From Clostridia bacterium (GTDB taxonomy: Bacteria; Bacillota; Clostridia; UMGS1883): a stretch of 64,000 bases of DNA. The stretch spans positions 4,417 through 68,416 of the forward strand of contig JAZLFH010000012.1 in NCBI GenBank assembly GCA_045615705.1, in the 5' to 3' direction. Shown piece by piece: positions 1 to 64,000 of this stretch (position 1 is its first letter; each line of letters starts with the position of its first letter). The translations under genes were made by a program, and so were the position numbers. The notes under the pieces are model-generated. The model made no database searches, was not told the DNA's origin, and saw nothing but the letters and a program-made list of their open reading frames with translations.

Positions 1-548
1 CAATAGAAGGCGTTGGCGATGTAAATCTGCGTATGTCTGTTTATTTCTTTGAAAAAGTAAACGAAGCAGGAATTAAGACACACTATGTAAGTGCCGATAT
101 CGACAATACGACAATGGAAGTTTTACCTGCAAAAGTTTTCGGTAAAGGTTTGGAAGTTATCTGCCGTCACAAGGCAGTAGGAAGTTTCTACCGTCGTTAC
201 AGCGACTACATTGAAGAAGGAGCAGACCTTCCGCAGTATGTCGAAATGACATTTAAAAATGACGACAAGGGCGACCCGCTTGTAACAAAGGACGGCTTGG
301 TTGACCTTAAAATTATGAGCGAAAAGCAGTACGATGACATTAAGACTATGACACAGAAAATCACTAAGATTGTAGCAGACGATTTAGAAAGCAAAGGACT
401 TATTCTTTACGATATCAAGTTTGAGTTCGGCTACGACAAAGACGGAAATGTAATGCTTATAGACGAAATCGCATCGGGAAATATGAGAGTATACAAAGAC
501 GGAGAATATGTTGACCCCATGACACTTTCAAAACTTTTCTTTGCATAA
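1..548 (+). CDS. purC: SAICAR synthetase, 5'-truncated by the window edge
   Basis: The frame is open from the left edge ([28 protein letters not shown]...). The C-terminal sequence [16 protein letters not shown] is PurC-type. It is the first gene of a pur cluster. Confidence 0.85.
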
Positions 549-575
549 TATAAAAAATCTAAAAGGAGAAAACTT

Positions 576-2003
576 ATGGGTGGCTTTTTCGGTGCGGTCG
601 GAAAAGAAAATGTAATGAGCGATGTCTTTTTCGGCACAGACTATCATTCACATCTCGGCACAAAGACTGCCGGTATGGCGGCATACAGTAAAAAGTTGGG
701 TATTCAGCGAAGTATTCACAATATTTCAAATTCGCCGTTTCGTACAAAGTTTGAAGGAATTTTGGAAGAGATGGAAGGGACGGCTGCAATAGGTTCTATA
801 AACGATACCGACCCGCAACCTCTTATAATTAAGTCAAAACTCGGTTCTTACGCACTTTTGACCGTTGGAACTATAAACAATATTGACGAACTTGTGAAAA
901 AGTGCTTTTCAATGTCTAACTGTCAGTTTACGACAAAGTCGGGCGGCGGAGTAAATACAACAGAGTTGATATCCGCACTTATTAACCAAAAGTCAAGTAT
1001 TGAAGAGGGAATAGAGTTTGCCCAAGATTTAATTGACGGTACAGCTGTAATTGTTATTCTCACCGACAGAAATTCTATTATTTCTGCAAGAGATAAGACA
1101 GGGAGACTTCCCGTGCATATAGGTAAGAGCAAAAAGGGACACTGTGTTTCGTTTGAAAACTTTGCCTATGAAAAACTCGGCTATGAAACGGAATATGAGT
1201 TAAAGCCCGGGGAAATTGCAGAAGTCTTTCCGGACGAAGTAAAAATACTAAAAAAAGGAAGCGAAGATATGCAGATATGTTCGTTCCTTTGGTCGTACTA
1301 CGGGTTCCCCACATCAGAGTATGAAAAAATTAATGTTGAGGTTATGAGATGCCGTAACGGTGAAATCTTGGCACAGAATGACATTGATAACAATATGCTG
1401 CCCGATGTTGACTTTGTAGCAGGTGTTCCGGATTCCGGTACTCCTCATGCGATAGGTTACGCAAACAGGAGCCATATTCCTTTTGCCCGTCCGTTCATAA
1501 AATATACTCCCACTTGGCCGAGGAGTTTTATGCCTTCGAGTCAGACGGAGAGAAATCGTATAGCAAAGATGAAGCAAATCCCGATAAATGAACTGATTCA
1601 CGGCAAAAACCTCTTGTTTGTTGACGATTCCATCGTAAGAGGAACACAAATCAGAGAAACCGTAGAATTTTTATACGAGTGCGGTGCAAAATCAGTGCAT
1701 ATGAGGTCTGCGTGTCCTCCGATTTTATACGGTTGTAAATACTTAAACTTTTCCCGTTCCACAAGCGATATGGAACTCATTACCCGTGCTACGATAATGG
1801 AACTTGAAGGCGAAGAGGGAATGAAATATCTTCTTGAATACAGCGACAGAAACACGGAACGCGGTAAAAATTTAAGAAAGAAAATTTGTGAAAAATTACA
1901 CTTGGCATCACTTGAATTTCAGACAATAGAAGGACTTCAAAAGGCGATAGGTCTTGATAAATGCAAACTTTGTACATATTGTTGGGACGGAAAGGAAAAG
2001 TAA
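576..2003 (+). CDS. purF: amidophosphoribosyltransferase homolog (PurF-like) with Gly in place of the N-terminal catalytic Cys
   Basis: 475 aa. The PRTase region reads [13 protein letters not shown] and the C-terminal Cys cluster reads CKLCTYCW. An AAAGGAG RBS precedes ATG 576. The N-terminus is MGGFFG rather than the usual M-C-G-(I/V)-x-G. Confidence 0.85.
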
Positions 2004-2004
2004 A

Positions 2005-3045
2005 ATGATAGAAAATTCCAAATCGGAAGCCTATGCATCTGCGGGAGTTGATATAACCGCAGGATATAAGGCTGTTGAACTTATGAAAAAGCACATAAAA
2101 ACCACACTTACCAAAGGAGCATGCTCCGATGTCGGCGGGTTCGGCGGACTTTTTGAACTTGATTTAGAAGGGATTTCAAAGCCTATTTTGGTCAGCGGAA
2201 CGGACGGAGTCGGCACGAAATTAAAACTTGCATTTTTGCTGGACAAGCACGACACGGTCGGTATTGACTGCGTGGCAATGTGCGTAAACGACATAATTTG
2301 TTGCGGAGCAAAGCCGTTGTTTTTCTTGGATTATATTGCCTGCGGAAAAAATGTACCCGAAAGGATAGCGGATATTGTCAGCGGAGTTTGTAAGGGTTGC
2401 GTAATGTCGGGAGCGGCATTAATCGGCGGAGAAACTGCGGAAATGCCGGGATTTTACCCCGAAAACGAGTATGACCTTGCGGGATATTCTACCGGAATTG
2501 TCGATAAGGACAAGGTAATAGACAACACAAAGATGAAAGAGGGCGATGTTATCATTGCTCTTCCGTCAAGCGGAGTTCATTCAAACGGATTTTCGCTTGT
2601 AAGAAAAGTTTTTGATGTTGAACATAAAGACTTAAACAGAAAATATGACTGCCTTGACAAACCTTTGGGTGAAACTCTTTTAACGCCCACAAAAATCTAT
2701 GTCAAGCCTGTTTTGGCACTTCTTAAAGAAGTGGAAGTTAAAGGAATTTCTCACATTACGGGCGGTGGATTTTACGAGAACATACCGAGAAGTATTCCCG
2801 ATGGCTTGGGTGCGGTAATTGATAAGAAAAGCATAAGAGTCCTTCCTATATTTGACCTTATCAAAAAAGAGGGAAATATCTCGGAAAGAGATATGTACAA
2901 CACATACAATATGGGCGTGGGCATGAGTATAGTTTTGGCGAAGGAAAACGAAGAAAAAGCCCTTAAAATTTTAAAAGAAAACGGCGAAGATGCCTATGTA
3001 ATCGGGAAAATTGCAAAAATGGAAAACAAGATAGAAATACGCTGA
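2005..3045 (+). CDS. purM: AIR synthetase
   Basis: Motifs GGFGGLF and DGVGTK match the PurM family. I chose ATG 2005, just after the purF stop, over the track start at 1954, which lies inside purF. Confidence 0.95.
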
Positions 3046-3152
3046 GCATATCTTTAAGTAACTTGTTAAACTTTTAATCTTTCGGTGATTCATTTCTTCT
3101 TTTTCGGCAATAAGCTTTTGTACGCCGATAAATTTTTATGCAGGAGTTAAAA

Positions 3153-3770
3153 ATGAGAAACGATAAAGTAGCAATTGCGGTCTTGGTGTCGGGTGGCGGA
3201 ACAAACCTCCAAGCACTTATTGACTCTCAGAAAAAAGGAATATTAAAGAGCGGAGAAATTTCGCTTGTTATATCAAATAATGAAGATGCCTATGCCCTGA
3301 AAAGGGCAAAGGATAATAATATTAAATCTGCCATAATAACAAAAAAAGAATTCGGGACGCGTGAAAACATAGAAAAAGAGATAATAAAAGTTATTGAGAA
3401 TGAAAATATTGACTTAATAATTTTGGCAGGATTTATGACTATTCTTTCAAAGGACTTTACAAAGAAATTTGAAAAAAGGATTTTAAATGTACATCCTTCT
3501 CTTATTCCGTCATTTTGCGGAGAGGGATACTTCGGACTCCGTGTACACGAAGAAGCACTGAAAAAGGGAGTAAAGGTTACCGGTGCAACCGTGCATTTTG
3601 TAAATGAAATTCCGGACGGCGGAGAAATCATTATGCAAAAAGCTGTAAAAGTATTAGATAACGACACGCCAAAAACTCTTCAAAAAAGGGTTATGCGTAT
3701 TGCCGAGTGGAAGATACTCCCGATGTCGGCAGAAATGATTTCACAAAAAATTATTGCGAAGGAGATATAA
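3153..3770 (+). CDS. purN: GAR formyltransferase
   Basis: Motifs VLVSGGGTNLQALID and NVHPSLIP are present. ATG 3153 follows a CAGGAG RBS. Confidence 0.9.
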   Translation: MRNDKVAIAVLVSGGGTNLQALIDSQKKGILKSGEISLVISNNEDAYALKRAKDNNIKSAIITKKEFGTRENIEKEIIKVIENENIDLIILAGFMTILSKDFTKKFEKRILNVHPSLIPSFCGEGYFGLRVHEEALKKGVKVTGATVHFVNEIPDGGEIIMQKAVKVLDNDTPKTLQKRVMRIAEWKILPMSAEMISQKIIAKEI

Positions 3771-3772
3771 AA

Positions 3773-4492
3773 ATGAATGTTTATAAGACAGACAAAATCG
3801 AAGAACTCATTTTGGGAAATTCCTATGTCGGCAGAGGTATTGTAATAGGAAAAACCAAAGACGGAAAGAATGCGTGCAGTGCTTATTTTATTATGGGACG
3901 CTCTCAAAACAGCCGTAACAGAGTGTTTTTAGAGAAAAACGGTGAGGTTTTTACAGAGCCTTTTGATGCTTCAAAGGTGGAAGACCCAAGCCTTATAATT
4001 TACAGTGCAATAAGAAAATTTGAGAACAAATTAATCGTTACAAACGGCAATCAGACCGACACGATTTATGATTTCATAAAGGAAAACAAGACTTTTAAAG
4101 AAGCACTTGAAACGAGAGAGTTTGAACCGGATGCACCCAATTTCACACCAAGAATCAGCGGTATATTAGAGTTTAAGAATAACGATTTTACATACGAAAT
4201 GAGCATACTTAAAAGTGCGGATGAAGTAGGAAGTGCCTGCAATCGCTACACATTTTCCTACACTCCGTTAAACGGAGTGGGACACTTTATTCATACATAT
4301 ATAGGGGACGGGAATCCGCTTCCGACATTTATGGGCGAACCCGAAAGAGTTGAAATCGGAAACGACATTGACGAGTTTACAAACACTCTTTGGGACGCAC
4401 TTGACCACGAAAACAGAATTTCACTTTATGTCAGATACACAAACCTTGAAACAGGAAAAGAAGAAAACAGGCTTATAAATCTTAATAAGTGA
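3773..4492 (+). CDS. IMP cyclohydrolase, PurO-like (archaeal type)
   Basis: The N-terminus YVGRGIVIGKTKDG...AYFIMGRSQNSRNR resembles the IMP_cyclohyd family. It sits directly upstream of an AICARFT-only gene. Confidence 0.7.
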   Translation: MNVYKTDKIEELILGNSYVGRGIVIGKTKDGKNACSAYFIMGRSQNSRNRVFLEKNGEVFTEPFDASKVEDPSLIIYSAIRKFENKLIVTNGNQTDTIYDFIKENKTFKEALETREFEPDAPNFTPRISGILEFKNNDFTYEMSILKSADEVGSACNRYTFSYTPLNGVGHFIHTYIGDGNPLPTFMGEPERVEIGNDIDEFTNTLWDALDHENRISLYVRYTNLETGKEENRLINLNK

Positions 4493-4502
4493 GGAAAATG
4501 AA

Positions 4503-5687
4503 ATGAAAGAATTTGAATTAAAATACGGTTGTAACCCAAACCAAAAGCCTTCAAAAATTTTTATGCAAAATGGCAGTGACCTACCCATTGAAATCTTAAA
4601 CGGCAGACCGGGTTTTATAAACTTTTTGGATGCGTTTAATTCCTGGCAACTTGTAAAGGAATTAAAAGAGGCAACAGGACTTTGTGCGGTTACATCTTTT
4701 AAGCATGTAAGCCCCACATCGGCAGCGGTAGGATTACCGCTTTCGGATAAACTTAAAAGAGCCTGCTTCGTTGACGATATAAAAGACCTTGATAAATCAC
4801 CTCTTGCCTGTGCTTATGCAAGAGCGAGAGGAACCGACAGAATGTGCTCGTTCGGAGATTGGGTAGCACTTTCCGATACTTGTGATGAAATCACCGCAAG
4901 CATGATTAAAAGAGAGGTTTCGGACGGTGTCATTGCACCGGGATATACGGATAAGGCACTTGAAATCTTAAAAACAAAGAGAAACGGCAACTATAACATC
5001 GTAAAAATTGACGAAAATTATGTACCCGAAGAAATTGAGCATAAAGATGTTTTCGGAATTACATTTGAGCAGGGCAGAAACAATTTTAAGATAAACAAAG
5101 AACTTTTGGAAAATGTCGTTACAAAGAATAAGACTCTTCCCGAATCCGCAATAAGAGACCTTATTATTTCTCTTATAACACTTAAATACACACAGTCAAA
5201 TTCAGTTTGTTTTGCCTATGACGGACAAGCAATCGGTGTGGGTGCGGGACAACAGTCAAGAATTCACTGTACCCGATTAGCGGGAAGCAAGGCGGATACT
5301 TGGTTTTTGCGTCAGTGCGACAAGGTTTTAAACCTTCCGTTTAAAGAAGACATTAAAAGAGCGGACAGAGATAATGTAATTGACGGTTATATTAATAAAA
5401 ACGAGGAAGATGTATGTCAAGACGGCGTTTGGCAGAAGTTCTTTACTTCCCGTCCGGAACCTCTTACAGAGGAAGAAGCGAAAGCCTATCTTTCGACCAT
5501 TGACGGCGTTTCGCTCGGTTCTGACGCATTTTTCCCGTTTTCGGACAACATTGAAAGGGCTAAGAGAAGCGGTGTAAAATATGTCGCAGAACCCGGTGGC
5601 TCCATAAGAGACGATTTGGTAATTGAATGTGCTGATAAATACGGTATGGCAATGGCGTTTACGGGTATGCGTCTTTTCCATCATTAA
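4503..5687 (+). CDS. purH: AICAR formyltransferase (PurH C-terminal domain only, no MGS/IMPCH domain)
   Basis: LKYGCNPNQ is near the N-terminus. The canonical C-terminus reads SDAFFPFSDNIERAKRSGVKYVAEPGGSIRDD...FTGMRLFHH. Confidence 0.85.
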   Translation: MKEFELKYGCNPNQKPSKIFMQNGSDLPIEILNGRPGFINFLDAFNSWQLVKELKEATGLCAVTSFKHVSPTSAAVGLPLSDKLKRACFVDDIKDLDKSPLACAYARARGTDRMCSFGDWVALSDTCDEITASMIKREVSDGVIAPGYTDKALEILKTKRNGNYNIVKIDENYVPEEIEHKDVFGITFEQGRNNFKINKELLENVVTKNKTLPESAIRDLIISLITLKYTQSNSVCFAYDGQAIGVGAGQQSRIHCTRLAGSKADTWFLRQCDKVLNLPFKEDIKRADRDNVIDGYINKNEEDVCQDGVWQKFFTSRPEPLTEEEAKAYLSTIDGVSLGSDAFFPFSDNIERAKRSGVKYVAEPGGSIRDDLVIECADKYGMAMAFTGMRLFHH

Positions 5688-5699
5688 TGGGTGATATTT

Positions 5700-6974
5700 A
5701 TGAAACTGCTTGTTGTAGGAAGTGGCGGCAGAGAACACGCCATGATAAAAAAGTTAAAAGAGAATAAGAGTGTTGACAAAATTTTTGCAGTCCCCGGCAA
5801 CGGCGGGATGAAAGATGATGCGGAGTGCGTGCAAATTTCGGCTACCGACATTGAAAAAATAGTCGATTTTGCAGTTAAAAACGAAATCGACTATGCTGTC
5901 GTTGCTCCCGATGACCCACTTGTTTTGGGCTTGGTTGATGCATTGGAGGAAAAAAACATTCCTTCATTCGGTCCCAAAAAAGATGCTGCCATAATTGAGG
6001 GGAGTAAGATTTTTTCAAAAAATCTCATGAAAAAATATAATATCCCGACTGCCGAATACGAGGTTTTTGAAGATGTAAAAAAAGCACTTGATTATGTAAA
6101 AGAATGCAAAATTCCTACCGTTATCAAGGCGGACGGATTAGCACTCGGCAAGGGAGTAATTATCGCACAGACAAGGCAGGAAGCGGAAAATGCGATAAAT
6201 GAAATGATGAACGACAAAAAATTCGGAAAAAGCGGTGAAAAAATCGTTATTGAAGAATTCTTGGAAGGCCCGGAAGTGTCCGTGCTTGCTTTTACTGACG
6301 GAAAAACTATTGTGCCTATGGTTTCATCAATGGACCACAAAAGAGCAGGAGATGACGACACGGGTTTAAATACCGGCGGTATGGGAACGGTTGCACCAAA
6401 TCCGTACTACACGGAAAAAATTCAAAAAGAGTGTATGGAAAAAATCTTTATTCCCACAATGAACGCCATGAATAAAGAGGGAAGAACATTTAAAGGTTGC
6501 CTTTATTTCGGACTTATGATAACTTCAAGCGGAGCAAAGGTGATAGAGTATAACTGCCGTTTCGGAGACCCCGAAACTCAGGTTGTACTTCCTCTTTTAA
6601 AAAGCGACCTTTTAACCGTTATGCAGGCAGTTACAAACGAAAAACTTTCAAGCGTGGAAGTAAAAATAAGCACCGAGAGTGCGTGCTGTGTAATTATGGC
6701 GTCAAAGGGATATCCGCAAAGTTACGAAAAAGGATATGAAATTAAAATCCCGAGTGAATTAAAAGACTTTGTTTATGTAGCGGGAGCAAGAGAAGAAGAA
6801 GGAAAACTTCTCACAAACGGCGGAAGAGTTTTGGGCGTAACATCAACGGCGGACAGTTTAAAAGATGCGATAAAACTTTCGTATGAAAGAGTTAAAAAAA
6901 TATCTTTCGATAATGCGTATTACCGCAGTGATATAGGAAAGAGAGCCTTAGAGGCAAAGGAGCCGATTAAATGA
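5700..6974 (+). CDS. purD: GAR synthetase
   Basis: MKLLVVGSGGREHA and an ATP-grasp region with GGMG point to PurD. The gene sits inside the pur operon. Confidence 0.95.
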   Translation: MKLLVVGSGGREHAMIKKLKENKSVDKIFAVPGNGGMKDDAECVQISATDIEKIVDFAVKNEIDYAVVAPDDPLVLGLVDALEEKNIPSFGPKKDAAIIEGSKIFSKNLMKKYNIPTAEYEVFEDVKKALDYVKECKIPTVIKADGLALGKGVIIAQTRQEAENAINEMMNDKKFGKSGEKIVIEEFLEGPEVSVLAFTDGKTIVPMVSSMDHKRAGDDDTGLNTGGMGTVAPNPYYTEKIQKECMEKIFIPTMNAMNKEGRTFKGCLYFGLMITSSGAKVIEYNCRFGDPETQVVLPLLKSDLLTVMQAVTNEKLSSVEVKISTESACCVIMASKGYPQSYEKGYEIKIPSELKDFVYVAGAREEEGKLLTNGGRVLGVTSTADSLKDAIKLSYERVKKISFDNAYYRSDIGKRALEAKEPIK

Positions 6975-9900
6975 TTTACAGAGTATTTGCAGAAAAAAAG
7001 AAAGAACTTGCACACGAAGCAAAATCACTGCTTTTTGAGGCAAGAAATCTTTTGGGAATAAAAAGCCTTACCGATGTCAGAATTTTTAACAGATATGATG
7101 TAGAGGGCATATCAAAAGAACTTTTTGAAAAAGCAAAGAAAAATGTTTTCTCAGAACCTCAGCTTGACATCGTAACAGATTCTGTTGATATAAATGATGC
7201 ATATCTTTTTGCGGTTGAATATCTGCCCGGACAGTTTGACCAAAGGGCTGATTCCGCATCTCAATGCATACAGATTATGTCGTGTGCTGCTCGTCCCACA
7301 ATCCGCAGTGCAAAGGTATATGCACTTTACGGAAATCTTTGCGATAAAGAAATAGAAAAGATTAAAAAGTATGTTATAAATCCCGTTGAAGCAAGAGAAG
7401 CAGACCTGAAAATGCCTGATACCTTGGACATTAAATACAATGTTCCCAAAGAAGTTATGACACTTGACGGATTTATAAATCTTGACGATAACGGAATAGA
7501 CAATTTTTTAAAAGACTATTCTTTGGCAATGGATTCTAACGATTTAAAGTTTTGCAGGGACTATTTTAAAAGCGAAAACAGAAATCCCACAATTACGGAA
7601 ATCAGAATGATAGACACTTATTGGTCAGACCATTGCAGACACACGACATTTTTGACAGTTATAGACAGCGTTAAATTTGAAGACGAACTTTTACAAAATG
7701 CGTATAATGAGTATTTAAAGACAAGAGAAGAAGTCGGCGATAAAAAGAAAATTTGCCTGATGGACTTGGCAACCGTTGCGGTAAAATACTTAAAAAAAGA
7801 AGGAAAACTTCAAAAACTTGATGAAAGCGAAGAAATCAACGCCTGTACAGTTAAAATTGATGTAGAAGTTGACGGTAAAGAAGAAAAATGGCTTCTTTTA
7901 TTTAAAAATGAAACGCACAACCACCCGACAGAAATTGAGCCTTTCGGCGGTGCGGCAACCTGTATAGGCGGAGCAATTCGTGATCCCCTCTCCGGAAGAG
8001 CGTATGTATACGGTGCAATGCGTGTAACGGGAGCGGGAGACCCTTTAAAGCCTATTGACGAAACAATCGAAGGAAAACTCCCTCAGAGAAAAATCGTTAC
8101 AACTGCGGCATCGGGATATTCTTCGTACGGAAATCAGATAGGTATTGCAACGGGAATAGTAGATGAAATTTACCACAGCGGATATTGTGCCAAAAGAATG
8201 GAAATCGGTGCGGTTATTGCGGCGGCACCGTGCGAAAATGTAAGAAGGGAAGTTCCTTCTCCCGGAGATGTGGTTTTCTTGTTGGGCGGAGCGACAGGCA
8301 GAGACGGGTGCGGCGGAGCGACAGGCTCATCAAAATCGCACACATCAAAATCGCTTGAAACTTGCGGTGCGGAAGTACAAAAAGGAAACGCACCCGAAGA
8401 AAGAAAACTTCAAAGATTATTCAGAAACAAAACTGCTTGCCAAATGATAAAGCGGTGCAACGATTTTGGTGCCGGCGGTGTATCGGTAGCAATCGGCGAA
8501 CTTGCAGACGGTCTTGTGATTGACCTTGACAAAGTACCTAAAAAATACGAAGGTTTGGACGGAACGGAACTCGCAATTTCGGAGAGCCAAGAGCGTATGG
8601 CGGTAGTTGTTGAGGATAAAAACAAGGAAAAATTCTTGGAGTTGGCAAATAGCGAAAACTTGTCGGCGTGTATCGTTGCAAAGGTTACAAAAGAACCTCG
8701 CCTTGTTATGAATTGGAACGGCAAGAAAATTGTTGATATAAGCCGTGAGTTTTTAAATTCAAACGGAGCGGATAAGCATATAGATGCAGTGGCAGAAAAA
8801 CCGCTTCCGATAGAAAAGGAAGTAAACGGCGGATTTTTAAAGAATTACAGTGAATTAGCCGAGGATTTAAATATTTGCTCTAAAAGAGGGTTGAGTGAAA
8901 GATTTGATTCTACAATAGGTGCAGGAACTGTTCTTATGCCGTTTGGCGGAAAAAATCAATTAACGCCCATTCAAGCGATGGTGCAAAAAATTTCCGTTGA
9001 GAAAAAGCACACCGATACGGTATCTCTTATGTCATTCGGATTTAACCCGTTTATTTCGGAAAAAAGTCCGTACCACGGTGCATATCTGGCGGTTGTTGAG
9101 TCTGTGTGCAAACTGATTGCAACAGGTGCGGATTTTAAAGATGTTTATTTGACTTTCCAGGAATACTTTGAACATCTCGGCAAAAACGCCAAGAGTTGGG
9201 GCAAACCTCTTTCGGCACTTTTGGGTGCTTTTATGGCACAGAAGGAACTTCAAATAGCATCAATCGGCGGAAAAGACTCAATGAGCGGTTCGTTTGAGGA
9301 TTTACATGTACCGCCGACACTTGTTTCCTTTGCGGTAACCACATCAAAGACGGACAGAATTGTTTCTAACGAGTTTAAAAAGGCGAAAAATAAGGTTTAT
9401 CTTATAAAGCCGGAGTATAAAAACTCAATTCCAAAAACACAATCGCTTTTAAAAGTGTTTGAAAAGGTTTCCAAACTTTTAAAAGATAATAAGGCACTCT
9501 CCTGCTATACCCTCGGTATGGGCGGAATTGCGGAAGCCGTTATGAAGATGTGCTTCGGCAACGGATTCGGGTTTAAATTTAATGAAGAACTTGACGAAAA
9601 AACACTTTTCTCCTACCTTTACGGCGGGTTTGTTGTGGAAACTGACGGAAGCGAAGAGATAGGCACATATATCGGCGAAATAACGGAAAATAAAGAATTT
9701 GTAAAAGGAAACGAAAAAATTTCCTATGACGAACTTCTGGAAAAATACGAGGGCAAACTTGAAAGTGTATATTCTTCTAACATTAAAAATGCAGGGAAAG
9801 AGCCAAAGACTTATTCGTATTTTTCAAAAGAGAAAAAATCCGCCGTCATTAAATGTGCAAAGCCAAAAGTTTTGATTCCGGTATTTCCGGGTACGAACTG

Positions 9901-10657
9901 TGAATTTGACAGTGCAAAGGCAGTTACGGACGCGGGCGGAGATGCGGAGATATTTGTAATAAACAACCTGACTCCCGAAGGTGTTTTACGAAGCACGGAA
10001 AAATTTGCCGAGTTATTGAAAAATTCTCAGATTGTGTTTATCCCCGGCGGATTTTCGGGCGGTGATGAACCGGACGGAAGCGGAAAGTTTATTACGGCAT
10101 TTTTCAGAAATGAAATAATTAAAGAAGAAGTTTCAAACCTTTTGGATAAAAGGGACGGACTTATGTGCGGTATCTGTAACGGATTTCAGGCACTTATAAA
10201 ACTCGGATTGGTGCCATACGGAAAGATAACGGATACCGATGAAAATTCTCCCACTCTTACATTTAACACAATAGGCAGACACCAGTCGAGAATTGTAAGA
10301 ACCAGAATTGCATCAAATAAATCTCCGTGGCTTTCAAATGTAAATGTGGGCGATATAATAAATGTTCCCATTTCACACGGCGAAGGACGGTTTTTGGCAA
10401 GTGAAAAAGTTATTGCAGAACTCGAAAAAAACGGTCAGATTGCAACTCAGTATGTCGATTTAGAAGGTAAAGCAACAACTGATATTCACTTTAATCCAAA
10501 CGACTCGCTCTGTGCCATTGAGGGTATTTTGTCACCGGACGGCAGAGTTTTCGGAAAGATGGGACACAGCGAAAGAATAGGAAGCGGACTTTATAAAAAT
10601 GTCTGCGGTAACTACGATATTAAAATGTTTAAATCGGCAATAGAATATTTTAAATGA
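6971..10657 (+). CDS. purL: FGAM synthase, large single-chain form
   Basis: 1228 aa. It has duplicated AIRS-like domains and a C-terminal GATase (GICNGFQ, HGEGRF). Its start overlaps the purD stop. Confidence 0.95.
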   Translation: MIYRVFAEKKKELAHEAKSLLFEARNLLGIKSLTDVRIFNRYDVEGISKELFEKAKKNVFSEPQLDIVTDSVDINDAYLFAVEYLPGQFDQRADSASQCIQIMSCAARPTIRSAKVYALYGNLCDKEIEKIKKYVINPVEAREADLKMPDTLDIKYNVPKEVMTLDGFINLDDNGIDNFLKDYSLAMDSNDLKFCRDYFKSENRNPTITEIRMIDTYWSDHCRHTTFLTVIDSVKFEDELLQNAYNEYLKTREEVGDKKKICLMDLATVAVKYLKKEGKLQKLDESEEINACTVKIDVEVDGKEEKWLLLFKNETHNHPTEIEPFGGAATCIGGAIRDPLSGRAYVYGAMRVTGAGDPLKPIDETIEGKLPQRKIVTTAASGYSSYGNQIGIATGIVDEIYHSGYCAKRMEIGAVIAAAPCENVRREVPSPGDVVFLLGGATGRDGCGGATGSSKSHTSKSLETCGAEVQKGNAPEERKLQRLFRNKTACQMIKRCNDFGAGGVSVAIGELADGLVIDLDKVPKKYEGLDGTELAISESQERMAVVVEDKNKEKFLELANSENLSACIVAKVTKEPRLVMNWNGKKIVDISREFLNSNGADKHIDAVAEKPLPIEKEVNGGFLKNYSELAEDLNICSKRGLSERFDSTIGAGTVLMPFGGKNQLTPIQAMVQKISVEKKHTDTVSLMSFGFNPFISEKSPYHGAYLAVVESVCKLIATGADFKDVYLTFQEYFEHLGKNAKSWGKPLSALLGAFMAQKELQIASIGGKDSMSGSFEDLHVPPTLVSFAVTTSKTDRIVSNEFKKAKNKVYLIKPEYKNSIPKTQSLLKVFEKVSKLLKDNKALSCYTLGMGGIAEAVMKMCFGNGFGFKFNEELDEKTLFSYLYGGFVVETDGSEEIGTYIGEITENKEFVKGNEKISYDELLEKYEGKLESVYSSNIKNAGKEPKTYSYFSKEKKSAVIKCAKPKVLIPVFPGTNCEFDSAKAVTDAGGDAEIFVINNLTPEGVLRSTEKFAELLKNSQIVFIPGGFSGGDEPDGSGKFITAFFRNEIIKEEVSNLLDKRDGLMCGICNGFQALIKLGLVPYGKITDTDENSPTLTFNTIGRHQSRIVRTRIASNKSPWLSNVNVGDIINVPISHGEGRFLASEKVIAELEKNGQIATQYVDLEGKATTDIHFNPNDSLCAIEGILSPDGRVFGKMGHSERIGSGLYKNVCGNYDIKMFKSAIEYFK

Positions 10658-10707
10658 CACTATAAACTAACCGACCGCATAAAAAGTAAAAAAAGATAAA
10701 AAAAGTA

Positions 10708-10746
10708 ATATGCACCCCGAAAGCGTGTGACTTTTGGGGTGCATAT
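10708..10746. terminator. bidirectional hairpin between convergent purL and nrdR
   Basis: The stem is ATATGCACCCC ... GGGGTGCATAT (11 bp), with A-rich sequence upstream and T-rich sequence downstream. Confidence 0.6.
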
Positions 10747-10760
10747 CATTTACAGTTTTT

Positions 10761-11216
10761 TTATTTTTTATCCAACAATTTATTTACCTCTGCCAAGAAA
10801 GTGGTAATATCTTTAAATTGCCGATAGACCGAAGCAAACCTTACATAAGCGACTTCGTCAATTTCTTTTAACCCGTCCATAATGCGTTCTCCGATATCAC
10901 TTGAAGTTACTTCACGCTCTAAGGAATTTTGAAGGTCGGATTCAATTTTATCAACGAGTTCAACCATTTTTTCTGTCGGAACAGGTCTTTTTTCGCACGC
11001 CTTAATAATTCCCGAAAGGACTTTATCACGGTCAAAAAGTTGTCTTGATTTATCCTTTTTTATAACGATAATCGGAAGTGTTTCAACCTTTTCGTATGTC
11101 GTAAATCTTTTCTGGCAACTTATACACTCCCGGCGTCTTCTTATTGCAGTCCCTTCATCTGTGGGACGGGAATCAATGACCTTACTGTCTTCGTGGCTGC
11201 AAAACGGACAACGCAT
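10761..11216 (-). CDS. nrdR: transcriptional repressor NrdR
   Basis: The N-terminal zinc ribbon [17 protein letters not shown]...[12 protein letters not shown] is followed by an ATP-cone. Confidence 0.95.
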
Positions 11217-11227
11217 ATAATTCCTCC

Positions 11228-11656
11228 TTATAACTCAATCTTATTTACTCGGCGTTCATGACGGCCTCCGCCGAATTCTGCTTCCAAATAAGCATCAATG
11301 ATTTTTTGAGCAGTTTCATCGGAAGTGGTTCTTCCGCCGAGTGCAATCATATTTGCATTGTTATGCTCCTTTGCAAGATGCCCCATTTCGGGTGTGAAGC
11401 AAAGAGCACATCTGATACCCTTAACTTTGTTTGCGGAAATGGAAATCCCGATACCCGTACCGCAAACTACTATTGCAAAATCGCATTTTTTGTCAATCAC
11501 ATAGTTAGCTGCAAGATGCCCGAAGTCGGGATAATCACAACTTTCTTCGGAATCGGTGCCGAGGTCAATCATTTCATGCCCCTTATCTTTTAAGTATTTT
11601 TTCAAGTTTTCCTTTAACAAAAATCCGCCGTGGTCGGAAGCAATCGCTATTTTCAT
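11228..11656 (-). CDS. rpiB: ribose-5-phosphate isomerase B
   Basis: [11 protein letters not shown]...[14 protein letters not shown] matches the RpiB/LacAB family. Confidence 0.9.
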
Positions 11657-12345
11657 AATTCATTCTCCTTATTGTGTTTTAAAGCATATTCCCTCTCTGC
11701 CTGAGAAAGGCGAAGATATGTTATACCAAGACTTTGAGCATCGGTGAAATTGTTTTCATCTCTTGCACACAAACACACGGATGATGCTCTTTGAAGCCGA
11801 AGATTTTCGGGAGTTATTATAACTTTACGGTTAGTTTTTAAAATATCAATGTATGAATCAACTCCATCGCCGACAAAAATTGTTTCTTCCGAAAGGCCGT
11901 TTAAAACATCTTCCAACAAAACGGCACAAGGCTCTTTAACCGTTTCCGCTTTTCCGCCCGCAAACTTGTATATTCCACAGTAGACTTCGCCTCGTCTTGC
12001 GTCCATAATGGCACAAACCGGCTTGGTTGATGTGATGACATTATAAGAAAGTGCTTTTAAAGTACAAACACCGCAAACACCTTTTTTAAGACCGTACGAA
12101 AGACCTTTTGCCGTGCCGACTCCTATCCTTAGCCCTGTAAATGAGCCCGGTCCGTTTGAAACGGCTATGGCATCAATATCGGTTATATCCAATGATACAT
12201 TTTTAAGTGCTCTGTCAATCATCGGAAGAAGAGTTTCGGAGTGAGTAAGAGATGATGTAACAGATTCTTCCGCTATAATTTTATTATCGCACAAAACGGC
12301 AACAGATGCTGTAAGTGCAGACGATTCAATCCCTAATATTTTCAT
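11653..12345 (-). CDS. tsaB: tRNA t6A37 complex subunit TsaB
   Basis: ILGIESS...GPGSFTGLRIG is present. The gene overlaps tsaE upstream. Confidence 0.85.
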   Translation of the reverse strand: MKILGIESSALTASVAVLCDNKIIAEESVTSSLTHSETLLPMIDRALKNVSLDITDIDAIAVSNGPGSFTGLRIGVGTAKGLSYGLKKGVCGVCTLKALSYNVITSTKPVCAIMDARRGEVYCGIYKFAGGKAETVKEPCAVLLEDVLNGLSEETIFVGDGVDSYIDILKTNRKVIITPENLRLQRASSVCLCARDENNFTDAQSLGITYLRLSQAEREYALKHNKENEL

Positions 12346-12763
12346 TTTTGTAATCCCTTATAATTCTTTCATTCTCGTTTTCAGTGTATGTTATATAAAG
12401 ATAAATTGCATCTTTCGGCATACATTCGATAAAATTATCAGCCCACTCGATAATTGAAATATCTTTTGAGGTGTATTCATAAAAACCGATGTCATAAAGT
12501 TCATCGGGGTCGTTTATCCTGTATAAATCAAAGTGCGTTATATTGACAGTGCCTTTGTAGTTGTGCATAATTGTAAAGGTAGGCGAACTAACGCCGTTTT
12601 TCACACCAAAGTATCTTGCAAATCCGCGGGTAAACGCAGTTTTTCCCGCTCCCAAATCACCCATAAGGCATATTGTTTGGGGAGCATTAACGGTTTTTGC
12701 AAAATTAAATGCGAACTCTTCGGTATCCTTAACACTTTCGGATAAAAACTCCATAAACCTCAA
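12326..12763 (-). CDS. tsaE: tRNA t6A37 ATPase TsaE
   Basis: It carries the Walker A motif GDLGAGKT, then SPTFT and HFDLYR. Confidence 0.85.
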   Translation of the reverse strand: MRFMEFLSESVKDTEEFAFNFAKTVNAPQTICLMGDLGAGKTAFTRGFARYFGVKNGVSSPTFTIMHNYKGTVNITHFDLYRINDPDELYDIGFYEYTSKDISIIEWADNFIECMPKDAIYLYITYTENENERIIRDYKNENIRD

Positions 12764-12831
12764 ATCGCCTCAATTCTTATAACAATTTTAACATATATTG
12801 TGTATTTAGGCAAGAACTTTCACAATATATA

Positions 12832-12860
12832 TTGAAAATTGAAAAAAAAGATGTTATAGT
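12832..12860 (+). promoter_or_regulatory. sigma-A type promoter for the two-component operon
   Basis: TTGAAA (12832-37), a 17-nt spacer, then an extended -10 TGtTATAGT (12852-60). Confidence 0.45.
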
Positions 12861-12878
12861 ATATTTGAGGTGCTTTAA

Positions 12879-13556
12879 ATGAAAATTTTAATTGTTGATG
12901 ATGAAAAGTTACTTGTAAAAGGAATAAAATTTAATCTTGAACAGGACGGTTACACTGTTGAAACCGCTTATGACGGCGAAGAAGCATTGAAAATTGCCCG
13001 GGACAGGAGCATTTCACTTATAATACTCGATTTGATGCTTCCGAAGGTTGACGGACTTACGGTTTGTCAAAAGGTCAGGGAGTTCTCCTCTGTGCCTATT
13101 ATTATGCTCACCGCAAAAACAGAGGATATGGATAAGATTATGGGACTTGAATACGGTGCAGACGACTACTTGACAAAGCCGTTTAACATTTTGGAACTCA
13201 AAGCCCGCATTAAAGCAATCCTCAGAAGATTAAGTAATCCCGGCGAAGAAAATAAAACGGTTAAATCCGGAGAAGTTGAACTTGATTACAATTTAAGGAG
13301 AATAAAACTCGGAAACAAGGTAGTGGAACTTACTTCAAAGGAATTTGACCTTTGCGATTTGTTTGTGTCAAATCCGGGAAGAGTGTATTCTCGTGAAAAT
13401 TTGCTTGACATTGTTTGGGGATACGATTATCCGGGCGATATAAGAACTGTTGATGTACATATACGCCGTCTTCGTGAGAAGATTGAACCGAGTGCGGCGG
13501 AACCGGAGTATATCCTTACAAAGTGGGGGGTAGGTTACTATTTCAGAGAAGTTTAA
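12879..13556 (+). CDS. OmpR/PhoB-family response regulator
   Basis: The receiver domain (ILIVDDE...DLMLP) is followed by a winged-helix C-terminus (RTVDVHIRRLREKIE). Confidence 0.9.
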   Translation: MKILIVDDEKLLVKGIKFNLEQDGYTVETAYDGEEALKIARDRSISLIILDLMLPKVDGLTVCQKVREFSSVPIIMLTAKTEDMDKIMGLEYGADDYLTKPFNILELKARIKAILRRLSNPGEENKTVKSGEVELDYNLRRIKLGNKVVELTSKEFDLCDLFVSNPGRVYSRENLLDIVWGYDYPGDIRTVDVHIRRLREKIEPSAAEPEYILTKWGVGYYFREV

Positions 13557-13584
13557 AAATGTTTTTTCAAGCATAAGGTGGCGT

Positions 13585-14967
13585 ATGGTAGCCACCTATT
13601 TGCTTATAATTATGATTGCGGTAACTTTCATTTGCATCTATACGATAACTGCGACAAGGAAGCACCTTATAGAGCAAAAAGAGATGCAAGCACTTACACA
13701 GGCAAATATGGTATCAAATTACATAAGCAGATATAAAGATTTAAGTGAAGAAAGTATATCGTTTCTTCTTCAAAAAATGCTTCAGCTTCCCAACGATTCA
13801 AGACTTATAAGACTTGATACGGATGCACGGGTTATATTTGATTCAAAAGAAACATTAAAAGGCAAAATTCTTACGGAACCGTTGGCGTTTAAGGCACTTT
13901 CGGGGAGCAGTGATACCGATTACACAAGGGAAAGTTCCGGTGGCTCGGTAGTAAATGCATCTGTCAGCATAACCGAGGATAAAAGAGTAACGGGAGCAGT
14001 ATTTATACAGTTCGGAGTGTCCGATATTGACAATTATGTAGAGGATATGGCAAAAAAAATGCTTCTTTTTGCCCTCTTTTTCGTGCTTTTGGCAATTGTT
14101 ATCTGCCACTTTTTTTCAAGTGTTGTTACAAGACCGATAGAAACTCTTACACATCAACTTGAAAGTGCAATAGAATCCGAAGAAGATGATATTACGCTTC
14201 CGTCTGCGGGTGGCGGCGAGATTGGAAAACTTGTTGAGTCGTTTAATAAAATGACCGAAAAAATTCGGCAACAGGAGGAAAAAAGACAGGAATTCGTTTC
14301 AAACGCTTCGCACGAACTGAAAACGCCCCTGAGTGCGATTAAACTTATTTCCGACTCACTCATTCAAACTCCCGATGCACCAAAAGAAATGGTGGACGAG
14401 TTTTTAAACGACATGAATGTTGAAGTTGACAGACTTACAAGAATAGTAAATAAACTTTTAACGCTCACCAAAATGGACAGCAGCGTGTCGGTTATGCGTA
14501 TGGAGTTCTTGGTAATGGATTTTTCCGATGTAATAGCAAATGCAATAAAGGCACTAAGACCTCTTGCGGACAGCAAAAATATTGAACTGACTTACGAATC
14601 CGAAGGCCCTATCTACTTTAAAATTGAAAGGGACAGGCTTTGGGAGGCGGTATATAATCTTATAGATAACAGCATAAAGTACACACACGAGGGCGGTCAT
14701 GTAGAAGTTACGCTTACAAAAGAAGACAACACGGCAAAACTTACGGTAAAAGACAGCGGAATAGGTATTGCTCAAGAAGAGCAGTATAAGATTTTTGACA
14801 GATTTTATCGTGTTGACAAGGCAAGGGCGAGAGAAACGGGAGGAACGGGACTCGGGCTTTCAATCACATTAAGTGCGGTTGAACTTCACGGAGGAAGTAT
14901 TCAGGTGGAAAGTGAAGAAGGCGTTGGAACATGTTTTACCGTTTCAATTCCCATTACACTTAAATAA
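13585..14967 (+). CDS. sensor histidine kinase
   Basis: It has two TM segments, a HAMP-like linker, the H-box SHELKTPL, and N/G boxes (DNSIKYT, GGTGLGLS). Confidence 0.9.
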   Translation: MVATYLLIIMIAVTFICIYTITATRKHLIEQKEMQALTQANMVSNYISRYKDLSEESISFLLQKMLQLPNDSRLIRLDTDARVIFDSKETLKGKILTEPLAFKALSGSSDTDYTRESSGGSVVNASVSITEDKRVTGAVFIQFGVSDIDNYVEDMAKKMLLFALFFVLLAIVICHFFSSVVTRPIETLTHQLESAIESEEDDITLPSAGGGEIGKLVESFNKMTEKIRQQEEKRQEFVSNASHELKTPLSAIKLISDSLIQTPDAPKEMVDEFLNDMNVEVDRLTRIVNKLLTLTKMDSSVSVMRMEFLVMDFSDVIANAIKALRPLADSKNIELTYESEGPIYFKIERDRLWEAVYNLIDNSIKYTHEGGHVEVTLTKEDNTAKLTVKDSGIGIAQEEQYKIFDRFYRVDKARARETGGTGLGLSITLSAVELHGGSIQVESEEGVGTCFTVSIPITLK

Positions 14968-14977
14968 GGAGAAAATT

Positions 14978-15892
14978 ATGAAAAAACTTTGTTTGATTTT
15001 ATCGCTTATTTTAATAATTCCGTCTTTTTGTTCGTGTTCTTTAAAAAACAGCATAAAGATAAATGTGTATTTTAAAACAAAGGATTATTCCTTGGCAAAA
15101 GAAACGAGATTTATAAAAAAAGAAGATGTTACGACCGCAGAAAAAGCAAAGTTTGCTTTAAACTGCATTATCGGAAAGCCGACAAATCCCGATACACTTC
15201 CCGTAGCACCGGAAAATCTTCGCCTTTTAAGTATCGGTGTGGACGGAAATACTGTTAAGGTCAACTTCTCAAACGATTACTATAAATTAACCGGAGTTGA
15301 CGAACTTGTTTTCAGGTATGCTCTTGTAAATACGCTTTGTGAAATTGACGACATTTCTTCAATACAGATTTTGGTTGATTCAAACCCTCTTTTATCGCAA
15401 ACGGGCGGAACAGAATTAGGTGTTATAAGTAAATATGATATGATTTCGGACTTGACATCAAAATCTGCCGACACGATTTTAGTAAAACTTTACTTTAAAT
15501 CTCAAAACGAAAACCTGCTTGACTTTGAGCAAAGAGTGGTTACGGTTCCGGGAACAAAAAGCGTGGAGAAATCGGTTGTAACAGAACTCTTAAAAGGAAG
15601 CACCAATCCCGATCTTGCAAACACAATTCCTACGGAAACAAAACTTATTGATATCGAAGTAAAAGACGGCGGGGTTTGCTTTGTAAACCTTTCAAAAGAG
15701 TTTTTGGAAAAGGCAAGTACGGATTTTAACACCAATAATTTTGCTATATACTCCATAGTAAATTCACTTACTGAACTTCCTGACATTACATCCGTACAAT
15801 TTATGATTGAGGGCAAAACAAACACCGAATACGGAACAATAAAACTTGACGAACCGTTTTTGAGAAACGAAGATTTTATAAAGAGAAATTGA
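14978..15892 (+). CDS. GerMN-domain lipoprotein
   Basis: ATG 14978 follows an AAGGAG RBS. The signal peptide and lipobox read LILIIPSFCSC. Two GerMN-like repeats are present (LVNTLCEI..., IVNSLTELPDITSVQF). The track start at 14873 overlaps the kinase and was rejected. Confidence 0.6.
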   Translation: MKKLCLILSLILIIPSFCSCSLKNSIKINVYFKTKDYSLAKETRFIKKEDVTTAEKAKFALNCIIGKPTNPDTLPVAPENLRLLSIGVDGNTVKVNFSNDYYKLTGVDELVFRYALVNTLCEIDDISSIQILVDSNPLLSQTGGTELGVISKYDMISDLTSKSADTILVKLYFKSQNENLLDFEQRVVTVPGTKSVEKSVVTELLKGSTNPDLANTIPTETKLIDIEVKDGGVCFVNLSKEFLEKASTDFNTNNFAIYSIVNSLTELPDITSVQFMIEGKTNTEYGTIKLDEPFLRNEDFIKRN

Positions 15893-15937
15893 GAAAAGAT
15901 GCGTGTTTATATAATAAAAAGCATTTAAGAGGGAAAT

Positions 15938-17818
15938 ATGAGCATTTTAACTGTCAGCAACCTCACAAAATCATTTGGAGAAAGAACTCTTTTTAAAAAT
16001 ATTTCTTTTCGCATTGATGAGGGAATGAAAATAGGTCTTATAGGTGCAAACGGAGTGGGCAAAACCACTCTTTTTCGCATACTTATGGGCGATGAAGAAA
16101 AAAGCGGAGGCGAGGTGTATATTTCAAAGTCGCAGCCCTTGGTTTGTATGGAGCAAACCGTAACAAGAGAAAAAATAACAGTTTATGATTACACACTTGA
16201 AGCATTTAAGAATCTGACTGAAACAGAAGAAGAACTTAGAGAAATTGCAACTGAACTTGAAAATGAGTACAGCGAAACACTTGCCCAAAAATATGCCGAA
16301 AAAAACGACATTTACATAAAAAGCGGCGGTTCCACATACAGGTCAATTGCCAAACAAACCCTTATAGGACTTGGGTTTTCGGAAGACGAACTTGATAAGG
16401 ATATGTCAGTCCTTTCGGGGGGTCAAGTAACCAGGGCAAGTCTTGCGAGAATACTTTTATCGGACTCCGCTCTGATGCTTCTTGACGAGCCGACAAACCA
16501 CCTTGATTTAAAATCGCTTGAATTTTTGGAAAATTTTTTAAAGAATACAAAAAAAGCATTTGTGGTAATAAGCCACGACAGATATTTTTTGGACAGCGTT
16601 ACAAATGTAACAATGGAACTTGAAAACAATTGCATAACGGAATATAAAGGCTCCTATTCTGATTTTATCAAGAAAAAAGATGCAAAATTCGAGTCTGATT
16701 TAAAAAAATATGAACAGACAAAAAAAGAGATAAGCCGTATTGAAGGAATAATCGACCAACAGCGTTCTTTCGGCAGAGAGAGAAATTTTGTAACGATACA
16801 AAGCAAACAAAAAAGCATCGACAGACTAAAAGAAAATCTTATAAAGCCCGAGAAAAACACAAGCAGAATAAAGTTTAAATTTCATTTACAAAAAGAGAGC
16901 GGAAATGATGTATTAAGAATAAAAAATTTAAAAAAATCGTTTGGCGAAAAGACTCTTTTTCAAGATTTTTCATTTGAACTTCATAAAAGAGAGCGTGTTT
17001 TTGTCATAGGCGAAAACGGATGCGGAAAGAGTACGCTATTAAAGATTATTGCAAAGGTTATTAATCAGGATGACGGCGAAATCCTATACGGAAGCAAAGT
17101 CGAAAAAGCGTTTTATGACCAAAGCCAGGAAGACCTTATAAAAAATAAAACGGTTATTTCAAATATATGGGACGAATACCCCAAAATGACCGAAACCGAA
17201 GTCAGAAATGCTTTGGCGTCATTTCTCATAAGAGGAGATGATGTGTACAAGGAAGTTTCGTTGATTTCCGGCGGAGAAAAAGCGAGAGTTTCGCTTTTAA
17301 AGACAATGCTTAAAGGTGCTAATTTGCTTCTTTTGGACGAGCCGACAAACCACCTTGACATATACTCTAAGGAAGCCCTCGAAAACGCCCTTGATGACTA
17401 TGACGGCACAATTCTTGCAGTCAGTCATGACAGATATCTTATAAATAAATTTGCAGATGTTATCCTTGCTTTTGAAAAAAACAAGATACGAGTATTTCGA
17501 GGAAATTTTGACTCTTACACGGAGTTTATCGAAAAAATGCAAAAAGACGAGGTAATAAAAGCACCTCAAAAAAAGGTGAGCGATTACGAAAAACAAAAAG
17601 AATTACGCCGTGCAAAGCAAAAAAAAGACGGTGCGATAAAACGCACCGAAGAAAAAATAGAAAAAGCGGAAATGATAAAACAAGACCTTGAAAAAGAACT
17701 CGAAACGCTCACTGATGACTATCAAAAAATTATGGAAGTAACTCAAAAAATCGAAGAAACGGAGAACTTAATTAAAGAATATATGGAAGAGTGGGAAAAC
17801 CTTTTTACCTCGGAATAA
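15938..17818 (+). CDS. ABC-F family ATPase (Uup/YfmR-like, C-terminal coiled coil)
   Basis: It has two ABC cassettes (GANGVGKTT and GENGCGKST, with LSGGQ and LSGGE signatures), no TM domain, and a Lys/Glu-rich tail. Confidence 0.9.
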   Translation: MSILTVSNLTKSFGERTLFKNISFRIDEGMKIGLIGANGVGKTTLFRILMGDEEKSGGEVYISKSQPLVCMEQTVTREKITVYDYTLEAFKNLTETEEELREIATELENEYSETLAQKYAEKNDIYIKSGGSTYRSIAKQTLIGLGFSEDELDKDMSVLSGGQVTRASLARILLSDSALMLLDEPTNHLDLKSLEFLENFLKNTKKAFVVISHDRYFLDSVTNVTMELENNCITEYKGSYSDFIKKKDAKFESDLKKYEQTKKEISRIEGIIDQQRSFGRERNFVTIQSKQKSIDRLKENLIKPEKNTSRIKFKFHLQKESGNDVLRIKNLKKSFGEKTLFQDFSFELHKRERVFVIGENGCGKSTLLKIIAKVINQDDGEILYGSKVEKAFYDQSQEDLIKNKTVISNIWDEYPKMTETEVRNALASFLIRGDDVYKEVSLISGGEKARVSLLKTMLKGANLLLLDEPTNHLDIYSKEALENALDDYDGTILAVSHDRYLINKFADVILAFEKNKIRVFRGNFDSYTEFIEKMQKDEVIKAPQKKVSDYEKQKELRRAKQKKDGAIKRTEEKIEKAEMIKQDLEKELETLTDDYQKIMEVTQKIEETENLIKEYMEEWENLFTSE

Positions 17819-19331
17819 TTAACGGACAGCCTGCTTCTAATTCGTCTTTGTCAATTAAGTTAACGCTCTTTAAGTCCGAAACCTTTATGTTGTGCTTTTT
17901 TGCGATTGACCAAGGCGTGTCGTCTTCTTTTACATAAGAAATTATAATTGACGGACGGTTTTCTTTTTGAAACTCTGTTTCTTCTGCATTTTCTATGTAT
18001 GTCAACTCTTGCGTTTCACTGCATGACGCACTTATCAAAACATTTGCCCGTACATCAATACTTCTGCTGCTCGATACTGAAAATGAGATGTTTAAAAGGC
18101 GGGCATGTGCCACAGCCTCTCCGATATCGCATGAATCCTTCTTTACGGTGTGAGTAAAGGGGATTTTTTCGTTAAATGTGTTAATCGGAGAGGAAGAATC
18201 GTTTGATGAATACAAAACAGAAACATCTAAATTTCCGTAAACAGTCAGTGAATTTTTCAAATCCTCACTTTTTTCAACCGTAACCGCAGCACATACTTCA
18301 CAGACATTTTCTATATCGGGAAGGTTTTCAAAAACAGTCAGTGACGCCTTTATAAAATGCTCACTTGAAGCAGTTTTTACAGGCGTGGTGTATGAAATTG
18401 TGTTTGTATCTGTTTTTAAAGCACCGTGTGGTAAAAATGCATCTTTTACAGAGTCAAACTCTACATTTTCGCATCCTTTAACGGTAAATGTAAGAGTAAA
18501 AGAAATATTTACACAGTATCCGTCATTTTCGCCGTCATCACAAAGAGAAGCGACAACATTTTTTACGGAAACATCACCCTTTATATCCATGTCGCCGTTT
18601 AGATTTTCCGTGTCAACAATTTCGGTAAAAGGAAGTTCGTTTTCACTGCTTAAAACCGCACCGTCCGCTATGTAGAGAGTATTTACAAATACGCTTCCCC
18701 GAATTACGGCTTTGTTGGAAACGGCTTTTATGCTTGTAATTTCCGCTTTTGCGGTTGATTTTAAAATTTCGTCCGCTTTTTTTGATGAATGAGGAAGTTC
18801 AAATGTGTCTTGAATATCAACATCTTTTTTGGAAAAAGCACCAAGGCAAACGGCAGTAACATGCTCTTTTAAAACTTCGGCGGAAGAAATATCATCTACA
18901 ATTTCGGGCGACATTTCATTTGTTGCCTCAACCAAAAGTCCCAAATCTGCTTTAAGAGAGAGTTTCCGGCAGTTTTGAAGTTTGAACGAAGAACTGCTTT
19001 TCTCAACGCTTGAAGAAATTTTTGACTCGGGGGTTACTTTTTCGCCTTCGCACATTTCGGAAAAGGGAGCCGTTACTCTTAAAGAACAGATACTTCTTTG
19101 TTCGTCATCTGCGAGATAAATAACGCAAAAATCAACATTACCCGATAAAAGCACTCTTGATTCCTGGGCTTCGTCCGAGTTTATGTATGCGTTTTCCGAC
19201 ACATTTAAAACCTTTAAAATATCAGGTTTCGTGTCGGGTACTATAATATCTGCTTCGACAGATGCTTTGTGGCATACACTAAGAGTGTTACAAGAAATAA
19301 CAGGGAAAGTTTTATTTACTGAAATTGACAT
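17805..19331 (-). CDS. LysM-domain sporulation protein, SipL-like (DUF3794-type N-terminal region)
   Basis: The C-terminal LysM reads YVKEDDTPWSIAKKHNIKVSDLKSVNL. The body of about 500 aa is beta-rich and repetitive. ATG 19331 follows an AAGGAGG RBS. The size and architecture resemble clostridial SipL. Confidence 0.5.
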   Translation of the reverse strand: MSISVNKTFPVISCNTLSVCHKASVEADIIVPDTKPDILKVLNVSENAYINSDEAQESRVLLSGNVDFCVIYLADDEQRSICSLRVTAPFSEMCEGEKVTPESKISSSVEKSSSSFKLQNCRKLSLKADLGLLVEATNEMSPEIVDDISSAEVLKEHVTAVCLGAFSKKDVDIQDTFELPHSSKKADEILKSTAKAEITSIKAVSNKAVIRGSVFVNTLYIADGAVLSSENELPFTEIVDTENLNGDMDIKGDVSVKNVVASLCDDGENDGYCVNISFTLTFTVKGCENVEFDSVKDAFLPHGALKTDTNTISYTTPVKTASSEHFIKASLTVFENLPDIENVCEVCAAVTVEKSEDLKNSLTVYGNLDVSVLYSSNDSSSPINTFNEKIPFTHTVKKDSCDIGEAVAHARLLNISFSVSSSRSIDVRANVLISASCSETQELTYIENAEETEFQKENRPSIIISYVKEDDTPWSIAKKHNIKVSDLKSVNLIDKDELEAGCPLIIPR

Positions 19332-19432
19332 AACTTTGTCCTCCTTAAAAATCCTACACCACATAATATGAGCAGTAAAGATTTTTTATGCTAAACTTTT
19401 AAAACAGTTTTACTCAAAAATAAAAATTTTAC

Positions 19433-19461
19433 TTGACAGTAATTTTCTTTATGGTTATAAT
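19433..19461 (+). promoter_or_regulatory. consensus sigma-A promoter of rpsU
   Basis: TTGACA (19433-38), a 17-nt spacer, then TATAAT (19456-61). Confidence 0.6.
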
Positions 19462-19514
19462 TAATAAGTACCAGACCCCGACCGTAGGTCGCAAAACAGA
19501 GAGGGGGGTAAAAA

Positions 19515-19691
19515 ATGTCCGAAATTAGAGTTAAAGATAATGAATCTTTAGACAGTGCGCTTAGAAGATTTAAGCGTTCTTGTGCTCGTGCGGGCGTTCT
19601 TTCTGAAGTCCGTAAGAGAGAGCATTACGAGAAACCCAGCGTAAAGCGTAAGAAAAAATCTGAGGCGGCACGCAAAAGAAAATTCAGATAA
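19515..19691 (+). CDS. rpsU: 30S ribosomal protein S21 (58 aa, below the ORF-track cutoff)
   Basis: My manual translation is [70 protein letters not shown] precedes it. Confidence 0.9.
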
Positions 19692-19751
19692 TTATAAAGT
19701 CGTCCACAAGGGCGACTTTAATTATTTTATTGTCGAAAATGGGAGGATTAT

Positions 19752-20213
19752 ATGCTCTTTCGCAATGCAGATTTAAATGAAGCCGAGGCTATTGCCGAGT
19801 TAATATATGATACAGTTCACAATGTGTGTTGTGATGACTACACACAAAGACAACTTGAAGCATGGGCACCTAAAAAATTTGACATAAGGCTTTTAAAGGA
19901 GTCTTTAAAACGAACATATACCTGCGTGGCAGATGATAACGGCAAAATTGTAGGTGTAATAAATATAGAATTTGACGGATATATTAACAGACTTTTTGTA
20001 GAAAAAACCCGTCTCAGGCAGGGCATTGCCACCGCCCTTTTAAAAAAGGGCGAGGAGTGGGCGAAGAAAAACGGCATTGCTGTTTTAACGCTTGAAGCGA
20101 GCCTCACAGCCATTCCTTTTTATCTTACAAACGGGTTTGAAAAAAGCGGAAAGACACGAAAAATCAAAAACGGAGTAGAGTTTTTTAATGACAGGATGGT
20201 AAAATTTATTTGA
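19752..20213 (+). CDS. GNAT-family N-acetyltransferase
   Basis: The acetyl-CoA motif reads [22 protein letters not shown]. Confidence 0.8.
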
Positions 20214-20226
20214 GAGGAAAATTTTT

Positions 20227-20901
20227 ATGGTGTTACTTAAAAACGATTGGGATGATGTAATCGGCGGTGAGTTTTCAAAGCCGTATTACTTAAAACTTCG
20301 TGAATTTCTGAAAGCAGAATATGAAAATTACAACATATATCCCGATATGTACGACCTTTTTACGGCACTTAAAGTTACATCATATAAAGATACAAAGGTT
20401 GTAATATTGGGACAAGACCCGTACCATGAAAAAAACCAAGCCCACGGAATGAGTTTTTCGGTAAAACCGGGTGTGGCAATTCCGCCGTCACTTTTAAATA
20501 TGTACAAAGAACTAAATCGTTCACTCGGACTTTTTATTCCCAATAACGGCTATCTTCTTGATTGGGCAAAACAGGGCGTCCTTCTTTTAAACACGGTTTT
20601 AACGGTTCGTGAGGGCGAAGCAAATTCGCACAGAGGAAAAGGCTGGGAAATCTTTACGGACAGCGTAATTAAAGCACTGAGCGAAAGAAAAGACCCGGTG
20701 ATATTTTTGCTTTGGGGTAACAACGCACGGGAAAAGAAAAATCTGATTGATGAAACTCGCCACTATGTTCTTGAAGCACCGCATCCGAGTCCGCTTTCGG
20801 CAAACCGCGGATTTATAGGTTCGGACCACTTTAAAAAGGCTAACGAAATTTTAATTTCGCTTTTAAAATCGCCTATTGATTGGCAAATTAAGAATATTTA
20901 A
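20227..20901 (+). CDS. ung: uracil-DNA glycosylase
   Basis: GQDPYH, GVLLLN and HPSPLS motifs are all present. Confidence 0.95.
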
Positions 20902-20939
20902 TGTTTTTTTGCACAAAATAAGCCCAAGGAAGTGATTAA

Positions 20940-21293
20940 ATGCAGTATCTTTGGGCATTTTTAACAGGCGGAGTACTTTGTGCAATCGGTCAAATATTAA
21001 TTGACAAGACAAAACTTACTCCGGCAAGAATACTTGTTATGTATGTTACGGCAGGAGTTTTTCTTTCGCTCATAGGAGTGTACGAGCCGCTTGTAAAATT
21101 TGCGGGAGCGGGAGCGACAGTACCTCTTACGGGATTCGGGTATGTTCTTTATAACGGAGTGGTAAAAGCGATAAAAGAATACGGGTTTTCGGGAGTGTTC
21201 TCGGGCGGACTTGTATCGTCATCGCTCGGAGTCGGCTGTGCAATAATCTTTGCACTTATGGCATCTGCACTCAGCAAACCGAAAATGAAATAA
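20940..21293 (+). CDS. spoVAE: stage V sporulation protein AE (SpoVAEB-type), solitary
   Basis: 117-aa membrane protein containing FLTGGVLCAIGQILIDKT...VPLTGFG. Confidence 0.7.
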   Translation: MQYLWAFLTGGVLCAIGQILIDKTKLTPARILVMYVTAGVFLSLIGVYEPLVKFAGAGATVPLTGFGYVLYNGVVKAIKEYGFSGVFSGGLVSSSLGVGCAIIFALMASALSKPKMK

Positions 21294-21386
21294 ATAGCAT
21301 TTTTCTTAAAAACAAGAGGCAAAAAACTCTTGTTTTTTTGTGCTTTCTAATATATAATATAAGGTGCAAAAAGGGGGATTTGTGTT

Positions 21387-22772
21387 TTGAAAATTTACAA
21401 CACTCTCACAAGACAAAAGCAAGAATTTGTACCGGTGGAAGAAGGCAAGGTAAAAATGTATGCCTGCGGACCTACCGTGTATAATTTGTTCCATATAGGC
21501 AATGCAAGACCGCTCATAATTTTTGATGCACTCAGAAATTATTTTGAGTATCGCGGTTATGAAGTTACATTTGTACAGAATTTCACCGATGTTGACGATA
21601 AAATGATTAACCGTGCAAGGGAAGAAAATTGCACGGTTAAAGAAATTGCCGATAAATATATAAATGAGTATTATAAAGATGCAAAAGGCTTGGGCGTGAG
21701 AGAAGCAACAGTGCACCCTAAGGCAACCGAACATATTGATGATATCATCGCATTAGTTAAAAAACTTATTGATAAAGGGCATGCATACGAGGTGGACGGC
21801 GATGTCTATTTTGATACAAAAAGTTTTAAAGAGTATGGAAAACTCAGCCACCAACCGCTTGAAGATTTGGAAAACGGTGCAAGAGTTTCGTCTGACGAGA
21901 GAAAACACGACCCGATGGACTTCGCACTTTGGAAAAAGAGAAAACTTCCCGATGAAATAGCATGGGAAAGTCCGTGGGGACTCGGAAGACCCGGCTGGCA
22001 CATTGAGTGCAGTGCCATGTCGTGCAAGTATTTGGGCGAAACTTTTGATATTCACGGCGGAGGGTTAGACCTTATTTTTCCGCACCACGAAAACGAAATT
22101 GCACAAAGTGAAGCGGCAAGCGGAAAACTTCTTGCAAACTACTGGATGCACAATGGCTTTATCAATGTAAACAACGAAAAAATGAGTAAATCGAAGGGCA
22201 ACTTTTTTACGGTAAGAGATATTGTAAAAGAGTACAGCTACGATGTCATAAGGTTTATGATGCTTTCCGTTCATTACAGAAGCCCGATTAATTTCAGTTC
22301 GGAAATTCTTGACGCATCTAAAAATGCACTTGAAAGAATTACAATTTGCCGTAATAATCTTGATTTTGTAATTAAAGGTGCAACTTCGGGAAAAATCAGA
22401 GAAGAAGTAAAGAAAAATGCAGACGATTACAGAGAAAAATTTATAACCGTGTTAGACGATGACTTTAATACGGCAGACGGAATTTCTGTTATATTTGAAC
22501 TTGTAAAGTATATAAATACGCTTGATAATGCGACAAAAGAAGAATTGGAAATTTTAAGAGATACCCTTGGTGAATTTTGCAAGGTTTTAAATATTGCAAA
22601 TACACAAAAAGAACCGATAGATTCCGAAATAGAAGAACTTATCGAAAAAAGAAACGAAGCAAGAAAACAAAAAAACTTTAAAGAGGCAGATGCAATAAGA
22701 GATAAACTCAAAGAAATGCACATTATTTTGGAAGATACACCGGCGGGCGTAAAATGGAGAAAGGAACAGTAA
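21387..22772 (+). CDS. cysS: cysteinyl-tRNA synthetase (TTG start)
   Basis: It has HIGNARP, the Zn site CGWHIECS-like region (PGWHIECSAM), and KMSKS. Confidence 0.95.
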   Translation: MKIYNTLTRQKQEFVPVEEGKVKMYACGPTVYNLFHIGNARPLIIFDALRNYFEYRGYEVTFVQNFTDVDDKMINRAREENCTVKEIADKYINEYYKDAKGLGVREATVHPKATEHIDDIIALVKKLIDKGHAYEVDGDVYFDTKSFKEYGKLSHQPLEDLENGARVSSDERKHDPMDFALWKKRKLPDEIAWESPWGLGRPGWHIECSAMSCKYLGETFDIHGGGLDLIFPHHENEIAQSEAASGKLLANYWMHNGFINVNNEKMSKSKGNFFTVRDIVKEYSYDVIRFMMLSVHYRSPINFSSEILDASKNALERITICRNNLDFVIKGATSGKIREEVKKNADDYREKFITVLDDDFNTADGISVIFELVKYINTLDNATKEELEILRDTLGEFCKVLNIANTQKEPIDSEIEELIEKRNEARKQKNFKEADAIRDKLKEMHIILEDTPAGVKWRKEQ

Positions 22773-23179
22773 AATTGATTGATTTTATTGAAGGAAGCGT
22801 TTTTCCGAGAGAGTATTCACCGCTTGCACTTGCTTATATAGGCGATTCGGTGTATGACCTTTATATCAGAAGCAGAGTGATGGAAAAGGGTAACAAAAAA
22901 ATAACAGACCTGCACAAAAAAAGTGTAAGTTATGTAAATGCTTCTGCTCAGGCACAGGTTTTTATAAAAATAGCGGAGAATTTGACAGATGAAGAAAAAG
23001 ACATTTTAAAGTGGGGCAGAAATGCAAATAATCACACTCCGCCCAAAAATGCAAATGTCATTGATTACAGAATGGCAACGGGTTTTGAAACACTGATAGG
23101 TTTTTTGTATATGTCAAAAGAGTATGAAAGACTAAACGAAGTATTAAAACTATCTTATGATATACTAAACAATAATTAG
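22754..23179 (+). CDS. mrnC: Mini-ribonuclease III
   Basis: LAYIGDSVYDLYIR and GFETLIGFLY are present. It has the conserved position downstream of cysS. Confidence 0.85.
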   Translation: MEKGTVKLIDFIEGSVFPREYSPLALAYIGDSVYDLYIRSRVMEKGNKKITDLHKKSVSYVNASAQAQVFIKIAENLTDEEKDILKWGRNANNHTPPKNANVIDYRMATGFETLIGFLYMSKEYERLNEVLKLSYDILNNN

Positions 23180-23189
23180 GAGGATACAA

Positions 23190-24026
23190 ATGACGGATAA
23201 AGAACTTTCAATTATCGCTTATAAGGCACGGAAAAATGCTCTTATCGGAACGCACAATGCAAAATCGGGTCATCCGGGAGGGAGCCTTTCAATAGCGGAA
23301 ATCTTGTCGGTTTTATACTTTGACGAGATGAATGTTGACCCAAAAAATCCCACAATGGAAACGAGAGACCGATTTGTCCTTTCAAAGGGACACTGTGCAC
23401 CTATTTTATATGCCACCCTTGGTGAAAGAGGATACTTTGACCCGAAAGAGTGCGAAAATTTAAGGAAAATTGACAGTTTTTTGCAAGGACATCCCGATAT
23501 GAAGTCGGTTCCGGGTGTTGATATGTCAACAGGTTCGCTCGGACAAGGAATATCGGCGGCGTGCGGACTGGCAATTTACGCAAAACGAGAGAACAAGGAT
23601 TTTAGGATTTACTCAATCTTGGGCGATGGAGAAATCCAGGAAGGCGAAGTATGGGAAGCGGCAATGTTTGCCGCTCACTACAAACTTGATAACTTGGTTG
23701 CATTTGTAGATAACAACGGACTTCAAATAGACGGCGAAATTAAAGATGTTATGAGTCCGTATCCGATAGACGAAAAGTTTAAGGCATTCGGCTGGAATGT
23801 GATAGTAATTGATGCACACAACATAAAAGAGATTAAAGATGCACTTAAAAAGGCAAGAGATTTTAAAGGCAAACCGACTGTGATAATTGCAAAATCCATT
23901 AAGGGCAAGGGAGTATCATTTATGGAAAATAATGCGTCATGGCACGGAGTTGCACCCAATGATGAGGAACTTAAAAAGGCTCTTGATGAGTTAGACGACA
24001 AGATTAAAGAATTGGAGGCGATGTAA
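23190..24026 (+). CDS. transketolase, N-terminal subunit
   Basis: It carries the TPP-binding motifs GHPGGSLS and GDGEIQEG. Confidence 0.9.
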   Translation: MTDKELSIIAYKARKNALIGTHNAKSGHPGGSLSIAEILSVLYFDEMNVDPKNPTMETRDRFVLSKGHCAPILYATLGERGYFDPKECENLRKIDSFLQGHPDMKSVPGVDMSTGSLGQGISAACGLAIYAKRENKDFRIYSILGDGEIQEGEVWEAAMFAAHYKLDNLVAFVDNNGLQIDGEIKDVMSPYPIDEKFKAFGWNVIVIDAHNIKEIKDALKKARDFKGKPTVIIAKSIKGKGVSFMENNASWHGVAPNDEELKKALDELDDKIKELEAM

Positions 24027-24027
24027 G

Positions 24028-24963
24028 GTGGAAAAAAAGGCAACAAGGGAAAGTTACGGTATAGCACTTAAAGAACTCGCAAAAGACTATAAGTTTTATG
24101 TAATGGACGCAGACCTTGCAAAGTCAACAAAAACCGATACATTCAGAAAAGAATTTCCCCAAAGATTTATAAATGCGGGAATTGCAGAATCAAATATGAT
24201 GGCGGTATCGGCGGGAATTGCGACTACCGGCACGCCTGTTTTTGTAAGTTCATTTGCGATGTTTGTTTCCGGAAGAGCATTTGAGCAGGTAAGAAATTCT
24301 GTGGCGTATCCTTCACTTAATGTAAAAATCGGTGCCAGCCACGCAGGAATCAGCGTTGGCGAAGACGGAGCGACACATCAGTGTCTTGAAGACATCGCAC
24401 TTATGAGAACACTTCCGAATATGACGGTTATAAGCCCTGCCGACCACTACGAAGCGATGGGAGCGGTCAAGGCGGCACTTCTTCATGACGGACCGTGCTA
24501 TTTGCGTTTCGGAAGACTTTCGGTGCCTATTCTTTTTGATGAGAACTATAAGTTTGAACTCGGAAAAGGTGTTACGCTGAGAGAAGGAAAAGATGTAACC
24601 ATAGTTGCAACGGGATATATGGTAAACTTCGCACTTGAAGCCTGCGATATGCTTAAAGAAGAGGGAATCAGTGCCGAAGTAATCAATATACATACCATAA
24701 AGCCGATTGACAAAGAACTTTTGGTAAAATCAGCGAAAAAGACGGGTTGCGTGGTAACTGCGGAGGAGCATAATGTAATAGGCGGACTCGGAAGTGCAGT
24801 TTGCGAAGCACTTTGCGAAGAGTATCCCGTTTCGGTTTACAGAGTAGGAACACAGGATGTGTTCGGCAGAAGCGGAACACCTGCTGAACTTATGGAGTAC
24901 TACGGACTTACGGCAAAAAATATTGCGGAAAATACAAAGAGAGCGATTAATAACAAAAAATGA
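24028..24963 (+). CDS. transketolase, C-terminal subunit (GTG start)
   Basis: It has pyrimidine-binding and C-terminal domains (GIAESNMM...). It is adjacent to the N-terminal subunit. Confidence 0.9.
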   Translation: MEKKATRESYGIALKELAKDYKFYVMDADLAKSTKTDTFRKEFPQRFINAGIAESNMMAVSAGIATTGTPVFVSSFAMFVSGRAFEQVRNSVAYPSLNVKIGASHAGISVGEDGATHQCLEDIALMRTLPNMTVISPADHYEAMGAVKAALLHDGPCYLRFGRLSVPILFDENYKFELGKGVTLREGKDVTIVATGYMVNFALEACDMLKEEGISAEVINIHTIKPIDKELLVKSAKKTGCVVTAEEHNVIGGLGSAVCEALCEEYPVSVYRVGTQDVFGRSGTPAELMEYYGLTAKNIAENTKRAINNKK

Positions 24964-27140
24964 ACGAGAATGTAAATATTTTAAACAGTGAACAACAAAA
25001 AGCGGTTACGACAACGGACGGACCGCTTCTTGTTCTTGCAGGGGCAGGTTCGGGAAAAACAAAAGTTTTGACATACAGGATTGCATATCTTATAGAGAAT
25101 AAAAAAGCTATGCCTTATAACATCTTGGCAATAACATTTACAAACAAAGCGGCACAGGAAATGCGAGACAGGGTAGAAGCACTTGTCGGCGAAGATGTAA
25201 ATGATATGTGGGTAAGAACTTTCCACTCTGCATGTGTAAGAATTTTAAGAAAAGATATTGAAAAAATCGGATACGGAAACAATTTTAACATAATTGATGC
25301 CGATGACCAAAAGTCGCTTATAAAAAATGTAATAAAAGACTTAAATCTTGACGATAAAAAGTTTCCGCCAAAGGTTGTACTCGGAGAAATTTCAAGGGCA
25401 AAGGAAAAATTGGTTTCACCCGAAAATTTTGAAAACCATTTCGGAAACGATTACAGAATGAGTCTTGTGGCAAGGATTTACGGCGAGTATCAAAAAAGAC
25501 TTAATAAGGCAAACTGCCTTGATTTTGACGACTTAATACTCAAAACTGTTGAACTTTTTGAAAAAAATGAAGATGTGCTTTCGTTTTACCAAAAAAAGTT
25601 CAGATACATCTTGGTTGACGAGTATCAAGACACAAACCATGCACAGTACAGACTCATAAGCCTTCTTGCAAAAGCACACCGGAATCTTTGTGTAGTAGGT
25701 GATGATGACCAGAGCATTTATAAGTTTAGAGGAGCCGACATAAAAAACATTCTTGACTTTGAAAAAGAATTTCCCGAAGCGACTGTTATAAGGCTTGAAC
25801 AGAACTATCGTTCCACACAAAACATCCTTTCGGCGGCAAATGCAGTAATAAAAAACAACACCGAAAGAAAGGGCAAAAACCTTTGGAGCGATAAGGGGAG
25901 CGGAGAAAAAATTACAGATTTTAAGACCGCTACCGACCGTGATGAAGCATATATGATTTCATCAAAAGCAAAAAGCCTTTTTGGTTGCGGTCGCAATTAT
26001 AAAGATATGGCGGTTTTATACCGTACAAACGCACAGTCAAGAGTGCTTGAAGAAGTGTTTATGCGTTCTTCGATTCCGTATAGGGTTCTGTCGGGACTTC
26101 GATTCTATGAAAGAATGGAAGTAAAAGACATTATCTCATATCTCAAACTTATTAAAAATCCCGATGATAATATTGCACTGATGCGTGTAATAAATGTTCC
26201 GTCAAGGAAAGTCGGGAAAGCAACATTAGATATGATTGAATCTATCGCAAACCGAGAAAACACGAGTATGTTTACCGCAATAAAAGACCACCTTGATGAA
26301 ATGAAAGACGGTGTGGTAAAGTTTTATGAAATTATTTCGAGTTTGCTTGAAGATGTAAAAACCTTAACCGTTGACGAGATAGTTCAAAACACGATTGAAA
26401 AGACGCTTTATGAGGATTATTTAAAATCAAACTACGAAAACTTTGAAGACAGAAAAGAAAACATCAGTCAGCTTGTTTCGGGTGCGGCGGATTATATGAA
26501 CGCATCACCCGATCCGTCATTTTCGGATTACATGGATAACTTGGCACTTATAAGCGATATAGATAACTATGATGAAACTGCGGACGCAATGAGTTTGATG
26601 ACCATTCACACCGCTAAGGGGTTGGAATTTCCGGTTGTGTTTTTGTGCGGAATGGACGAGGGACTGTTTCCCTCTGTGGCATCAATTATGGATGAATCGG
26701 AAGTTGAGGAAGAAAGACGACTTTGCTATGTAGGAATTACGAGAGCAAAGGAAGAATTGTATCTTTCGGGAGCAAAGAGCCGTATGATGTACGGGAAAAC
26801 CACTCCGTATAAGCCGTCAAGATTTATGGGCGAGATACCGAGCGAACTTATAACTACCGTTGAGAGCGAATCTTATATGACTTCCGCTCAGCCTTACAGT
26901 GAGATTTATTCTCCGAAAACACCTTTGTACAATACTTCATTTAAGATGCCTAAAACGGAATCTCCGAAGGGCGACATTTCGTTTAAGGTCGGAGATAGAG
27001 TTAAGCACATAAAATTCGGAGAAGGAATTATTATAAACGCAACACCCGTTGGCAGTGATATGCACTACGAAATCGCATTTGAAAGCGTTGGGACAAAAAA
27101 TCTTTTGGGACTTTACGCAAAACTTGAGAGAGTGGACTGA
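24960..27140 (+). CDS. pcrA: ATP-dependent DNA helicase PcrA/UvrD family
   Basis: Helicase motifs AGAGSGKT, DEYQDTN, QNYRST and TIHTAKGLEF are present. Confidence 0.9.
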   Translation: MNENVNILNSEQQKAVTTTDGPLLVLAGAGSGKTKVLTYRIAYLIENKKAMPYNILAITFTNKAAQEMRDRVEALVGEDVNDMWVRTFHSACVRILRKDIEKIGYGNNFNIIDADDQKSLIKNVIKDLNLDDKKFPPKVVLGEISRAKEKLVSPENFENHFGNDYRMSLVARIYGEYQKRLNKANCLDFDDLILKTVELFEKNEDVLSFYQKKFRYILVDEYQDTNHAQYRLISLLAKAHRNLCVVGDDDQSIYKFRGADIKNILDFEKEFPEATVIRLEQNYRSTQNILSAANAVIKNNTERKGKNLWSDKGSGEKITDFKTATDRDEAYMISSKAKSLFGCGRNYKDMAVLYRTNAQSRVLEEVFMRSSIPYRVLSGLRFYERMEVKDIISYLKLIKNPDDNIALMRVINVPSRKVGKATLDMIESIANRENTSMFTAIKDHLDEMKDGVVKFYEIISSLLEDVKTLTVDEIVQNTIEKTLYEDYLKSNYENFEDRKENISQLVSGAADYMNASPDPSFSDYMDNLALISDIDNYDETADAMSLMTIHTAKGLEFPVVFLCGMDEGLFPSVASIMDESEVEEERRLCYVGITRAKEELYLSGAKSRMMYGKTTPYKPSRFMGEIPSELITTVESESYMTSAQPYSEIYSPKTPLYNTSFKMPKTESPKGDISFKVGDRVKHIKFGEGIIINATPVGSDMHYEIAFESVGTKNLLGLYAKLERVD

Positions 27141-27144
27141 TAGT

Positions 27145-27876
27145 ATGTACGGTAATTTTGCATATTTATATGATCGTCTTATGTCGGATACCGACTATGA
27201 TTTGTGGTGCGATTTTTACCTTAGGGCATTTAAAAAATATAATACAGATGCAAAATTAGGACTTGATATGGGTTGCGGAACGGGAAATATCACGATGCGT
27301 TTAAAGGATAAAGGCATTGATATGATAGGACTTGACATATCAAGCGAGATGCTTTCGGTAGCAAGAAATAAAGACAGTAAAATTTTGTACCTTAATGCTT
27401 CCATGACCGATTTTGAACTTTACGGAACGGTAGATTTTGTAATATCGGCTCTTGATTGCATAAACTATATTACGGATAAGAGAGAGTTAAAAAAGTGCTT
27501 CAAACTCGTAAATAACTACCTAAATCCAAAGGGACTTTTCATTTTTGATGTAAATACTCCGTATAAAATAGAAAATATTTTAGGCTCAAATACATTTGCG
27601 GAAGATAAAAACGGAATTTTCTACTCCTGGCAGAGTTATTTTGATAAAAAGAGTAAAATATGCGAGTATGATTTGACATTTTTTGAAAAGCAGGACGAAA
27701 ATTTCATAAGAACAGACGAAAAACAGTTTCAGCGGGCATACAGTATGGAAGAAATAGAAAAACTCATAATTGATTCCGGGTTGGAATATTTGGGCGTGTA
27801 TAATTCTTGTTTTAAAAAAGCGGGAAAAACCGATGAAAGATGGTTTTTCATAGCACGGGAAAGAGGCAAAAAATGA
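27145..27876 (+). CDS. class I SAM-dependent methyltransferase
   Basis: Motif I reads LDMGCGTGN. I chose ATG 27145, just after the pcrA stop, over the track start at 27049 inside pcrA. Confidence 0.75.
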   Translation: MYGNFAYLYDRLMSDTDYDLWCDFYLRAFKKYNTDAKLGLDMGCGTGNITMRLKDKGIDMIGLDISSEMLSVARNKDSKILYLNASMTDFELYGTVDFVISALDCINYITDKRELKKCFKLVNNYLNPKGLFIFDVNTPYKIENILGSNTFAEDKNGIFYSWQSYFDKKSKICEYDLTFFEKQDENFIRTDEKQFQRAYSMEEIEKLIIDSGLEYLGVYNSCFKKAGKTDERWFFIARERGKK

Positions 27877-29078
27877 TAGTTGTAATAGGTGGCGGAGCAT
27901 CGGGAATGATGGCGTCAATTTCTGCCTCGGAGATGGGAAAAGAAGTAGTTTTAATAGAGAAAACCAAAAGGCTCGGAACTAAACTTTCAATCACCGGCAA
28001 GGGAAGATGCAATATAACAAATGCGTGCGACAGAGATGAGTTTTTCTCTAACATTCCTACAAATCCAAAGTTTTTGTACAGTGCTTTCAGTACATTTTCA
28101 AATTATGATGCGATAGATTTTTTTGAAAGAAACGGCGTAAGCACAAAAATTGAAAGAGGAAAAAGGGTCTTTCCGAAAAGCGACAAGGCGACAGATGTCG
28201 TAAATGCACTCACATCAAAGATGAAAGAACTCGGGGTAAAGGTTATCTTTGATACGGCAGAAGAGATAATTACAGAAAACAAGAAAGTTGTGGGAGTAAA
28301 GTGTAGGGACAGAACATATAAATGCGACAGCGTCTTAATTGCAACAGGCGGTAAGAGTTATCCCAAAACAGGGTCAACGGGCGATGGATATGAGTTAGCA
28401 AAAAAAGTTGGGCATACTGTAATAAAACCCAAACCGTCATTAGTGCCTCTTGTTACAAAAGAAGATGTTTCTTCGCTTATGGGTTTGTCGCTCAAAAATG
28501 CAGCAATTACGCTGTTTGACAGGAGTAATAAACTCTGCTACCAAGACTTTGGCGAGATGCTCTTTACACATTTTGGTTTATCGGGACCGGTAATACTTTC
28601 CGCAAGCAGCAGATTAAAAGACATATCGGGAGCAAAAATAGTCGTGGATTTAAAACCTGCACTTACGGAAGAAACGCTTGACGAAAGAATACTTCGGGAT
28701 TTTTCGGAAGAGAAAAATAAAGATTTTATTAATTCTTTGGATAAACTTCTGCCCAAAAAGATGATTGATTATATAGTTTTCAGAAGCGGAATTAATCCAA
28801 GAAAAAAAGTAAATGAAATAACCAAGGAAGAAAGAAAAAACCTGGTCGTTCTTTTAAAAAATTTATCTTTTGAGATAAAAGACTTTTTAGGATTGGATGA
28901 AGCAATTATAACCTCGGGCGGAGTAGATACAAAAGAAATAAACCCAAAGACTATGGAGTCAAAAATAATAGAAGGACTTTATTTTTCGGGCGAGGTAATT
29001 GACATAGATGCATATACGGGAGGGTTTAACCTCCAAATAGCATTTTCAAGCGGATATGTCGCAGGAATTAATATGTAG
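27873..29078 (+). CDS. HI0933/YhiN-family flavoprotein
   Basis: The N-terminal dinucleotide fold reads MIVVIGGGASGMMA. The C-terminus GGFNLQIAFSSG is typical of the family. Confidence 0.8.
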   Translation: MIVVIGGGASGMMASISASEMGKEVVLIEKTKRLGTKLSITGKGRCNITNACDRDEFFSNIPTNPKFLYSAFSTFSNYDAIDFFERNGVSTKIERGKRVFPKSDKATDVVNALTSKMKELGVKVIFDTAEEIITENKKVVGVKCRDRTYKCDSVLIATGGKSYPKTGSTGDGYELAKKVGHTVIKPKPSLVPLVTKEDVSSLMGLSLKNAAITLFDRSNKLCYQDFGEMLFTHFGLSGPVILSASSRLKDISGAKIVVDLKPALTEETLDERILRDFSEEKNKDFINSLDKLLPKKMIDYIVFRSGINPRKKVNEITKEERKNLVVLLKNLSFEIKDFLGLDEAIITSGGVDTKEINPKTMESKIIEGLYFSGEVIDIDAYTGGFNLQIAFSSGYVAGINM

Positions 29079-29088
29079 GAGTGGTAAT

Positions 29089-29502
29089 ATGACAGAAATT
29101 AAAAGCAGTGATGTAGCGCGTGCAGCACTGACAATTTCAATGACACAGTCAAGACAGGAAGAGGAAACAATAAAAAAACAGTATAAAGAATACGGGATTC
29201 GCTCTGTTGCGGTTGACTTTGGAGGAGAGTTTCTGTCTTCGATTCCAAAGATAATTGAACGGGCGGTAGTTTCGGCACGAAGAGAAGGCGTAATTTCGGA
29301 CGGCCATACAGAAGAAGGTGCGGTAGCAGGAGCCACTCACGAAGCAATAAGCCAGATTTCAAGTAAGGTTATCGGCATGAATGTTGGCGGAAAAATCGGC
29401 ATTGCAAGATACGGTGAGCATGTTGTTGTTGCGGTATTCTTTTTGGTGGGACTTTTAAATTTGAACGATGTATGTGTCGGACTCGGACACAGAGCACTTT
29501 AA
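29089..29502 (+). CDS. HutP-family protein
   Basis: About 137 aa. GAVAGATHEAISQ and the C-terminal VGLGHRAL resemble HutP family members. Confidence 0.5.
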   Translation: MTEIKSSDVARAALTISMTQSRQEEETIKKQYKEYGIRSVAVDFGGEFLSSIPKIIERAVVSARREGVISDGHTEEGAVAGATHEAISQISSKVIGMNVGGKIGIARYGEHVVVAVFFLVGLLNLNDVCVGLGHRAL

Positions 29503-29514
29503 GGAGGAAAAGTT

Positions 29515-30186
29515 ATGACGGTTCAGGTAGCACTTGACGGACCTGCCGGGGCAGGGAAAAGTACAATCGCAAAGAGAGTGGCGAAGGATTTGGGATTCAT
29601 CTATATAGACACGGGAGCGATGTACCGTGCAGTTGCTCTTAAAGCGATAAAGAGCGGGATTACACCATCTGATGAAAAAGAAGTTGAAAAAATGCTTCCG
29701 ATATTGGATATTGATATACGCCACCAAGACGGAGTGCAGAAAGTTTTCCTTGACGGTGAAGATGTTTCGGAAAAAATCCGCACACCCGAAGTGTCGGTCG
29801 CCGCAAGTGATATTTCGGCAATCCCGAAGGTAAGACTTAAAATGGTTGATATGCAGCGTGATTTGGCAGGAAGCCACAATGTAATTATGGACGGCAGAGA
29901 TATAGGAACTTATGTGCTTCCGAATGCAAAAATTAAAATCTTTTTAACTGCTTCAACTGAAAAAAGAGCGGAAAGAAGATATAAAGAACTTTTGGAAAAA
30001 GGTACAAGTACAACCTTTGAAGAGGTAAAAAAAGACATGGAATACCGTGATAAAAACGATTCCACAAGAGCATTTGCACCTTTAAAGGTAGCGGACGGCG
30101 CCAAGGTAATAGACACAAGTGATTTAAATTTGGAAGAAAGCATAAATACGGTAATTGAGCATATTAAAAGTGAGGTTGAACTTTAA
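29515..30186 (+). CDS. cmk: cytidylate kinase
   Basis: IALDGPAGAGKST...YIDTGAMYR is present. Confidence 0.95.
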   Translation: MTVQVALDGPAGAGKSTIAKRVAKDLGFIYIDTGAMYRAVALKAIKSGITPSDEKEVEKMLPILDIDIRHQDGVQKVFLDGEDVSEKIRTPEVSVAASDISAIPKVRLKMVDMQRDLAGSHNVIMDGRDIGTYVLPNAKIKIFLTASTEKRAERRYKELLEKGTSTTFEEVKKDMEYRDKNDSTRAFAPLKVADGAKVIDTSDLNLEESINTVIEHIKSEVEL

Positions 30187-30740
30187 TGCTTTACTCTTTC
30201 GTAAGAGGAATTATTCTTTCATTTTATAAGGTTGTTTTCTTTGAAAAGAGCGAGGGATTTGAAAATATACCAAGCGGCGGATTTATAATATGTGCAAACC
30301 ACCACAGTAATTGGGATCCGGTTACAATTTTTGCGGTTTTTAAAAGAAAACTGACATTTATGGCAAAGGAAGAACTTTTTAAAATCCCGGTATTAAGAAC
30401 AATAATCAAAAAATTCGGAGCATATCCGATAAGAAGAGGGAGAGCAACGGTATCTTCAATAAAGACTGCAATAAGCGTTACGAAAAACGGCGGAGTTACA
30501 CTTATTTTCCCCGAAGGCAGAAGGGTAAAAAGAGGGGAAAAAGTTGAGGTAAAAAGCAGTATTGTAAGAATTGCAAATCAAACGGGAGTACCTCTTTTAC
30601 CGGTTACAATAAAGGGTAAATACACTCCGTTTTCCCGCATTAAAGTAATAGTGCATGAGCCTATTTATTGCCAAGATGCGGAAAATGAAGAAAAAATCAC
30701 CAAGACTTTGATGGATGAAATCTATAAAAGTATTGATTGA
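30186..30740 (+). CDS. plsC: 1-acyl-sn-glycerol-3-phosphate acyltransferase
   Basis: The HX4D motif reads NHHSNWD, and FPEGRR is present. Confidence 0.85.
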   Translation: MLYSFVRGIILSFYKVVFFEKSEGFENIPSGGFIICANHHSNWDPVTIFAVFKRKLTFMAKEELFKIPVLRTIIKKFGAYPIRRGRATVSSIKTAISVTKNGGVTLIFPEGRRVKRGEKVEVKSSIVRIANQTGVPLLPVTIKGKYTPFSRIKVIVHEPIYCQDAENEEKITKTLMDEIYKSID

Positions 30741-30748
30741 GGAGTTTT

Positions 30749-32830
30749 ATGAGAGAAGTAAAAATTGCAAAATCGGCAGGCTTTTGCTTTGGCGTGAGCA
30801 GAGCCTTGGGCATAGTACAAGACGGCGTAAAAAACGGTAAAAAGATTGTTACGGTCGGACCTATTATTCATAACAGACAAATTGTTGATGAACTTTTAAA
30901 AAAAGGCGTAGAAATAATAAAAGAAACAAAGGACGCAAAAAAAGGCGATACAGTGGTAATAAGAAGCCATGGAATCACAAAGGCGGAAGAAAATGTTTTA
31001 AAAGAAAACAAAGTTGACTATATTGATGCGACATGTCCTTTCGTTAAGAAAATTCACAACATTGTGGGCGAAAATTTTTCAAACGGCAAAAAAATAGTAA
31101 TAATCGGAGACGACTCGCACCCCGAAGTTTTGGGAATAAACGGCTGGTGCGAAAATTCGGCAATTGTAATTAAAACCGAAGATGAAGCAAAACTGCTTTC
31201 GGGAAGGGAAAATCTTTGTGTGGTATCTCAGACAACATTTGAAAGAGATACCTATGAGAAAATTGTAAAAATTATAAAAAACTCTTGCAAAGATGCCGTG
31301 TTTTTTGATACAATATGTTCGGCTACCGATGAAAGGCAAAAAAGTGCAGAAGCTTTGGCAAAAAAAAGTGATGTATTTATTGTCTTGGGCGGACAGCATA
31401 GTTCAAATTCGAGAAAACTTTTTGAAATATCAAAAAAGTTTTGCGAAAATACATATTTTGCCGAAGGTTTGTGGGAACTTCCCGCAGATGTTTTGAAAAA
31501 AGGCAAAAAAATAGGGATAACCGCCGGTGCATCTACACCGGATTGGATAATAAAGGAGGTTTTCACAACTATGGTTGATGAAAGAGGAACAAGTATTGGA
31601 AATACAAAGGAAGGAAACGCTGAATTGTCATTTGCAGAAGCACTTGAAGAGTCCCTTGTAACACTCAGTACAGGTAAAGTGGTTACGGGTACGGTAATTG
31701 GTATAACACCAACAGAAGTGTATGTAAATTTAGGATATAAGGCAGACGGAATCATTCCGGTGGACGAGCTTTCGGACGATCCCGATGTTAAAGCAGAAGA
31801 TATCGTAAAGATTGGCGACACGATTGAGGCTTTTGTAGTAAGAGTCAATGATGTTGAAGGTTATGTAAAACTCAGCAAGAAGAAGATTGATGCAATCAAG
31901 AACTGGGAAAAAATTGAATCAGCGGCAGAGACGGGTGAGGTTCTTCAATGCAGAGTAACGGAAGCGGTTAACCGCGGTGTTGTTGCAAGCGTATTTGGTT
32001 GCAGAGTTTTTGTACCGGCTTCTATGGCGAGCGAGCGTTTTATGAAAGATTTGACTCCGCTTGTCGGAAAGAAGTTCCCGATTAAGATTGTTGCAATCAG
32101 AGAAGACAGACGCGGAAAGAAAGCAATCGGTTCAATCAAGGCTGTTCTTTTGGAAGAAAAGAGCAAGAAGGCAGAAGAGTTCTGGGCAAATGTTGAAGAA
32201 GGCAAACACTATACAGGTGTTGTTAAAGGAATCACAAGTTTCGGTGCATTTGTCGATGTCGGCGGTGTAGAAGGTCTTGTACACATTTCTCAACTTTCCT
32301 GGGGCAGAATTAAAAATGCAAGCGAAGTGGTTAAAGAAGGCGATGAGGTAGATGTTTACATCATCGAAGCCAATAAAGAAACAGGAAAGGTTTCTCTCGG
32401 TTACAGAAATCCCGAAGATGACCCTTGGGCAAAGGCAAAGGCAACACTTAATGTTGACGATGTTGTTAATGTAAAAATTGTAAGACTTAAACCATTCGGT
32501 GCATTCGCAGAGATTATGGAAAACATTGACGGACTTATTCATATTTCGCAGATTGCAAATAAGAGAATAGGTAAGCCCGGCGATGTGTTGAAAGTCGGCG
32601 AGTGGGTTGATGCCAAGATTACAGACATTGATTGGGAAAAGAAAAAAATCAGCCTTTCAATAAAAGAACTTCTTCCTTCCGAGGAAGCGCCTAAGAAAGA
32701 GGAAAAAGAAGAGGTCGAGGAAGAAACAAAGCAGGAAATATCAGAATCTATTGAAGAAGTAAACACGGAAACAACAGAAGAAGTTACTGAAGAAGTAAGC
32801 AAGGAAACAACAGAAGAAGTTACCGAATAA
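30749..32830 (+). CDS. ispH: bifunctional IspH (HMBPP reductase) / ribosomal protein S1 fusion
   Basis: The N-terminal 280 aa are LytB-like (GFCFGV, TCPFV, SSNS). Four S1 motifs follow, then an acidic repeat tail. It has the cmk-adjacent position typical of rpsA. Confidence 0.9.
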   Translation: MREVKIAKSAGFCFGVSRALGIVQDGVKNGKKIVTVGPIIHNRQIVDELLKKGVEIIKETKDAKKGDTVVIRSHGITKAEENVLKENKVDYIDATCPFVKKIHNIVGENFSNGKKIVIIGDDSHPEVLGINGWCENSAIVIKTEDEAKLLSGRENLCVVSQTTFERDTYEKIVKIIKNSCKDAVFFDTICSATDERQKSAEALAKKSDVFIVLGGQHSSNSRKLFEISKKFCENTYFAEGLWELPADVLKKGKKIGITAGASTPDWIIKEVFTTMVDERGTSIGNTKEGNAELSFAEALEESLVTLSTGKVVTGTVIGITPTEVYVNLGYKADGIIPVDELSDDPDVKAEDIVKIGDTIEAFVVRVNDVEGYVKLSKKKIDAIKNWEKIESAAETGEVLQCRVTEAVNRGVVASVFGCRVFVPASMASERFMKDLTPLVGKKFPIKIVAIREDRRGKKAIGSIKAVLLEEKSKKAEEFWANVEEGKHYTGVVKGITSFGAFVDVGGVEGLVHISQLSWGRIKNASEVVKEGDEVDVYIIEANKETGKVSLGYRNPEDDPWAKAKATLNVDDVVNVKIVRLKPFGAFAEIMENIDGLIHISQIANKRIGKPGDVLKVGEWVDAKITDIDWEKKKISLSIKELLPSEEAPKKEEKEEVEEETKQEISESIEEVNTETTEEVTEEVSKETTEEVTE

Positions 32831-32860
32831 AAAAAAGAGTGGCTAAGCCACTCTTTTTTT
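32831..32860. terminator. bidirectional terminator between ispH/rpsA and the SASP gene
   Basis: The sequence is AAAAAAAGAGTGGC-TAA-GCCACTCTTTTTTTT. Confidence 0.6.
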
Positions 32861-33057
32861 TACTTCATGCGGTTTTCGTAGTCTTCAATCATTTTCTTAA
32901 CCATCTGTCCGCCGACAGAACCGTTTTCTCTGCTGGTCTTGTCGCCGTTATATCCGTGGTTTAAAGTAACGCCGACTTCGTTTGCAGCTTCCATCTTGAA
33001 CTTATCAAGTGCTGCTCTTGCCTCCGGAACTACATTTCTGTTTTTTCTTGTTGCCAT
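32860..33057 (-). CDS. alpha/beta-type small acid-soluble spore protein
   Basis: 65 aa, reading ...ALDKFKMEAANEVGV...GSVGGQMVKKMIE. Confidence 0.9.
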   Translation of the reverse strand: MATRKNRNVVPEARAALDKFKMEAANEVGVTLNHGYNGDKTSRENGSVGGQMVKKMIEDYENRMK

Positions 33058-33120
33058 AATATTTTTACACTCCTTTTATTTGGTTTCGTTCCTATTTTGA
33101 GGCAAAAATTAAAACTTTAT

Positions 33121-33720
33121 TCATTCAATTTTTTCCAATTTATTTACCGACACCTCGTAGGCAGTTCTGTCTTCAATTTCAAAATCCGAAATTTTCTTTT
33201 GATATTTTCTTGATTGCAGTCTTCCGGATATAAAAATGTTGTCGCCGACATCAAAAAGCGAAGATATGCGTGCGTTTTGTCCCCACGCAATGGTCGGAAT
33301 ATAGTCGGAACGGTTAAAAGAGCGGTTAACGGCTACTATCATATCCGTTATTTCTCTGCCGAGAGGTGTTTGGCGGTAGGTTGGAGGTTTGCACAAAAAA
33401 GCGTTAAGTTCAATCTCGTTTTTATAGTCGTCAAACGGGGAAAGTTTTATGCTGTGGCAAAAAACAGTGAGTACAAGTTTTGTTTTTGAACCGATAAACC
33501 TGTTATAAGAGCGAAGTTCACCTATAACGCTTATTCTGTCGCCGGTATTTAACTCATTTGGGATTAACTTTTCGCTCAGGGTAAATGGTATAAAGTCGAA
33601 AGTGTCGCTGAGGCGTGCTACATTCAAAGTACCGTTGTAAAAATGCTCTCCTTTAACACTGTGGCTGTAATTAAGACCTTCTGAAAGATCTCCGCAAAGG
33701 CGGATTGAATTATTATCCAA
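33121..33720 (-). CDS. tandem OB-fold SSB-like protein
   Basis: It has two SSB-like halves, ending ...GELRSYNR... and ...AVNRSFNRSDYIPTIAWGQNA...GRLQSRKY. There is no acidic tail. TTG 33720 with an AAAGGAG RBS is preferred. ATG 33759 is the alternative and would overlap the upstream gene. Confidence 0.5.
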   Translation of the reverse strand: MDNNSIRLCGDLSEGLNYSHSVKGEHFYNGTLNVARLSDTFDFIPFTLSEKLIPNELNTGDRISVIGELRSYNRFIGSKTKLVLTVFCHSIKLSPFDDYKNEIELNAFLCKPPTYRQTPLGREITDMIVAVNRSFNRSDYIPTIAWGQNARISSLFDVGDNIFISGRLQSRKYQKKISDFEIEDRTAYEVSVNKLEKIE

Positions 33721-33733
33721 TATGTACACTCCT

Positions 33734-34489
33734 TTAATTTTTAAATTGTCTGCCCTCATGGTTTATAGAGTAATTGTCTTTGTAAATTAAATCCGAAACA
33801 GTGGTAAAACTGTACCCTTCGTTTGAAAGCGAATCTAAAATATCGCCGATACTTTTTGCCGTATTTTCAGTTCCGTTGTGGAAAAGAATGATTGAACCGG
33901 ATTTTACTCTGTCAAGAATTCGTTTTTTCATTTGTTCTTTTGTGTAGCCACGCCAGTCAAGACTGTCTGTATCCCATTGAATTAATGTGTGGTTTGATTC
34001 TTTAACGGCAATGACACTGTTATTGTCATAGTCGCCGGACGGTGCACGGACAAGGGTTGTGCGTACACCCAAAATACTTTCTGTTACATCATCGCATTTA
34101 TTAATATCAGATATGATTTCTTCCTTGCTTAGTTTTGAATACAAGGTGTGATTATAACTGTGGTTTGCTATTTCGTGTCCTTGTGAGTAAATCTTTTTTA
34201 GGGCATCGGGGTATTTTTCCGCCCAAGTACCTACAATAAAAAATGTACACTTAGCGTTTCTTTCATTGAGTTCGTCTAAAATTATATCAATATCGTCTGC
34301 GTTCCAAGCACAGTTAAAGGTTACGGCAATTTTTTTATCATTTCGTTCAACACTGTAAACAGGGATTTCCTTTTCTGTTGCCGATGCCTCTTTTATGCCG
34401 TGATACGAAAGAGGTACAATCCCTGCGATTAAGACCGTAATTAAAACGATAACAATGATGGCATATTTATCAAAAACAAAGATTTTCAA
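33734..34489 (-). CDS. polysaccharide deacetylase family sporulation protein (PdaA/PdaB-like)
   Basis: An N-terminal TM segment precedes a NodB domain (TFNCAW..., TFFIVG, NHSYNH). Confidence 0.8.
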   Translation of the reverse strand: MKIFVFDKYAIIVIVLITVLIAGIVPLSYHGIKEASATEKEIPVYSVERNDKKIAVTFNCAWNADDIDIILDELNERNAKCTFFIVGTWAEKYPDALKKIYSQGHEIANHSYNHTLYSKLSKEEIISDINKCDDVTESILGVRTTLVRAPSGDYDNNSVIAVKESNHTLIQWDTDSLDWRGYTKEQMKKRILDRVKSGSIILFHNGTENTAKSIGDILDSLSNEGYSFTTVSDLIYKDNYSINHEGRQFKN

Positions 34490-35199
34490 TGTTTATCGCC
34501 TCCGACACATTCATAATATTTTATTATCCCATCGCATATAGATGCCGAAACCCTTTTTTGGTAGTCGTCCGTGTTTAAAAGTGCTTCTTCATCGGGATTG
34601 GATAAAAATCCGCACTCTGCAATTACGGTTGGTATTTTGGAATTTTTTAAAAGATATATGTTTCTCCCCGGGGCTTTTACGCTTCGGGTTTGGTTTTTTT
34701 CATCAATTTTTCTAAACTCTTCTTGAATTAATTCCGCCAAAAGAACCGATTGCAAAAAGTTTTCCGAATATATAACTTCACCGCCACGATATTTTGACTG
34801 CATAAAATTGTTCATGTGAATGCTTACCGCAATGTCGGCGTTCGACTCATTAATTATGTCTACACGCTTTTTTAGGTCGTCTTTTTTCTTTTCACGGATT
34901 GACTCCTTATCGGAGATTCCGTATTCGTCCTCACGAGTCATAATGACGGTAAAACCGCGGTTTACAAGTTCTTCTTTAAGATTGTTTGTAACTTTTAGAT
35001 TAATTTCACTTTCAATCGTTCCGCTTTTACCGACCGCACCGCCGTCAGGCGAGCCGTGTCCTGCGTCTAAGACTATAACCTTGCTGTTTTGGTGAACAAA
35101 GTTAGAAGTGGGATTACTCTTTTTTGGAATTGCTATTGCAACGGCAAAAATAACGGCAATTGCTAAAACTATTGACCTTTTCTTGACAACGAGAAACAT
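34486..35199 (-). CDS. cwlD: N-acetylmuramoyl-L-alanine amidase, CwlD-like
   Basis: It has a signal anchor and an Amidase_3 domain (VLDAGHGSPDGGA...SIHMN...ECGFLSN). Its size and spore-gene context fit CwlD. Confidence 0.75.
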   Translation of the reverse strand: MFLVVKKRSIVLAIAVIFAVAIAIPKKSNPTSNFVHQNSKVIVLDAGHGSPDGGAVGKSGTIESEINLKVTNNLKEELVNRGFTVIMTREDEYGISDKESIREKKKDDLKKRVDIINESNADIAVSIHMNNFMQSKYRGGEVIYSENFLQSVLLAELIQEEFRKIDEKNQTRSVKAPGRNIYLLKNSKIPTVIAECGFLSNPDEEALLNTDDYQKRVSASICDGIIKYYECVGGDKH

Positions 35200-35278
35200 A
35201 AAATCACCTGTGATACAAGTTTATTATTGATTTCGTTGTGATATTCTATAAAATTTTGTATAAAATAAAATAAAAGGC

Positions 35279-35307
35279 TTGCATAATCAAAAAAGATGTG
35301 TTATAAT
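35279..35307 (+). promoter_or_regulatory. sigma-A promoter of tRNA-Cys
   Basis: TTGCAT (35279-84), a 17-nt spacer, then TATAAT (35302-07). Confidence 0.5.
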
Positions 35308-35320
35308 CCCAAATGTTAAC

Positions 35321-35394
35321 GGCACCATAGCCAAGTGGTAAGGCAGAGGCCTGCAAAGCCTTTATCCCCAGTTCAAGTCTGGGTGGTGCCTCCA
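35321..35394 (+). tRNA. tRNA-Cys (GCA)
   Basis: The cloverleaf was read by eye. The acceptor is GGCACCA/TGGTGCC, the anticodon loop is CTGCAAA, the T-loop is GTTCAAGTC, and CCA is encoded. Confidence 0.95.
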
Positions 35395-35395
35395 G

Positions 35396-35427
35396 AAAAA
35401 ACGACAAGTGGAAACTTGTCGTTTTTT
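35396..35427 (+). terminator. intrinsic terminator after tRNA-Cys
   Basis: The sequence is AAAAAACGACAAGT-GGAA-ACTTGTCGTTTTTT. Confidence 0.6.
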
Positions 35428-35640
35428 CAACTAAATCCGTCCTTACGGACGGGTGAAATCGCCTGCGGCGATGAAATCTGCTTCGCAGATGAAATCCGAC
35501 TTCGTCGTGTTAAAGAGGACGGATTTAATTTCACCAAAGCCGAAGGCTTTGATTTCATCCAAAACAAGTTTTGGATTTCACCGTGACGGAGTCACGATTT
35601 CATTAATAATAACAGATATCTATATTGTCTACGATTTTCA
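35423..35640 (+). repeat. modular word/mini-hairpin array, left inverted copy (trails tRNA-Cys)
   Basis: The words GTGAAATC and GATGAAATC(x2), then ATTTCACC, GATTTCATC, GATTTCAC and GATTTCAT, alternate with short hairpins. It is the reverse complement of 36278-36448. Confidence 0.75.
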
Positions 35641-35677
35641 AAAAAAAAGCACTTTGCGAAACGCAAAGTGCTTTTTT
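35641..35677. terminator. bidirectional terminator downstream of the small zinc-ribbon gene
   Basis: The sequence is AAAAAAAAGCACTTTGCG-AAA-CGCAAAGTGCTTTTTT. Confidence 0.6.
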
Positions 35678-35703
35678 AAATTGTGGATAAAAAACATCAA
35701 AAT

Positions 35704-35991
35704 TTATGCTCGGAAATTATGTCCGCATTCGTGACAATAGTAAATTCTTCTTCTGTTTGAAAACCATCTTCTGGATTGCCAAACATGTCCTTTTCCTGAT
35801 GTATTCTTTAAAATAGCCATCCACCAGTCATAACAAATGAAAATCATTAAACCAATACACCATTTTATCATTATCCATATAAAATAATAGATTCCGAACA
35901 AAATAGTCCATAAACAACCATGTTTATTCATTTCATTTGACAGCTGAACCTTTGTACTACCGCATTTTGGACATTTTACATTGATTGCCAA
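35704..35991 (-). CDS. small membrane protein with a split zinc ribbon (CPKC ... CHEC)
   Basis: 95 aa with a TTG start 9 nt after AAAGGAG. The N-terminal CPKCGS and C-terminal CHECGH flank two Trp/Ile-rich TM segments. I recognise no family. Confidence 0.45.
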   Translation of the reverse strand: MAINVKCPKCGSTKVQLSNEMNKHGCLWTILFGIYYFIWIMIKWCIGLMIFICYDWWMAILKNTSGKGHVWQSRRWFSNRRRIYYCHECGHNFRA

Positions 35992-36016
35992 TTTTCTTTT
36001 CTCCTTTGTATTAATT

Positions 36017-36045
36017 AAAAAATGCGTCTACCGAAGCAGACGCAC
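36017..36045 (-). terminator. terminator-like hairpin in the 5' leader of the small gene (possible attenuator)
   Basis: On the minus strand it reads GTGCGTCTGC-TTCG-GTAGACGCAT followed by TTTTT. It ends about 20 nt before the RBS. Confidence 0.45.
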
Positions 36046-36277
36046 AAAAAACGCAAACTCCGATAGTCGCCAAACTAATCATACACAAAATGAGCTATTA
36101 TACATACCTACATTGTGGAGCTTGCTGTTTTTAACAACATTCAACAATATAAGTATGCAAATATGAAGCCCATTTTATTAAAAAATAAAATAACTCAATT
36201 TTGCGTAAATATTTAATTAGTTTGGCATAATTATTGTACCTTCCTTCTTCCTTCTTACATATTACTTTTTACTTTCC

Positions 36278-36448
36278 AAAAATCGTGTATGATATAGATA
36301 TCCGATTATTTTTATGAAATCGTGGCTTTGCCACGGTGAAATTAAATCCGTCCTCTTTAACCCGACGAAGTCGGATTTCATCTGCGATAGCAGATTTCAT
36401 CGCCGCAGGCAATTTCACCCGTCCGATAGGACGGATTTAGTTGAAAAA
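36278..36448 (-). repeat. modular word/mini-hairpin array, right inverted copy (trails the displaced tRNA-Arg 3' fragment)
   Basis: Its reverse complement aligns with 35423-35640, apart from a 47-nt module indel and loop or compensatory changes. Confidence 0.75.
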
Positions 36449-36476
36449 AGCACCGACAAAGTCGATGCTTTTTTCA

Positions 36477-36494
36477 TGGCGTGCCATGAGGGAT
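36477..36494 (-). other. duplicated 3'-terminal 18 nt of tRNA-Arg (att-like direct repeat)
   Basis: TGGCGTGCCATGAGGGAT is identical to 36675-36692, which is the 3' end of the intact tRNA-Arg. Confidence 0.75.
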
Positions 36495-36674
36495 ACAGAT
36501 GCTACGCATCTTGCGTGCTTGCCCACCCAAATGCTTCGCATTTCGGTACCGGGCTTTGCACCAACTTCGCTAAAAACGGTTATCAACCGTTTTTTTAACG
36601 CTCGTTGCCCTCTCAGGGTTTAAGTCCCAATATAGAAACATTAAAGCAGAGAACATAAAATGTTCTCTGCTTTT
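36495..36674. mobile_element. 180-bp insert between tRNA-Arg and its displaced 3' fragment (remnant or miniature integrative element?)
   Basis: It is bounded by the 18-nt direct repeat. It contains its own terminator next to the tRNA and further mini-hairpins (AGATGC-TAC-GCATCT, AAATGC-TTC-GCATTT). It has no ORF. Confidence 0.35.
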
Positions 36675-36751
36675 TGGCGTGCCATGAGGGATTCGAACCC
36701 CCGACCTTATGGTCCGTAGCCATACGCTCTATCCAGCTGAGCTAATGGCAC
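36675..36751 (-). tRNA. tRNA-Arg (ACG)
   Basis: The minus strand reads GTGCCATTAGCTCAGCTGGATAGAGC...CTACGGA...GGTTCGAATCCCTCATGGCACGCCA. Confidence 0.95.
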
Positions 36752-36832
36752 AAATTTTCTACGCAAAAAGTATTGTACCACAAGAAGGACTAAAAAGCAA
36801 ACAAAATTTTGATTTTTTTTAGAGTTTTTTAA

Positions 36833-37717
36833 TTACAGTAAGACTTCACTAAAAACTCTTCTGAAATTATTATAAGCAATGTCTTTAACAACATCTTCCG
36901 GGTAGTTTCTTTTTAGAAGTTCATCGAAGATTTTGTTAAGTTCCGCCACACCAAAAATTCCATCGGGGAGTGCATCAACTCCGTCAAAGTCAGTTCCTAT
37001 GCCTATATTCTTTTCGCCGCCCAATGAAAGAAAATGCTCGATGTGGTCAATTACCGTATCAATATTACTGTTATCACCCAAAAAGTCGGCACAAAGATTA
37101 ATTCCGACTACACCACGGTTTAAAATAATTGCCTTAAATTCCTCATCTGTAAGATTTCTCTTGTATTTTGGGTTAACTGTTCGTGAATTTGAGTGAGATG
37201 CGACTACGGGATTTTTGGAATACTCCAAAACATCAAAAAAACTCTTATCGCCTATGTGTGATACATCAATTACTACACCCAAAAAATATGCCCTGTCAAT
37301 AATTTTGCGTCCGAAGTCGGTAAGCCCATGGTCAACATCGTTTGCAATACTTGATGCTGCTTCATTTCGGTTATTCCATGTAAGAGTAAGAAGCCTCATG
37401 CCTCTTTTATAAAAATAGTCAAACGCACTCATACTGCCTCTGAAAGCATCTGCTCCTTCGAGAGCCAAAACCGCACAAAACGGATTATTCAAATCATCAC
37501 GGCAAGTAACTTTTGTAAGATTATGCCTTCTTATCACTCTGTCGAAGCGTGGAAGTATTCTTTTGGTATAAGAAAATGCGGGGTAGTATTCGGGGCAAAT
37601 TGCGAAAATTTGAGTATAGAACGGGTACAAAAACATATCGGAAATTTCAAGTTGAGGATTTTCTCTAACTGACAGCGTATCGCAATGTGCATCAAAAACC
37701 CCATATTTAAAAGGCAT
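36833..37717 (-). CDS. membrane dipeptidase (peptidase M19 family)
   Basis: FDAHCDT, TWNNRN and HSNSR motifs are present. I chose ATG 37717, after a GAGGTGG RBS, over the track start at 37822 inside yraN. Confidence 0.85.
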   Translation of the reverse strand: MPFKYGVFDAHCDTLSVRENPQLEISDMFLYPFYTQIFAICPEYYPAFSYTKRILPRFDRVIRRHNLTKVTCRDDLNNPFCAVLALEGADAFRGSMSAFDYFYKRGMRLLTLTWNNRNEAASSIANDVDHGLTDFGRKIIDRAYFLGVVIDVSHIGDKSFFDVLEYSKNPVVASHSNSRTVNPKYKRNLTDEEFKAIILNRGVVGINLCADFLGDNSNIDTVIDHIEHFLSLGGEKNIGIGTDFDGVDALPDGIFGVAELNKIFDELLKRNYPEDVVKDIAYNNFRRVFSEVLL

Positions 37718-38072
37718 CTTTAACCACCTCAACTTCGGGTTTAATAAGTTTTTTATCATTGTAGTCGGAAACAACAGAAACAAAATCAAACCGAGTAAAA
37801 GAATCCGAAAGACCTCGCTCACTAAGATAAATCAAAGCCGTTTTTTTAATTCTTTCTATCTTTTTATAATTAATAGATTCACTCGGTGAAACAACAGCAT
37901 TTCTTTTTTTCAGTCGAACCTCTACAAAGCAAATGTATTCTTTATCCTGTGCTATAATGTCAATTTCCCCAAAACGAGAGTGATAATTTCTGTCTAAAAT
38001 CTTATACTTATTCTTTTTTAAAACTTTTACGGCAAGTTCTTCGCCCAAAACACCAATATCTTTTCTTTCCAT
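37707..38072 (-). CDS. yraN: YraN-family (UPF0102) endonuclease-like protein
   Basis: GEIDIIA...FVEVR... is present. It has the conserved position after rnhB. Confidence 0.8.
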   Translation of the reverse strand: MERKDIGVLGEELAVKVLKKNKYKILDRNYHSRFGEIDIIAQDKEYICFVEVRLKKRNAVVSPSESINYKKIERIKKTALIYLSERGLSDSFTRFDFVSVVSDYNDKKLIKPEVEVVKDAF

Positions 38073-38074
38073 AA

Positions 38075-38698
38075 TTACACAAACTTTTTTACAAAGGTTT
38101 TTCTGTGAAATTCACACGCACCGTGAATTTTAAGTGCTTCGATATGAACTTTCGTACCATATCCCTTGTGCTTTATAAATGAATATTCGGGATAAATTTT
38201 ATCAAGTTCCGCCATATATCTGTCCCTCGAAACCTTGGCAAGAATAGAAGCGGCGGCAATCGAGGCACTCTTTGAGTCGCCCTTTACTACGCATTGGTGA
38301 TTCAATTTGCAAAACTTAATATCATCTCCGTCAACAAGGACAAACTCGGGAGTCGTTTTCAAAGCAGTTATAGCCCTGTTCATAGCCATATATGTAGCGT
38401 TTCTTATATTGTACTCGTCAATTTCTTCAACACTTGCGGAAGCGATAGCATAAGAAATTGCGTTTTCACAAATTACATCAAAAAGAATTTCTCTCTTTTT
38501 TTCGCTGACTTTTTTTGAGTCGTTAAGACCTTCGGGCGAGAAAAAAGGCGGCAATATAACTGCCGCTGCAAAAACATCTCCCGCAAGAGGACCTCTCCCT
38601 GCCTCGTCAACTCCCGCAATCGTTTTGACTCCTTTTGAGAAGGCATCTCTTTCAATATCCCACATCATATTAAGACGCATTTCTTCTTTTTCGTTCAT
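38075..38698 (-). CDS. rnhB: ribonuclease HII
   Basis: GVDEAGRGPLAGDV and DSKK motifs are present. Confidence 0.95.
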   Translation of the reverse strand: MNEKEEMRLNMMWDIERDAFSKGVKTIAGVDEAGRGPLAGDVFAAAVILPPFFSPEGLNDSKKVSEKKREILFDVICENAISYAIASASVEEIDEYNIRNATYMAMNRAITALKTTPEFVLVDGDDIKFCKLNHQCVVKGDSKSASIAAASILAKVSRDRYMAELDKIYPEYSFIKHKGYGTKVHIEALKIHGACEFHRKTFVKKFV

Positions 38699-38707
38699 AA
38701 AAATCTC

Positions 38708-39529
38708 CTAATCAAGTGTTATTCTGCCAAGTTTGGAAGCCCTAAACTCATCAAGTAAAACATTTGATGCACGGCGAATGTCCGCTTCACCGTTTGAAAC
38801 AAAAAATGAGCGATTTTTTGCAATGTCAAAGAGAATATCATACCCATTTTTATCAATATCCGAAAGTGAATATCTTTCTTTGAGAGCATCGCCGTAGTTA
38901 TCCCTTAAAAAATCGCAAAGAGATGACGCCAATTCTTCCACATTCATTATATCGTCTTTTATTGCACCGGTAAAGGCAAGTTTTAACCCGACTGACTTAT
39001 CTTCAAATTTCGGCCACAAAATTCCGGGGGTGTCAAGCATTTCTATTCCGCTTTTTAAAGTAACCCATTGCTTTCCTCTGGTAACACCGGGACGGTCGCC
39101 GACTTTTGTCGCACCCTTTTTGGAAAGTTTGTTTATAAGAGAAGATTTCCCTACATTCGGTATACCGCAAACCATAATTCTGATAGGCTTATTTACGATA
39201 CCTCTTTTTTTATCACGCTCAATCTTTTCTTTTAAAAGTTCTTTTATCTTTGGTGCGATTTTGTCAACTCCCATACCGCTTTTTGAACTGATGAGAATTG
39301 CATTTAGTTTATCCTTCCACAAAAGGTTGGACTTTTCGTCCGCAATATCGCTCTTGTTTATAACGGTAACGATGGGCTTTCCCTTTGTAAGAGAGGGCAA
39401 ATCGGGGTTTCGGCTTGAAACAGGACAACGGGCGTCCAAAATTTCGAGGACACAATCTACGCTTTTTATGTCTTCTTCAATCATTCGCCTCGTTTTTGTC
39501 ATATGCCCCGGAAACCACTGTATATCCAT
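38708..39529 (-). CDS. rbgA: ribosome biogenesis GTPase A (YlqF/RbgA)
   Basis: It is a circularly permuted GTPase, with NKSD before GIPNVGKSS and DTPG. Confidence 0.9.
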   Translation of the reverse strand: MDIQWFPGHMTKTRRMIEEDIKSVDCVLEILDARCPVSSRNPDLPSLTKGKPIVTVINKSDIADEKSNLLWKDKLNAILISSKSGMGVDKIAPKIKELLKEKIERDKKRGIVNKPIRIMVCGIPNVGKSSLINKLSKKGATKVGDRPGVTRGKQWVTLKSGIEMLDTPGILWPKFEDKSVGLKLAFTGAIKDDIMNVEELASSLCDFLRDNYGDALKERYSLSDIDKNGYDILFDIAKNRSFFVSNGEADIRRASNVLLDEFRASKLGRITLD

Positions 39530-39541
39530 AAAAGCCTCCGA

Positions 39542-40117
39542 TTAAAATGTACAAATTTTGTTAAACGGCCAAAATCTTAAAACAGCATTGCCCAAAACAG
39601 ACTTTTCGGAAACAAATCCAACATCGGGGGAACGACTGTCTTTACTTCCGTTTCGGTTATCGCCAAGAACGAAGATATGATCTTCGGGAACAGTTGCTTC
39701 GGTAAAACTGAAGATGTTTCTCATATCTTCTTTTATATAATCTTCATCAAGTTTTTGTCCGTCAACAAAGACACTGCTTGTAGCATAATCAATCTCGACA
39801 TGCTGTCCTTCGGTTGCGATTACTCTTTTTACATAGCAATCCGAAGGGGAACAAGCAGGATGAAAAATAACAATATCGCCTTGTTTTGGAGTGTAACCCA
39901 GACGCCATACGACAAGTCTTTGGTTGTGAGCGAGAGTAGGAACCATACTGCTGCCGTCAACACGGACAACGGTAAAAATGAATGTGCGAATTACAAAAGC
40001 GATAACTACCGCCCAAAGTATAGCTTTCACCCACTCTAATGCCTCGCTTTTTAAAGAATTCTTTTTTTTATTATCATTATTTGTTTCGTTTGTTTCATTT
40101 ATTACTTCGTTTTCCAT
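39542..40117 (-). CDS. lepB: signal peptidase I
   Basis: It has a TM anchor, SMVPTL (the catalytic Ser region), and GDNRNGSKDSR. Confidence 0.9.
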   Translation of the reverse strand: MENEVINETNETNNDNKKKNSLKSEALEWVKAILWAVVIAFVIRTFIFTVVRVDGSSMVPTLAHNQRLVVWRLGYTPKQGDIVIFHPACSPSDCYVKRVIATEGQHVEIDYATSSVFVDGQKLDEDYIKEDMRNIFSFTEATVPEDHIFVLGDNRNGSKDSRSPDVGFVSEKSVLGNAVLRFWPFNKICTF

Positions 40118-40253
40118 AAAAATTCCACCTCTACGAGAGAGTATAGCACTGTTTCAAATTAAAATCAATAATCAAAGCAAAAAAGAATATTAAAATTCAA
40201 TTAGGGGATTAATAAAAAAAGCAGTTTGAAACTTTGTTCAAACTGCTTTTTTA

Positions 40254-40595
40254 TTAAAGTCTTTCTTTAACCTTTGCTGCCTTACCGACTCTGTCTCGCA
40301 AGTAGTAAAGTTTAGCACGGCGTACCTTACCGTGGCGAACAACTTCGATTTTTGCGAGGTTCGGCGAATGAACAGGGAATGTTCTTTCAACACCTACACC
40401 GTAAGAAAGACGGCGTACTGTGAAAGTTTCACTGATACCGCCATTTTTCATTGAGATAACAGTTCCTTCAAAAATCTGAACTCTTTCTCTTGTGCCTTCC
40501 TTAACCTTTACATGAACCTTAACGGTATCACCGATTTCAATTTTCGGAAGGTCAGTACGAAGTTGCGACTCCGTAATTGCTTTGATAATATCCAT
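40254..40595 (-). CDS. rplS: 50S ribosomal protein L19
   Basis: [13 protein letters not shown]...[13 protein letters not shown] matches L19. The second ATG has the better RBS spacing. Confidence 0.95.
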
Positions 40596-40604
40596 CAAAA
40601 ACAT

Positions 40605-40712
40605 CCTTTCTTTTCCCGGAAATCCGGTATGCTGCGGCGTTCGTGCGAAAGAATGGCAGAGGACCGCCCGTAAATGCTTAGATAGAATACCACAAATTTA
40701 ATGCTTTTGCAA
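40605..40712 (-). promoter_or_regulatory. rplS promoter plus structured leader of about 75 nt (candidate L19 autoregulatory leader)
   Basis: On the minus strand: TTGCAA (40712-07), a 17-nt spacer, then TATTCT (40689-84). The leader contains the CCGGA-TT-TCCGG hairpin just before the RBS. Confidence 0.3.
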
Positions 40713-40830
40713 GAGTTTTTTTAAAAAAGTGCGAAAAAAGTGTTTTTTTATCTTAATTTTACTTGACAAACCTTATTTATAGTGGTAGCATAGACAAGAA
40801 AAAAACAAATGTCTATGAGCGGTGCACAAA

Positions 40831-41268
40831 ATGAGCGATAACGGAAAGTACATTTTAATAGACAGCGAGGCACTTCCGGATGTTTTTATAAAAACACTTG
40901 CGGTTAAAGAACTCTTAGAAAAGGACAAGCGTATTACGGTTGGTGAAGCTTGCGAAAAAGAAGGAATGAGTCGCAGTGCGTTTTATAAATATCGGGACAG
41001 TGTTTTTGCGTTTAACAGAATGCAAGGCGTACTTACGCTTTTGGCTGTTGTTCTCGATATAAAAGGAGTACTCAGTGAAATGTTAAACCTTTTAAGCGAA
41101 GAAAACTGCAACATTTTAACCATAAATCAGGGAGTACCGCTTAATTCGGTGGCAAATATTACATTTACCATACAGACAGAGAAGATGAACTGCTCGGTTG
41201 ACAGGCTTTTGACGAGGCTTAAATCAGTTTCCGGAGTAAGAAGTATAAACATTTTATCACAACAGTAG
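40831..41268 (+). CDS. ACT-domain protein (UPF0735/PheB-like)
   Basis: An N-terminal HTH-like region is followed by a C-terminal ACT fold. It is the first gene of the hom-lysC operon. Confidence 0.65.
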   Translation: MSDNGKYILIDSEALPDVFIKTLAVKELLEKDKRITVGEACEKEGMSRSAFYKYRDSVFAFNRMQGVLTLLAVVLDIKGVLSEMLNLLSEENCNILTINQGVPLNSVANITFTIQTEKMNCSVDRLLTRLKSVSGVRSINILSQQ

Positions 41269-41278
41269 GGGTGGAAAT

Positions 41279-42478
41279 ATGAACATAGCAATTATAGGAT
41301 ACGGAGTTGTCGGCTCCGGGGTGTACGAAGTGATTAAGGAAAACGCTTCGATATTGGCACGAAAATGTCAAAAAGATATTAATATAAAGTATATACTTGA
41401 TATCAGAGATTTTGACAACCACTGTGAAAAAGAAATCTTCACAAAGAATTTTGAAGACATTTTAAATGATGACAGTGTTGAAATTGTAGTTGAAACAGTC
41501 GGAGGAAAAACCTTTGCTTACGAGTACACCAAAAAACTTTTAATGGCGGGAAAGAGTATGGTAACAAGCAACAAAGAACTTGTTGCAACATACGGAGATG
41601 AACTTTTAAAAATTGCAAGAGAAAAGAATGTCCGCTATCTTTTTGAGGCGTCTGTCGGCGGAGGAATACCAATTATCAGACCTCTTGTTCAGTGCCTTGC
41701 GGGAAACAAAATCAATAAAATTGAAGGAATATTAAACGGCACGACAAATTATATACTTACAAAAATGTTTAAAGACGGTCAAAGTTTTGATGATGCACTA
41801 ATAGATGCACAAAAACTCGGTTATGCGGAAAGAGATGCTTCTGCCGATGTGGACGGATTGGACACATGCAGAAAAATTGCGATTTTAACTTCACTTTCTT
41901 ACGGATTTAAGATTAATGCGGATAAAATTCCGACCGAAGGAATAAGAAATATTACTAAGGAAGATGTTTCATACGCAGAAAAGTTCGGATATTCGATAAA
42001 ACTTATCGGGTACAGCAATATTTATGATAGCGGTGTAAACATAAGAGTTTGCCCTATGCTTGTAAGTAAGGAAAGCCCGGTTTCTGCCGTTGAAGATGTT
42101 TTTAATGCGGTTTTGGTAAACGGTAATGAGGTAGATGATGTAATGTTTTACGGCAGAGGAGCAGGAAAACTTCCGACAGCGAGTGCCGTTGTGGGCGATG
42201 TTGTCGATATTGCACAGACACCAAAAAATACGGGAAAATTTTTCTGGGAAACAGAAAAAGAAAATTCGATTCTTCCCAAAGAAGACGAGAAATTCTCCCG
42301 GTTGGTCAGAATAGAAAACGATAAAAAAGATATTTGCAAAAAAGTTTTCGGTGCTGATGAATTTTACGGCATAAATGATGAATGTGCGTTTATAAGCAGT
42401 GAAATCAGCGAAAAGGACTTTGATATTTTCTGTAAAAAGGTCGGAGGAGTAATAAGTTCTGTAAGAGTGTTAAAATAG
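41279..42478 (+). CDS. hom: homoserine dehydrogenase
   Basis: IAIIGYGVVGSG, GILNGTTNYIL and a C-terminal ACT-like region are present. Confidence 0.9.
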   Translation: MNIAIIGYGVVGSGVYEVIKENASILARKCQKDINIKYILDIRDFDNHCEKEIFTKNFEDILNDDSVEIVVETVGGKTFAYEYTKKLLMAGKSMVTSNKELVATYGDELLKIAREKNVRYLFEASVGGGIPIIRPLVQCLAGNKINKIEGILNGTTNYILTKMFKDGQSFDDALIDAQKLGYAERDASADVDGLDTCRKIAILTSLSYGFKINADKIPTEGIRNITKEDVSYAEKFGYSIKLIGYSNIYDSGVNIRVCPMLVSKESPVSAVEDVFNAVLVNGNEVDDVMFYGRGAGKLPTASAVVGDVVDIAQTPKNTGKFFWETEKENSILPKEDEKFSRLVRIENDKKDICKKVFGADEFYGINDECAFISSEISEKDFDIFCKKVGGVISSVRVLK

Positions 42479-42489
42479 GAGGTTTATAT

Positions 42490-43701
42490 ATGGCTTTAAT
42501 AGTACAAAAATTCGGCGGTTCATCTGTTAAAGATGCCGAGAGAATTATGAATGTGGCTAAAAGAATCGTTGAAACATACGATATGGGAAACTCTGTTGCG
42601 GTAGTTGTATCTGCTCAGGGCGACACGACAGACGATTTGATAGCAAAGGCAAACGAAATAAATAAAGATGCGTCAAAAAGGGAATATGATGTGTTGCTTT
42701 CAACGGGGGAGCAAATATCCATGTCGCTCCTTGCAATGGCGATAGAAAAACTCGGCCGCCCCGTAATTTCACTTAGTGCATGGCAGATAGGACTTTATAC
42801 AGACTCAAACCATTCAAATGCAAGAATTAAGCGTCTTATGGGCGACAGAATTCATGCAGAACTTGATAAAAAAAGAATTGTCATTGTGGCAGGATTTCAG
42901 GGAATTGACAAGTTTGACGATGTAACCACACTCGGCAGAGGGGGAAGCGATACTTCTGCGGTGTGCCTTGCGGCATCACTCGGGGCTGACCTCTGTCAGA
43001 TATTTACAGATGTTAAGGGTGTGTATACTACGGACCCGAGAATAGTGCCGAATGCAACAAAACTTGACGAAATTACATATGACGAAATGCTTGAACTTGC
43101 ATCTCTCGGTGCAAATGTACTGCATAACAGAAGTGTTGAGTTGGCAAAAAAGTTTCATGTAAAGATGGAGGTTCTTTCAAGTCTTGAAAAAGAGCCGGGA
43201 ACAATAGTTAAGGAGGAAGTTAATGTGGAAAAAATGATGGTTAGGGGCGTTGCCCGTGATAATGATGTAGCAAGAATTTCTCTTGTAAATGTAGAGGATA
43301 AGCCCGGAAAGGCTTTTCAGGTATTCTCACTTTTGGCGAAAAAGAAAATCAATGTGGATGTAATTTTGCAATCACTCGGAAGAGACAGTAAAAAAGATAT
43401 CAGTTTCACAGTACCGAGCAGTATGCTTCAACCTGCGATGGATATTTTGAATGAAAACAACTCGGAAATTAAGGCATCGGAGATTGTTTATGACGACAAT
43501 GTGTCAAAGGTTTCAATAGTAGGTGCCGGTATGGCAAGTAACCCCGGTGTTGCATCGCTTATGTTTGAAGCACTTTACGATGCCGATGTAAATATACATA
43601 TGATTTCAACAAGCGAAATCAAGATTAGTGTGCTTATTGACAGAGAAAATGCGGAAAGAGCGGTTCGTGCAATTCACGATAAGTTCCATTTGGGTGAATA
43701 A
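42490..43701 (+). CDS. lysC: aspartate kinase
   Basis: VQKFGGSS, TLGRGGSDTSA and two C-terminal ACT domains are present. Confidence 0.9.
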   Translation: MALIVQKFGGSSVKDAERIMNVAKRIVETYDMGNSVAVVVSAQGDTTDDLIAKANEINKDASKREYDVLLSTGEQISMSLLAMAIEKLGRPVISLSAWQIGLYTDSNHSNARIKRLMGDRIHAELDKKRIVIVAGFQGIDKFDDVTTLGRGGSDTSAVCLAASLGADLCQIFTDVKGVYTTDPRIVPNATKLDEITYDEMLELASLGANVLHNRSVELAKKFHVKMEVLSSLEKEPGTIVKEEVNVEKMMVRGVARDNDVARISLVNVEDKPGKAFQVFSLLAKKKINVDVILQSLGRDSKKDISFTVPSSMLQPAMDILNENNSEIKASEIVYDDNVSKVSIVGAGMASNPGVASLMFEALYDADVNIHMISTSEIKISVLIDRENAERAVRAIHDKFHLGE

Positions 43702-43708
43702 ATTAAAA

Positions 43709-43747
43709 GGGATGTAAAAAACAATCGTTTTTTACATCCACTTTTTT
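43709..43747. terminator. bidirectional terminator, member of a repeated GGATGTAAAA/TTTTACATCC hairpin pair
   Basis: The sequence is GGGATGTAAAAAACAATCGTTTTTTACATCC followed by ACTTTTTT. Confidence 0.6.
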
Positions 43748-43890
43748 GTTCGTAGCATAAAGAATTAGTTTTATTAAGTTTTGTAAAAACCGAGTTTTTA
43801 CTTAACTTTAAAAATTATTTAACAAAACAAAATGTTATTGTTTGTTTGTTTCTTTCTTTATGCGGTCTGTATGTTTTTTTACAGCCCGGG

Positions 43891-44283
43891 CTAAAACTCT
43901 ATAATTTCCCCACGCTTTACCCTCTCGGATATGTCATCAAGTTCGGCAAACGAAAATCTTGAAGGGTCTCTGGCAACACTTAAAGGAGTAGATGAGTCCA
44001 TTCCGCTCTCGACTATGCGGTCGCTTTTTTCCATAGCACTTTTTTTGACTTTTTCTTCTCGCTCTTTTGCCTTTAAAATAATGTCCTCGGGGTTTTCTGC
44101 GGCGTATTCACTCATTAAGTTCTGAGTTACTTCCTTTAATTTTGTGAGTTCGTCTTTTGTTTCACGAAACTCGCCGAGTCTTTTTCCTATAATGGAATCA
44201 ATTTCGTTTTGCCATTCCTCTTGGGAAGCATAAGTTTTAAAAAATTCATTAGTGTCTTTTTCCAAAAATAACACTCCTTTCAA
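43891..44283 (-). CDS. hypothetical acidic coiled-coil protein
   Basis: The ORF has a plausible AAAGGAG RBS if translation starts at the internal TTG (MEKDTNEFF...). I recognise no family. Confidence 0.4.
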   Translation of the reverse strand: MKGVLFLEKDTNEFFKTYASQEEWQNEIDSIIGKRLGEFRETKDELTKLKEVTQNLMSEYAAENPEDIILKAKEREEKVKKSAMEKSDRIVESGMDSSTPLSVARDPSRFSFAELDDISERVKRGEIIEF

Positions 44284-44326
44284 CAGTTATGATAAACTAT
44301 AAAAAGGAGCGAGTGTGTAAATTTAA

Positions 44327-44953
44327 TTAAATTTTTTTTGGACAAATTTCTTTTGCGGGGCAGTTTTTGCAATCCGGCTTTCGAGCCGTGCAATATTCAC
44401 GCCCGAAAAGTACGAGCCGGTGGCAAAATTCACTTTGCAAATCAACAGGGATTAAATCTTTGGTGTCAAGTTCGACTTTATAAGGTTCGGTTTCTTTTGT
44501 AAGACCGACTCTCTTTAAAATTCTTTTTGCGTGTGTGTCAATTACCATTCCGCCCTTTTGATAAATATCACCCAAAATCAAATTGGCGGTTTTTCGACCG
44601 ACACCTGCCAAAGAAAGAAGGTCGTCCATATTATCGGGAACTTTTCCGCCGAAGACATCGCAAATTCTTTGCGAGCAGGCAATAATGTTTTTTGCTTTGC
44701 TGCGGAAAAAACCTATCGGGCGGATAATTTCTTCTACATCTTTGAGTGAAGCGTCTTTTAAGTCTGAGGCACTTTTGTACTTTTCAAAAAGAATGGGAGT
44801 TACCGTGTTAACCCTTGCATCGGTGCATTGTGCGGAAAGTTCAACCGCAATCAAAAGTTCAAGGGGATTTGAGTAATTTAGCGAGCAGACGGCATCGGGA
44901 TATGTAGTTTTAAGAATATCAAAAAAAGCAATGGCTTTCTCTTTCTTTTTCAA
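44327..44953 (-). CDS. nth: endonuclease III
   Basis: It has the HhH-GPD motif (LLSLAGVGRKTAN) and a C-terminal 4Fe-4S cluster CX6CX2CX5C. Confidence 0.95.
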   Translation of the reverse strand: MKKKEKAIAFFDILKTTYPDAVCSLNYSNPLELLIAVELSAQCTDARVNTVTPILFEKYKSASDLKDASLKDVEEIIRPIGFFRSKAKNIIACSQRICDVFGGKVPDNMDDLLSLAGVGRKTANLILGDIYQKGGMVIDTHAKRILKRVGLTKETEPYKVELDTKDLIPVDLQSEFCHRLVLFGREYCTARKPDCKNCPAKEICPKKI

Positions 44954-45050
44954 AATTTCACCCCTTTTTTAAAATAATATCATAAAAAGATTGAAATTTA
45001 AAGCAAAAATATGTATAATAAAAGCAATTTAGCAGTGGAGGTATTTTTTA

Positions 45051-46286
45051 ATGTATCAGATTGACAAAATAAGGGAGTTCGACAGTGAACTTGCTCAGGC
45101 AATAGACAACGAGGCAAACAGACAAAGAAATAAGATTGAACTTATTGCTTCCGAAAACTTTGTAAGCGAAGCGGTAATGCAAGCAATGGGGACTCCTCTT
45201 ACAAATAAATATGCGGAAGGATATCCGGGAAAGCGTTATTACGGAGGATGCGAATTTGTCGATGTTGTTGAAACGCTTGCCATCGAGAGAGCAAAGAAAC
45301 TTTTCGGAGCGGACCATGCAAATGTTCAGCCTCATAGCGGTGCTCAGGCAAACTTGGCAGTATTTTTCTCGGTTTTAAGTCCGGGAGATACCGTTCTTTC
45401 GATGAGCCTTGCTCACGGCGGACATCTTTCACACGGAAGCCCGGTAAACATTTCGGGTAAGTATTTTAATATTGTACCTTACGGTGTATCCGAAGGCGAA
45501 AACACAATAGATTATGATGAAGTAAGACGCCTTGCAATTGAATGCAAGCCGAAGTTGATTTTGGCAGGAGCAAGTGCATATCCGAGAAACATTGACTTTA
45601 AGAAGTTTTCGGAGATTGCCAAAGAGGTAGGGGCATATTTCATGGTAGATATGGCTCACATTGCGGGACTTGTTGCGGCAGGTCTTCACCAAAACCCCGT
45701 TCCTTATGCGGATTTTGTTACAACTACTACGCATAAGACTTTAAGAGGTCCTCGTGGCGGTATGATTCTTTGCAAAGAAGAACACGCTAAATTAATAGAT
45801 AAGGCAATTTTCCCCGGTATTCAGGGCGGACCGTTGATGCATGTTATTGCGGGAAAGGCCGTTAGCCTTAAAGAAGCACTTTCCGATGACTTCAAAAAGT
45901 ACCAGGAACAGATTGTCAAAAACGCAAAAGCATTCAGCGAAGCACTTATGGGGTACGGCTTTAATTTGGTGTCGGGAGGAACGGACAACCACCTCATGTT
46001 GGTTGACCTTACGAGTTTTAACATAACGGGAAAAGATGCCGAGAAAAAACTTGACGATGTAGGTATTACATGTAACAAAAATGCAATTCCGTTTGATAAG
46101 CAAAGTCCGTTTATCACAAGCGGTATAAGACTTGGAACGCCTGCTGTTACATCAAGAGGCATGAAAGAGGACGATATGAAAGAAATTGCTCGTCTTATCT
46201 ATGTAACGCTTACGGACAAAGAAAGCACTGACGAAATTAAAAAGGGTGTTAAGGCACTTTGCGACAAGCATCCGCTTTACGCATAA
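45051..46286 (+). CDS. glyA: serine hydroxymethyltransferase
   Basis: LIASENF and [14 protein letters not shown] are present. Confidence 0.95.
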
Positions 46287-46316
46287 TAAAAAAAGCCGAG
46301 CATTGCTCGGCTTTTT

Positions 46317-47396
46317 TTATTTTATTAAATAATCCGTTCCGAATCTTGCAGAAAGAATATCTGCGATAACTATCGCACAAAGGCTGTCCGTTACAGGACA
46401 AATTCGCCTTATTATTGCACTGTCATGGCGACCTTTTACAGAAATTTTTGTGTTTTCATTTTTTATAAAATCTACTGTGTCCTGCTCTTTCTTTATTGAC
46501 GGAGTGGGCTTTACTACGCAGTTAAACAAAATCGGCATACCGTTTGTAATTCCGCCCGTTATACCGCCGTTATTGTTTGTCTTTGTATAAATCTCGCCGT
46601 TTTCCATAAAGAGTTCGTCATTTAGTTCACTTCCCAAGCCTTTTGCAAATGAAAAGCCTTTACCGAATTCGATGCCCTTAATTGAGCCGACAGAAAACAT
46701 TGCGTGAGAAATTAAACTCTCAATCGAGTCGAAATACGGCTCACCCAAGCCTTTTTTTATTCCGAAAATTCCGGTTTGGATAACTCCGCCGATACTGTCT
46801 CCGTTATAGCGGACATTTTCAATTTTTTTAATCATTTTTTCTTTTAAAGAATATTCTAAAACGGGAAAATCACTATTATTTAGTAAATCAATATCGCTTT
46901 TATCACTAAAATCTCTGTCAACAAAATCAGCTAATTTTAAAATGTGAGTACCTATACTTATTCCGTGATTGTTTAAATACGGCATGAGAATTGCACCCAG
47001 AGCGACAATCGGAGCGGTCAGCCTGCCCGAGAAATGTCCGCCGCCACGATAGTCTTCAAATCCGTGATATTTAAGGTAGGCTGTGTAGTCGCAATGCGAA
47101 GGACGGGCGATTCCCCTTTGGTAAGAAGTGCTTAAAGTATCGTTGTTTTTGATGACGATTGTAAGAGGAGTACCGGTAGTTTTTCCGTTAAAGACACCGC
47201 TTAAAATTTTAAATTCGTCTTTCTCACGCCTTTTGGATTCGTAAAAATCGGGACGGCGTTTATTAAGGTAAAGTGTAATCAGTTCTTCATCAACCACAAG
47301 CCCGGGACAAACTCCGTCTGCAACAATTCCGACAAAGTCTTGGTGGCTTTCGCCAAAAAGGGTTATGGTCAGACTGTTTCCGAATGTATTTTTCAT
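46317..47396 (-). CDS. aroC: chorismate synthase
   Basis: FGESHQ, RPSHCDY and GRHDS motifs are present. Confidence 0.95.
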   Translation of the reverse strand: MKNTFGNSLTITLFGESHQDFVGIVADGVCPGLVVDEELITLYLNKRRPDFYESKRREKDEFKILSGVFNGKTTGTPLTIVIKNNDTLSTSYQRGIARPSHCDYTAYLKYHGFEDYRGGGHFSGRLTAPIVALGAILMPYLNNHGISIGTHILKLADFVDRDFSDKSDIDLLNNSDFPVLEYSLKEKMIKKIENVRYNGDSIGGVIQTGIFGIKKGLGEPYFDSIESLISHAMFSVGSIKGIEFGKGFSFAKGLGSELNDELFMENGEIYTKTNNNGGITGGITNGMPILFNCVVKPTPSIKKEQDTVDFIKNENTKISVKGRHDSAIIRRICPVTDSLCAIVIADILSARFGTDYLIK

Positions 47397-47397
47397 A

Positions 47398-47670
47398 TCA
47401 AACCTCTTTTGATAAATCTTCCTGATACCTGCAAGAAAGAGAAATCACATTTTTTAAAAATTCTTCATAGTATGATTTTACGGATTCGTCAACGAGGGAT
47501 AAGTTGTTTATAATAACTTCATCTTCCCGTTTTCTGTCTTTTATGCAAAGACCGTTTTTTGTCTTGTACGCTGCAATTTTTTTTGAAATTTCCATTCTTT
47601 TTTCAAAAAGCTGAGCCATTTTACCGTCAATTTTTGAAATGTCATCTCTTAAAAGTTCAAGTTCACTCAT
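47398..47670 (-). CDS. chorismate mutase (AroQ type)
   Basis: 90 aa and helical. It reads LRDDISKIDGKMAQLFEKRMEISKKIAAYK. It is adjacent to aroC. Confidence 0.7.
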   Translation of the reverse strand: MSELELLRDDISKIDGKMAQLFEKRMEISKKIAAYKTKNGLCIKDRKREDEVIINNLSLVDESVKSYYEEFLKNVISLSCRYQEDLSKEV

Positions 47671-47819
47671 AAAAGCACCTCAAAATTATAAATTCCATAC
47701 CTAAATTATGCTCAAATCACCGTAAATTGTCAATACCTTTCCAAAAAAAGAAAAAACTATTGAAACAACCGAAATAAAAAGGTATAATGGGAAAAGCATA
47801 CCATGAAAGGAAAATAAAA

Positions 47820-49043
47820 ATGGAAAATGTATTTGATGTTTTAAAAGAAAGAGGACTTATTGCACAGACAACTCACGAAGAAGAAATCCGTGAGATGCTC
47901 GGTAAAGAAAAGGTTTCTTTCTATATAGGTTTTGACCCGACAGCAGACAGCCTTCATGTGGGACATTTTTTGCAGATGGTTGTAATGAAGCATATGCAGG
48001 ACCACGGGCATATTCCAATCGCACTTGTCGGCGGCGGGACAGGTCATATAGGCGACCCGTCCGGAAGAACGGATATGCGTAAAATGATGACAAAAGAAAT
48101 CATTGACCATAACTGTGAGTGCTTTAAGAAGCAACTTTCATCGGTTATTGACTTTTCGGACGGGAAAGCAATTATGGTCAATAATGCAGATTGGCTTTTG
48201 GAACTGAATTATATTGAATTCTTGCGTGATATCGGTTCATGTTTTTCCGTAAACAAGATGCTTAGTGCAGAGTGTTTTAAACAGCGTTTGGAAAAGGGAT
48301 TATCTTTCCTTGAATTTAACTATATGCTTATGCAGAGTTATGACTTCTTGATGCTTAACCGAAAATACGGTTGCAAACTCGAACTCGGCGGAGATGACCA
48401 GTGGAGCAATATCTTGGGCGGAATTGAACTTTGCAGAAGAAAAGACCAAAAGCAGACCTACGGTATGACATTTACCCTTCTTACAAACAGTGAAGGAAAG
48501 AAAATGGGAAAGACCGCATCGGGTGCTGTTTGGCTTGACCCGAAAAAAACAACTCCGTACGAGTTTTACCAGTATTGGAGAAATGTTGACGATGCCGATG
48601 TTACAAAGTGCATGAAACTTCTTACATTTATTCCGATGGACGAGATAAGAGAGTATGAAAAACTTTCGGGAAGTGCGTTAAACGAAGTAAAAGTTCGCCT
48701 TGCTTACGAGGTAACAAAACTTGTTCACGGAAAAGAAGAAGCACAAAAAGCAAAAGATGCCGCAAGTGCAGCATTTTCAGGCGGAATCAGTGCCGATATG
48801 CCGAGTTACGAAGTAGAAAAAAGTTCGTTAAAAGACGGCAAGGGTATTTTGGACTTGTTGTTTGATGCCGAGTTTATCCCGTCAAAGGGAGAAGGCAGAA
48901 GACTTATAATGCAAGGCGGTCTTTCAATAGATGACAAGAAGGTTAAGGACCCGTCATTTATCGTTACTGACGAAATATTTACAGACGGAAAAATCGTTGT
49001 AAGAAAAGGCAAGAAGAGTTTTCTTAAAATAGAATTAAAATAA
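47820..49043 (+). CDS. tyrS: tyrosyl-tRNA synthetase
   Basis: HVGH, KMGKT and a C-terminal S4 domain are present. I chose ATG 47820. Confidence 0.95.
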
Positions 49044-49056
49044 AGGAAGAATTAAA

Positions 49057-50403
49057 ATGAACATCAAATTTGATACAAAAAAAGCAAAGGATTTTATTAC
49101 AGAAGAAGAAATTCTTAAAATGCAGGACGAAATAAGTCTTGCACATAAGACACTGCACGAAAAGAGCGGACTCGGAAACGATTTTTTGGGTTGGGTTGAC
49201 CTTCCCGAAAATTATGATAAAGACGAGTTTGAAAGAATAAAAAAGGCAGCAGAAAAAATTAAGAAAAACTCGGACGCACTCGTTGTAATCGGTATCGGAG
49301 GTTCATATCTCGGTGCGAAGATGGTTATTGAAATGCTTTCGCACAGTTTTTCAAATTCCGTTAAGGCAAAAAGAAACGGCACTCCCGAAATTTACTTTGC
49401 CGGAAACAGCATCAGTTCGACATATCTTTGCGACCTTTTGGATTGTTTGGAAGGGAAAGACTTTTCGGTTAACATAATTTCAAAAAGCGGTACAACGACA
49501 GAACCGGCAATCGCTTTTAGAATTTTCAGAGAACTTTTGATTAAGAAGTACGGTAAGGACGGAGCAAAGGACAGAATTTTTGTTACAACGGACAAGCAGA
49601 AAGGTGCATTAAAAGCTCTTGCCGACCGTGAAGGATATGAAACATTTGTTGTTCCCGATGATGTAGGCGGAAGATTTTCGGTTCTTACGGCAGTAGGGCT
49701 TTTGCCCATTGCTTCGAGCGGAGCGGATATTGACCTTTTGATGCAAGGTGCAAAAGACGCAATGCAGGAATACAAAAATCCGTGTCTTAAAGAAAATGAA
49801 TGTTATCGCTATGCCGCAGTAAGAAACATCCTTTACAGAAGGGGAAAAACAACGGAAATTATGGTAAATTACGAGCCGAATGTTCACTATTTTTCAGAAT
49901 GGTGGAAACAACTTTACGGCGAAAGCGAAGGAAAAGACAAGAAAGGTATTTTCCCCGCATCGGTTGATTTTTCGACAGACCTTCACTCTATGGGACAGTA
50001 TATTCAAGACGGACAGAGAAATATTTTTGAAACCGTTTTGTTCTTTGAAAACCCACGCCGTGATATAACAATCACGGAGGATAAAGAAAATGTTGACGGA
50101 CTTAACTTCCTTACGGGAAAGACGGTAAGTTTTGTAAATAAACAGGCGTTTTACGGCACAATGCTTGCCCATACGGACGGAAGCGTTCCAAACTTTGTTA
50201 TGTCAATAGAAAGACAAGACGAATACAGCCTCGGTAATATGATTTACTTCTTTGAAAAGGCTTGCGGTATAAGTGGCTATATACTTGGGGTAAATCCGTT
50301 TAACCAGCCCGGTGTTGAAGCGTATAAGAAGAATATGTTCGCACTTTTGGGAAAACCCGGTTACGAAGCACAGCAGGAAGAACTCTTAAAGCGGATTAAG
50401 TAA
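49057..50403 (+). CDS. pgi: glucose-6-phosphate isomerase
   Basis: GIGGSYLG and SKSGTTTE are present. Confidence 0.95.
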
Positions 50404-50439
50404 ATAAAACGGCAACAAGAAACAAAGAATATACAAATA

Positions 50440-50470
50440 GGATGTAAAATAACAACTGTTTTTTACATCC
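50440..50470. terminator. bidirectional terminator, second copy of the GGATGTAAAA/TTTTACATCC hairpin
   Basis: The sequence is GGATGTAAAATAACAACTGTTTTTTACATCC. The right arm overlaps the last codons of the minus-strand gene. Confidence 0.55.
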
Positions 50471-50942
50471 TATTCTGTTTATATATCAAATCAAATACGG
50501 ACAAAACAAATATTAGAAAAGATATTATGTAAACTACGATTGAATTTGACAAAAAAGGCACAGATAAGAAAAGAAGAAGTCCCGAAATTTTGTTTGCAAA
50601 AGTGTGAAGATTTTTAAATTTCAAAAATGAAATAAGTTTTAAAATAAAAATAACTGTAATTAATAAAAATATGGTTTTATCCGTAAAAACAAATCCGTAA
50701 ATTTTGTATACGCATACCAAAATAAAGAAAAAGTCGCAAAAGGAGTCAAAATGCTTCCCGAATCTGCTTTCAATTCTTAACTTTCTTGCCAAAAAGCCGT
50801 CCAAGACATCACTTACACCACATAATATGTAGAGAGTAAAAAACCATGGAGAAAAAAGAGGTTTAAAAAAGAGAAAAATTGAAAACACAAGCCTTGAAAG
50901 ACTAAAAATATTTGCAATATTTTTTCTAAACAAAAATTTCAC
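50463..50942 (-). CDS. CDP-alcohol phosphatidyltransferase family protein
   Basis: The DVLDGFLARKLRIESRFGKHFDSFCD motif matches D-x2-DG-x2-AR-x8-G-x3-D-x3-D. The protein is polytopic. Confidence 0.75.
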   Translation of the reverse strand: MKFLFRKNIANIFSLSRLVFSIFLFFKPLFSPWFFTLYILCGVSDVLDGFLARKLRIESRFGKHFDSFCDFFFILVCVYKIYGFVFTDKTIFLLITVIFILKLISFLKFKNLHTFANKISGLLLFLSVPFLSNSIVVYIISFLIFVLSVFDLIYKQNRM

Positions 50943-51019
50943 CTCGTCCGAAATTAATAGTATAATAATACTAAATCAAAGTCAATAGCGTGAAATCCAA
51001 ACAAAAATACATATATCTC

Positions 51020-51048
51020 TTGAATTTCTAAATATTCTCTGTTATAAT
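51020..51048 (+). promoter_or_regulatory. sigma-A promoter of trkAH
   Basis: TTGAAT (51020-25), a 17-nt spacer, then TATAAT (51043-48). Confidence 0.5.
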
Positions 51049-51070
51049 ACGCTCGTAATGGTAGGTGAGC

Positions 51071-52432
51071 ATGATGAATATAATTATTGTAGGTTGCGGT
51101 AAGGTAGGTCAAACAGTTGCAGAACGGCTTAGCCAAGAGGAAAACCACAATATTACAGTTGTAGATACGGCTCTTTCCGTTGTGCAGAATACTACAAACG
51201 CACTCGATATAATGGGCGTTGCGGGAAGCGGAACAGATGTGGAAACATTAAAAGAGGCAGGCATTACCAAGGCTGATATTTTAATTGCAGTAACAGGTTC
51301 GGACGAAACAAATCTTATTTCGTGCCTTATGGCAAAAAAACTCGGCGGGGTAAAAACCATTGCAAGAATTCGCCGTCCCGAATACAGCAGTGCAATCAAT
51401 ACCATAAAGGATGATTTAGGACTTGCAATGGCAATAAATCCTGAAAAAACAGCGGCAGAAGAAATTGCAAGAGTTCTCAGATTCCCGACAGCAATAAGCA
51501 TTGACACATTTGCAAAAGGAAGAATTGAGATTTTAAAGTTTAAACTTCCCGAAGGAAGTGTCCTTGACAATATGAAGGTTATGGACATTTTGCCCAAATT
51601 AAACTGTGATGTCTTGGTTTGCGGAGTAGAAAGAGAAAACGAAGCGTTTATCCCGGGCGGAGATTTTGTGTTAAGGGCAGGAGATTATGTAAGCATTATC
51701 TCTTCAATATCGGGTCAGTCGGCATTCTTTAAGAAAATCGGGATAAAGACAAATCGTGTAAAAGATGCACTTATTGTAGGCGGTGGAGAACTGTCTTACT
51801 ACCTTGCGAAAAGACTTATCGAAACAGGTATTGATGTAAAAATAATTGAAAATAATACGCAAAGGTGCGAAGAAATATGCCAAATGCTTCCGAAAGCAAC
51901 GGTTATAAACGGAGACGGAACAGATAACTTGTTATTGGAAGAGGAAGGAATCAAGTCTTGCGAGGCGTTTGTTTCGCTCACAAATATTGATGAACAAAAT
52001 GTTCTTTTATCACTGTTTGCCAAAGATAAATCTTCGGCAAAAGTAGTTACTAAAATAAACCGAATTGCTTATGACGAAGTTATTGAAAGTTTAGACCTCG
52101 GAACGACAATTCATCCGAAAAATCTCGTTGCGGAATACATTGTCCGCTTTGTCAGGGCAAAAAACAACTCAATAGGAAGCAATATTGAAACAATGCATAT
52201 GATTTTGGACGGCAAAGCGGAAGCACTTGAATTTAGGGTTGGAGAAAATGACCCTGTTGTGGACATTCCCATTCAGGAACTTGACCTTAAAAAGAATATT
52301 TTAATTGCTTGTATCAACAGAAACGGTAAGGTTGTAATTCCTCGCGGAAAAGATAAGATAGAAGCAAATGACACAGTAATTGTTGTAACGCTGAAATCGG
52401 GATTTAAAGATATTTCGGATATCTTGAAATAG
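51071..52432 (+). CDS. trkA: Trk potassium uptake protein TrkA (two RCK units)
   Basis: IIIVGCGKVG and a second copy LIVGGGELS are present. Confidence 0.9.
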   Translation: MMNIIIVGCGKVGQTVAERLSQEENHNITVVDTALSVVQNTTNALDIMGVAGSGTDVETLKEAGITKADILIAVTGSDETNLISCLMAKKLGGVKTIARIRRPEYSSAINTIKDDLGLAMAINPEKTAAEEIARVLRFPTAISIDTFAKGRIEILKFKLPEGSVLDNMKVMDILPKLNCDVLVCGVERENEAFIPGGDFVLRAGDYVSIISSISGQSAFFKKIGIKTNRVKDALIVGGGELSYYLAKRLIETGIDVKIIENNTQRCEEICQMLPKATVINGDGTDNLLLEEEGIKSCEAFVSLTNIDEQNVLLSLFAKDKSSAKVVTKINRIAYDEVIESLDLGTTIHPKNLVAEYIVRFVRAKNNSIGSNIETMHMILDGKAEALEFRVGENDPVVDIPIQELDLKKNILIACINRNGKVVIPRGKDKIEANDTVIVVTLKSGFKDISDILK

Positions 52433-52444
52433 CAGGAGAGTAAT

Positions 52445-53884
52445 ATGAACATAAAAACAGTAAGACGCATATTGGGACTCGTGCTTTTTGTAGAGGCCGT
52501 TTCCATGCTGTTACCGATAGTTTGTGCGATAATATACGGAGAAAAAGACTGCATCTTTGCATTTTCAAAGTGTATCGTATTAGCCATTGTAATTGGTGGA
52601 CTTTTAACCATTAAGACTAATTCAAAAGAGTCTATGTTTGCAAAAGAAGGCTTTGCAAGTGTTGCACTTGCTTGGATTGTCATGAGTATATTCGGAGCAC
52701 TTCCTTTTGTATTTTCAGGGACCATTCCGAATTTTATAGATGCACTTTTTGAAACCGCATCGGGGTTTTCAACAACAGGGGCATCAATTCTTACCGATGT
52801 TGAAGCACTTCCGAAGAGTATGCTTTTTTGGAGAAGTTTTACTCACTGGCTCGGCGGTATGGGAGTATTGGTATTCTTGCTTGCGATTATTCCATCGGCA
52901 GGCGGAAATAATTTTTTCTTAATGAAGGCGGAAAGCCCCGGGCCGAGTGTAAGTAAGTTAGTTCCCCGTGTAAAGACAAGTGCAACTATTTTGTACGGGA
53001 TATATATTGTAATGACGGTCATAGAAATGATAATTCTTCTTTTGGGCGGTATGGAAGCGTTTGATGCAATTACACTTTCACTCGGTACCGCAGGAACCGG
53101 CGGATTTGCGGTAAGAAATTCGGGACTTTCGGATTACAGTGCATTTTCACAGATTGTTATTACTGTATTTATGATACTTTTTGGTATTGATTTTTCGCTT
53201 TATTATCTTACTTTGACCAAAAAAGTTAAGTCGGCATTAAAATCAAGTGAACTTCATTGGTATTTGATTATTATTTTTACGGCAATAACCGCTATCACAA
53301 TAAATTGCAGACACCTTTTCGCAAGTTTGGGAGAAACTATTCGCCACACTGCGTTTCAGGTAGGCTCAATAATTACCACAACCGGATACTCGACATGCGA
53401 TTTTAACCTTTGGCCCGAACTTTCAAAGACAATTTTGGTTACGCTTATGTTTGTAGGTGCTTGTGCGGGAAGTACCGGCGGCGGAATAAAGGTTTCAAGA
53501 ATAATAATCTTGGCAAAGAGCCTTGTAAAAGAAATCAGGATTGCGGCTCACCCCAAGGCAACAGTTAAAACGACCATGAACGGAAGATTGGTTGAGCATG
53601 AAACGGTACGCTCAATCAATACATACATGGTTGCTTATGTAATAATATTTGTAGTTTCAATTTTACTGATAAGTTTTGACAATTTTGACTACACAACTAA
53701 TTTTACTGCCGTTTCGGCAACGCTTAACAACATAGGACCGGGACTTAATTTAGTCGGTCCTACGGGAAATTTTTCAATGTTTTCGCCGGTTTCAAAACTT
53801 GTAATGGTGTTTGATATGCTTGCGGGAAGACTTGAAATATTCCCGATGCTCGTACTCTTTTCAAAATTTGCATGGAAGAAATAA
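52445..53884 (+). CDS. trkH: TrkH/KtrB-family potassium transporter
   Basis: The protein is polytopic, with repeated selectivity-filter-like motifs SGFSTTG, GTAGTGG and TTTGYS. Confidence 0.9.
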   Translation: MNIKTVRRILGLVLFVEAVSMLLPIVCAIIYGEKDCIFAFSKCIVLAIVIGGLLTIKTNSKESMFAKEGFASVALAWIVMSIFGALPFVFSGTIPNFIDALFETASGFSTTGASILTDVEALPKSMLFWRSFTHWLGGMGVLVFLLAIIPSAGGNNFFLMKAESPGPSVSKLVPRVKTSATILYGIYIVMTVIEMIILLLGGMEAFDAITLSLGTAGTGGFAVRNSGLSDYSAFSQIVITVFMILFGIDFSLYYLTLTKKVKSALKSSELHWYLIIIFTAITAITINCRHLFASLGETIRHTAFQVGSIITTTGYSTCDFNLWPELSKTILVTLMFVGACAGSTGGGIKVSRIIILAKSLVKEIRIAAHPKATVKTTMNGRLVEHETVRSINTYMVAYVIIFVVSILLISFDNFDYTTNFTAVSATLNNIGPGLNLVGPTGNFSMFSPVSKLVMVFDMLAGRLEIFPMLVLFSKFAWKK

Positions 53885-53898
53885 TAAAGTAAGGAGAT

Positions 53899-54525
53899 AT
53901 GAAAATGAGAATTATAACGGTAAGCAGAGAATTCAGCAGTGGCGGAAGAGAGGTTGCAAAGCGTTTGGCTGATGTTTTGGGCTTTAAGTACTATGACCGT
54001 GAGATTATTACGGGAATAGCAGAACAGTGCGGAGAAAGTGAGAATTTTATAAGGCATACTCTTCGCAATTCATCGGAGATTTCCACACCCATTACATTTG
54101 GAAATTCATTTTCCATAAATCTTCCTCAACTTATGCGTACAGATATTTTGGTTTCACAAAAAAATGTCATTGAAGAACTCGCAAAACAAGGCGAAGACTT
54201 CATAATGGTTGGAAGAAATTCCGATATTTTATTAAGAGAATACAATCCGCTGAATATTTTTATATGTGCAAATAAAGAAGCGAAAATCCAAAGATGTATA
54301 GACAGGGCTCCCGAGGGCGAAAAACTTACAAGAAAAGAAATTGAGAAGAAGATGGCGAAAATTGATAAGTCAAGGAAGAGAACGAGAGCAATGATTGCAG
54401 ACGGCGAGTGGGGAGAAAGACATCAGTATAACCTGATCGTAAATACAACCGGTTGGGATATGAAAGAGTTGTCGATTGTTTTGGGTGATTTTTGCAAGAG
54501 TTGGTTTGACAGAAACAATAAATAG
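53899..54525 (+). CDS. cytidylate kinase-like family protein
   Basis: ITVSREFSSGGREVAKRLA resembles the N-terminal signature of the Cytidylate_kin2 family. Confidence 0.55.
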   Translation: MKMRIITVSREFSSGGREVAKRLADVLGFKYYDREIITGIAEQCGESENFIRHTLRNSSEISTPITFGNSFSINLPQLMRTDILVSQKNVIEELAKQGEDFIMVGRNSDILLREYNPLNIFICANKEAKIQRCIDRAPEGEKLTRKEIEKKMAKIDKSRKRTRAMIADGEWGERHQYNLIVNTTGWDMKELSIVLGDFCKSWFDRNNK

Positions 54526-54580
54526 CCTTTTTAAAGGTGTCGGGATATTTCCGACACTTTTAGTGAAGAACAAAAAAATG

Positions 54581-54598
54581 CTTGCATATTTATTCAAA
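54581..54598. promoter_or_regulatory. candidate ARG box (ArgR/AhrC operator) overlapping the argGH -35
   Basis: The reverse complement TTTGAATAAATATGCAAG has one mismatch in the right half-site (ATGCA vs ATTCA) against TNTGAATWWWWATTCANW. The promoter is TTGCAT (54582-87), 17 nt, then TATTAT (54605-10). Confidence 0.45.
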
Positions 54599-54648
54599 AA
54601 GGTGTATTATTTATCAATAAACAGAAAACATGGTTTGGAGGTAACATC

Positions 54649-55878
54649 ATGGATAAGAAAAATATCAAAAAGATAGTTTTGGCGTATTCCGGCGGTCTTG
54701 ATACATCAATTATTATCCCGTGGTTAAAGGAGAACTACAATAATCCCGAGATTATTGCGGTATCCGGAAATGTCGGACAAAAATCGGAACTTGAAGGACT
54801 TGAAGAGAAAGCCATAAAGACAGGTGCTTCAAAGATTTACATAGAAGATCTCACTGAGGAGTTCTTGACAGATTATGTATTTCCGTGCGTCCAGGCGGGA
54901 GCACTTTATGAGGAATATATGTTGGGAACTGCATTTGCCCGTCCTCCGATTGCAAAGAGAATTGCGGAAATTGCACTTTCAGAAGGTGCGGACGCAATTT
55001 GTCATGGTTGCACGGGAAAAGGAAATGACCAGGTCCGTTTTGAAATGGCAATCAAGGCTTTTGCTCCCGATATGCCGATTATTGCTCCGTGGCGTGAGTG
55101 GGACATCAAATCTCGTGATGAGGAAATTGATTATGCACAAGCACACAATGTACCGCTTAAAATTAACAGAGAAACGAATTATTCAAAGGATAAAAACATC
55201 TGGCATCTTTCACACGAAGGACTTGACCTTGAAGACCCGAAGAACGAGCCCCTTTACAACAAAGAGGGATTCCTTGAAATGGGTGTAAGTCCCGAAAAGG
55301 CACCGGATAAGCCGACATATGTAACAATACACTTTGAAAAAGGCGTTCCCACAGAAATTGACGGCAAAAAGATGAATGCAACGGAAGTTGTAACAACTTT
55401 AAACAAACTTGGCGGCGAAAACGGAATAGGACTTCTCGACATTGTGGAAAACCGCTTGGTAGGTATGAAGTGCCGTGGAGTTTATGAAACACCGGGCGGA
55501 GCGATTCTTTATAAAGCACACAGCGTGCTTGAATCAATTTGCCTTGATAAAGAAACGGCACATTATAAATCACTTGTAGCACAAAAACTCGGCGAACTTG
55601 TTTATAATGCACAGTGGTTTACACCCCTTACAAAGGCAATTTTAAGTTTTGTTAAGACAACTCAGGAAACGGTTACGGGAGATGTAAAGTTAAAACTCTA
55701 CAAAGGTAATATGATAAATGCGGGAGTATCTTCAAAGTACTCGTTATACGATAGCGAGATAGCAACATTTGATGAGGACGAAGTATATGACCAGAAAGAC
55801 TCCGCAGGGTTTATAAACCTTTACTCACTTTCTACAAAGGTTTATGCAAAAATGAAAGAAAAGAATAATTTGAAGTAG
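54649..55878 (+). CDS. argG: argininosuccinate synthase
   Basis: AYSGGLDTS and [13 protein letters not shown] are present. Confidence 0.95.
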
Positions 55879-55886
55879 GTTTTATA

Positions 55887-57266
55887 ATGGGTAAAATGTG
55901 GGCAGGCAGGACAGACGGGAAAACCGAAAAGATTGCCGATGATTTCAATTCATCAATTCATTTTGATAAGAGAATGTACCAAGAGGACATAAGGGGAAGT
56001 ATAGCTCATGCGGTTATGCTCAAAAATCAGGGCATAATCGAAGAATCTGAGGCACTTTCAATTATTGCCGGCTTGGAAGGTATTTTAAACGACTTAAACA
56101 GCGGTGCACTTTTGTTTGATATGGACTGCGAAGATATTCATATGTTCGTGGAAGAAAAACTTACAGAAAGAATAGGCGATGCGGGAAAACGCCTGCACAC
56201 TGCACGAAGCCGTAACGACCAAGTGGCACTTGACATCAGAATGTATCTTAGAAATGAAATTGACGAATTAAAGAAACTTTTAATAAGCCTTTTAGAAGTT
56301 ATAAATAAAAAGGCAAAAGAGTACCAAAATACCGTAATGCCGGGATATACTCATCTCCAAAGGGCTCAACCCATTACATTTTCGCATCACATTTTGGCGT
56401 ATGCCATGATGTTTTCAAGAGATATAACAAGGCTAAACGATTGCAGGAAAAGAATGAATTTCTCGCCGATAGGAAGTTGTGCGTTGGCAGGAACAACATA
56501 CAATACCGACCGCCGTTTTGAGGCTGAGGAACTTGGCTTTTCCGGGATTTGCTTAAACAGTATTGATGGCGTAAGCGACAGAGATTTTTGTATTGAATTA
56601 ATGTCTTGTATCTCAATTATTATGATGCACCTTTCAAGGTTTTCGGAAGAAATTATCCTTTGGTCAAGTCTTGAATTTAAGTTTGTTACACTTTCGGACG
56701 AATACACAACAGGCTCGTCCATTATGCCACAGAAGAAAAATCCCGATATGGCGGAACTTGTCCGTGGTAAGACCGGCAGAGTATACGGCGATTTGATGGC
56801 ACTCTTGACAACACTTAAAGGACTCCCTCTTGCGTATAACAAAGATATGCAGGAGGATAAAGAAAGCATCTTTGATGCCGTAGATACGGTTAAAATGTGC
56901 TTGGAGGTATTTTCCGGAATGCTTGATACTCTGAGGGCAAACGAGGACAAAATGCTTGAAGCATCAAAAGAAGGCTTTATAAATGCAACAGACCTTGCAG
57001 ATTATTTGACAAAAAAAGGCATGCCTTTTCGAAGTGCTTATAAGATTTCAGGCTCTCTTGTAGCATATTGCATTAAAAAGAATAAAACGCTTGAATCACT
57101 TACCATTGATGAGTATAAGGAATTTTCCGAAATCTTCGATGAAGAGGTTTATAAGGCAATAGACTTAACAGAGTGCATAAAAAAGAGAATCAGCGAAGGC
57201 GGAACGGGTGAAGAATCCGTGAAAATGCAGATAGAATATATTGATAAGTTTATAAAAGAAAACTAA
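55887..57266 (+). CDS. argH: argininosuccinate lyase
   Basis: TARSRNDQ and the [12 protein letters not shown] signature are present. Confidence 0.95.
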
Positions 57267-57267
57267 C

Positions 57268-57304
57268 AAAAAGAGCGACAAGCCTTAAATTGTCGCTCTT
57301 TTTA
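57268..57304 (+). terminator. argH terminator
   Basis: The sequence is AAAAGAGCGACA-AGCCTTAAAT-TGTCGCTCTTTTT. Confidence 0.6.
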
Positions 57305-57381
57305 TCAATTTATGCTCAATAGATAGTTTAGCCGTATTTAACTCCAATTATTGTTTATTATGGAATAAATCCTTGTATAAT

Positions 57382-57456
57382 ATGCCTGTGGCGTATTTCA
57401 TGTTGTTAAGCATTTCACTGCGGAGCAATTCCGCAAATCCGACAGAATTTATTTCG
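57382..57456 (+). repeat. word/mini-hairpin array copy on the left flank of the R-M island
   Basis: The sequence is ATGCCTGTGGCGTATTTCA..GCATTTCAC..AAATCCGA..ATTTATTTCG. It parallels 60483-60541 in the same orientation. Confidence 0.6.
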
Positions 57457-57488
57457 TTTTTTCTGAAAAAGGCGATCAATTTCAATAC

Positions 57489-57643
57489 AAATGCACCCCA
57501 CGGTTTTTTGGGGTGCATTTGTCAGTTTGCCGGGGTGCATCGTGGGAAATTGGGTGCATTTGTATTAAAAGTGGAGTTCATCTTGAAAAACGGGCATCAT
57601 TTCACACGATTACTCATTTAATGTAAAATTAGTTTCGGTGCAT
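57489..57643 (+). repeat. 12-bp perfect hairpin followed by phased GGTGCAT direct repeats
   Basis: The hairpin is AAATGCACCCCA/TGGGGTGCATTT. GGTGCAT occurs at 57512, 57534, 57553 and 57637, with degenerate copies near 57575 and 57594. Confidence 0.55.
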
Positions 57644-57676
57644 CAAACATTTTGTTTTAAGTAACAAATATAATAT

Positions 57677-57705
57677 TTGACAAAGCACTTTTTATCTGCT
57701 ATAAT
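57677..57705 (+). promoter_or_regulatory. consensus sigma-A promoter of the methyltransferase gene
   Basis: TTGACA (57677-82), a 17-nt spacer, then TATAAT (57700-05). The palindrome CACAATGTG lies at 57711-19. Confidence 0.55.
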
Positions 57706-57738
57706 AAAAACACAATGTGATTTATAGGAGAATGGGTT

Positions 57739-59274
57739 ATGAAAGCAAATTATAACAAGTTATTAAAAATGCTTATTGACCGGAAAATGACCAAAACCGA
57801 CCTTCGTGAGCAGGCTAAAATCAGTTCAAGCACTCTTGCAAAAATCGGAAAAGAAGAAATGGTAAGTTCCGATGTTCTGACAAAAATTTGTAATGTGCTT
57901 TCTTGTGATATCGGTGATATCGTTGAACTTGTCAGAGATGAAAATGAAGAATACGAAGTAATCAATTCTCCGGGTAAATTAAAAGTTGTTTCGTTGTTTT
58001 CCGGTGCCGGTGGTATGGATTTAGGATTTATTAATGCCGGTTTTGAAATTATTTGGGCAAACGACTTTTTTCAAGAAGCCGTTGCTTCATATCGCAAAAA
58101 TATTGGTAAACATATGATACACGGAGATATCACAAAAATTAAAAACGAAGATATCCCCAACGGTGCGGATGTAATAATCGGGGGTTTTCCTTGCCAAGGT
58201 TTTTCGGTTGCCAACACCAGGCGTTCAATGGAAGACAAGCGTAATTTCTTATATAAAGAAATGCTTAGAATAATTAAAGATAAAAAGCCAAAATTCTTTG
58301 TAGCTGAAAATGTAAAAGGTATTTTGTCAATTGAAAACGGTAAAGTTTTTGAGATGATAAAGTCGGATTTTGAAAATTTAGGTTATGATGTTGAACCAAG
58401 GGTTTTGAATGCAGCTGAATACGGTGTGGCTCAAGCAAGAGAACGAGTTGTAATTATCGGAAACAGATTGGGAATAGAGAATCCTTTCCCCGCAAAAACC
58501 CATTATCTTCCCGGATTTGAAGACAAAAAATTGTTTCCTGCATTTACGACGGAACAGGCTATTGGTTTCTTGTCTAATATAAAAATATCTAACAAGCCTA
58601 AAACTATCAAAATTGAAGATTTGAAAAAGCACATAAAAGCAACGGGTATTAAAGACGAAGATGGATTTTTTGAAATACTTGGAGTAGATAAAAATTGCAA
58701 TGAAATCTCAATTACAAATCATATTGCTTCCGAAAATGTAGCAGATACATTTTGGGGAAGAGAGTATGAAGTAAATCAGCATGACATTTGTGATTACTTG
58801 AGATTTTGGAGAGATAAAGCCGGTTGGACAACTAAAAAGGTTGATGAGCATTTTGGATATTCTTACACAGCCGGACATTGGTTTAGAAAAGATAACAATT
58901 CCGGAAGTATACCGAGTCCGGAAGATTGGTGGGAACTCAAAAAAATCTTTGGATTTGATGATAAATACGATAAAGCCGTTACCACTCTTGTAGAAAAAGA
59001 AATAAAATTTGAACAGTCTTTGAGAATTACCAACTGGGATAGGCCGAGCGATACAATTACGGCAACAAGCCCGGAAATTCATGTTAATAAAAAAAGAAGA
59101 TTAAGTGCAAGGGAATGTGCAATTCTTCAGTCTTTCCCTGTTACATATGAATTTACGGGAAGCCTTAATAAAATGTATACACAAATCGGCAATGCTGTGC
59201 CGGTTAAATTGGCAACTAAAATAGCAACAGGAATAAAAGATGCAATAGAAAAAAATAATGAGAGTGAAAAATAA
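57739..59274 (+). CDS. DNA (cytosine-5)-methyltransferase with an N-terminal XRE-type HTH domain
   Basis: The HTH reads LREQAKISSSTLAKIGKEEMVSSDVLTKICNVLSCDIGDI. The m5C motifs are I FSGAGG, IV GFPCQGFS, VI ENV, VIII QARERV, IX RRLSARECAILQSFP and X GNAVPV. The variable region between VIII and IX is long. Confidence 0.9.
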   Translation: MKANYNKLLKMLIDRKMTKTDLREQAKISSSTLAKIGKEEMVSSDVLTKICNVLSCDIGDIVELVRDENEEYEVINSPGKLKVVSLFSGAGGMDLGFINAGFEIIWANDFFQEAVASYRKNIGKHMIHGDITKIKNEDIPNGADVIIGGFPCQGFSVANTRRSMEDKRNFLYKEMLRIIKDKKPKFFVAENVKGILSIENGKVFEMIKSDFENLGYDVEPRVLNAAEYGVAQARERVVIIGNRLGIENPFPAKTHYLPGFEDKKLFPAFTTEQAIGFLSNIKISNKPKTIKIEDLKKHIKATGIKDEDGFFEILGVDKNCNEISITNHIASENVADTFWGREYEVNQHDICDYLRFWRDKAGWTTKKVDEHFGYSYTAGHWFRKDNNSGSIPSPEDWWELKKIFGFDDKYDKAVTTLVEKEIKFEQSLRITNWDRPSDTITATSPEIHVNKKRRLSARECAILQSFPVTYEFTGSLNKMYTQIGNAVPVKLATKIATGIKDAIEKNNESEK

Positions 59275-59295
59275 TTTCACTCTCATAGGTAGAAT

Positions 59296-60105
59296 TTATT
59301 CTTCTGCAGAAACATCAAAATTATCAAGATAGAATTGAAGTTTTCTTTTAACATAGTCGGACATATCGGGATTTTTATGTATTATCCGAACTCTTTTCTT
59401 GCTCCCCGGTAAAAGTTCAAATGTTGGAATTGCACTAAAATTATAGCGTGCTTTACCTGGATTTTTACCTGCTTTTAGCGGTCTAGACCCATAATGCTCT
59501 TGTAATTTACCGTTTGGCAAACTCATAATAGAGATAAGTTCACAACGCTGTGTTACGGAACTGTTTAATAAGCAGACAAAATAAGTTAAAGTAATCTTCT
59601 TATCACCATTTGTTTTTGTATAAAACTTCGGCAAGTTCGGACGGTACTCTTCATGATGTTCATTGGGCCTGCCGGCATTTTTTATTATTGTCCCGGCATA
59701 TGAATTTTGATTTTCACCAACAAAAATACAAGTATTGAAATCTCCTATGTTATCTTGCGATGTTGTGCCTTCACTTGTTGTAACACTTTTTAAATCAATA
59801 TGAATATAAGCATCATCAACCTCGAAAAACAGGTCTGAACTAACAGGACATGAATTGGGTTTTCCGGCGATTTTTCCGTTTAATAAAGCATATACGATTC
59901 TCTCACTACCGACATCAAATAATGAAATGCCACCGTCATCATTTCCATACAAACCTTGCCAGTCGTTCCTTATGTCATCCATCGACAGCATACCGGCAAC
60001 TATTTCATCTTCGACAAATTTTAAGAAATACCAATATTTCATTAAATATTTATATTCAAGGGCTTCCAATTCTTCAAGAGAAATATTTGAATTATCAAAC
60101 GACAT
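59296..60105 (-). CDS. candidate type II restriction endonuclease (partner of the m5C methyltransferase)
   Basis: It lies convergent to the MTase, 21 bp away. It has a PD-(D/E)XK-like segment SSDLFFEVDDAYIHIDLK. I recognise no family. The third ATG (60105) has GGAG at good spacing. Confidence 0.5.
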   Translation of the reverse strand: MSFDNSNISLEELEALEYKYLMKYWYFLKFVEDEIVAGMLSMDDIRNDWQGLYGNDDGGISLFDVGSERIVYALLNGKIAGKPNSCPVSSDLFFEVDDAYIHIDLKSVTTSEGTTSQDNIGDFNTCIFVGENQNSYAGTIIKNAGRPNEHHEEYRPNLPKFYTKTNGDKKITLTYFVCLLNSSVTQRCELISIMSLPNGKLQEHYGSRPLKAGKNPGKARYNFSAIPTFELLPGSKKRVRIIHKNPDMSDYVKRKLQFYLDNFDVSAEE

Positions 60106-60205
60106 AAACACCATCTCCATTAGTATATGTAGATAATTTTATCATATAATGTCGATTTTGTCTATAAAAATTTGGGTATGTGATTTTAATAAAAAAATAA
60201 TGCAA

Positions 60206-60304
60206 TGATGTGATGTGTTCCATTCACTCACCGTAGGTGAACATCATGTCCGAAGGACACATCACACACGAAGTGTGCATCATGTTCCGTGAGGAACACA
60301 TCGT
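60206..60304 (-). repeat. variant word/mini-hairpin array (CATCA/GATG words)
   Basis: The hairpins are TCACC-GTA-GGTGA, TGTCC-GAA-GGACA, CACAC-GAA-GTGTG and TGTTCC-GTGA-GGAACA. They are separated by ACATCA(T/C) words. The outer pairing is GATGTGTTCC/GGAACACATC. Confidence 0.6.
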
Positions 60305-60418
60305 TCAAAAAAGTCCCTTTTGTTTTATCACATAGTTTTAAAATATCAACGAAAAAGACATTGATAAATTTTTAAGTTTAGATTCAGCCATGTTGTTATC
60401 ACCTCAAATATTTTATTT

Positions 60419-60541
60419 AGTGAAATATCGGCTTTGCGGATGTGAAATGAAATAAGTCCTGTTACGCGCGCAGGCATTTCACACGCCGTAGGCGTATTTC
60501 ACGCACGAAGTGCATTTCACAAATCCGAAGGATTTATTTCG
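60419..60541 (-). repeat. word/mini-hairpin array trailing tRNA-Tyr and its terminator
   Basis: The minus strand has GTGAAATG, GTGAAATA and GTGAAATG, followed by CATTTCAC and ATTTCAC. The hairpins are AATCC-TTC-GGATT, GCAC-TTC-GTGC and ACGCC-TAC-GGCGT. Confidence 0.7.
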
Positions 60542-60544
60542 CTT

Positions 60545-60585
60545 AAAAAACCTCTTTTGTCTTGGTAGACAAAAGAGGTTTTTTT
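60545..60585 (-). terminator. terminator downstream of tRNA-Tyr
   Basis: The sequence is AAAAAACCTCTTTTGTC-TTGGTA-GACAAAAGAGGTTTTTTT. Confidence 0.6.
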
Positions 60586-60588
60586 ACA

Positions 60589-60673
60589 TGGTGGAGGAGG
60601 GTGGATTCGGACCACCGAAGTCATAGACAACAGATTTACAGTCTGCCCCCTTTGGCCGCTCGGGAACTCCTCC
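60589..60673 (-). tRNA. tRNA-Tyr (GTA), long variable arm
   Basis: The minus strand reads GGAGGAGTTCCCGAGCGGCCAAAGGGGGCAGACTGTAAATCTGT...GGTCCGAATCCACCCTCCTCCACCA. Confidence 0.95.
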
Positions 60674-60680
60674 ATAAAAA

Positions 60681-60756
60681 TGGAGCTGGTGATAGGACTC
60701 GAACCTACGACCTGCTGATTACAAATCAGCTGCTCTACCTATTGAGCTACACCAGC
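60681..60756 (-). tRNA. tRNA-Thr (TGT)
   Basis: The minus strand reads GCTGGTGTAGCTCAATAGGTAGAGCAGCTGATTTGTAATCAGCAGGTCGTAGGTTCGAGTCCTATCACCAGCTCCA. Confidence 0.95.
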
Positions 60757-60772
60757 ACTTGAAACGATAGTT

Positions 60773-60801
60773 ATGATAACATAAAAAAAGCGATAAGTCA
60801 A
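60773..60801 (-). promoter_or_regulatory. sigma-A promoter of the tRNA-Thr/Tyr unit
   Basis: On the minus strand: TTGACT (60801-60796), a 17-nt spacer, then TATCAT (60778-60773). Confidence 0.5.
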
Positions 60802-60874
60802 CATATTTTTTCAAAAATTTTTTATTGATTTAGTTTTTAAATAATGCTACTATGTATTAAAGGAGAGTGTGTGT

Positions 60875-62515
60875 ATGAAAATAACAAAAAAATTGTGCAA
60901 TGGTATTAAAAACCTCCCGAAGAATCTTTTAAACACAGTAATTCGATTCCCGCTTCCGAGCATTTTTATAGCAGTATTTTTCACGCTTTGCGAAATTATG
61001 GTTTACAATAATTTTGAAGGCATTGAAAAAATGCTTACTTCAACGCTGTTTGCATTTTTCCTTTCATATTCGGCTACATTTTTGGCGGAAAATAAAAAGC
61101 CGATAATTAAGATTTTTCTTCCGGTAATACCCATTTTTTTGGGGATTATATATTACTTGTCGGATATTGGTTATCTTTGCGAGGCTGCAATTATAATCGC
61201 TTCGGCATCGCTTGCGATTTTGGCGATGGACTTTTTTGACAGAAAGTACTTTGAAGAGCATCTTTCAATTTATCTAAGTCGCCTTTTTACTGCATTTGTG
61301 TTTGCTTCCGTGTTTATGGGAGGCGTGGCATTAATCCTTGCGGGTATAGATATACTCTTGATAACGGTATCTTATAAAACTTACGAAACATTCGTCTTTA
61401 TTTCATACGCACTTATGATGCCGTTACTGTTTCTTTCGTGGATTCCCAAGAAAAATGACGAAGTTAAAACTCCAAAGGTAATAAATCTTTTGTGGACATA
61501 TATAGTGATGCCCCTTATTGCCGTCTTTACGGTAGTATTGTATGTTTACTACTTAAAACTTCTGATGACGAGGTCGCTTCCTATTGGTCTTTTGGGTGGA
61601 ATTTCACTTATATACCTTGCTGTATGCATTCCGTCTGCACTCATGTGTAAAAATTTTGAGAGCAAGTTCGTAAAAGTGATGATTTCTGTTATTCCGTACC
61701 TTATTTTGCCGGTAATTGCAATTCTTTTTTGGGCGGACTTCCGCCAGATTCTCAACTATGGCTACTCAATAACAAGACTTTTGGTTTTGCTGGGCGGAAT
61801 AGCATCTTTCGTGTCTGCACTTCTGTTTATAATAGGTAAGGGAAAAATGTGCCGTTTTGTGCTTCTTACGATAACTGTGTTGGCACTTGTCTTTGCGATT
61901 TTCGGCGAGAAAATAGTTTTTGAGAGCCAAAACAAGCGTTTCCATGATGTGCTTGTAAGAAACAATATGTTAATAAATGGAGAAATTGTGCAAAACGATT
62001 CTGTTTGTGATAATGACAAGAGAGAACTTTATTCTATTTTAAGATATTTAAGTTTTAACAATCTTTCGCTTCCGAGCGATTACCCGTCCGAAAAGTTTGC
62101 AGATGCAAAAGAAATTCTTGGCTTTGAAGATGTCATTGTTCCTGCAAAAAGCAATGTAAAACACGCAGGACTTCAATTTGAGGAGTTTTCGTTCCCATTG
62201 GAGGGATATGACTATATTATTTGTCCTGCTACCTTTAAAATTGATGACAGAAACAAAAATAACATTGGACTTAACGCCTACACGGAGGACACTGTCATTT
62301 ATGTAAAAGACGGAGATAATCTGATTTTAAAAGCCGACACGAATGAATTTATCGAAAGCCTTTTTGAAATGAAAAAAGAATACTACACACCTGAGGAAAT
62401 GACATTTGAATATGAAAACGAGAATGTAAAAATAAAAGCACTTATTATAAGTGCCTATAAAAGTGATACTTATGTTGATGTACATGTAAGAGATATTCTT
62501 ATAAAAATCAAGTGA
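60875..62515 (+). CDS. polytopic membrane protein with a C-terminal soluble domain (DUF4153-like)
   Basis: About 10 hydrophobic segments span the first 340 aa or so, followed by a hydrophilic tail of about 200 aa. ATG 60875 follows an AAAGGAG RBS. Confidence 0.55.
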   Translation: MKITKKLCNGIKNLPKNLLNTVIRFPLPSIFIAVFFTLCEIMVYNNFEGIEKMLTSTLFAFFLSYSATFLAENKKPIIKIFLPVIPIFLGIIYYLSDIGYLCEAAIIIASASLAILAMDFFDRKYFEEHLSIYLSRLFTAFVFASVFMGGVALILAGIDILLITVSYKTYETFVFISYALMMPLLFLSWIPKKNDEVKTPKVINLLWTYIVMPLIAVFTVVLYVYYLKLLMTRSLPIGLLGGISLIYLAVCIPSALMCKNFESKFVKVMISVIPYLILPVIAILFWADFRQILNYGYSITRLLVLLGGIASFVSALLFIIGKGKMCRFVLLTITVLALVFAIFGEKIVFESQNKRFHDVLVRNNMLINGEIVQNDSVCDNDKRELYSILRYLSFNNLSLPSDYPSEKFADAKEILGFEDVIVPAKSNVKHAGLQFEEFSFPLEGYDYIICPATFKIDDRNKNNIGLNAYTEDTVIYVKDGDNLILKADTNEFIESLFEMKKEYYTPEEMTFEYENENVKIKALIISAYKSDTYVDVHVRDILIKIK

Positions 62516-63101
62516 GCATTATAGAACCAATCCACATTTTAACCTTTCGGTAAGATGAAAACTCTCTTGCAATTTCAAAAAGACGGTCAATGTTTTTCTC
62601 GCTATCTCTTGTGTATGCCGAGAATGCAGAAAAAATAATCTTATCGTCAAATTTATCGGAGTTTTTGAAAAGTTCACACATTGCTCTTTCACGGCTCGCA
62701 ACAAGAAACTTACCGTTATTTACGGTGTCCGAGTAAAGAGTATCATCTTTGTAGTGCAAAAGTTTTACGGGCGGAAAATCAAGCCTGGACTTAGATATTT
62801 TGACACCGTTTCCGACACTTATGTAGAAATAGTCTGGCTTTTCTGTATACCCGTAGTAGTTAAGGGCAGATAATGACGACAAAATACACTCGCCGTAACG
62901 GCGAGTGATTATTTTTATCGGGTCAATTTCGTCAAAGTCAATGTATCGGTACGCATCGCCTTTAAGTTCAATGGTTCCTCTTTTCATAAGAAGGTCAAGA
63001 ATACCTTTATTTATTCTTAAATGTTTTGCAGTTTCAAGCGGTAAAGTACCACCGTTTTTTGCAAAAGTCGTTTTAACCTTTAAAACTTCATCTGCCAGCA
63101 T
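62508..63101 (-). CDS. AbiEi-like antitoxin-domain protein (no AbiEii partner visible)
   Basis: The N-terminal pattern ...FAKNGGTLPLETAKHLRINKGILDLLMKRGTIELKGDAYRY... and the central ILSSLSALNYYGYTEKPDYFYISV resemble AbiEi family proteins. Confidence 0.45.
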   Translation of the reverse strand: MLADEVLKVKTTFAKNGGTLPLETAKHLRINKGILDLLMKRGTIELKGDAYRYIDFDEIDPIKIITRRYGECILSSLSALNYYGYTEKPDYFYISVGNGVKISKSRLDFPPVKLLHYKDDTLYSDTVNNGKFLVASRERAMCELFKNSDKFDDKIIFSAFSAYTRDSEKNIDRLFEIAREFSSYRKVKMWIGSIMLT

Positions 63102-63104
63102 AAA

Positions 63105-63623
63105 CTACTCCTTAATATGTTTTTTAAGAGCAATACACACAATCGGAACTATTATGATGTGTGTTATAAATGCAAACACAGCACCTATTACAGCGGTATC
63201 AATAAATTTGCCTATTGAAAAATCTATCGAGAAAGCCTTTGCAAATAAAAACATAACAATTCCCCAAACAATTCTGCCTAAAATCATTGAAACTATCAGG
63301 CTTATGTATATTGATATTACATTCTTTTTAAATAACTTGATAAAAAGTCCCATTAAAAAGCCGTATGCAAAAAGTTCAAAACTCATAGCAATCGCAGACG
63401 GAAACATCTTAGGCATAGAAAAGAGTAAACTTCTTAAAATCGGTGCTGTAAAGCCAACAAATCCTCCCCAAACAGGCCCTAACACAAATCCCGCTACGAA
63501 TATAGGGATATGCATAGGGCAAACAACAGCACCGACAACTTTTGTTTGGGCAGTAATAAACGGTAATAAAATTGCAAGGGCAAGGAAAATACCTGACAAA
63601 ATAATTTCTTTAGTATTTTTCAT
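63105..63623 (-). CDS. ECF-transporter S (substrate-binding) component
   Basis: It is a 6-TM protein of about 170 aa. ATG 63623 follows an AAAGGTGA RBS. The substrate is unknown. Confidence 0.65.
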   Translation of the reverse strand: MKNTKEIILSGIFLALAILLPFITAQTKVVGAVVCPMHIPIFVAGFVLGPVWGGFVGFTAPILRSLLFSMPKMFPSAIAMSFELFAYGFLMGLFIKLFKKNVISIYISLIVSMILGRIVWGIVMFLFAKAFSIDFSIGKFIDTAVIGAVFAFITHIIIVPIVCIALKKHIKE

Positions 63624-63746
63624 AAAATCACCTTTCAAATTACCTTAATACTAACATAATAAAACGAAAACTTCAACTCTTTTAAGTAATATAATATCTT
63701 CTTAAAGCATAGTATTTGGTAGAAGCTTAGGAAGGGAATGATAACC

Positions 63747-64000
63747 TTGAAAGACTATATGGAAGAACGCGCGGTCTGTCTTGCTGAGTATATTATTGAA
63801 AACGAAGCCACAGTGAGGGCAACGGCAAAAAAATTTGCGATAAGTAAATCAAGCGTACATAAAGATGTAACTGAGAGGTTAGAGGAGTTTAATCCATCAC
63901 TTGCAGCCAAAACGCGAGAGGTGCTTGAAAAAAATAAAGCAGAAAGACATATACGGGGAGGACTTGCGACAAAAAAGAAGTATGAATCAAAGAGAAAAAG
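63747..64000 (+). CDS. spoIIID: stage III sporulation protein D, 3'-truncated by the window edge (TTG start)
   Basis: My manual translation is (M)KDYMEERAVCLAEYIIENEATVRATAKKFAISKSSVHKDVTERLEEFNPSLAAKTREVLEKNKAERHIRGGLATKKKY. Confidence 0.85.
   Translation, partial: MKDYMEERAVCLAEYIIENEATVRATAKKFAISKSSVHKDVTERLEEFNPSLAAKTREVLEKNKAERHIRGGLATKKKYESKRK

Follow-up and report, generated by a model that had tools for sequence, protein, structure and literature searches.

A predicted type II restriction-modification pair among Gut-1-type hairpin arrays in a clostridial tRNA-Tyr trailer: probable illegitimate insertion between independent repeats

In the window analysed here, a 64,000-nt stretch of DNA from a Clostridia bacterium, the two genes of a restriction-modification (R-M) pair lie between argH and a tRNA-Thr/tRNA-Tyr operon, and arrays of small hairpins flank them on both sides (Table 1). 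This arrangement raises the question of whether the arrays are products of the insertion, either as target duplications or as the ends of a mobile element, or whether foreign genes and arrays came to be neighbours independently. The inventory of the locus given by a first-pass annotation held up: the sequences it quoted for both flanks read in the window as given; the two flanking arrays do share orientation and word order, both being full-length minus-strand matches to the Gut-1 RNA family; and the interval between them contains the R-M pair, two further repeat blocks (57477–57608 and 60206–60300) and a tiny ORF (60392–60339, minus strand).

Table 1. Features of the locus; positions are counted from the first nucleotide of the window.
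Feature	Position	Strand	Basis
argH (argininosuccinate lyase), left housekeeping flank	55887–57266	plus	ORF; PF00206/PF14698
argH hairpin terminator	57260–57311		inverted repeat and terminator scan
Array L, degenerate orphan Gut-1-type array	57360–57459	minus	covariance-model match 57390–57459
Block B, repeat of a different dispersed intergenic kind	57477–57608	not assigned	hairpin and phased words
M promoter/operator region, left end of conserved R-M unit	57655–57738	plus	promoter match and start of homology
M, cytosine-5 DNA methyltransferase with N-terminal Cro/C1 HTH, 511 aa	57739–59274	plus	PF00145, PF13443
Hairpin between convergent M and R	59258–59286		terminator scan
R, predicted BglI/SfiI/MwoI-like type II restriction endonuclease, 269 aa	59296–60105	minus	fold and domains of homologues
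Promoter-like site for R	60136–60164	minus	10/12 match with TG extension
Array C, first arm of GATG/CATC-word array plus half terminator	60206–60326	minus	identity to contig C36
Four-helix-bundle (23S rRNA IVS protein / PF05635-type) gene stump	60310–60405	minus	identity to intact genes
tRNA-Tyr trailer array, second (inverted) arm and centre	60403–60470	plus	array matches elsewhere in genome
Array R, bona fide Gut-1 array, tRNA-Tyr trailer	60471–60544	minus	full-length RF01706 match, 75.5 bits
Intrinsic terminator	60545–60584	minus	perfect 18-bp inverted repeat
tRNA-Tyr	60589–60673	minus	ARAGORN; Rfam tRNA
tRNA-Thr	60681–60756	minus	ARAGORN; Rfam tRNA

The restriction-modification pair and the extent of the acquired unit

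The R-M pair is real and intact and is predicted, from sequence and a structural model, to be of type II, both proteins being of normal length for their families. The methyltransferase M matches PF00145 (1.2e-81) over profile positions 1–323 of 324 as well as TIGR00675 (3e-77), is called MTase_II by PADLOC, and has its best PDB sequence matches in M.HaeIII (1.4e-51) and M.HhaI; its helix-turn-helix (HTH) part matches PF13443 (HTH_26) at residues 7–66 with an E-value of 2e-16, and the PDB 3tyr regulator (1.3e-15). The start of R was placed at the ATG at 60105, as in its homologues; an upstream ATG at 60120 would extend the protein to 274 residues. These homologues carry the PF27366 MwoI_N domain, the catalytic residues D91...D104-L-K106 (PD...DxK) are invariant in 21 of them, and the AlphaFold model of R (pLDDT 82) matches both BglI (1dmu) and SfiI (2ezv) with an E-value of 1e-9 and TM scores of 0.56–0.61. 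In predicted fold, in this invariant motif and in its length of about 270 residues, R thus resembles the BglI/SfiI/MwoI enzymes, although its sequence identity to BglI and SfiI is just 14–16%; it is paired with an HTH-bearing C5 methyltransferase, and some relatives add a second MwoI_N paralogue that is absent here. The pairing of R with an HTH-methyltransferase recurs in all six of the other contexts (loci L099–L104), the genes being convergent wherever both are complete, and the hairpin between them in the window is likely a terminator common to the two.

The M promoter is a 12/12 match, with a -35 TTGACA from 57677 and a -10 TATAAT ending at 57705, and the palindrome AAATATAATATTT at 57666–57678 overlaps its -35. 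Palindrome, -35 and -10 are all conserved in L100 and L101, where overall DNA identity is 74%, and the HTH of M would most likely repress M's own promoter via this palindrome. M.SsoII and M.Ecl18kI are C5 methyltransferases with an N-terminal regulatory HTH (PMC3978073, PMC2760811), and M is like them in having an N-terminal HTH region of ~70 residues and a palindrome at the methyltransferase promoter; in contrast to these systems, however, its HTH is of the HTH_26/XRE type and the genes are convergent rather than divergent, so that the HTH could reach directly only the M promoter. The promoter-like site for R is in window-specific DNA (60132–60205), outside the shared unit.

Homology searches indicate that the R-M pair was acquired horizontally. 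R is present in 1 of the 87 genomes of the order and the pair is absent from the other 86, and homologues of R with 70–97% identity are instead found in Anaerovoracaceae, Gemella, Mycoplasma, Lachnospiraceae and Anaerovibrio. The same R-M lies beside glgP in L099 (97% protein identity for R and 99% for an M fragment, with 90% DNA identity over 1205 nt), in a host whose glgP is just 45% identical to that of the present genome. Since no relative has the pair and a distant host carries a nearly identical copy, its arrival was probably recent, and the earlier description of it as an acquired insertion in an array-rich tRNA trailer is borne out by this distribution and by the 90%-identical DNA in an unrelated host and context. 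The interval had also been described as AT-rich. GC content of the unit is indeed lower than in genome windows (34.4% vs 37.6 ± 2.4%, 8.7th percentile), as is GC3 compared with neighbouring genes (0.28 vs 0.36–0.39, at the 9–10th percentile of 702 long ORFs), but the shift is modest and tetranucleotide usage is unremarkable, 27% of windows being more deviant. No conspecific or congeneric genome, and hence no empty-site allele, was found in any collection searched, and the best match to argH among about 15 billion proteins had 75% identity.

Homology to other R-M loci ends at 57655 on the left (L100/L101) and at 60131 on the right (L099). Judged by these limits, the transferable unit spans about 57655–60131 and touches neither flanking array, its ends lying about 200 nt from array L and about 340 nt from array R, and no Gut-1 was found in the six other contexts of this R-M. 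Block B, which consists of a hairpin (57487–57522) and phased GGGTGCATTTGT words and ends in half of a terminator-like hairpin plus a 15-nt array-like fragment, CATCATTTCACACG, is single-copy in this genome (G000) and has related elements in about nine Clostridia MAGs. A search for homology to it in R-M loci L099–L104 found none, which places block B, on this comparison, outside the transferable unit; the left junction of the foreign DNA could be placed only to within 57460–57655.

The flanking arrays as members of a dispersed repeat family

The right-hand array had been taken for the trailer of tRNA-Tyr, and the covariance model agrees: array R is a full-score match (E-value of 2.5e-13) above the RF01706 gathering score of 50 bits, with three hairpins and GUGAAAU words as spacers, directly behind the terminator and tRNA-Tyr/tRNA-Thr. 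Its second arm is a weak Gut-1 match on the plus strand (60403–60458) and a 97% match to the second arms of arrays on contigs C19 and C18. Array L, composed of four modules and a central TTATACAAGGATTTATTCCAT, is a full-length but degenerate match in which two hairpins are broken; its likeness to Gut-1 exceeds chance (36.7 bits, E-value of 9e-5 in 3.6 kb and 8e-6 per genome), but its score is below the 50-bit threshold and by the Rfam rule it is not a Gut-1 member. Array L lies behind no tRNA; ahead of it on the minus strand stands GATCGCCTTTTT, which resembles a terminator's 3' half. No other copy in the genome is as decayed, and array L matches contig C18 (positions 32436–32538) with 78% identity over 99 nt (E-value of 9e-14).

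Identity between arrays L and R is 74%, and the longest exact words they have in common are 11 nt. Array L is 80% identical to C18a, the trailer array of tRNA-Arg(CCG) on contig C18, and array R matches C19a and C33a, on contigs C19 and C33, at 96%; by these identities the two are not each other's closest relatives. As they appear not to be sister copies and the unit abuts neither, they are best regarded as independent members of a dispersed repeat family, which on the sequence comparisons makes them neither a target-site duplication nor the ends of an R-M element. With separate family members on the two sides and no insertion-made duplication, the R-M pair would be an accessory-gene island of an ordinary kind, at a site unusually rich in repeats. 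Dispersed Gut-1-type repeats decorate the 3' ends of transcription units, those of tRNAs among them: seven of the eight tRNA-linked arrays in this genome follow their tRNA at a distance of 29–60 nt and on the same strand, and the eighth lies 231 nt behind its tRNA. The exceptions to this placement are arrays L and C.

Array C, the gene stump and the probable course of the insertion

Array C comprises an array arm (60206–60300) and the 3' half of a terminator (60308–60326), and together these are 94.8% identical over 115 nt to contig C36 (positions 4536–4650), which marks array C as an orphan copy of the tRNA-Leu(AAG) trailer of that contig. With a Gut-1 covariance score of 29.6 bits at 60217–60285 it is, like array L, below threshold, both being decayed or variant Gut-1 relatives. 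Next to it is the stump of a four-helix-bundle gene with a Shine-Dalgarno sequence (60399–60405), an ATG at 60392 and about 27 codons with one frameshift, of which the 17-codon ORF noticed earlier is a part. The stump is identical at 52–53 of 79 nt to the 5' ends of intact genes on contigs C33 and C5 (none of 5000 shuffles reached the score), gives tblastn segments at 1–15 and 13–28, and occupies exactly the position, after an array, that the intact genes have on C33 and C5; membership in the PF05635-type family was confirmed by Pfam for a homologue in L125. Stump and half terminator are joined within a common AAGGGAC (about 60317–60323), i.e., a 7-nt microhomology. This is the only readable junction at the locus and it lies outside the array homology. 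With a gene cut off at a microhomology, the event resembles illegitimate recombination or substitution more than a clean insertion. Capture by recombination between array copies, as proposed earlier, is borne out only in part: a 115-nt piece of the C36 locus (95%) stands next to R, but the junction is a microhomology and not a crossover within an array.

Our preferred reading, to which we assign a probability of about 0.7, is that illegitimate recombination put the foreign R-M unit among repeat fragments of a fragile tRNA trailer, the flanking arrays being independent of it. The sequence identities, the limits of homology, the unit's foreign origin, the gene stump and the half terminator are observed; from them we infer the order of events, and also that hairpin-rich DNA favoured the breaks. 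The starting state, modelled on other tRNAs of this genome, would have been the tRNA-Thr/tRNA-Tyr operon followed by its terminator, a two-armed Gut-1 array and a small four-helix-bundle gene. One or more microhomology-mediated illegitimate events would have cut this gene after about 27 codons and joined it to a segment starting with half a terminator (the 3' half) of the tRNA-Leu(AAG) type, followed by the array of that terminator and continuing into the R-M unit, bringing in R, the common terminator hairpin and the convergent M with its HTH; to the left of the unit would follow block B, from another repeat family, the older decayed orphan array L, and then the argH terminator.

The first-pass annotation had further suggested that the arrays act as general landing pads for accessory cassettes. 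Such preferred sites, at which arrays and terminator hairpins would promote the capture and stacking of cassettes, could work by Campbell-type homologous recombination between array copies or through an unknown array-specific recombinase. Three arrays of three subtypes are indeed stacked in one orientation behind tRNA-Tyr, with orphan C clearly, and orphan L possibly, beginning at a 3' half terminator. This genome has three C5-methyltransferase R-M systems, and two of them are found no more than about 0.6 kb from an array that follows a tRNA; the second, a C-R-M system, has at about that distance the array on contig C36 that trails tRNA-Leu(AAG) and is the parent of array C, so that the siting of R-M genes beside arrays could be other than accidental; and in relative G006 (contig C40) an XRE plus BspA-LRR cassette has on both sides 141-nt array repeats that are 96.5% identical and start in a terminator loop. 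However, the readable junction is of a different kind, the R-M homologues elsewhere lack arrays in all six contexts, the third R-M system of this genome (contig C22) is not near an array, and none of the four C5-methyltransferase genes in the array-rich relatives G006, G011, G012 and G015 is near one. Moreover, array repeats in relatives also bracket housekeeping genes such as tex, and an FAD-protein gene, the duplication flanking the G006 insert in the comparison with G012 is a 37-nt promoter piece and not an array, a recombinase gene is absent nearby, and tRNA 3' flanks are insertion hot spots with or without arrays. As a general role for the arrays we therefore consider this unlikely. An extended version, to which we give even less credence, would make Gut-1 arrays and their abutting terminator hairpins recombination hot spots at which new DNA is spliced in at terminator loops behind tRNAs while older arrays are pushed outward. 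If so, the inserts would include array cassettes, R-M systems and other accessory genes, the present stack would read as [terminator + array R + gene stump] [half terminator + array C] [R-M] [half terminator + array L], and Gut-1 would be a DNA-level cassette platform rather than, or besides, an RNA.

Insertion of an R-M unit with long target duplication has reportedly been described for some systems by Nobusato, and also by Furuta, Abe and Kobayashi. Applied here, the R-M unit would have entered a single ancestral array, with about 60–75 nt duplicated on both sides, and arrays L and R are in fact alike in orientation and word order. Furthermore, R-M units are known to insert with target duplications of 30–140 bp (PMC2853133), and the 2.4-kb accessory insert on contig C40 of G006 has a 37-nt duplication next to arrays. 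But the known duplications are 96–100% identical (43–49 of 45–49 nt), and in the two simple insertions among them the repeat is unique in its genome (PMC2853133), whereas L and R are diverged, share exact words of just 11 nt and each have closer relatives elsewhere, array R at 96% on other contigs and array L in a different, four-module array type. In addition, block B, array C and the gene stump intervene between the unit and the two arrays. Insertion into the array with duplication, the other earlier proposal, accordingly appears very improbable.

We give as little weight to the converse order, in which the R-M pair is an older resident and mobile or dispersed arrays later colonised the intergenic DNA on both sides. 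Arrays are numerous and 92–96% identical on different contigs, they show tandem and local duplications in relatives, and housekeeping genes there are bracketed by them as well; yet neither array L nor array C follows, in the proper orientation, the 3' end of a transcription unit, array C brings with it the terminator piece of another locus and interrupts a gene, the R-M pair appears to be recent, and array L, being more decayed than any other copy of this genome, is old rather than new. Least likely of all is an assembly artefact in which a contig chimeric via repeated arrays falsely places the R-M pair between argH and tRNA-Tyr: the genome is a MAG (75 contigs, 82% complete) and arrays R and C have 92–96% identical copies elsewhere, but these repeats are diverged and short, at about 110 nt, nothing on the left side (argH, array L, block B and M) recurs elsewhere in the genome, and the stump/half-terminator junction is unique, a sequence that repeat collapse cannot create.

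Relation to known mobile units and repeats

The catalogue of mobile type II R-M systems by Furuta, Abe and Kobayashi (2010) covers long target duplication, substitution and tRNA-linked islands (PMC2853133). The present locus is like these units in its compact R plus M pair with no other genes, its patchy distribution, an AT-content higher than that of the host, an adjoining tRNA gene and flanking direct repeats of >30 bp (PMC2853133). The insert, about 3 kb with R and M only, falls within their definition (both genes, <20 kb), whereas the flanking repeats of >30 bp that they also look for, near-identical to each other and to the single copy of an empty site, have no counterpart at 74% identity; unlike in their insertions, the repeats here belong to a dispersed family and do not abut the unit. 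The locus also differs from a tRNA-integrated island, which would have an integrase and a tRNA-derived att repeat: no integrase ORF was found between argH and the tRNAs or in neighbouring genes, and the search for a tRNA 3'-end repeat in 56000–60588 gave an 11-nt tRNA-Tyr/Thr match at best, which is at chance level.

Short hairpin arrays located downstream of stop codons or terminators, present in many diverged copies and locally duplicated, are familiar from the enterobacterial REP/BIME elements. Gut-1-type arrays are similar in being hairpin units at the 3' ends of transcription units, diverged and locally duplicated, but they are built from a 7-nt word and a tri-/tetraloop mini-hairpin in two inverted arms and have a strong preference for tRNA trailers; no RAYT-like transposase was identified here. 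Gut-1 itself was described as a likely non-coding RNA found only in gut metagenomes, with no function given (Weinberg et al. 2010; PMC2864571). The right flank conforms to RF01706 at full score, and in this genome Gut-1 copies lie behind tRNA genes and share their strand, unlike the sub-threshold arrays L and C, the latter of which has GAUG as its word. At the DNA level the Gut-1 copies of this genome act like dispersed, duplicating and decaying repeats.

The restriction-modification pair and its transferable unit

Besides its arrays, the interval between argH and tRNA-Tyr contains two long ORFs, a repeat block and a 17-codon ORF; the two flank sequences quoted in the first-pass annotation agree with our direct reading of positions 56800–61400. 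The closest solved relatives of the methyltransferase M are M.HaeIII and M.HhaI. The endonuclease R had no match in our local Pfam and NCBIfam copies or in PDB sequence searches; R homologs (n = 554) carry PF27366 (MwoI_N), the residues D91...D104-L-K106 are invariant across 21 aligned homologs, and the AlphaFold model of R (pLDDT 82, pTM 0.82) matched only BglI and SfiI (E-value 1e-9, probability 1.0, TM 0.56–0.61). M has a perfect sigma-70 type promoter with a palindrome, AAATATAATATTT, overlapping its -35 box, and both persist in a relative whose DNA is 74% identical overall; the likely control of M is autorepression, as for M.SsoII and M.Ecl18kI (PMC3978073, PMC2760811). A second palindrome downstream of the -10 box, CACAATGTG, is not conserved, unlike the first, in two of the six other loci with the same R-M pair (L100 and L101). 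Three more of these loci (L102, L103 and L104) have a second, diverged MwoI_N-family gene (about 320 aa) between R and M, which is missing in the window and in L100/L101.

Features of the locus and related repeats (C-numbers, contigs of the same genome; L-numbers, loci in other genomes)
Feature	Location	Strand	Assignment and evidence
~90-nt repeat	window 36497–36543; C10:4995, C10:5196, C18:27136, C29:8704, C36:4813		dispersed repeat
Left array	57390–57459	-	degenerate full-length Gut-1 match, 36.7 bits, E 9e-5 (relaxed thresholds)
Block B	57477–57608		repeat block; relatives at L130, L132, L143, L149, L150, L154, L160, L161, L163
M promoter	57677–57705		sigma-70 type
Second palindrome	57711–57719		
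M	57739–59274		cytosine-5 methyltransferase with N-terminal Cro/C1 HTH; PF00145 1e-81, PF13443 2e-16
R	59296–60105		BglI/SfiI/MwoI-like endonuclease; PF27366 of homologs, catalytic residues, structure model
Third array	60217–60285	-	Gut-1 match, different word, 29.6 bits (relaxed thresholds)
Inverted arm	60403–60458	+	second arm of the tRNA-Tyr array
Right array	60471–60544	-	full-length Gut-1 (RF01706), 75.5 bits (Rfam threshold 50)
Terminator	60545–60584		perfect 18-bp hairpin
AbiEi-type gene	62508–63101	-	orphan antitoxin; PADLOC AbiEi, 1.8e-23

The R gene is present in just one of 87 species genomes of the order, that of the window, while homologs with 70–97% identity occur in Anaerovoracaceae, Gemella, Mycoplasma, Lachnospiraceae and Anaerovibrio. 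In the closest copy (L099; R 97% and the M C-terminus 99% identical as protein, DNA 90% identical over 1205 nt), the gene immediately before the pair encodes a glycogen phosphorylase that shares just 45% identity with that of the window's genome. In contrast, the best match of argH among ~15 billion proteins reaches 75%. The impression by eye of AT-richness was right in that GC is lower (34.4% versus 37.6 ± 2.4%, the 8.7th percentile of 2377 windows; GC3 0.28, the 9–10th percentile among 702 long ORFs), but the difference is only modest and the tetranucleotide distance of the R-M segment is ordinary; composition alone is too weak to prove foreign origin. DNA homology with the other R-M contexts begins at 57655 (L100/L101, whose pair has MobC-type surroundings) and stops at 60131 (L099), and no Gut-1 match was found in the six other contexts, even at an E-value of 0.1; because of these two results the transferable unit is taken as ~2.5 kb long and contains none of the arrays. 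We conclude that this intact BglI/SfiI/MwoI-like system, whose HTH-methyltransferase probably regulates itself, was imported recently. It is an ordinary case of a selfish defense module passing between distant gut anaerobes, and a well-delimited one: the ends of the unit are placed, another host has a near-identical copy, and one breakpoint shows microhomology.

Block B combines a 14-bp hairpin with TACAAATGCACCC / GGGTGCATTTGT words that recur in phase every ~21 nt; it is unique in the window's genome, and related elements lie in intergenic DNA of ~9 other Clostridia MAGs, where the surrounding genes are unrelated. We class it as a repeat, or a protein-binding array, that has not been catalogued. 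A role as operator array for the HTH of M was rejected, as block B does not accompany the R-M unit in L100–L104 and its look-alikes in other Clostridia MAGs stand in unrelated contexts that lack R-M genes.

Searches for an empty-site allele of the locus found no conspecific or congeneric sequence in the relatives' genomes, the metagenome scan, or the protein look-up and cluster search. The best argH match was 67% identical in 40 relatives, where argH is not beside tRNA-Tyr, and 69% in the metagenome scan; exact-protein look-up gave no identical protein, and argH was a singleton in a search of 5.8 billion protein clusters (next best 75%). The DUF4153 membrane-protein neighbor had no homolog among 64 family genomes. 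The end of the DUF4153 gene is overlapped by the AbiEi-type gene, which has no AbiEii partner, and the variable region may continue rightward past the tRNAs.

Gut-1 arrays and the junctions of the insert

The right array is, as the first-pass annotation had it, the trailer of tRNA-Tyr, lying directly behind the terminator and the tRNA-Tyr/tRNA-Thr genes, and the left and third arrays share its orientation, the third adjoining R. The genome has 11 above-threshold Gut-1 matches and several below; at eight tRNA-linked loci (Lys, Tyr, Arg-CCG, Cys, Trp, Asn, Leu-AAG and Arg-ACG) the array is on the tRNA's own strand and begins 29–60 nt (seven loci) or 231 nt (one) behind the tRNA gene and terminator. 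The association with tRNA-Thr-Tyr also occurs in two other genera. The left and third arrays are among the genome's few orphans, behind no tRNA and no other terminator (the copy on contig C19 differs). On contigs C33 and C5 a four-helix-bundle gene (112–114 aa) comes after the array; a homolog of this gene in a relative is the 23S rRNA intervening-sequence protein PF05635. Gut-1 was published as no more than a probable non-coding RNA, found in gut metagenomes and assigned no function (PMC2864571). Here the motif acts as a DNA repeat that is dispersed and decaying, and its fragments mark the junctions of rearrangements; this bears on the question of whether Gut-1 is an RNA gene at all. Elsewhere, tandem array duplications (94–95% identical, spacing 200–380 nt) were seen at L111 (G006:C36:7500-10000, in a relative), L110 and L112, one of which includes a whole tRNA-Glu gene and its Gut-1 trailer. 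Other two-armed array "dialects" occur in relatives at L120 (G015:C12) and L125 (G006:C15), with words GTGAAGT/ACTTCAC and GCGATAT/ATATCGC, the L120 array lying between stop codon and terminator, inside the 3' UTR.

The third array, together with the AAAGGGACTTTTTT next to it, matches the tRNA-Leu(AAG) trailer of contig C36 at 94.8% identity over 115 nt, the homology starting in the loop and 3' half of that tRNA's terminator. Immediately tRNA-proximal to it, the 17-codon ORF and its Shine-Dalgarno sequence align with the first 79 nt of the C33/C5 four-helix-bundle genes (52–53 of 79 nt identical, one frameshift; score reached by 0 of 5000 shuffles), so that this formerly puzzling ORF with a perfect ribosome-binding site is now explained as a gene stump; tblastn gave no signal for the rest of the gene to the left of the insert. 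Stump and half terminator overlap in AAGGGAC, which occurs in both parental types, and the junction bears the signature of illegitimate, microhomology-mediated joining with DNA loss. Capture by recombination between array copies, one of the two origins first proposed, survives in part: the third array does derive from a C36-type trailer, but the junction is a microhomology outside the array homology. The junction matches neither site-specific insertion nor a crossover in homologous array sequence. On the left, the array is preceded by an apparent 3' terminator half (GATCGCCTTTTT), and block B ends in a half hairpin, present in full in a related element from another MAG, and then a 15-nt array-like fragment. 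Several fragments appear to end in hairpins; we infer that hairpin-rich DNA is prone to breakage at this locus, and likewise infer in which order and how many events took place, and where within 57460–57655 the left junction lies.

The other proposed origin, insertion with duplication of the array, accounts for same-orientation copies on both sides and fails on their sequences: the left and right arrays are 74% identical, share exact words of at most 11 nt, and are each closer to other copies. The left array is closest to the four-module tRNA-Arg(CCG) array on contig C18 (80%; BLAST 78% over 99 nt, E-value 9e-14), which explains its "extra module", and the right matches those on C19 and C33 at 96% identity. 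Where R-M genes are documented to have inserted with long target duplication, the repeats are 96–100% identical (43–49 of 45–49 nt), against 74% here, and for the simple insertions the genome has no further copy of the repeat (PMC2853133). The arrays on the two sides are separate copies, of different age, from the Gut-1 family of tRNA-trailer repeats, and the region holding them has been rearranged; direct repeats bracketing a cassette are no evidence of target duplication where the family is multi-copy. A long target duplication apart from the arrays (matches only chance-level and AT-rich) and an integrase/att model (no tRNA 3'-end copy, no integrase) were rejected.

Arrays as possible landing sites for accessory genes

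The suggestion that arrays act as landing pads was not borne out, and a general association of C5 methyltransferases with arrays was rejected, as none of four such genes in four array-rich relatives is near one. In its favor, a second R-M system of the window's genome (controller protein, endonuclease, C5 methyltransferase) lies ~0.6 kb beyond the parental tRNA-Leu(AAG) array on C36, giving two of three C5-type systems near arrays (the third, on C22, is not), and on contig C40 of the relative G006 141-nt array repeats (96.5% identical, starting in the terminator loop) bracket an XRE + BspA-LRR cassette. Against it, tex and an FAD-protein gene are equally bracketed in relatives, where same-orientation, kb-spaced Gut-1 pairs are mostly just behind separate tRNA genes. 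tRNA 3' flanks are classic insertion sites, with arrays or without. Weighing this evidence, a specific landing-pad function is possible but unsupported, and we consider it improbable; the locus combines a mobile R-M unit with Gut-1 repeats, both of known kinds. There is a small chance that arrays are real recombination hot spots, in which case array-bearing tRNA trailers would be worth searching for newly acquired defense genes in uncultured Clostridia.

Compared with G012:C16 (L175), the G006 locus (L105, G006:C40:1-4500) has an additional 2.4-kb segment, which encodes the XRE regulator and a BspA-LRR / copper-amine-oxidase-N surface protein and also carries half a terminator with an array copy. 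Its flanks are a 37-nt duplicated promoter piece (949–985 and 3362–3398, 95% identical), not array, which counts against the landing-pad idea; by this alignment it is a genuine insertion with long target duplication beside arrays.

The C22 candidate (C22:1143-2882; a 326-aa C5-methyltransferase and an adjacent 248-aa candidate endonuclease) is beside a rubrerythrin gene and near no tRNA or array. At C36:4426-7643 the order is tRNA-Leu(AAG), its terminator, a two-armed array of GATG words, a 16-nt repeat of the tRNA 3' end (GTCCCGTCTCTCGCAC), a second terminator, the complete C-protein / endonuclease (259 aa) / C5-methyltransferase (372 aa) system and an HTH gene; the repeated tRNA end suggests that the array segment entered the end of the tRNA as a small cassette. 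A second dispersed repeat of ~90 nt (…GATGCTTCGCATC…GCCCACCCAAATGCTTCGCATTTCGGTACCGGGC…), called by neither ARAGORN nor Rfam, has six copies. At least two of them (C36 and window 36497) adjoin a tRNA gene whose 3' end is repeated at their own end; a third, on C10, ends like the 3' end of a tRNA, with no tRNA gene called in the vicinity.

Follow-up and report, generated by a model that had tools for sequence, protein, structure and literature searches.

The repeat array that follows tRNA-Tyr in the window (the whole stretch of 64,000 nucleotides that we analyzed) is a copy of the Gut-1 motif (Rfam RF01706). That this copy, so identified, is what remains of a decayed cassette seems to us nearly certain. 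Our whole reading, in which a Gut-1 copy forms the decayed head of a cassette behind a tRNA and its words are probably read by a ring-forming four-helix-bundle protein, is the one we judge probable; for the predicted binding of the words by the protein, taken by itself, the chances look evenly balanced. Gut-1 was published in 2010 from uncultivated gut bacteria, without an organism, genomic context, or function (Weinberg et al. 2010, Genome Biol 11:R31, PMC2864571), and has been in Rfam since then; it was judged as "RNA: yes, covariation" (PMC2864571), and the published motif covers the forward arm only (PMC2864571; Rfam RF01706). The PF05635 protein family has been an orphan for even longer, with the exception of its Avd branch. 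Our literature searches returned no function for Gut-1 RNA, no earlier account of a tRNA-docked array cassette with a four-helix-bundle gene, and nothing on stand-alone PF05635 proteins together with repeats.

Against the RF01706 covariance model, the tRNA-Tyr array scored 75.5 bits (E = 2.5e-13; gathering cut-off, 50 bits), with the whole model matched. Its alignment to the consensus displays the Gut-1 layout of three consecutive hairpins with four (U/G)GAAAU linkers around and between them. The original prediction had quoted the minus-strand sequence after tRNA-Tyr and its terminator, and this quotation proved letter-perfect on re-reading; the three forward GTGAAAT words, the inverted ATTTCAC words after them, and the TTC and TAC triloops of the hairpins were all located (Table 1). 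Its view of the arrays as a real family with conserved words and loop type and free stems agrees with the existing Rfam entry. The name of the published motif, the truncation, the helix from the 5' end to the middle, and the 17-codon open reading frame as a gene stump are additions of the present analysis.

Nothing but the small size of each hairpin speaks for chance palindromes within AT-rich intergenic DNA, and we regard this explanation as already refuted. A pattern of three spaced words occurs five times in the window, always inside the three arrays, and in none of 100 shuffled sequences; the Rfam E value and the dozens of copies present in related genomes also argue against chance. GTGAAAT alone was observed 31 times in the window (expected, 16 +/- 3.8). 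The fold of the stretch beats 200 of 200 shuffles, with z = -3.0 as RNA and z = -4.3 as DNA of the other strand.

Table 1. Features of the tRNA-Tyr locus and related units, in window coordinates
Feature	Position	Strand	Evidence or remark
tRNA-Thr(tgt)	60681-60756	minus	ARAGORN; Rfam tRNA 76 bits
tRNA-Tyr(gta), last gene of the operon	60589-60673	minus	ARAGORN; Rfam tRNA 48.5 bits; trailer begins at CCA end
Intrinsic terminator	60545-60585	minus	sequence: A-run, 14-bp hairpin, T-run
Forward arm (Rfam Gut-1 match)	60471-60544	minus	cmscan 75.5 bits, model positions 1-77
Forward-arm w0, CGAAAT	60536-60541	minus	
Forward-arm hairpin H1	60521-60535	minus	
Forward-arm word w1, GTGAAAT	60514-60520	minus	
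Forward-arm hairpin H2	60503-60513	minus	
Forward-arm word w2, GTGAAAT	60496-60502	minus	
Forward-arm hairpin H3	60483-60495	minus	
Forward-arm word w3, GTGAAAT	60476-60482	minus	start of degenerate H4 comes next
Degenerate H4	60457-60475	minus	overlaps 3' strand of long-range helix P1
P1 3' strand, AGGACTTATTTC	60449-60460	minus	pairs with GAAATAAATCC(T) at 5' end of arm, one mismatch here
Inverted-arm remnant	60420-60448	minus	ATTTCAC 60442-60448, hairpin 60427-60441, ATTTCAC 60420-60426
Shine-Dalgarno GAGGTGA	60399-60405	minus	
17-codon ORF, MAESKLKNLSMSFSLIF	60338-60391	minus	stump of four-helix-bundle (PF05635) gene
Second decayed cassette head	60205-60323	minus	half a terminator (60303-60323), then forward arm, without inverted arm
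Convergent type II restriction-modification pair	57739-60120	both	between decayed heads and a further degenerate arm
Endonuclease candidate, 274 aa	59296-60120	minus	ORF; PADLOC REase_II 24.9 bits
HTH-fused m5C methyltransferase, 511 aa	57739-59274	plus	TIGR00675 dcm 260 bits; PADLOC MTase_II 335 bits
Degenerate forward arm, tRNA-Tyr subfamily, GAAATAAATTC...GGATTTATTCC	57382-57459	minus	Rfam Gut-1 36.7 bits (C12:61806-61875)
Sister unit of the other subfamily, directly behind tRNA-Cys	35428-35604	plus	both arms complete; Rfam Gut-1 67.5 bits
Sister unit behind tRNA-Arg(acg)	36290-36443	minus	Rfam Gut-1 60.9 bits

The tRNA-Tyr copy keeps both arms in truncated form. Its forward arm is complete and its long-range helix is complementary at 11 of 12 positions (10 to 15 nt in those other units that were scored in register). 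Of the inverted arm, two words remain around a single hairpin, ATCCGC-aaa-GCCGAT, which has one mismatch. Two hairpin-plus-word modules of the inverted arm that are present in the tRNA-Lys sister have been deleted here, as judged by eye against unit 1 on contig C33 of the source genome (G000) and against cassette L022. The 41-nt terminator is similar to the native tRNA-Tyr terminators of array-free related genomes (comparison with L072 and L074), and the array begins 4 nt after it (3 nt from the T-run to the annotated w0). Instead of an intact PF05635/TIGR02436 gene 20 to 60 nt past the last word, the locus retains a Shine-Dalgarno sequence and 17 codons. The best match of this short frame is the N terminus, MAESKLRNLSVEFSV, of L022, a cassette of the same subfamily, with a local score of 55 (shuffled mean, 23; reached by 0 of 500 shuffles); it is a gene stump. 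Both array and four-helix-bundle gene are intact behind tRNA-Tyr in two related genomes (G030 and G014).

The wreck behind tRNA-Tyr is followed by a second decayed head of another dialect and by a restriction-modification pair. The second head has words of the form (A/G)TGATGT, four mini-hairpins, and the closing strand GGAACACATCACATCAT; it scores 29.6 bits against Gut-1, under the cut-off, and its full-length sister lies behind tRNA-Leu(aag) on contig C36. At its far edge, the island is bounded by a degenerate arm of the tRNA-Tyr subfamily, which adjoins the terminator of a 459-amino-acid ORF. The locus is thus a clear case of cassette decay and of cargo accumulation, here the restriction-modification pair, behind a tRNA. 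In a search for filled and empty sites at strain level, a 40-nt probe from the neighboring gene matched no metagenome contig, and exact-protein look-ups for the locus returned no other contig.

Comparison of the copies shows that the Rfam model spans half of a unit of about 190 nt, whose other arm yields a match to the model on the opposite strand. The full unit consists of a forward arm, in which GTGAAAT words stand between perfect mini-hairpins of 4 to 7 bp, a long-range helix, and an inverted arm of ATTTCAC words and hairpins; we observed it, with its helix, in 29 oriented, nonidentical units. A complete cassette runs from the terminator through the forward arm (four GTGAAAT-type words and short perfect hairpins), the strand that pairs with the 5' end of that arm, the inverted arm (four ATTTCAC words and hairpins), and a promoter to a four-helix-bundle gene of about 115 amino acids. 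Relative to the motif as published, Gut-1 is now placed in named gut-Clostridia genome bins, extended to a two-armed unit, and connected both with the 3' ends of tRNAs and with a protein family.

The sequence of the long-range helix covaries by eye between subfamilies (GGATTTATTTC, GACGGATTTA, GGCGTATTT, GGTGGATTTA, GGCAAATTT, GGCGAATTT, and GGAACGAATTT), although a cross-pairing control based on the longest complementary run was weak (mean of 11.1 nt for own pairs versus 8.7 nt for cross pairs). Compensatory changes preserve every hairpin among the compared units. The stems had been described as unrelated between loci, which holds between the tRNA-Cys-type and tRNA-Tyr-type subfamilies; within each subfamily, however, they are clearly homologous. 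Both predicted nested pairings, GTGAAATG:CATTTCAC and GTGAAATA:TATTTCAC, can be traced in the sequence and are present in the minimum-energy fold of this copy, but they compete with the better-supported long-range helix, and the variable first and last bases of the words in several units show no covariation by eye. A word-to-word zipper was considered and rejected: forward and inverted words do not visibly covary at their variable R/Y base. Minimum-energy folds of 23 full units switch between the zipper and the long-range helix; thermodynamics cannot choose between them.

Gut-1 units dock behind tRNA genes. We scored 61 units taken from public genome contigs as well as from the source and related genomes: within 200 nt, a tRNA points into 31 of them and away from none (0 of 61). 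In the source genome, 8 of 12 Gut-1 loci lie no more than 350 nt behind the end of a tRNA operon (p = 5e-15), and inspection of all tRNA-operon 3' flanks found the array in 8 of 29. The unit behind tRNA-Arg(acg) is separated from its tRNA by an inserted element of about 175 nt. Copies are found in metagenome-assembled genomes of Clostridia (Acutalibacteraceae, Oscillospiraceae, and Christensenellaceae), and some of these assemblies come from the gut of roe deer, goat, sheep, and cattle. No cultured isolate among the examined matches has a true unit. Carriage by phages was considered and rejected, as just one true unit was found among the first 118 viral contigs listed as matching the word pattern.

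A position directly after terminators, many GC-rich hairpins, and strong folding would also fit a passive back-up terminator or insulator, a run of hairpins that stops or processes read-through from the tRNA operon without any partner protein. Yet the mini-hairpins lack U-runs, and neither the invariant 7-nt words nor their exact inversion in the second arm is needed for termination. Moreover, a plain terminator suffices at most tRNA operons of the relatives, and an equal grammar occurs away from tRNAs, in the 5' untranslated regions (UTRs) of four-helix-bundle genes. We consider this explanation highly improbable.

The array is linked to the four-helix-bundle gene. In 14 of the 61 units, a PF05635/TIGR02436 gene starts 21 to 57 nt past the last word and reads away from it; conversely, 16 of the 20 four-helix-bundle genes in the sampled DNA adjoin a unit (14 by parser and 2 by eye, L071 and L043), as do two of the three PF05635 genes of the source genome, which abut arrays. 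Across 41 genomes, 22 have both array and gene, 2 have Gut-1 only, 3 have the gene only, and 14 have neither (Fisher p = 2e-6). The linked protein matches TIGR02436 at 97 bits and belongs to the Avd/23S-rRNA-intervening-sequence family; none of the PADLOC defense models matches it. A sequence profile of the linked proteins reached the solved homologs 2RLD and 2GSC, with five chains each, but not Avd itself.

Upstream of 40 further four-helix-bundle genes we found an equivalent grammar written in other words, namely GCTAAAT, GTGRTAT, ATGAAGY, TGAATT, ATGATGT, or tandem 7- to 8-nt repeats without hairpins, and several word types are present together within one genome. Word type fits the protein tree almost perfectly: it requires 9 changes, with a minimum of 8 and a shuffled mean of 33.4, and 0 of 200 shuffles were as low; this test used a quick tree rather than a completed maximum-likelihood search. 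Word and protein thus co-diversify, a pattern that could stem from the mere physical linkage of adjacent DNA. In 8 of 12 Gut-1-type loci, a promoter-like -35/-10 pair, by consensus matches only, starts 1 to 15 nt past the last word. The predicted promoter is instead upstream of the array in the GCTAAAT and TGAATT dialects, where the array forms the 5' UTR of the gene.

Under the reading that we favor, the 7-nt words would be the recognition units of a cognate pentameric four-helix-bundle protein, one word per protomer, and the hairpins would act as compact spacers without sequence information that keep the words exposed and in register. With the array lying at the promoter of the gene, or within its 5' UTR in some dialects, the complex would most likely control expression of its own gene and mark the cassette, a putative autoregulation. 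At the tRNA-Tyr locus, where the gene is dead, the array could at most bind protein made from the two intact copies elsewhere in the genome, on contigs C33 and C5. The C33 copy encodes 114 amino acids and has near-identical relatives. Several observations count against this reading. About three quarters of the units are without an adjacent gene, and no cognate gene was found for arrays of two further dialects in the source genome, whose assembly is 82% complete. In the tRNA-docked types, the array lies past the terminator and upstream of the predicted promoter, so a role at the RNA level requires read-through. The absence of visible covariation between the words and the switching minimum-energy folds described above also weigh against it, as does the possibility that linkage alone explains the co-diversification. 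Finally, the stems are strand-symmetric perfect palindromes, which is unusual for an RNA made from one strand.

This last property raises the alternative that the array acts as DNA, either single-stranded or cruciform, and serves as a docking or recombination site defined by its structure, with a logic like that of integron attC sites or REP elements. An enzyme of the host, or one encoded elsewhere, would then let cassettes lodge behind tRNA genes, and the four-helix-bundle protein would play an accessory part; the two readings overlap on protein binding and differ on the molecule and the purpose. Stem pairs of Gut-1 units comprise 568 Watson-Crick, 4 G·T, and 4 A·C pairs (of 576), and stems across all dialects include 5 G·T and 5 A·C of 588, whereas tRNA terminators of the same DNA have 711 Watson-Crick, 36 G·T, and 1 A·C. 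The triloops have the form TNC, which on the opposite strand becomes GNA, a very stable type of DNA triloop. The position of tRNA-docked arrays upstream of the promoter points in the same direction, as does the genomic setting: the A1 pair, found behind tRNA-Cys and tRNA-Asn, has units that, terminators included, begin right at the CCA end of the tRNA; near-identical terminator-plus-array heads occur behind different tRNAs; and many copies are located at contig ends. Units also flank varied cargo, such as the restriction-modification pair at tRNA-Tyr, three unrelated genes in L164, and a further ORF in G030 that we read as a putative GNAT acetyltransferase.

Against a folded-DNA site, stems of 4 to 6 bp are too short for unaided extrusion, and close inspection of a few cassettes revealed no recombinase or transposase gene. 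Nor do the arrays track with Y1 transposases, carry a duplicated tRNA 3' end on their far side, or show terminator duplication at more than two loci (see below). The arrays of two dialects are clearly transcribed as 5' UTRs, given their predicted promoters, and have equally perfect stems, so that perfect pairing does not prove that an array acts as DNA. In addition, the nearest characterized homolog, Avd, binds RNA. Overall, we find the folded-DNA alternative unlikely.

Rfam classifies Gut-1 as "Gene; sRNA," which would make it a free-standing three-hairpin RNA produced with or after the tRNA operon and acting in trans, for example by sequestering an RNA-binding protein, with no dependence on the four-helix-bundle gene. 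Conserved single-stranded linkers between hairpins resemble those of protein-sponge RNAs, and the location behind highly transcribed genes would suit such a product. This classification and the original judgement of covariation (PMC2864571) agree with the compensatory changes that keep all hairpins. However, an efficient-looking terminator stands between tRNA and array at every locus, a promoter scan upstream of Gut-1-type arrays linked to the four-helix-bundle gene found none, and the stems carry no G·U signature. The model also represents half of a larger unit whose other arm matches on the opposite strand, and the array is tightly linked to one protein family and co-occurs with it across genomes, which speaks against independence. 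A free-standing small RNA is thus quite improbable; the label "sRNA" may be wrong, and support for an RNA rather than a DNA role is weaker than that label implies.

Known systems offer partial parallels to the recognition of words by a ring. In the Avd pentamer, each of the five protomers takes part in holding a tetraloop-capped RNA stem-loop, and identical residues are used again and again (bioRxiv 10.1101/2023.10.23.563531). The protein encoded by the linked gene is a member of this pentameric, positively charged four-helix-bundle family, and such repeated recognition is like that proposed here, although the connection to Avd rests on the literature, given the reach of our profile. The Avd partner is one long stem-loop, whereas the Gut-1 partner would be an array of repeated words and mini-hairpins, and we noticed no reverse transcriptase, template, or variable repeat of diversity-generating retroelements on reading intact Gut-1 cassettes. 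A mechanistic analogy is provided by TRAP, which in trp attenuation of Bacillus wraps RNA with evenly spaced short repeats around 11 subunits that read triplets. Both would be oligomeric rings that read one short repeat per subunit beside a ribosome-binding site or promoter for regulation; the folds are unrelated, and no homology is implied.

The 23S rRNA intervening sequences of Leptospira and Coxiella encode PF05635 proteins, lie inside the rRNA, and are excised from the transcript. They share with Gut-1 cassettes the protein family, a hairpin-forming element on a stable-RNA gene, a sporadic spread, and the lack of a known mobility enzyme, but Gut-1 cassettes sit behind tRNA genes, past the terminator, and have a word-and-hairpin grammar. 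REP/BIME elements are likewise short, abundant, structure-conserved intergenic palindromic repeats, often near terminators and in inverted pairs; each is one imperfect palindrome, in contrast to the many perfect mini-hairpins and invariant words of Gut-1, strictly tied to tRNA 3' ends. An integron attC site, which neighbors an integron integrase, is a single long, imperfect hairpin of the bottom strand that has extrahelical bases and R/L boxes, unlike the run of perfect mini-hairpins in Gut-1.

Three links, namely the position behind tRNAs, the physical attachment to a gene, and word types that diversify together with the protein in at least eight dialects, connect the two orphans, Gut-1 and PF05635. 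A broader interpretation, possible but rather doubtful at present, is that stand-alone Avd/IVS-type pentamers are sequence-programmable nucleic-acid-binding rings, each lineage having co-evolved with its own 7- to 8-nt word to give orthogonal pairs within a genome, and that together with their arrays they form a new class of recombinase-less selfish cassettes that home to the 3' ends of stable-RNA genes. If true, it would account for both the orphan Gut-1 and the 23S rRNA intervening-sequence proteins. If the pentamer reads the words, such pairs of protein and word, which are small, orthogonal, and diversified by nature, would make useful parts and would inform on nucleic-acid recognition by Avd-like proteins in retroelements. 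For annotation, the unit accounts for a class of assembly-breaking repeats behind the tRNA genes of gut Clostridia.

Three candidate routes of insertion were tried and rejected. Terminator duplication as a general target-site signature is seen at the G030 tRNA-Tyr island and in a whole-unit repeat in L164 and is absent at 29 other loci. RAYT/Y1 transposases are not the likely mobilizer, since PF01797 is absent from the array-rich G000 (as noted, 82% complete), G012, and G034 and present in 10 of 17 array-free genomes (Fisher p = 0.15). Classical integrase-type insertion was discarded because no Gut-1 unit is accompanied by a second copy of the last 20 nt of its tRNA within the 30 kb downstream of every tRNA. 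That duplicated 20-nt signature is confined to another repeat, "family C," where it occurs at three loci.

The minus-strand sequence originally reported behind tRNA-Thr and tRNA-Tyr proved exact on re-reading. Its forward arm runs CGAAAT, AAATCC-ttc-GGATTT, GTGAAAT, GCAC-ttc-GTGC, GTGAAAT, ACGCC-tac-GGCGT, GTGAAAT and a poor fourth hairpin; CTTATTTC, ATTTCAC, the hairpin ATCCGC-aaa-GCCGAT and ATTTCAC follow. In the shuffled-sequence control suggested at the time, the spaced three-word pattern occurred five times in the window, every time within the three arrays, versus never in 100 shuffles, and the array stretch folded more strongly than 200 of 200 shuffles, whether taken as RNA or as other-strand DNA. 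The claim that the arrays form a real family is thus borne out, and the family is already catalogued, since the Rfam covariance model RF01706 (“Gut-1 RNA”; cut-off, 50 bits) matches all three: 75.5 bits behind tRNA-Tyr, 67.5 bits for the tRNA-Cys copy and 60.9 bits for the tRNA-Arg copy. The inverted words noticed earlier lie outside the span of that model. The 2010 description of Gut-1 drew on 43 human-gut metagenome sequences and gave no organism, context, or function (PMC2864571); elsewhere in the literature we found, it serves merely as a folding benchmark. Arrays built of GTGGTAT words also pass the cut-off (53.7 bits; G036:C29:4303-4926, fetched as L336); therefore, Rfam Gut-1 matches lump several word types.

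The source genome, G000, is a 1.36-Mb metagenome bin (37.6% G+C, 82% complete) with 18 Gut-1 matches, often a plus-strand match followed by a minus-strand match. The anatomy of the complete unit was derived by comparing 29 non-identical units, each read in the direction given by its tRNA. The common plan starts at the CCA end of the tRNA and continues with a terminator, about four bases, and a forward arm of words and mini-hairpins (w0 H1 w1 H2 w2 H3 w3 H4), a middle strand in which a second copy of the H1 3' half is followed by ATTT, and an inverted arm (ATTTCAY H5 ATTTCAY H6 ATTTCAY H7 ATTTCAY). Over 10-15 nt, the middle strand is complementary to w0 together with the H1 5' half. The sequence of this long-range helix differs between subfamilies, with complementarity kept; the helix is mutually exclusive with the local hairpin H1, and the Rfam model contains the H1 conformer only. 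The original prediction found stems unrelated between loci because G000 has two subfamilies and the two arrays compared came from different ones: one follows Cys, Asn, Trp, and Arg-acg tRNAs, and the other follows Tyr, Arg-ccg, and Lys tRNAs and also occurs on contig C19. A further word type, (A/G)TGATGT/ACATCAC, is found behind tRNA-Leu(aag), with a copy in the window.

Gut-1 loci are docked behind tRNA genes: 8 of 12 in G000 lie within 350 nt behind tRNA-operon ends (29 ends; p = 5e-15). Gut-1 matches occur in 24 of 41 related genomes. A tRNA within 200 nt points into 31 of the 61 two-armed units parsed from fetched DNA, and in no unit does one point away; seven further units lie at contig ends. 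Many different tRNAs are used, and near-identical terminator-plus-array heads stand behind different ones, such as Cys and Asn in G000, where homology begins directly 3' of CCA. The tRNA-Thr/Tyr flank is highly variable among relatives: in most, the next gene follows a plain terminator; Gut-1 units occupy the flank in four, and different repeats in others. No duplicated tRNA end was found for Gut-1 units in the 30 kb downstream of every tRNA, no recombinase was seen in the few cassettes inspected in detail, and no Y1 transposase gene was found in the array-rich genomes G000, G012, and G034. A separate repeat of ~175 nt (GGGAC..CCCTGAGAGGGC..CGATTGATAATCG..GGGTGGGCAAG..), without an Rfam match, also lies behind tRNA genes, in G000 outside the window behind tRNA-Leu(caa) on C18, tRNA-Arg(tct) on C29, and tRNA-Pro(cgg) on C5. 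The three copies tested each end in a duplication of the final 18 nt of their own tRNA (offset, 176-178), and the repeat looks like a miniature element inserting into the tRNA T-loop/3' end with target duplication.

Two of the three PF05635 matches in G000, behind tRNA-Asn and tRNA-Lys, start 21 and 57 nt past an array's last word. A PF05635 gene begins 21-57 nt beyond 14 of the 61 units, in every case past the inverted arm and pointing away from the unit. Across 41 genomes, 22 have both array and gene, 2 arrays only, 3 the gene only, and 14 neither (p = 2e-6, kinship ignored). The cassette protein belongs to TIGR02436 (“four helix bundle protein”), and the solved structures of its relatives, 2RLD and 2GSC, contain five chains each. 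The third G000 gene (C12:461-743, some 4 kb ahead of the window) has an in-frame TAG and lacks its N-terminal third, in place of which the ~175-nt repeat is found; by eye, it is closest to proteins of the GCTAAAT word type.

Behind tRNA-Tyr of the related genomes G030 and G014, array, promoter, and intact gene follow one another. In the window, the 17-codon ORF MAESKLKNLSMSFSLIF matches the N-terminus MAESKLRNLSVEFSV of a gene from the same subfamily in L022, a fetched piece of DNA (score, 55 versus 23 shuffled; 0 of 500 reach it), and the inverted arm has lost two hairpin-plus-word modules relative to its sister behind tRNA-Lys. With a gene stump and lost modules, the tRNA-Tyr locus is therefore a decayed cassette. 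The methyltransferase of the neighboring restriction-modification pair is of the m5C type with an N-terminal HTH (VanU/XRE-like, 74 bits), and the candidate endonuclease (274 aa) has a weak PADLOC REase_II match. In G030 (L071), a ~1.2-kb island at tRNA-Tyr carries the array, the four-helix-bundle gene, and a candidate GNAT acetyltransferase ORF, bracketed by two copies of one 27-nt terminator hairpin; the site lies 1190-1240 nt downstream of the tRNA, and the native terminator of sister genomes is gone.

Features of the tRNA-Tyr region and the ~175-nt repeat in the window
Feature	Position	Strand	Remark
tRNA-Thr	60681-60756	minus	upstream of array
tRNA-Tyr	60589-60673	minus	directly before trailer
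Terminator	60545-60585	minus	between tRNA-Tyr and array
RF01706 match	60471-60544
Shine-Dalgarno	60399-60405
17-codon ORF	60338-60391
Forward arm (preceded by half a terminator)	60205-60302		ATGATG dialect; downstream of decayed cassette
Type II restriction-modification pair, convergent	57739-60120		wedged between decayed array heads
Several ATGCACCC/GGTGCAT-type words + 12-bp hairpin	57489-57643	minus	between degenerate arm and methyltransferase promoter
Degenerate forward arm	57382-57459		beyond restriction-modification pair
~175-nt repeat	36470-36675	minus

We surveyed 40 further PF05635 genes of relatives, each with 900 nt of flank, and found upstream of them the same word-and-hairpin grammar in other words (dialects): GCTAAAT/ATTTAGC, GTGRTAT/ATAYCAC, ATGAAGY/RCTTCAT, ATGAATT/AATTCAT, ACATCAT/ATGATGT, a two-armed form without hairpins (AATGAATAAT), and simple tandem 7-8-nt repeats abutting the ribosome-binding site (e.g., AATGCAGA x4). 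The nine word classes change 9 times over a quick maximum-likelihood tree built from 49 proteins (minimum, 8; shuffled mean, 33.4; 0 of 200 shuffles as low), and single genomes contain up to four of them. Physical linkage by itself would give part of this signal. Beyond linkage, all of the approximately eight words of an array change together between dialects, and the four-helix-bundle gene is the sole gene common to all cassettes; these features point to its protein as the reader of the words. Among the other tRNA trailers of G000, the hairpin-free form is the most frequent (C5:6821-, C53:26548-, C53:23817-, C58:17054-, C59:28457-, and C12:1-470, outside the window). It consists of a terminator, TTCACT/TTACTT-type words, a second copy of the terminator 3' strand, and complementary words; the relatives' form, with ATTCAT/AATGAATAAT words, heads a distinct four-helix-bundle gene clade. 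A cognate gene was not found in G000, an 82%-complete bin.

The evidence is roughly evenly divided on whether the array acts as a one-strand RNA or as DNA. Mini-hairpin stems comprise 568 Watson-Crick, 4 G·T, and 4 A·C pairs (578, 5, and 5 over all dialects), whereas the hairpins of 85 terminators that immediately follow tRNAs in this DNA comprise 711, 36, and 1. The lower G·T share of the arrays (p = 5e-6) argues against a one-strand RNA, as does the strong strand asymmetry of terminators (p = 6e-10), which arrays lack; loops read TNC or GNA, depending on the strand. Yet stem perfection is no proof of a DNA role, since the stems of transcribed dialects are equally perfect. Promoter position divides likewise. 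Where units are docked at tRNAs, the predicted promoter begins 1-15 nt past the last word, which leaves the array upstream of it. In the GCTAAAT and TGAATT dialects, by contrast, a strong predicted promoter precedes the array by 8-27 nt and the start codon comes just 17-24 nt after the last word, making the array a 5' UTR; tandem-only words adjoin the Shine-Dalgarno sequence, and at two Gut-1-type loci the 20 nt from last word to start codon leave no space for a promoter. An RNA is also favored by the homologue Avd, which grips an RNA stem-loop with all five protomers (bioRxiv 10.1101/2023.10.23.563531).

In the mechanism favored here, the words are probably recognition units for a cognate pentamer and the hairpins spacers without sequence information. 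Because the array sits at the promoter or leader of the gene, the protein-array complex most likely both sets that gene's expression and marks the cassette. Solitary arrays form the majority and in many cases share a ~30-nt tail; they are probably nonautonomous or decayed copies, and the tRNA-Tyr locus is one of the decayed ones. To our knowledge, the G·U comparison with terminators, the tree relating dialects to proteins, the dialect-dependent promoter position, the competition of the long-range helix with H1, and the identification of the 17-codon ORF as a gene stump are new.

A complete two-armed Gut-1 unit is also present on a high-G+C viral contig (L247:5024-5170; IMG/VR UViG 3300031867_000663). 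No tRNA or four-helix-bundle gene was seen beside it; the unit adjoins a 477-aa ORF, a putative terminase large subunit, and is followed by four tandem GGTAACTTGCC repeats.
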